Below are positions 1 to 11,089 of a DNA stretch of 11,089 bases, in pieces. The stretch lies in NCBI GenBank assembly GCA_038065455.1, contig JBBTQX010000007.1, positions 40,210-51,298 on the forward strand, written 5' to 3'. This DNA comes from Patescibacteria group bacterium (GTDB lineage: Bacteria; Patescibacteriota; Minisyncoccia; UBA6257; GWB1-50-10). The position numbers and the translations under genes are program-made. Positions within the stretch are counted from its first letter, which is position 1; every line of letters starts with the position of its first letter. Below the pieces are notes generated by a model, which did no database searches, was not told the origin of the DNA, and was given only the letters and a program-made list of their open reading frames with translations.

Positions 1-24
1 GGTAGTAGAAACTCGATTAATTTT

Positions 25-1041
25 TCAGCCGCGCTGCAATCGAGTTTTCACTACCTGGTCAACCTCATCCGCATTCTTCGCCGCCATCAGTTTTATCCGC
101 AATTCTTTCGCTCCCGGAAATCCGTTCGCATAGGCCTTGTAATGCTTTTTCATCACGTCAAAAGATTTTATACCGGAAAACATTTTCTCGAAAAGCTGGG
201 TATGTTCCACCATCACGCGGAGCTTTTCTTTTGCTTCCGGCTCCCCCGTTCCCGCGAAGCCCGGTATCACAACTTCGTTGTGGTACCGGGCGAAGAACCA
301 CGGATTGCCGAATATTCCCCGGCCAACCATCACGCCGTCCAATCCGTATTTTTTTGCCTTCACTTCGGCATCCGCCAGATTTTTCACATCCCCGTTTCCC
401 AATATGAGTGTTTCTTCCATACCAAGACCAAGCTCTGCCCTGATTTTTACCGCCTCCGCAATGTCTTCCCACCTGGCCGGCACAAGCGAGAGTTCTTTGG
501 CCGTCCGGCCGTGGATTATGACGGCGGCCAGCTCTGTTTCCAAAAGGCGCGGCAGCCAATTTTTTAAAGTATTTTTCTTGAGACCCAATCGGGTTTTCAC
601 CGAAACCGGCAAAGAGCCTGCTCCGCGCTTCGTTTCGCGGATAATTTCTTGAGCCAGCTCCGGCGTCTCGATAAGCGCCGCGCCCGCGCTCTGCTTCAAG
701 ACCGCTCTGTCCGGACAACCCATATTAATATCTATGCCATCGAAGCCCAACTCTTGCGCCAAAAGCGCCGCTTGATAAAAATGTTCCGGTGTCGCGCCAA
801 AGAACTGGGCGACAATCGGCCGCTCGGCTTCACTGAACTTCAAATCGACAAGCAAATGCTTCCGGCCGGCCGAAGCCAAACCGTCCGCCGAAACAAATTC
901 CGTATACATCAAATCCGGCTTTCCGTATTTCGCGATAATCGCGCGAAAGGCGGCGTCCGTGACATTTGCCAGGGGCGCCAAAGCCATAATCGGCTTATTC
1001 AATTTTCCCCAAAAACCTTGATTGTCCAAAATCTCAATCAA
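25..1041 (-). CDS. dus: tRNA-dihydrouridine synthase (Dus family, FMN-dependent)
   Basis: Dus motifs LAPLA..TD, YTEFVS, AQFFG, DINMGCP (catalytic Cys), VSVKTR, IHGRT, GNGD and GVMVGRG. The TTG start overlaps the ftsX TGA stop (TTGA); the exact start is uncertain. Confidence 0.93.
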   Translation of the reverse strand: MIEILDNQGFWGKLNKPIMALAPLANVTDAAFRAIIAKYGKPDLMYTEFVSADGLASAGRKHLLVDLKFSEAERPIVAQFFGATPEHFYQAALLAQELGFDGIDINMGCPDRAVLKQSAGAALIETPELAQEIIRETKRGAGSLPVSVKTRLGLKKNTLKNWLPRLLETELAAVIIHGRTAKELSLVPARWEDIAEAVKIRAELGLGMEETLILGNGDVKNLADAEVKAKKYGLDGVMVGRGIFGNPWFFARYHNEVVIPGFAGTGEPEAKEKLRVMVEHTQLFEKMFSGIKSFDVMKKHYKAYANGFPGAKELRIKLMAAKNADEVDQVVKTRLQRG

Positions 1042-1943
1042 ACATTCAAATAACGGCGGGTGGCAATGACGCTCGAGACAACCCCAAGCACGATGCCGAA
1101 GATGAATTGATAAATAAGGAGCGAGGCGAGATTGCTTTTGAAATAAGCCAGCAAATCCACCTCCGGAACGAAGCTCGCGATATGGGGCGAAACAAAAATG
1201 ATAATTGGAACAAAAATAAGAAAGCTGATTAGAGCGGAAATTATGCCATACATCAAGCCTTCCACAAGATAAGGGCCGCGGATGAAAGTATTGGAAGCTC
1301 CCACGAGGCGCATTATTCCGATTTGCTCACTCGCGGAAAAAATGGCGAGACGGATAGTATTGAATGTCACGATAGCCGCGAGGAAAGCCAGAAAGGCTGT
1401 AAGAGCGAAACCGCCCCGGCCGAAATTGTCCACGAGCGAATTCAATCTATTTATCACCACCTGATTCTGAGCGTAGCTGACTTTTTCTATCATATCCTGG
1501 AAATCCGGCTTTGCGAGATATGAGGCGATGGAGTCGTACCGATGCAAATTGTTGGCCTTGATATTAAGGGACGCGAGAAGCGGATTATTATCCAGCTCGT
1601 TCAGTGTCTGGGTGATGGTTTCTTCGTTCGCGTGCCGCTCCTTGAAAGTGGCGAGCGCCTGTTCCTTCGAAACATATTCCACGAATTTGACCTCATCCAA
1701 TCCTTCGAGCGAACGCTTCAAATTCAAAACCGTGTCTTCCAGAACATTGCTCTTGAAATAAACGCTGATATCCACCTTCTCTTCTATCGCTCCGATGGCG
1801 CCCTTGCTCACGACGTTGAAAATAATAAGCCCTTCGAAAACGACGAGCGCTAATATCATCACGGCAATGGTGGAAACGGAAAGCCAGCCGTTTCTCCAAA
1901 AACTTTGCCAACCATATTTGAATATCCTGAAAAGTGTGACCAT
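1038..1943 (-). CDS. ftsX: Cell division ABC permease-like protein FtsX
   Basis: N-terminal TM helix after 'WQSFWRNGWLS', large extracytoplasmic loop, NTIRLAI...IGIMRLVGASNTFIRGPYLVEG signature and three C-terminal TM segments; directly downstream of ftsE. Confidence 0.95.
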   Translation of the reverse strand: MVTLFRIFKYGWQSFWRNGWLSVSTIAVMILALVVFEGLIIFNVVSKGAIGAIEEKVDISVYFKSNVLEDTVLNLKRSLEGLDEVKFVEYVSKEQALATFKERHANEETITQTLNELDNNPLLASLNIKANNLHRYDSIASYLAKPDFQDMIEKVSYAQNQVVINRLNSLVDNFGRGGFALTAFLAFLAAIVTFNTIRLAIFSASEQIGIMRLVGASNTFIRGPYLVEGLMYGIISALISFLIFVPIIIFVSPHIASFVPEVDLLAYFKSNLASLLIYQFIFGIVLGVVSSVIATRRYLNV

Positions 1944-1957
1944 GATTTGTTTACCAG

Positions 1958-2647
1958 TTAATCCAGTATGAATCTTCCGTGAGCTTCGTCTTTAATAATC
2001 TGGCCAGCCTCAAGTGTAATGACCCGTTCGCCCAGCGTATTGATTACTTCCTTGTCGTGGGTCGCGAGTATCACCGTGCTCCCCAACTCATTGATTTTCT
2101 TCAAAAGTTTGATGACCTCCCAGGTATTGAAAGGATCCAAATTTCCCGTCGGCTCATCGGCAATTAAGACGTCCGGCTGGTTTATCATCGCCCGGGCAAT
2201 CGCCACCCTTTGCTTTTCTCCACCCGAAAGTTCGGCCGGAAAATTATTCGCCTTATCCTTCAATCCTACCATGTCGAGCACCTGGGGCACGAGTTCGTTG
2301 ATTTCCCGTTCGAGCCGCCCCTCCACTTCAAGAGCGAAGGCCACATTCTCGAAGGCGGTTTTCTTCGCCAAAAGGCGGAAATCCTGGAAGATGACGCCGA
2401 TATGGCGGCGAAACTCCGGCAATTCCGAAGACTTCAGCTTCTGAACTTCGTAGGAGCCGAAAAAAATCTGCCCTTTGGTGGGCTTTTCCTCTCCGATTAG
2501 GAGCTTGATGACAGTCGATTTTCCCGCGCCAGAGCGCCCGACGAGCGTGACGAATTCGTTCGGCTGGATTTTGAAACTGACTTTATCGAGAGCCACCGAC
2601 TTGCGATTATGGTCGTAGTCTTTGGATACGTTCTGGAAGATTATCAT
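1958..2647 (-). CDS. ftsE: Cell division ATP-binding protein FtsE
   Basis: Walker A GRSGAGKST, GVIFQDFRLL, signature LSGGEKQRVAIARA, Walker B LIADEPTGNLD, ATHD; 229 aa, adjacent to ftsX. Confidence 0.95.
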   Translation of the reverse strand: MIIFQNVSKDYDHNRKSVALDKVSFKIQPNEFVTLVGRSGAGKSTVIKLLIGEEKPTKGQIFFGSYEVQKLKSSELPEFRRHIGVIFQDFRLLAKKTAFENVAFALEVEGRLEREINELVPQVLDMVGLKDKANNFPAELSGGEKQRVAIARAMINQPDVLIADEPTGNLDPFNTWEVIKLLKKINELGSTVILATHDKEVINTLGERVITLEAGQIIKDEAHGRFILD

Positions 2648-2658
2648 GGTCTGCCTAT

Positions 2659-3369
2659 TTATTTTAACTTATCCTCCTTGGGAAGCAACAGGTCCAATTC
2701 CCCGTCCAAGACCTGCTCTACGCGGGAAATTTTTTCTCCGGTAATGTGGTTCTTCACCTGTTTGTACGGGTGCAGGACGTACGAACGGATTTCGTGGCCC
2801 CATTCGGGCATGACGCGCGTCCGCAAATTCGATATTTCTTTCTCATGCTTCTCTTCAGCGAGCTTCAAGAGCTTCGCTTTGAGGAGATTGAGCGCTTTTT
2901 CTCGATTCGCGGATTGCGAACGCTCCGCCCGGGCCGAGGAAACCAGCCCCGTCGGCAAGTGTGTGATGCGCACGGCCGTCTCCACTTTGTTCACATTCTG
3001 GCCGCCGGGGCCGCCGGCGCGCGAAAAATCTACTTTTAAATCCCTGTCGGGAATATTCACATGCGCCGCCTCCATCGGCGGCAATTCCGGAAAAACTTCG
3101 ACGAGCGCGAAAGAGGTGTGGCGTAATTTTTTGGCATCGTATGGCGAGATGCGCACCAGGCGATGCACGCCATATTCGCCTTTCAATCTTTCGTAAGCCC
3201 CCTGCCCCTTCATCTCAATCGTGTTGTCGTCTATCATCTGCTTCTTCCAATTTTTGATGTCGGCAAAACGGCCGTACATTCGCATAAGCATTCCCGCCCA
3301 ATCTTTCGCGTCGTCCCCGCCCGCTCCCGCAAAAATAGTTATCGTCGCCACATTGGGATTGGAATTCAT
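2659..3369 (-). CDS. prfB: Peptide chain release factor 2, N-terminally shortened (lacks domain 1), 236 aa
   Basis: [27 protein letters not shown] (SPF-type tripeptide, here SPY), [22 protein letters not shown] and IRSYVLHPY; prfB-ftsEX synteny. ATG at 3369 chosen because it overlaps the upstream TAA (TAATG); the ORF track uses an upstream TTG at 3402. Confidence 0.88.
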
Positions 3370-4364
3370 TAGGAGATTTTTGAACTTAAGTCGCTTATCC
3401 AAGTTTTTATCTTTTCGGAAAAAGAGGGCTTATTTTTAATGTTTTCCCTTAAATCTAATCTTTCAATCAAATTAAACATTTGTCCGTCGGATGAAACTTT
3501 CGAAAGGTCGTAAAAAAAATTAGGTGGAAACATTTCCGAAAAAGAATTTTTGAATTCGGTATCGTTAAAATTGATTCCTTCTATCTTACCCCTGATAATT
3601 GCGTGCCAAACAGTCTCTTCATCCAAACCAACTGCTAAGCCGATTTTCTTTATAAAACCTTCCAAAAATAAAACTGAACCGTCGTAAGGCATTTTGCCTT
3701 TTTTGCTGTATAAAACATCTTCAAATTCTTTCACGTTCTCTGTTTTGGAAAAATCGGGATTCTTATCTAAATATTCGCTTGTTATTTCCCTAGCAATCTT
3801 TTCCGTCACTCCCTCGTCAAAAAAACGAAATAGGGAATTGAATTGGCTAGATTCATTCTCTTTTTGAATTGTTCCAATAGAGAATCCTGACTGTGTTTCA
3901 ATCACGCCATTCTTATTCCTTATAAACTCTTTTAAGCCGACACAAGATGTATAGGAAATTGCATGAGTTTCTTCGTGACATAACACCTGTAAAACCATAA
4001 GATCTTTGTTTAATCCCATATCTGATGAATAACGCTTAATCTCTTCATGGGAAGCATAAATTATATTTTCCATTATGCTGAATTCAGCCATTCTTTCACC
4101 TTCTTTAGAAGACAGGGAATTGGAAATTCTTTCGGGATTTAAGAAATTTATTTTTTCCGAATCTACGCCAGATTTTTCGGCGATATTCGAAAAGATTTCT
4201 CTCAAGGAATTGAAATCGATTTTGGCCAATAACTCTTCGAACTCCGGTGAATTTTCCGATTGCTTCATTATTCTTTTTCTTGATCCCTCTTCAAATCCAG
4301 CTACCCAGTTCTCATTCTCGGATTCACCAGATAAATTAAAGTGTTCCCGATTGATTTTATTCAT
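3369..4364 (-). CDS. Hypothetical protein with zincin/gluzincin-like HExxH...EGxTE motif (putative metallopeptidase)
   Basis: 331-aa AT-rich ORF; [10 protein letters not shown] followed downstream by [11 protein letters not shown]; GGAGGTG lies 7 nt upstream of the ATG. The function is inferred from the motif only. Confidence 0.7.
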
Positions 4365-4368
4365 CTTG

Positions 4369-4441
4369 AGCCACCTCCGAGATTCGAACTCGGGACCCCA
4401 TTTTTACGAAAAATGTGCTCTACCAGCTGAGCTAAGGTGGC
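4369..4441 (-). tRNA. tRNA-Thr (anticodon CGT), CCA not encoded
   Basis: The reverse complement folds as a full cloverleaf: GCCACCT/AGGTGGC acceptor stem, GCTC-AGCTGGTA-GAGC D arm, CATTT-TTCGTAA-AAATG anticodon arm, CCGAG-TTCGAAT-CTCGG T arm, discriminator T, then CAA rather than CCA. Confidence 0.96.
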
Positions 4442-4888
4442 TTATTTATTCTTCAATAAACGTCCTTCTTTCGCCCTATTACTTAAAACTCTATTCTTTC
4501 TGCCATTCCCTCTATTTAATCCTGCGTATGTCGGGGTTAATGAATCGCAATTCGGACATATCAAACGGAGATTGCTTTCAATATTATTTCGCCAGTCTCC
4601 ATTAATATGATCGGCCACCAATGGAGAGTCTCCGGTTTTTGGATTAATTTTCGACCAACCGCATAAACAGCACTTATTCCCAAATTTCTCCCGTAGATAC
4701 CGTTTAATGTGAACTGATACTATACCCAATCCTTGTAATCCATTAATCTTACTGGCTTTCCAATCAAGAATATACCACATGTGTTGATATTCTAGCTGAC
4801 ACTTATTACTGCAATACTTATATTTTGCACGAGCGGTTTCTTTTCCACAGAGTAAACAATTACTCCTAGGCTTTTTCGGCATTGGCAT
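4442..4888 (-). CDS. Free-standing HNH endonuclease with N-terminal Cys zinc finger
   Basis: CLLC...YCSNKC N-terminal Zn motif; CCLC...LVADHINGDWRNNIESNLRLICPNCD HNH/zinc-finger core (the last His position is Asp). Confidence 0.88.
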   Translation of the reverse strand: MPMPKKPRSNCLLCGKETARAKYKYCSNKCQLEYQHMWYILDWKASKINGLQGLGIVSVHIKRYLREKFGNKCCLCGWSKINPKTGDSPLVADHINGDWRNNIESNLRLICPNCDSLTPTYAGLNRGNGRKNRVLSNRAKEGRLLKNK

Positions 4889-4894
4889 AACTTC

Positions 4895-4922
4895 ATTATA
4901 CTGAAATTACAACCAAAGTAAA
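4895..4922 (-). promoter_or_regulatory. Putative sigma70 promoter for a leaderless HNH-tRNA-operon transcript
   Basis: Minus-strand TATAAT (4900-4895) lies 6 nt before the HNH ATG; TTTACT (4922-4917) is a -35 candidate with a 16-nt spacer. Confidence 0.6.
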
Positions 4923-4997
4923 TAAGTAAATTGGGTCGTATATTGAAAATTACTAGCTTAATAGATCATCAATTAAGCTTTCCCATTCTAACCATAA

Positions 4998-5027
4998 TTG
5001 ACAAAAAGTTCAAACAGAACATATAAT
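4998..5027 (+). promoter_or_regulatory. Consensus sigma70 promoter of rnpB
   Basis: TTGACA (4998-5003), 18-nt spacer, TATAAT (5022-5027), 6 nt before the P1 helix of the RNase P RNA. Confidence 0.85.
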
Positions 5028-5033
5028 TCCTTC

Positions 5034-5419
5034 AGTGAATCAAGAGACAGCTCTTTTAATTAGATTAGAAGAGAGGAAAGTCCGGACACTCCTCCCGAGC
5101 GCAAGCGAGGGAAAGAATAGCGGGTAACGCCCGCCGTGCGCGAGCATAGAGGTGCGAGCAGAAACGTCCCGAGGCGAAAGCCGAAGGAAGACCCCATCCC
5201 AACGTTGAAGGTCTAGTTCCGCCATAGGGATAAAAAGCGGAAATGAAACGGCTAAATCCTTATTTGAGTGCAAGGTCGTGTCAGCTCGATATATCGATAT
5301 TTCGAAATTTCGGGTTGGAGTGCCGCATAGTCCTGAGAGAAATCGAAGGGCTTGAGCCTGAGAGCAATCGAAGGCCCAGATGAATTGTCTCATAAACAGA
5401 ATCCGGCTTACGATTCACT
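5034..5419 (+). ncRNA. rnpB: RNase P RNA
   Basis: Universal motifs GAGGAAAGTCCGG and ACAGAATCCGGCTTA (P4 pseudoknot), terminal P1 AGTGAATC/GATTCACT, P2-like GAGACAG/TTGTCTC, P8 GCGGGTAACGCCCGC, TGAAACGG, GCAAG and AGATGAAT elements. Confidence 0.96.
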
Positions 5420-5421
5420 CG

Positions 5422-5446
5422 AAAACCCGCCATATGGCGGGTTTTT
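5422..5446. terminator. Intrinsic terminator, potentially bidirectional
   Basis: AAAACCCGCC-ATAT-GGCGGGTTTTT right after rnpB; it also faces the stop of the convergent pseudogene at 5448. Confidence 0.88.
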
Positions 5447-5447
5447 G

Positions 5448-5640
5448 TTAATCAGATAGGAATTTTTCTATAACTTTTATATCTTTCAAATCTTTTTCCC
5501 TGCCAAATTTTTTCTTCCACTCAAGAACGCTTTCAATCCTATAAATTTCTTATTCCCATCGGCGCACTACCAAACAAGGCATACTTGCCTATCGGTAATT
5601 TAAGATCTTTAATTTTCTGAAATAAATCCTTATTGCTCAT
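5448..5640 (-). pseudogene. Remnant of a small nucleotidyltransferase-like gene with an internal deletion/frameshift
   Basis: Manual translation: 5640-5539 gives MSNKDLFQKIKDLKLPIGKYALFGSAPMGIRNL*, and the +1 frame continues RIESVLEWKKKFGREKDLKDIKVIEKFLSD* to 5448. The hGS motif and C-terminal 'K...GREKD..D' resemble minimal NTase-fold proteins; the DxD core is missing. TATACT lies 7 nt before the ATG. Confidence 0.65.
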
Positions 5641-5682
5641 AATTTTAAGTATAGCTTAAATGATTAATTACTCTTAATTTCC

Positions 5683-5708
5683 AGGTGGTGTCTTTAAAGA
5701 CACCACCT
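5683..5708. repeat. Perfect 26-bp palindrome
   Basis: AGGTGGTGTCTTT|AAAGACACCACCT is its own reverse complement. Confidence 0.9.
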
Positions 5709-5791
5709 ATTTGTTTTTCTCAATTTTTTTAATTACACCGTACCAAATTAATATAAGTCCCGGAGCGCACACTTTTTACGCGTGCCGAGAC

Positions 5792-6412
5792 TTATATAAA
5801 TCTCCCGCAGAAAGTTTTTCGATGCATATCGGAAAGGCCGTGATGTTTTAATTTTTTCATATGGTGCGCGGTGCCGTAGCCCTTATGCTTCGGAAATCCG
5901 TAATGCGGATATTTTTCGTGCCGCCGAACCATCAGCGCGTCGCGGCTGACCTTGGCGACAATAGAGGCAAGTTTTACCGCGTCTATACTCTCGTCCCCTC
6001 TTATCACGGTGCGGACTTTCAATTTCTTTCTCCAATCGTTTTTGAGATATAAGCCGCCGTCCAAAAAAACGAACGGTTCGGTTTTTAGAATCGCTTGATC
6101 GGCCAATTTTTCGAAAGCCTTGGTCGCCGCGAGATTCGCCGCTTGGGAAATATTCATCCGGTCAATCGCTTTGGGCGAAACGCTCGCGGTTTTGAAAAAA
6201 ATATCGCTTCTTTTCTTCAGGTATGCGACCCAGCGCTTCCGCCCGGCCGGCGTCAATTTCTTGGAATCGCGCAAATTCAACTTCAAGCGCTTCAATTCCG
6301 CCGGGTCGAAACGCAATCCCGCCTCCAGGGCCAGTGCCCCAACGGTCACGGGCCCCGCCAGAGCGCCTCTCCCCACTTCGTCGATTCCTATAATGTATCG
6401 TTTCCGGATCAT
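5792..6412 (-). CDS. rnhB: Ribonuclease HII
   Basis: IGIDEVGRGALAGP, DSKKL, FLDG, ASIVAKVSRD and HKGYGT motifs. ATG at 6412 preferred over the TTG at 6442. Confidence 0.95.
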   Translation of the reverse strand: MIRKRYIIGIDEVGRGALAGPVTVGALALEAGLRFDPAELKRLKLNLRDSKKLTPAGRKRWVAYLKKRSDIFFKTASVSPKAIDRMNISQAANLAATKAFEKLADQAILKTEPFVFLDGGLYLKNDWRKKLKVRTVIRGDESIDAVKLASIVAKVSRDALMVRRHEKYPHYGFPKHKGYGTAHHMKKLKHHGLSDMHRKTFCGRFI

Positions 6413-6459
6413 TGCGGCGTATGTTTCCAAGTTATAATACAAAAAGGGTTTGCGGGCAA

Positions 6460-6487
6460 TTGTTTTTAAGAACGGGGTTTATATAAT
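6460..6487 (+). promoter_or_regulatory. Putative sigma70 promoter of dnaE
   Basis: TATAAT at 6482-6487 with TTGTTT at 6460-6465 (16-nt spacer), in the divergent rnhB/dnaE intergenic region. Confidence 0.5.
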
Positions 6488-6549
6488 GAATGGGTATGTC
6501 GGGATGAATGCACTCCCTTCGGACGGCGCAATCCCAAAAATTTTTAATT

Positions 6550-9500
6550 ATGAAATTCGTTCACTTACACGTTCACTCTCACTATTCCCTTTTAGACGGA
6601 TTGGCAAAAATCGACCAGCTCATTACCCGAACGAAAGAACTCGGGATGGATTCGATTGCGCTCACGGACCACGGCAACCTTTACGGTACCGTGGAATTTT
6701 ATAAGAAGGCGAAGAAGGCCGGAATCAAACCGATTATCGGCGTTGAAACTTACATCGCGCCTTACGGCCACCTGAACAAGCGCCCGAAGATGGACGAAAA
6801 AAGATTCCATCTTATTCTGCTCGCAAAAAACGAAATCGGCTGGAAAAATCTTATCAAGCTTGTCACAATCGCGAACCTCGAAGGATTTTACTACAAGCCG
6901 CGCATCGACAAAGAACTTTTGGAAAAACACCGCGAAGGGCTTATCTGCCTTTCGGCCTGCTACTCGGGCGAAATCGGCAAACTCTTGGCCGCGAAAAATT
7001 ACGACGCGGCGGAAGAGGCCGCGGCTTGGTATAAAAATACTTTCGGCGAAGATTATTATCTGGAAATCCAGCCGCACGCGCCGGAATTCCACGAACCGAT
7101 TCTCAAAATTTCCAAAAAACTCGGCATCCCTGTTGTGGCGACGCAGGACATTCACTACGCGCAGAAAGATGACCGTACGGCGCACGAAGTTCTTCTCGCC
7201 GTCCAGACGAACAGTAAATTGGACGATGAGGACCGCTTGAGCCTAAAAAAATATGATCTCTCCGTCACCTCGCCCGAAGAGATGGCGGAAACTTTCAAGC
7301 ATATTCCGGAAGCTCTCGAAAATTCCGTGAAAATCGCCGAGAAGTGCAATTGGGAATTGGAACTCGGCAAAACCCGCATTCCGAAATTCCCCGTTCCTAA
7401 TGAAAAAACTCCCTACGAATATTTGGAATCCATCGTGAACGAAAAGCTTCATAACCGCTATCCGGTAAGGACTCCAGTCATCAATGAACGGACGATAATG
7501 GAGCTCGGCGTCATCAAAAAGACCGGTTTCGCCGATTACTTTCTCATCGTGCAGGATTTCGTGAACTGGGCGAGAGAGCACGGCATCGTGGTGGGCCCCG
7601 GCCGCGGCTCGGCGGCCGGCTCGATTATCGCCTATATATTAGGCATTACGAATATTGACCCCTTAAAATACGAATTGCTCTTCGAGCGCTTCCTGAATCC
7701 GGACCGCATCCAGGCGCCTGACATCGATATGGACTTCACCGACACCCGTCGGGACGAAGTGCTGGCCTACGTGCGGGAAAAATACGGCCACGACCGGGTG
7801 GCGCAGATAATCACCTTTGGAACTATGGCAGCCAAGGCCGCCGTGCGCGACGCCGGCCGGGCGATGGGTTTTCCCTACGGTTTTTGCGACCAAATTTCCA
7901 AACTGATACCGGCCAACGTCAATTCCAAAATGACCAGCCTAAAAAACGCGCTCGAGGGCATTCCCGAACTCAAGGAGATATATAAAAAGAACGCCGATGC
8001 AAAAAGAATCCTGGACGCCGCGCTGAAGCTCGAGGGCACGGCCCGGCACGCCTCCGTCCACGCCTGCGGCGTCGTCATCTCCGACGAACCGCTCACAGAA
8101 CTGATGCCGCTCCAAAAAGCGCCCCAGGGAGAAGACACAATTCTTACGCAGTTCGAAATGCACAGCGTGGAAGATATGGGACTTTTGAAAATGGATTTCT
8201 TGGGATTGAAAAACCTGACCATTATTGAAAAAACTCTCCGGCTGATAAAAGAAATCCGCAACGAGGATGTGGACATCGATAAGATTCCGCTCGATGACTC
8301 GGAAACTTTCAAACTCTTCCAGCGGGCGGATACGACCGGCATCTTCCAGCTGGAATCGACCGGCATCCGACATCATCTGAAAGATTTGAAGCCGAACTCG
8401 CTCGAGGATATCATCGTGATGATATCGCTCTACCGCCCCGGCCCGATGGAACTTATTCCGCAATATATCAACCGTAAGTTCGGCCGGGAAAAAGTTACTT
8501 ATCTTCACCCGAAACTCGAGCCCATTCTTTCCCAAACCTACGGCGTGGGCATCTATCAGGAACAGATGATGAGAATCGCGCGGGACTTGGGCGGCTTCAC
8601 GCTCGCCGAAGCCGATACGCTCCGCAAAGCCATCGGCAAAAAAATCAAATCGCTCTTGGATGAACAACAGGATCGGCTGGTCAAAGGAATGATAAAGAAC
8701 GGCATCAATCCAAAAACGGCCGCCGCCATTTGGGATCTCTTCCCGCCTTTCGCGCGCTACGGTTTTAACAGAAGTCACGCAGCTTGTTACGCGATGATCA
8801 GCTATGAGACGGCATATCTCAAGGCCCACTATCCGGTGGAATTTATGACGAGCTTATTGAACGTCTCCGGCACCGAGATCGAGCGCGTTAACTTCCTCAT
8901 CAACGAGGCTAAGCACTTGAACATCAAAGTGCTTCCGCCGGACATCAATCAGAGCTTTCAAGACTTCGCGGTGGATATGCCGAACATCCGCTTCGGCCTC
9001 CTAGCCGTGAAAAATGTCGGCGCGAATATCGTGGGCGTAATTATTGAGGAGCGCGGCAAGGGCGGCCCCTTTACCGATATGGCTAATTTTCTCACCCGCG
9101 TCCAACACCGCGACCTGAACAAAAAATCGTTGGAGAGCCTCATTAAGGCCGGCGCCTTCGATTCATTCAATCTGGAACGGGGGCAATTGCTCGCGAATAT
9201 CGAGGAACTCATCAAATTCAACCAAGCGACCCGCAAGAGCGCCCTTACCAATCAGAATTCCCTCTTCGGCTCGGTCTCGGCTTTCTCTTCTTTGCGGCTG
9301 AAGCCCGCGCCGCCGGCGGATAAGAAAACCAAAGCCGGCTGGGAAAAGGAGCTTCTGGGCCTTTATCTCACCGACCATCCGATGAACGGACACCAGGAAA
9401 AATTGAATGGTACGGCGAAAACGATTAAATTCGCTCTTTCCCTCCCCAAAAACGGCGAACGCTCTTTGAAATTCCGGCTCGCGGGCGTCGTGAGCGGCAT

Positions 9501-9708
9501 CCAAAAATTCATAACCAAAAAAGGCCAGCCGATGCTTTTTGTGACCTTGGAAGATCTGAACGATAATATGGAACTTTTGGTCTTCAACGACCTATTGAGC
9601 AAGACCGCCGACGCTTGGCAGGAGAACCAGGCGATCCTCGTGGACGGCTTTCTTTCGTGGAAGAACGGCGATACGAAGTTTATTTGCGACGAGGTTCGGG
9701 TGCTTTAG
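6550..9708 (+). CDS. dnaE: DNA polymerase III alpha subunit (DnaE), 1052 aa
   Basis: PHP domain (FVHLHVHSHYSLLDG, ALTDHGN), GPGRGSAAGS, LLFERFLNP, PDIDMD, KMDFLGL, YGFNRSHAACY, clamp-binding QNSLF and C-terminal OB fold. The start is placed at MKFVHLH (6550). Confidence 0.97.
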   Translation: MKFVHLHVHSHYSLLDGLAKIDQLITRTKELGMDSIALTDHGNLYGTVEFYKKAKKAGIKPIIGVETYIAPYGHLNKRPKMDEKRFHLILLAKNEIGWKNLIKLVTIANLEGFYYKPRIDKELLEKHREGLICLSACYSGEIGKLLAAKNYDAAEEAAAWYKNTFGEDYYLEIQPHAPEFHEPILKISKKLGIPVVATQDIHYAQKDDRTAHEVLLAVQTNSKLDDEDRLSLKKYDLSVTSPEEMAETFKHIPEALENSVKIAEKCNWELELGKTRIPKFPVPNEKTPYEYLESIVNEKLHNRYPVRTPVINERTIMELGVIKKTGFADYFLIVQDFVNWAREHGIVVGPGRGSAAGSIIAYILGITNIDPLKYELLFERFLNPDRIQAPDIDMDFTDTRRDEVLAYVREKYGHDRVAQIITFGTMAAKAAVRDAGRAMGFPYGFCDQISKLIPANVNSKMTSLKNALEGIPELKEIYKKNADAKRILDAALKLEGTARHASVHACGVVISDEPLTELMPLQKAPQGEDTILTQFEMHSVEDMGLLKMDFLGLKNLTIIEKTLRLIKEIRNEDVDIDKIPLDDSETFKLFQRADTTGIFQLESTGIRHHLKDLKPNSLEDIIVMISLYRPGPMELIPQYINRKFGREKVTYLHPKLEPILSQTYGVGIYQEQMMRIARDLGGFTLAEADTLRKAIGKKIKSLLDEQQDRLVKGMIKNGINPKTAAAIWDLFPPFARYGFNRSHAACYAMISYETAYLKAHYPVEFMTSLLNVSGTEIERVNFLINEAKHLNIKVLPPDINQSFQDFAVDMPNIRFGLLAVKNVGANIVGVIIEERGKGGPFTDMANFLTRVQHRDLNKKSLESLIKAGAFDSFNLERGQLLANIEELIKFNQATRKSALTNQNSLFGSVSAFSSLRLKPAPPADKKTKAGWEKELLGLYLTDHPMNGHQEKLNGTAKTIKFALSLPKNGERSLKFRLAGVVSGIQKFITKKGQPMLFVTLEDLNDNMELLVFNDLLSKTADAWQENQAILVDGFLSWKNGDTKFICDEVRVL

Positions 9709-9855
9709 ATATTTTCTTATATTCCCTTTAGCACCGGGTGTCGCTCGTCTCCTGCGGCCGAGCGCACCACTAAGCTCTCGGCGGAAAAATCCCTTGCGGG
9801 ATACCGAGCTTTTCCGCCTCCGAGATTTGCTTCAGGAAACATAAGAAAATATCTA
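9706..9855. repeat. 150-bp structured element with 15-bp perfect terminal inverted repeats (MITE-like element or ncRNA)
   Basis: TAGATATTTTCTTAT (9706-9720) and ATAAGAAAATATCTA (9841-9855) enclose two GC-rich hairpins (about 9728-9773 and 9776-9825). Confidence 0.65.
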
Positions 9856-9980
9856 TTTGGTAGTTTTATTATTTATTCTGCCTGCGAAACAAGCTTCCTC
9901 GAGAAGAATAATCGCTTTTACCTAGTGGCCTGACCCCCATATATTAGACACGAAGGTCGAAAGCAATATACCCTTGTGTC

Positions 9981-10238
9981 ATGAAGAAAACATACCGCAC
10001 CGCTCCTGAAGTGAAGGAGCAGATATTGAAGAGAATCAAGGAGGAAGGCATCCCGGTCATTCAAGCCGCGAAAGAACATGGTTTGAACCCTGCCACCATA
10101 TACAACTGGCTGGGCAGAGGCGTGAAAGGCACACCCACAATCGGCGAACTGGTCAAATTGAAGCGCCAGAACGATGAGCTCCTCGCTCTCGTGGGCGAGC
10201 TCACCCTCGCCTCCTCCCGAACTCAAAAAAAGCGTTGA
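9981..10238 (+). CDS. IS3-family transposase OrfA (HTH plus coiled coil)
   Basis: 85 aa; HTH-like 'VIQAAKEHGLNPATIYNW' followed by leucine-zipper-like 'ELVKLKRQNDELLALVGEL'. Confidence 0.88.
   Translation: MKKTYRTAPEVKEQILKRIKEEGIPVIQAAKEHGLNPATIYNWLGRGVKGTPTIGELVKLKRQNDELLALVGELTLASSRTQKKR
10226..10232 (+). promoter_or_regulatory. -1 programmed ribosomal frameshift site A_AAA_AAG
   Basis: orfA reads CAA AAA AAG CGT TGA; a -1 slip gives AAA GCG TTG ATC, in frame with orfB. This is the classical IS3-family heptamer. Confidence 0.8.
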
Positions 10239-10951
10239 TCAAAAAGCAGAAGAGGACGAAGCGGGAGCTGGCTCAATCTCTCGGCCTCTCCCGCGCTTCC
10301 CTCTGCTATATCTCGAAACAACTGCCCAAGGATTGGTCACTCAAGGAACGAATCATTCCCGTATTGAGAGACCGCCCTTCATATGGCTTCAGGAGAGTGG
10401 CGCTGGAGCTTCGTATCAACAAAAAAAGAGCTCAACGCGTGATGAAGCTCTTTGGAATGAAAGCATGCCGGAGGAGAGGCAAAAGACCAAGGAAGACGGG
10501 TCTTGCGAGCATCCTGTATCTCTCAACCGTGATGGATTTATTTGCCAGAGAAATCGCGGGTTGGGCCGTGATGAACACCCATTCGGTGCCTCTGGTCCTC
10601 CAGGCTCTCTTCTCCGCGGCGGAACATCATCCGAGACCAAATATCTTCCACTCGGACAACGGCAGAGAATACGGCTCCAGAATCTTCACAGGAGCGCTCT
10701 TGGGGTTCGGTATCCGGATATCCCGGTCAAAGAAGTCCTCTCCCTGGGAGAATGGATATCAGGAGTCCTTCTATTCGCAGTTCAAGGCGGATCTGGGAGA
10801 TCCGGAAAGATTCAAATCATTGGGAGAACTGGTCTATGAGATTCATCGCCTTGTCTGGGACTACAATCACCGGAGAATCCATTCCGCCCTCAAGATGCCG
10901 CCGGCGTTGTTCTCAAATCGCTACCAGAAACTCGTCAAAAAAGTGTCTTAA
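10235..10951 (+). pseudogene. IS3-family OrfB (rve integrase core), open frame but with an apparent in-frame deletion of the first DDE aspartate region
   Basis: YGFRRV..L, YLSTVMDLF, FHSDNGREY (2nd D), PWENGYQESF (E) and YNHRRIHSAL are present. The expected 'PN..W..D.TY' segment is absent between RKTGLASI and LYLSTV. Confidence 0.7.
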
Positions 10952-11034
10952 CTTTGGGGGTCTTTACAGAGAGAGTTCGGTGACGGCAATCCGTGAACGG
11001 CCGTTCATGAACCTAATCTCACTCTGAATTATAC

Positions 11035-11074
11035 AAAAATAAAGAAGCTATCCACAATGGAGTGAATAGCTTCT
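11035..11074 (-). terminator. Intrinsic terminator, probably for a minus-strand gene beyond the right edge
   Basis: Minus strand AGAAGCTATTCAC-TCCATT-GTGGATAGCTTCT followed by TTATTTTT; the stem is fully paired only on this strand (one G-U pair). Confidence 0.65.
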
Positions 11075-11089
11075 CAAAAATATAACGCA

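What the first reader, a model, noticed from the sequence alone, without database searches (positions are those of the whole stretch)
4369..4900. HNH endonuclease ORF occupying the entire 5' leader of a pre-tRNA
Seen: TATAAT sits 6 nt before the HNH ATG (leaderless geometry), and the HNH TAA ends at 4442, immediately next to tRNA position 1 (4441) with no spacer. Known: RNase P cuts exactly at position 1, so the released leader would be an HNH mRNA running from about its start codon to precisely its stop codon; free-standing homing endonucleases occur in phage tRNA clusters. Inference: an intron-less selfish element that inserts between a tRNA promoter and its tRNA and uses RNase P processing, instead of splicing, to stay harmless. 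It may home into the promoter-tRNA junction and carry the flanking cargo. This is the best candidate for an undescribed system here; rnpB is divergently adjacent.
Basis: partly seen in the sequence, partly recalled or inferred. Interest (0 to 1): 0.75.

Follow-up and report, generated by a model that had tools for sequence, protein, structure and literature searches.

The report
Mobile HNH nuclease gene fronting tRNA-Thr
A small nuclease gene of the homing-endonuclease type, patchily spread among ultra-small Patescibacteria, sits with its own promoter directly in front of one threonine tRNA gene, so the tRNA can apparently only be transcribed through it.

Summary
A 148-aa zinc-ribbon/HNH ORF (4442-4888, minus strand) ends with TAA exactly against base 1 of tRNA-Thr(CGT) (4441). 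A TATAAT lies 6 nt before its ATG. This is not chance: 80 of 81 homologous loci have tRNA-Thr(CGT) just downstream on the same strand, and in 48 of 80 the ORF runs into the tRNA and uses a tRNA-encoded stop (33 use tRNA bases 8-10).

The gene behaves as mobile. I found any match in 33 of 401 sampled phylum genomes and none in 4 same-genus genomes. Its sequence identity does not track that of the neighbouring FtsE, and decayed copies exist. Sister clades sit in front of tRNA-Thr(TGT) and tRNA-Leu(TAA/CAG). Phage relatives, including a T5-like phage, lie in tRNA clusters in a similar arrangement.

So the selfish-element reading is largely supported. Three details are not:
- The element brings its own promoter rather than slipping behind the tRNA's.
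- The rnpB adjacency is local synteny.
- Tight ORF-tRNA packing and leaderless starts are common in this genome.

Nuclease activity, homing and RNase P release are inferred, not shown. I rate it a new variant of a known kind, the free-standing HNH homing endonucleases of phage tRNA clusters.

The parts
4895..4922 (-). Element's own sigma-70-type promoter: -35 TTTACT (4922-4917), GGTTG box in the spacer (4914-4910), -10 TATAAT (4900-4895). The predicted transcription start is at or next to the A of the ATG, giving a leaderless mRNA.
   Evidence: 10 of 12 matches. A promoter with the same geometry recurs in homologous loci: the -10 ends exactly 6 nt before the start codon in 51 of 81, and 5-9 nt before it in 62 of 81, against 5.1 expected in shuffles. 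GGT[CT] occurs at -30..-21 in 56 of 81.
4442..4888 (-). 148-aa ORF with an N-terminal YacG-like zinc ribbon (C11, C14, C26, C30) and an HNH nuclease domain (C73, C76, D93-H94, N102, N106, C111, C114; Asp115 where sister clades have His). Stop TAA at 4444-4442.
   Evidence: AlphaFold2 model mean pLDDT 84.1. Foldseek finds only weak HNH-nuclease matches, best E 0.022. The PDB sequence search gives I-HmuI at E 0.049. Single copy in the genome.
4368..4441 (-). tRNA-Thr(CGT). Its base 1 follows the ORF's stop codon directly. It is the only tRNA-Thr found in the 10-contig assembly, and it is of the type native to the genus.
   Evidence: It aligns at 87-94% identity to the tRNA of same-genus empty alleles L085 and L087, and homology to those alleles resumes at 4443/4441.
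3369..4364 (-). 331-aa ORF of unknown family that starts 3 nt after the tRNA 3' end. It is a strain-specific gene in the variable slot between the tRNA and prfB, in the same transcription direction, and is not a constant partner of the HNH gene.
   Evidence: No Pfam, NCBIfam or PHROG match. No tblastn match in 80 HNH loci or in 29 relatives' loci. Contigs in other runs carry it 100% identical next to a different HNH/tRNA allele.
5032..5425 (+). RNase P RNA gene (rnpB), divergent neighbour. It is context only, not part of the element.
   Evidence: rnpB also lies next to the HNH-less alleles L083, L085, L086 and L087. It was found in 0 of 20 other HNH loci.

Best explanation
This is a compact mobile cassette of about 0.5 kb. 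It consists of its own promoter plus a free-standing zinc-ribbon/HNH endonuclease gene, from a family specialised on tRNA genes. The clade in the window is tied to tRNA-Thr(CGU).

Shown: the cassette lies directly 5' of the tRNA in nearly all homologous loci. It is patchily distributed, and its sequence history is uncoupled from that of the neighbouring host gene ftsE. Close relatives of the window's genome have the same tRNA-prfB-ftsEX locus without it.

Inferred mechanism:
- Transcription starts at the A of the ATG, giving a leaderless mRNA.
- It runs through the ORF into the tRNA, and probably on into orf331-prfB-ftsEX.
- RNase P cuts at tRNA base 1, freeing a functional tRNA and leaving an HNH mRNA that ends at its stop codon.
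- In the 48 of 80 relatives whose stop codon lies inside the tRNA, the cut would leave a non-stop mRNA. Processing would then limit nuclease synthesis.
- The nuclease is proposed to cut or nick HNH-less alleles at or near the tRNA-Thr(CGT) gene. Recombinational repair from an occupied allele, with DNA entering by uptake or phage, would then copy the cassette, often together with the tRNA.
For: Association: 80 of 81 loci have tRNA-Thr(CGT) on the same strand right after the ORF. Offsets among those 80: 48 overlap, 11 lie at 0-10 nt, 20 at 11-60 nt and 1 at 151 nt.

Patchiness: 33 of 401 sampled phylum genomes have any match. Only 5 of the 400 other than G000 have a full-length match at 62% identity or more, and 2 of those 5 have in-frame stops. 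Among 40 relatives, 3 have the Thr(CGT) type and 0 of 4 same-genus genomes (85-99% complete) have it. In 29 relatives' prfB loci the tRNA is present in 22 and HNH in 2.

Uncoupled history: HNH and adjacent FtsE pairwise identities are uncorrelated. Mantel r is 0.08, with 192 of 2000 permutations reaching it over 51 loci, and r is 0.03, with 648 of 2000, over 48 loci after duplicates were removed. Window versus L058 gives FtsE 0.92 but HNH 0.68; L032 versus L044 gives HNH 0.92 but FtsE 0.69.

Co-movement with the tRNA: 18 of 86 HNH-linked tRNAs share one 15-nt anticodon-arm word against 1 of 21 unlinked ones. The 7 of these 18 that also have an FtsE sequence give 21 host pairs with median FtsE identity 0.64 and median HNH identity 0.79. 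A metagenome contig has orf331 100% identical, then an unalignable tRNA, then HNH at about 83% identity, with 26 of the 28 differences listed at 4496-4586 falling on third codon positions. tRNA 5' fragments lie after the HNH stop in L027 and L065.

Family logic: the clade at about 50% identity sits at tRNA-Thr(TGT/GGT). The distant clade sits at tRNA-Leu(TAA or CAG) in 20 of 23 loci. Phage relatives lie in tRNA clusters: 10 of 11 sampled records and 4 of 4 viral contigs have a tRNA close by.

Own promoter: conserved across hosts and unlike the promoters of empty alleles.

No tRNA promoter in the window: no promoter-like site on the tRNA's strand inside the ORF, even at 8 of 12 matches. Across 80 loci such sites are depleted, 27 against 49.2 +/- 7.6 in shuffles.

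Precedent: in the E. coli secG-leuU transcript, RNase P separates an upstream mRNA from a tRNA (PMC2241853; abstract and section 15 read).
Against: - No experiment or RNA data bear on it. No RNA run holds the locus, so the transcription start, co-transcription and the RNase P cut are all inferred.
- Nuclease activity is inferred from motifs. In this clade the residue after the second CxxC is Asp, not the His of sister clades and phage relatives. Pfam HNH_3 is below its cut-off, and no Foldseek match reaches E 0.001.
- No cleavage site is known. Occupied and empty alleles in the genus carry nearly the same tRNA, so the tRNA body does not explain immunity of occupied alleles.
- I found no nucleotide-clean empty site. 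Against the nearest congener L083, the whole stretch 3370-5033 is replaced.
- Abutting ORF-tRNA pairs (8 of 33 tRNAs) and -10 hexamers 6-7 nt before start codons are common in this genome, so the geometry needs no special adaptive story.
- In the 21 loci with gaps of 14 nt or more, a -10-like element before the tRNA, visible in many of them, suggests independent tRNA transcription there.
- In one locus (L111) HNH lies downstream of the tRNA.
- Genome samples are MAGs, and absence from a MAG is not proof of absence.
Confidence: 0.65

Rival explanations
1. A passive passenger. The HNH gene arrived with phage or tRNA-island DNA and is no longer, or never was, an active homing enzyme in these bacteria. 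It persists because its promoter now drives an essential tRNA and possibly the downstream operon, so precise loss is rare.
For: Phage relatives with the same architecture sit in tRNA clusters. His is replaced by Asp at the last HNH position in this clade. The element's promoter is the only promoter-like site before the tRNA in the window. 2 of the 5 close copies in the phylum sample carry stops.
Against: The protein is under strong purifying selection: 26 of 28 listed differences between two alleles fall on third codon positions, and loci share 57-100% amino-acid identity. The same precise position recurs in hosts with FtsE near 60% identity. High HNH identity between divergent hosts (0.92 against 0.69) needs repeated, targeted transfer. 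No close homologue (above 51% identity) turned up in viral contigs.
Confidence: 0.17
2. A host-beneficial, domesticated nuclease or DNA-binding protein, for example a regulator of the tRNA-prfB-ftsEX operon or a DNA-uptake, repair or defence factor. It would be exchanged between lineages because it is useful, with the conserved GGTCG box as its operator.
For: Strong sequence conservation. The conserved promoter-spacer box occurs in 56 of 81 loci. The gene keeps a fixed place at the head of a core operon, with prfB downstream in 55 of 80 loci.
Against: It was not found in most genomes searched, including all 4 congeners, so it is dispensable. Sister clades sit before unrelated tRNAs with other downstream genes. 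There is no sequence likeness between promoter and tRNA that would suggest a shared binding site: 0.21 against 0.14 in shuffles for shared words of at least 7 nt.
Confidence: 0.1
3. A vertically inherited core gene of Patescibacteria that happens to abut the tRNA because of genome compaction.
For: 66-94% identity among more than 2000 database proteins. Conserved HNH-tRNA-prfB-ftsE-ftsX order. Tight ORF-tRNA packing genome-wide.
Against: 33 of 401 genomes have any match, and 0 of 4 congeners do. There is no correlation with FtsE divergence. Empty alleles have intact synteny.
Confidence: 0.04

Closest known systems
Free-standing HNH homing endonuclease genes in phage tRNA gene clusters (T5-like Demerecviridae and others)
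   Same: Homologous protein with the same zinc ribbon + HNH architecture, at 34-45% identity; 210 phage records match. In a T5-like Salmonella phage the 130-aa ORF ends on base 1 of tRNA-Thr(TGT). In Enterococcus phage iF6 it overlaps tRNA-Thr(TGT) by 15 nt. A published remark says HNH homing endonucleases occur in tRNA clusters of many lytic phages (PMC10194208, passages read).
   Different: Here the gene is in a bacterial chromosome, between core genes (rnhB/rnpB and prfB-ftsEX). It forms host-wide clades, each tied to one isoacceptor, has a conserved leaderless promoter, and commonly uses a stop codon inside the tRNA. Phage copies lie on either side of the tRNA: 4 of 11 sampled run into a same-strand tRNA 5' end. 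The named T5 and T4 enzymes (F-Tfl, SegB, MobE) are recalled or seen only in search listings and abstracts; I did not compare them here.
I-HmuI (intron-encoded HNH homing/nicking endonuclease, PDB 1u3e)
   Same: Best PDB sequence match to the HNH core (residues 89-112, E 0.049). Same superfamily.
   Different: The match is marginal. There is no intron here, the DNA-binding domains differ, and activity and target are unknown.
E. coli secG-leuU type mRNA-tRNA co-transcripts
   Same: A protein-coding mRNA lies upstream of a tRNA in one transcript, and RNase P separates them, after which the mRNA decays rapidly (PMC2241853; abstract and section 15 read).
   Different: secG is a host gene with its own spacer and stop codon. 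Here the upstream ORF is a mobile nuclease gene with no spacer (window) or with its stop codon inside the tRNA (48 of 80 relatives). Processing here is inferred only.
Mitochondrial tRNA punctuation of polycistronic transcripts
   Same: The tRNA is flanked without spacers by coding regions: the HNH stop abuts its 5' end, the next ORF starts 3 nt after its 3' end, and in relatives the prfB ATG follows the CCA directly.
   Different: This is a bacterial genome, the comparison is by analogy from recalled textbook knowledge, and no processing data exist.

Membership tests
HNH (beta-beta-alpha-Me) endonuclease superfamily | Significant match to a curated HNH profile | tested here: inconclusive
   Pfam HNH_3 gives E 0.0094 and 16 bits, below the 24.8 cut-off. 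NCBIfam gives only weak IscB-HNH and YacG hits. PHROG phrog_1271 'HNH endonuclease' gives E 7.3e-16. PHROG names are annotations, not tested functions.
HNH (beta-beta-alpha-Me) endonuclease superfamily | Catalytic Asp-His, structural or metal-binding Asn residues, and the CxxC...CxxC zinc site around them | tested here: met
   D93, H94, N102, N106, N113 and C73, C76, C111, C114 are invariant in 27 aligned sequences. The assignment of roles to these residues is recalled knowledge of the motif.
HNH (beta-beta-alpha-Me) endonuclease superfamily | Last His (or Asn) of the motif after the second CxxC | tested here: not met
   The Thr(CGT) clade has Asp (CPNCD), while the Thr(TGT) and Leu clades and the T5-like phage protein have His. 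Asp could still bind metal, but that is untested.
HNH (beta-beta-alpha-Me) endonuclease superfamily | HNH fold | tested here: inconclusive
   The model has pLDDT 84.1. The top Foldseek PDB matches are HNH nucleases (Cap5, PacI, McrA, Cas9 HNH), but the best E is 0.022 and none reaches 0.001.
Free-standing homing endonuclease gene | Presence/absence polymorphism among close relatives with intact flanks | tested here: met
   0 of 4 same-genus genomes and 3 of 40 relatives carry it. Empty alleles L083, L085 and L087 keep rnhB-rnpB-tRNA-prfB.
Free-standing homing endonuclease gene | Gene history uncoupled from host history | tested here: met
   Mantel tests of HNH against FtsE give r 0.08 and r 0.03, neither exceeding permutations. 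FtsE is a single host marker, and no species tree was built.
Free-standing homing endonuclease gene | Constant insertion position next to a conserved target gene | tested here: met
   80 of 81 loci lie next to tRNA-Thr(CGT). Sister clades lie at other specific tRNAs.
Free-standing homing endonuclease gene | Co-conversion of flanking markers | tested here: inconclusive
   A shared tRNA type occurs in divergent hosts. One contig shows an allele swap bounded at the tRNA 3' end. tRNA fragments lie after the stop in L027 and L065. All of this is indirect, and the contig could be a mis-join.
Free-standing homing endonuclease gene | Site-specific cleavage of the endonuclease-less allele and conversion of it | not testable with these tools
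   Needs purified protein and a two-allele assay.
mRNA-tRNA co-transcript processed by RNase P | Same strand, with no promoter or terminator between ORF and tRNA | tested here: met
   Zero spacer in the window. No promoter-like site on that strand within the ORF. No terminator-like site on that strand between 4888 and 4368. Consensus scans only.
mRNA-tRNA co-transcript processed by RNase P | Observed precursor and RNase P-dependent ends | not testable with these tools
   No RNA run holds the locus. rnpB is present in the genome.

The most novel reading that the evidence does not exclude
Patescibacterial chromosomes host a superfamily of isoacceptor-specific tRNA-gene homing endonucleases, for Thr-CGU, Thr-UGU, Leu-UAA and Leu-CAG. 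These have fused their expression to the tRNA they target. A leaderless promoter replaces the tRNA's own promoter, and the ORF has no stop codon of its own but borrows conserved tRNA bases: U8-A9-G10, the D-loop TAG, or T36-A37-A38. RNase P processing therefore turns the nuclease mRNA into a non-stop message. This would make nuclease output self-limiting, and it would make the host depend on the parasite's promoter for an essential tRNA. The cassette would spread between distant lineages by DNA uptake and drag a tRNA allele with it.
Probability: 0.3. Interest if true: 0.8.

Novelty: new variant of a known kind. Interest (0 to 1): 0.62.

Why it matters
Free-standing homing endonucleases are known mainly from phages and organelles. 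How they persist in cellular chromosomes without harming the host is poorly understood. Here a whole family appears to live in the chromosomes of genome-reduced bacteria by sitting in front of tRNA genes. That gives it a conserved target, a guaranteed transcript, and a cheap way for tRNA processing to remove it at the RNA level. If the nucleases recognise particular isoacceptor genes, they are natural, compact, sequence-specific enzymes with readable target rules, since four clades map to four tRNAs. The locus also offers a concrete test bed for leaderless translation and tRNA-punctuated operons in Patescibacteria, which are hard to study. It also warns annotators that tRNA-Thr(CGT) alleles in these genomes can be horizontally replaced.

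Tried and rejected
- rnpB as part of the system: rejected. None of 20 other HNH loci has rnpB, and the HNH-less congeners keep rnpB beside the tRNA.
- orf331 as cargo: rejected. It has no match in 80 HNH loci or in 29 relatives' loci.
- 'The tRNA was swapped in the window': this was my first reading, from L083. I withdrew it, because L085 and L087 of the same genus carry nearly the window's tRNA.
- The promoter box GGTCG as a mimic of a site in the tRNA: no support. Shared words of at least 7 nt occur in 0.21 of loci against 0.14 of shuffles.
- An internal tRNA promoter in the ORF: none in the window, even at 8 of 12 matches. Such sites are depleted across loci, but a -10-like element appears in many of the loci with gaps of 14 nt or more.
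- Expression data: no RNA holder is listed for window:4200-5100, so nothing can be said about transcripts. The laid runs were DNA contigs only.
- Fold search: no PDB match at E 0.001 or better.
- Close homologues in IMG/VR: only 4 loci, the best at 51% identity, so no phage vector was identified.
- Literature: searches (terms are given in those calls), plus passages read, turned up no description of HNH genes fronting tRNA genes in Patescibacteria/CPR. One search found nothing on truncated release factors in Patescibacteria. Subscription journals and supplements were not searched.
- Not used: complex prediction, the search of protein representatives and the protein-atlas search. I did not need them.
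- (promoters of the sister clades) stopped with a script error after 15 of 26 loci. I cite only what it printed.
Full report
**What is in the window**

On the minus strand, ARAGORN and Rfam find one tRNA, tRNA-Thr(CGT), at 4368-4441. The ORF 4442..4888 (148 aa, ATG) ends with TAA at 4444-4442, directly against tRNA base 1. A promoter-like site precedes it: TTTACT at 4922-4917, a 16-nt spacer and TATAAT at 4900-4895. That leaves 6 nt before the ATG, so the expected start of transcription is the A of the ATG. The next ORF (3369..4364, 331 aa) starts 3 nt after the tRNA. After it come prfB, ftsE, ftsX and a dus gene. On the other side lie a divergent rnpB (5032-5425), then rnhB and dnaE. The window lies on contig 7 of a 654-kb, 10-contig genome. 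The titles of the related records place it in Patescibacteria. So this is a bacterial chromosome, not a phage.

**The protein**

It has an N-terminal four-cysteine ribbon with weak YacG likeness (the Foldseek YacG hit agrees). An HNH domain follows.
- Pfam HNH_3 is below its threshold (E 0.0094).
- PHROG phrog_1271 'HNH endonuclease' matches at E 7.3e-16.
- The best PDB sequence match is the homing endonuclease I-HmuI, at a marginal E 0.049.
- An AlphaFold2 model (pLDDT 84.1) finds only HNH nucleases in the PDB, and weakly (best E 0.022).
- In 27 aligned sequences the two zinc sites, D93-H94 and N102/N106/N113 are invariant.
- One oddity: this clade has Asp where relatives have the last His of the motif.

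**The association with the tRNA is real and general**

A scan of one genome per species returned 80 loci that encode a relative at 63-79% identity.
- 79 of the 80 have tRNA-Thr(CGT) on the same strand just after the ORF. The exception ends 49 nt after the ORF.
- With the window added (81 loci, 80 with a tRNA), 48 ORFs overlap the tRNA, 11 end 0-10 nt before it, 20 end 11-60 nt before it, and 1 ends 151 nt before it.
- In 33 loci the stop codon is tRNA bases 8-10 (25 TAG, 8 TAA). Others use a TAG in the D-arm at linear positions 19-21 or 24-26, and one uses T36-A37-A38. The tRNA thus offers a stop in every frame.
- The C-terminal tails read from tRNA sequence are not conserved as protein.
- The upstream promoter is conserved too. 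The -10 ends exactly 6 nt before the start codon in 51 of 81 loci, and 5-9 nt before it in 62 of 81, against 5.1 in shuffles. A GGT[CT] box sits in the spacer in 56 of 81.

**It is not a core gene**

- In an even sample of the phylum, 33 of 401 genomes (G000 included) have any match at E 1e-5.
- Five others have a full-length match at 62-77% identity. One of these has one in-frame TGA and one has five stops.
- Five more match at about 50% identity. The remainder match only the HNH domain.
- Among 40 relatives, 3 carry this type, and none of the 4 same-genus genomes (85-99% complete) does.
- In 29 relatives' prfB loci, tRNA-Thr(CGT) is present in 22 and HNH in 2.
- Same-genus alleles L085 and L087 carry nearly the window's tRNA (87% and 94% identity over the aligned stretch). 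Their homology to the window resumes at 4443/4441, the tRNA 5' end.
- Upstream, those empty alleles have a different promoter and a leader of about 15 nt. Downstream, the prfB ATG follows the tRNA directly.
- Against the closest congener, L083 (FtsE 99%), the whole stretch 3370-5033 is replaced by other sequence, including a different tRNA-Thr(CGT) and a 187-aa ORF.

**Its history is uncoupled from the host's**

For 51 loci with both genes, pairwise HNH and FtsE identities are uncorrelated: Spearman -0.04, Mantel r 0.08, with 192 of 2000 permutations at least as high. After I dropped two genomes fetched twice and one locus without a linked tRNA (48 loci), r is 0.03, with 648 of 2000 permutations as high. 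Two examples:
- Window versus L058: FtsE 0.92, HNH 0.68.
- L032 versus L044: HNH 0.92, FtsE 0.69.

The tRNA correlates weakly with both HNH and FtsE (r 0.13 each).

A distinct tRNA type travels with part of the HNH clade. 18 of 86 linked tRNAs share one 15-nt anticodon-arm word, against 1 of 21 unlinked. The 86 include three genomes fetched twice. The 7 of these 18 that also have an FtsE sequence give 21 host pairs with median FtsE identity 0.64 and median HNH identity 0.79. Three loci have identical tRNAs.

Public DNA contigs add one more hint. One contig (run X7) is 100% identical to the window across orf331 up to 4372. It then has 88 unalignable letters in place of the tRNA. It then has HNH with 43 differences in 247 bases, and 26 of the 28 differences listed at 4496-4586 fall on third codon positions. 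Another contig (X10) joins 3369 to 5034, as in the L083-type allele. These are contigs, not reads, so mis-joins cannot be excluded.

**The wider family**

I fetched the 34 places matched in the phylum sample.
- The close group (5 of 5) is at tRNA-Thr(CGT).
- The group at about 50% identity (5 loci plus one fragment) is next to tRNA-Thr(TGT) or tRNA-Thr(GGT).
- The distant group has a different N-terminal domain (phrog_10822, E 4e-43). In 20 of 23 loci it ends at or inside a same-strand tRNA-Leu: TAA in 18 and CAG in 2.
- The sister clades show the same -10, 6-nt, start-codon geometry in the loci printed before my script stopped.

In phages, 210 records match. I picked 11 from the top 30 for host diversity, so they are not a random sample.
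- 10 lie within 71 nt of a tRNA, and 7 of these are next to a tRNA-Thr.
- 4 run into the 5' end of a same-strand tRNA. One is a T5-like Salmonella phage whose unannotated 130-aa ORF ends on base 1 of tRNA-Thr(TGT).
- All 4 IMG/VR relatives are beside tRNAs as well.

**How it most likely works**

Shown: position, promoter conservation, patchy distribution, uncoupled history, and linkage to tRNA alleles.

Inferred:
- Transcription starts at the ATG, giving a leaderless mRNA, and reads through into the tRNA. In the window no promoter-like site exists on that strand inside the ORF, even at 8 of 12 matches. Across loci such sites are depleted, 27 against 49.2 +/- 7.6.
- RNase P then frees the tRNA. 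The E. coli secG-leuU transcript is a documented case in which RNase P separates an upstream mRNA from a tRNA, after which the mRNA decays fast (PMC2241853).
- Where the stop codon lies inside the tRNA, the cut would leave a non-stop mRNA, which would limit nuclease synthesis.
- The nuclease is proposed to cut HNH-less alleles at or near the tRNA gene and to be copied in by repair.

**What tempers this**

- No RNA data exist for the locus.
- No activity data exist, and no cleavage site can be deduced.
- The tRNA body is nearly the same in occupied and empty alleles of the genus.
- In the 21 loci with a gap of 14 nt or more, a -10-like element, often TGnTATATT overlapping the HNH stop, is visible before the tRNA in many of them. 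Those tRNAs may have their own promoter.
- One locus (L111) has HNH after the tRNA.
- ORF-tRNA abutment and leaderless-type geometry are common in this genome. 8 of 33 tRNAs have a same-strand frame of at least 80 codons ending within 4 nt of the tRNA 5' end. TATAAT-like hexamers peak 6-7 nt before candidate start codons, with counts of 57 and 63 against roughly 20-39 at most other spacings.

**Comparison and novelty**

The closest known things are the free-standing HNH homing endonuclease genes of phage tRNA clusters. A review-type remark on these appears in PMC10194208. The named T4/T5 enzymes are recalled or seen only in listings. New here, as far as my searches show:
- The chromosomal home in Patescibacteria.
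- Clades tied to single isoacceptors.
- The conserved leaderless promoter.
- The routine use of tRNA-encoded stop codons.

I therefore file it as a new variant of a known kind. The details about the native promoter, rnpB and cargo are not.

Noticed in passing
window 2659-3369 (-); relatives L083-L111: Release factor 2 here is only 236 aa. It starts at the equivalent of residue ~103 of the NCBIfam prfB model, so it lacks the N-terminal domain and the usual programmed frameshift site. It keeps GGQ and an SPY (SPF-like) motif. Relatives have open frames of 235-256 aa, and the RF1-like second match is similarly short (245-275 aa). One literature search found nothing on this.
   Followed up: partly
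window 4364-4368; L083-L110 tRNA 3' ends: The gene after tRNA-Thr(CGT) starts 0-3 nt after the tRNA 3' end. In many relatives the prfB ATG follows the encoded CCA directly. 3' processing of the tRNA would then yield a leaderless prfB mRNA, as in a tRNA-punctuated operon.
   Followed up: partly
whole genome G000: 8 of the 33 detected tRNAs have a same-strand open frame of at least 80 codons that ends within 4 nt of the tRNA 5' end (for example, frames of 622 and 472 codons before tRNA-Ile and tRNA-Arg). Only 33 tRNAs and a single tRNA-Thr were found, so some tRNA clusters are probably unassembled.
   Followed up: partly
whole genome G000: TATAAT-like hexamers peak 6-7 nt upstream of candidate start codons, and Shine-Dalgarno-like cores are rare (96 of 868 crude open frames). 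This suggests leaderless mRNAs are common in this organism.
   Followed up: partly
window 4910-4914 (-) and -30..-21 of 56 of 81 homologous loci: A conserved GGTCG/GGTTG box lies in the spacer between the -35 and -10 of the HNH promoter. It could be an operator; autoregulation by the nuclease is a guess. It bears no likeness to the tRNA.
   Followed up: partly
window 3369-4364 (-): A 331-aa ORF with no Pfam, NCBIfam or PHROG match. It is absent from the four same-genus loci, where a 187-aa ORF or nothing occupies the slot. The tRNA-prfB gap is a variable spot, from 0 to about 2 kb across relatives.
   Followed up: partly
window 5091-5116 versus L083 523-652: The rnpB of the nearest congener has about 105 extra bases at one point compared with the window's rnpB. 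The window's rnpB scores only 102.5 bits against a gathering score of 100.
   Followed up: no
window 5420-5791: Contigs at high depth in all four laid runs join 5419 to 5792 with 32 other letters between. Related populations therefore lack this 372-nt stretch between rnpB and rnhB. Its content was not examined.
   Followed up: no
L027 3457-3497; L065 3445-3595: The gap between the HNH stop and the intact tRNA-Thr(CGT) contains a partial copy of the tRNA 5' half. This looks like a scar of insertion or recombination.
   Followed up: no
L002, L003, L005, L006, L009, L012, L017 tRNAs: In the tRNA type shared among distant hosts, the D-stem pair 10:25 is A:T instead of G:C. This creates the TAG (linear positions 24-26) that several of these HNH ORFs use as their stop. 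It may be co-adaptation of ORF and tRNA, or chance.
   Followed up: no
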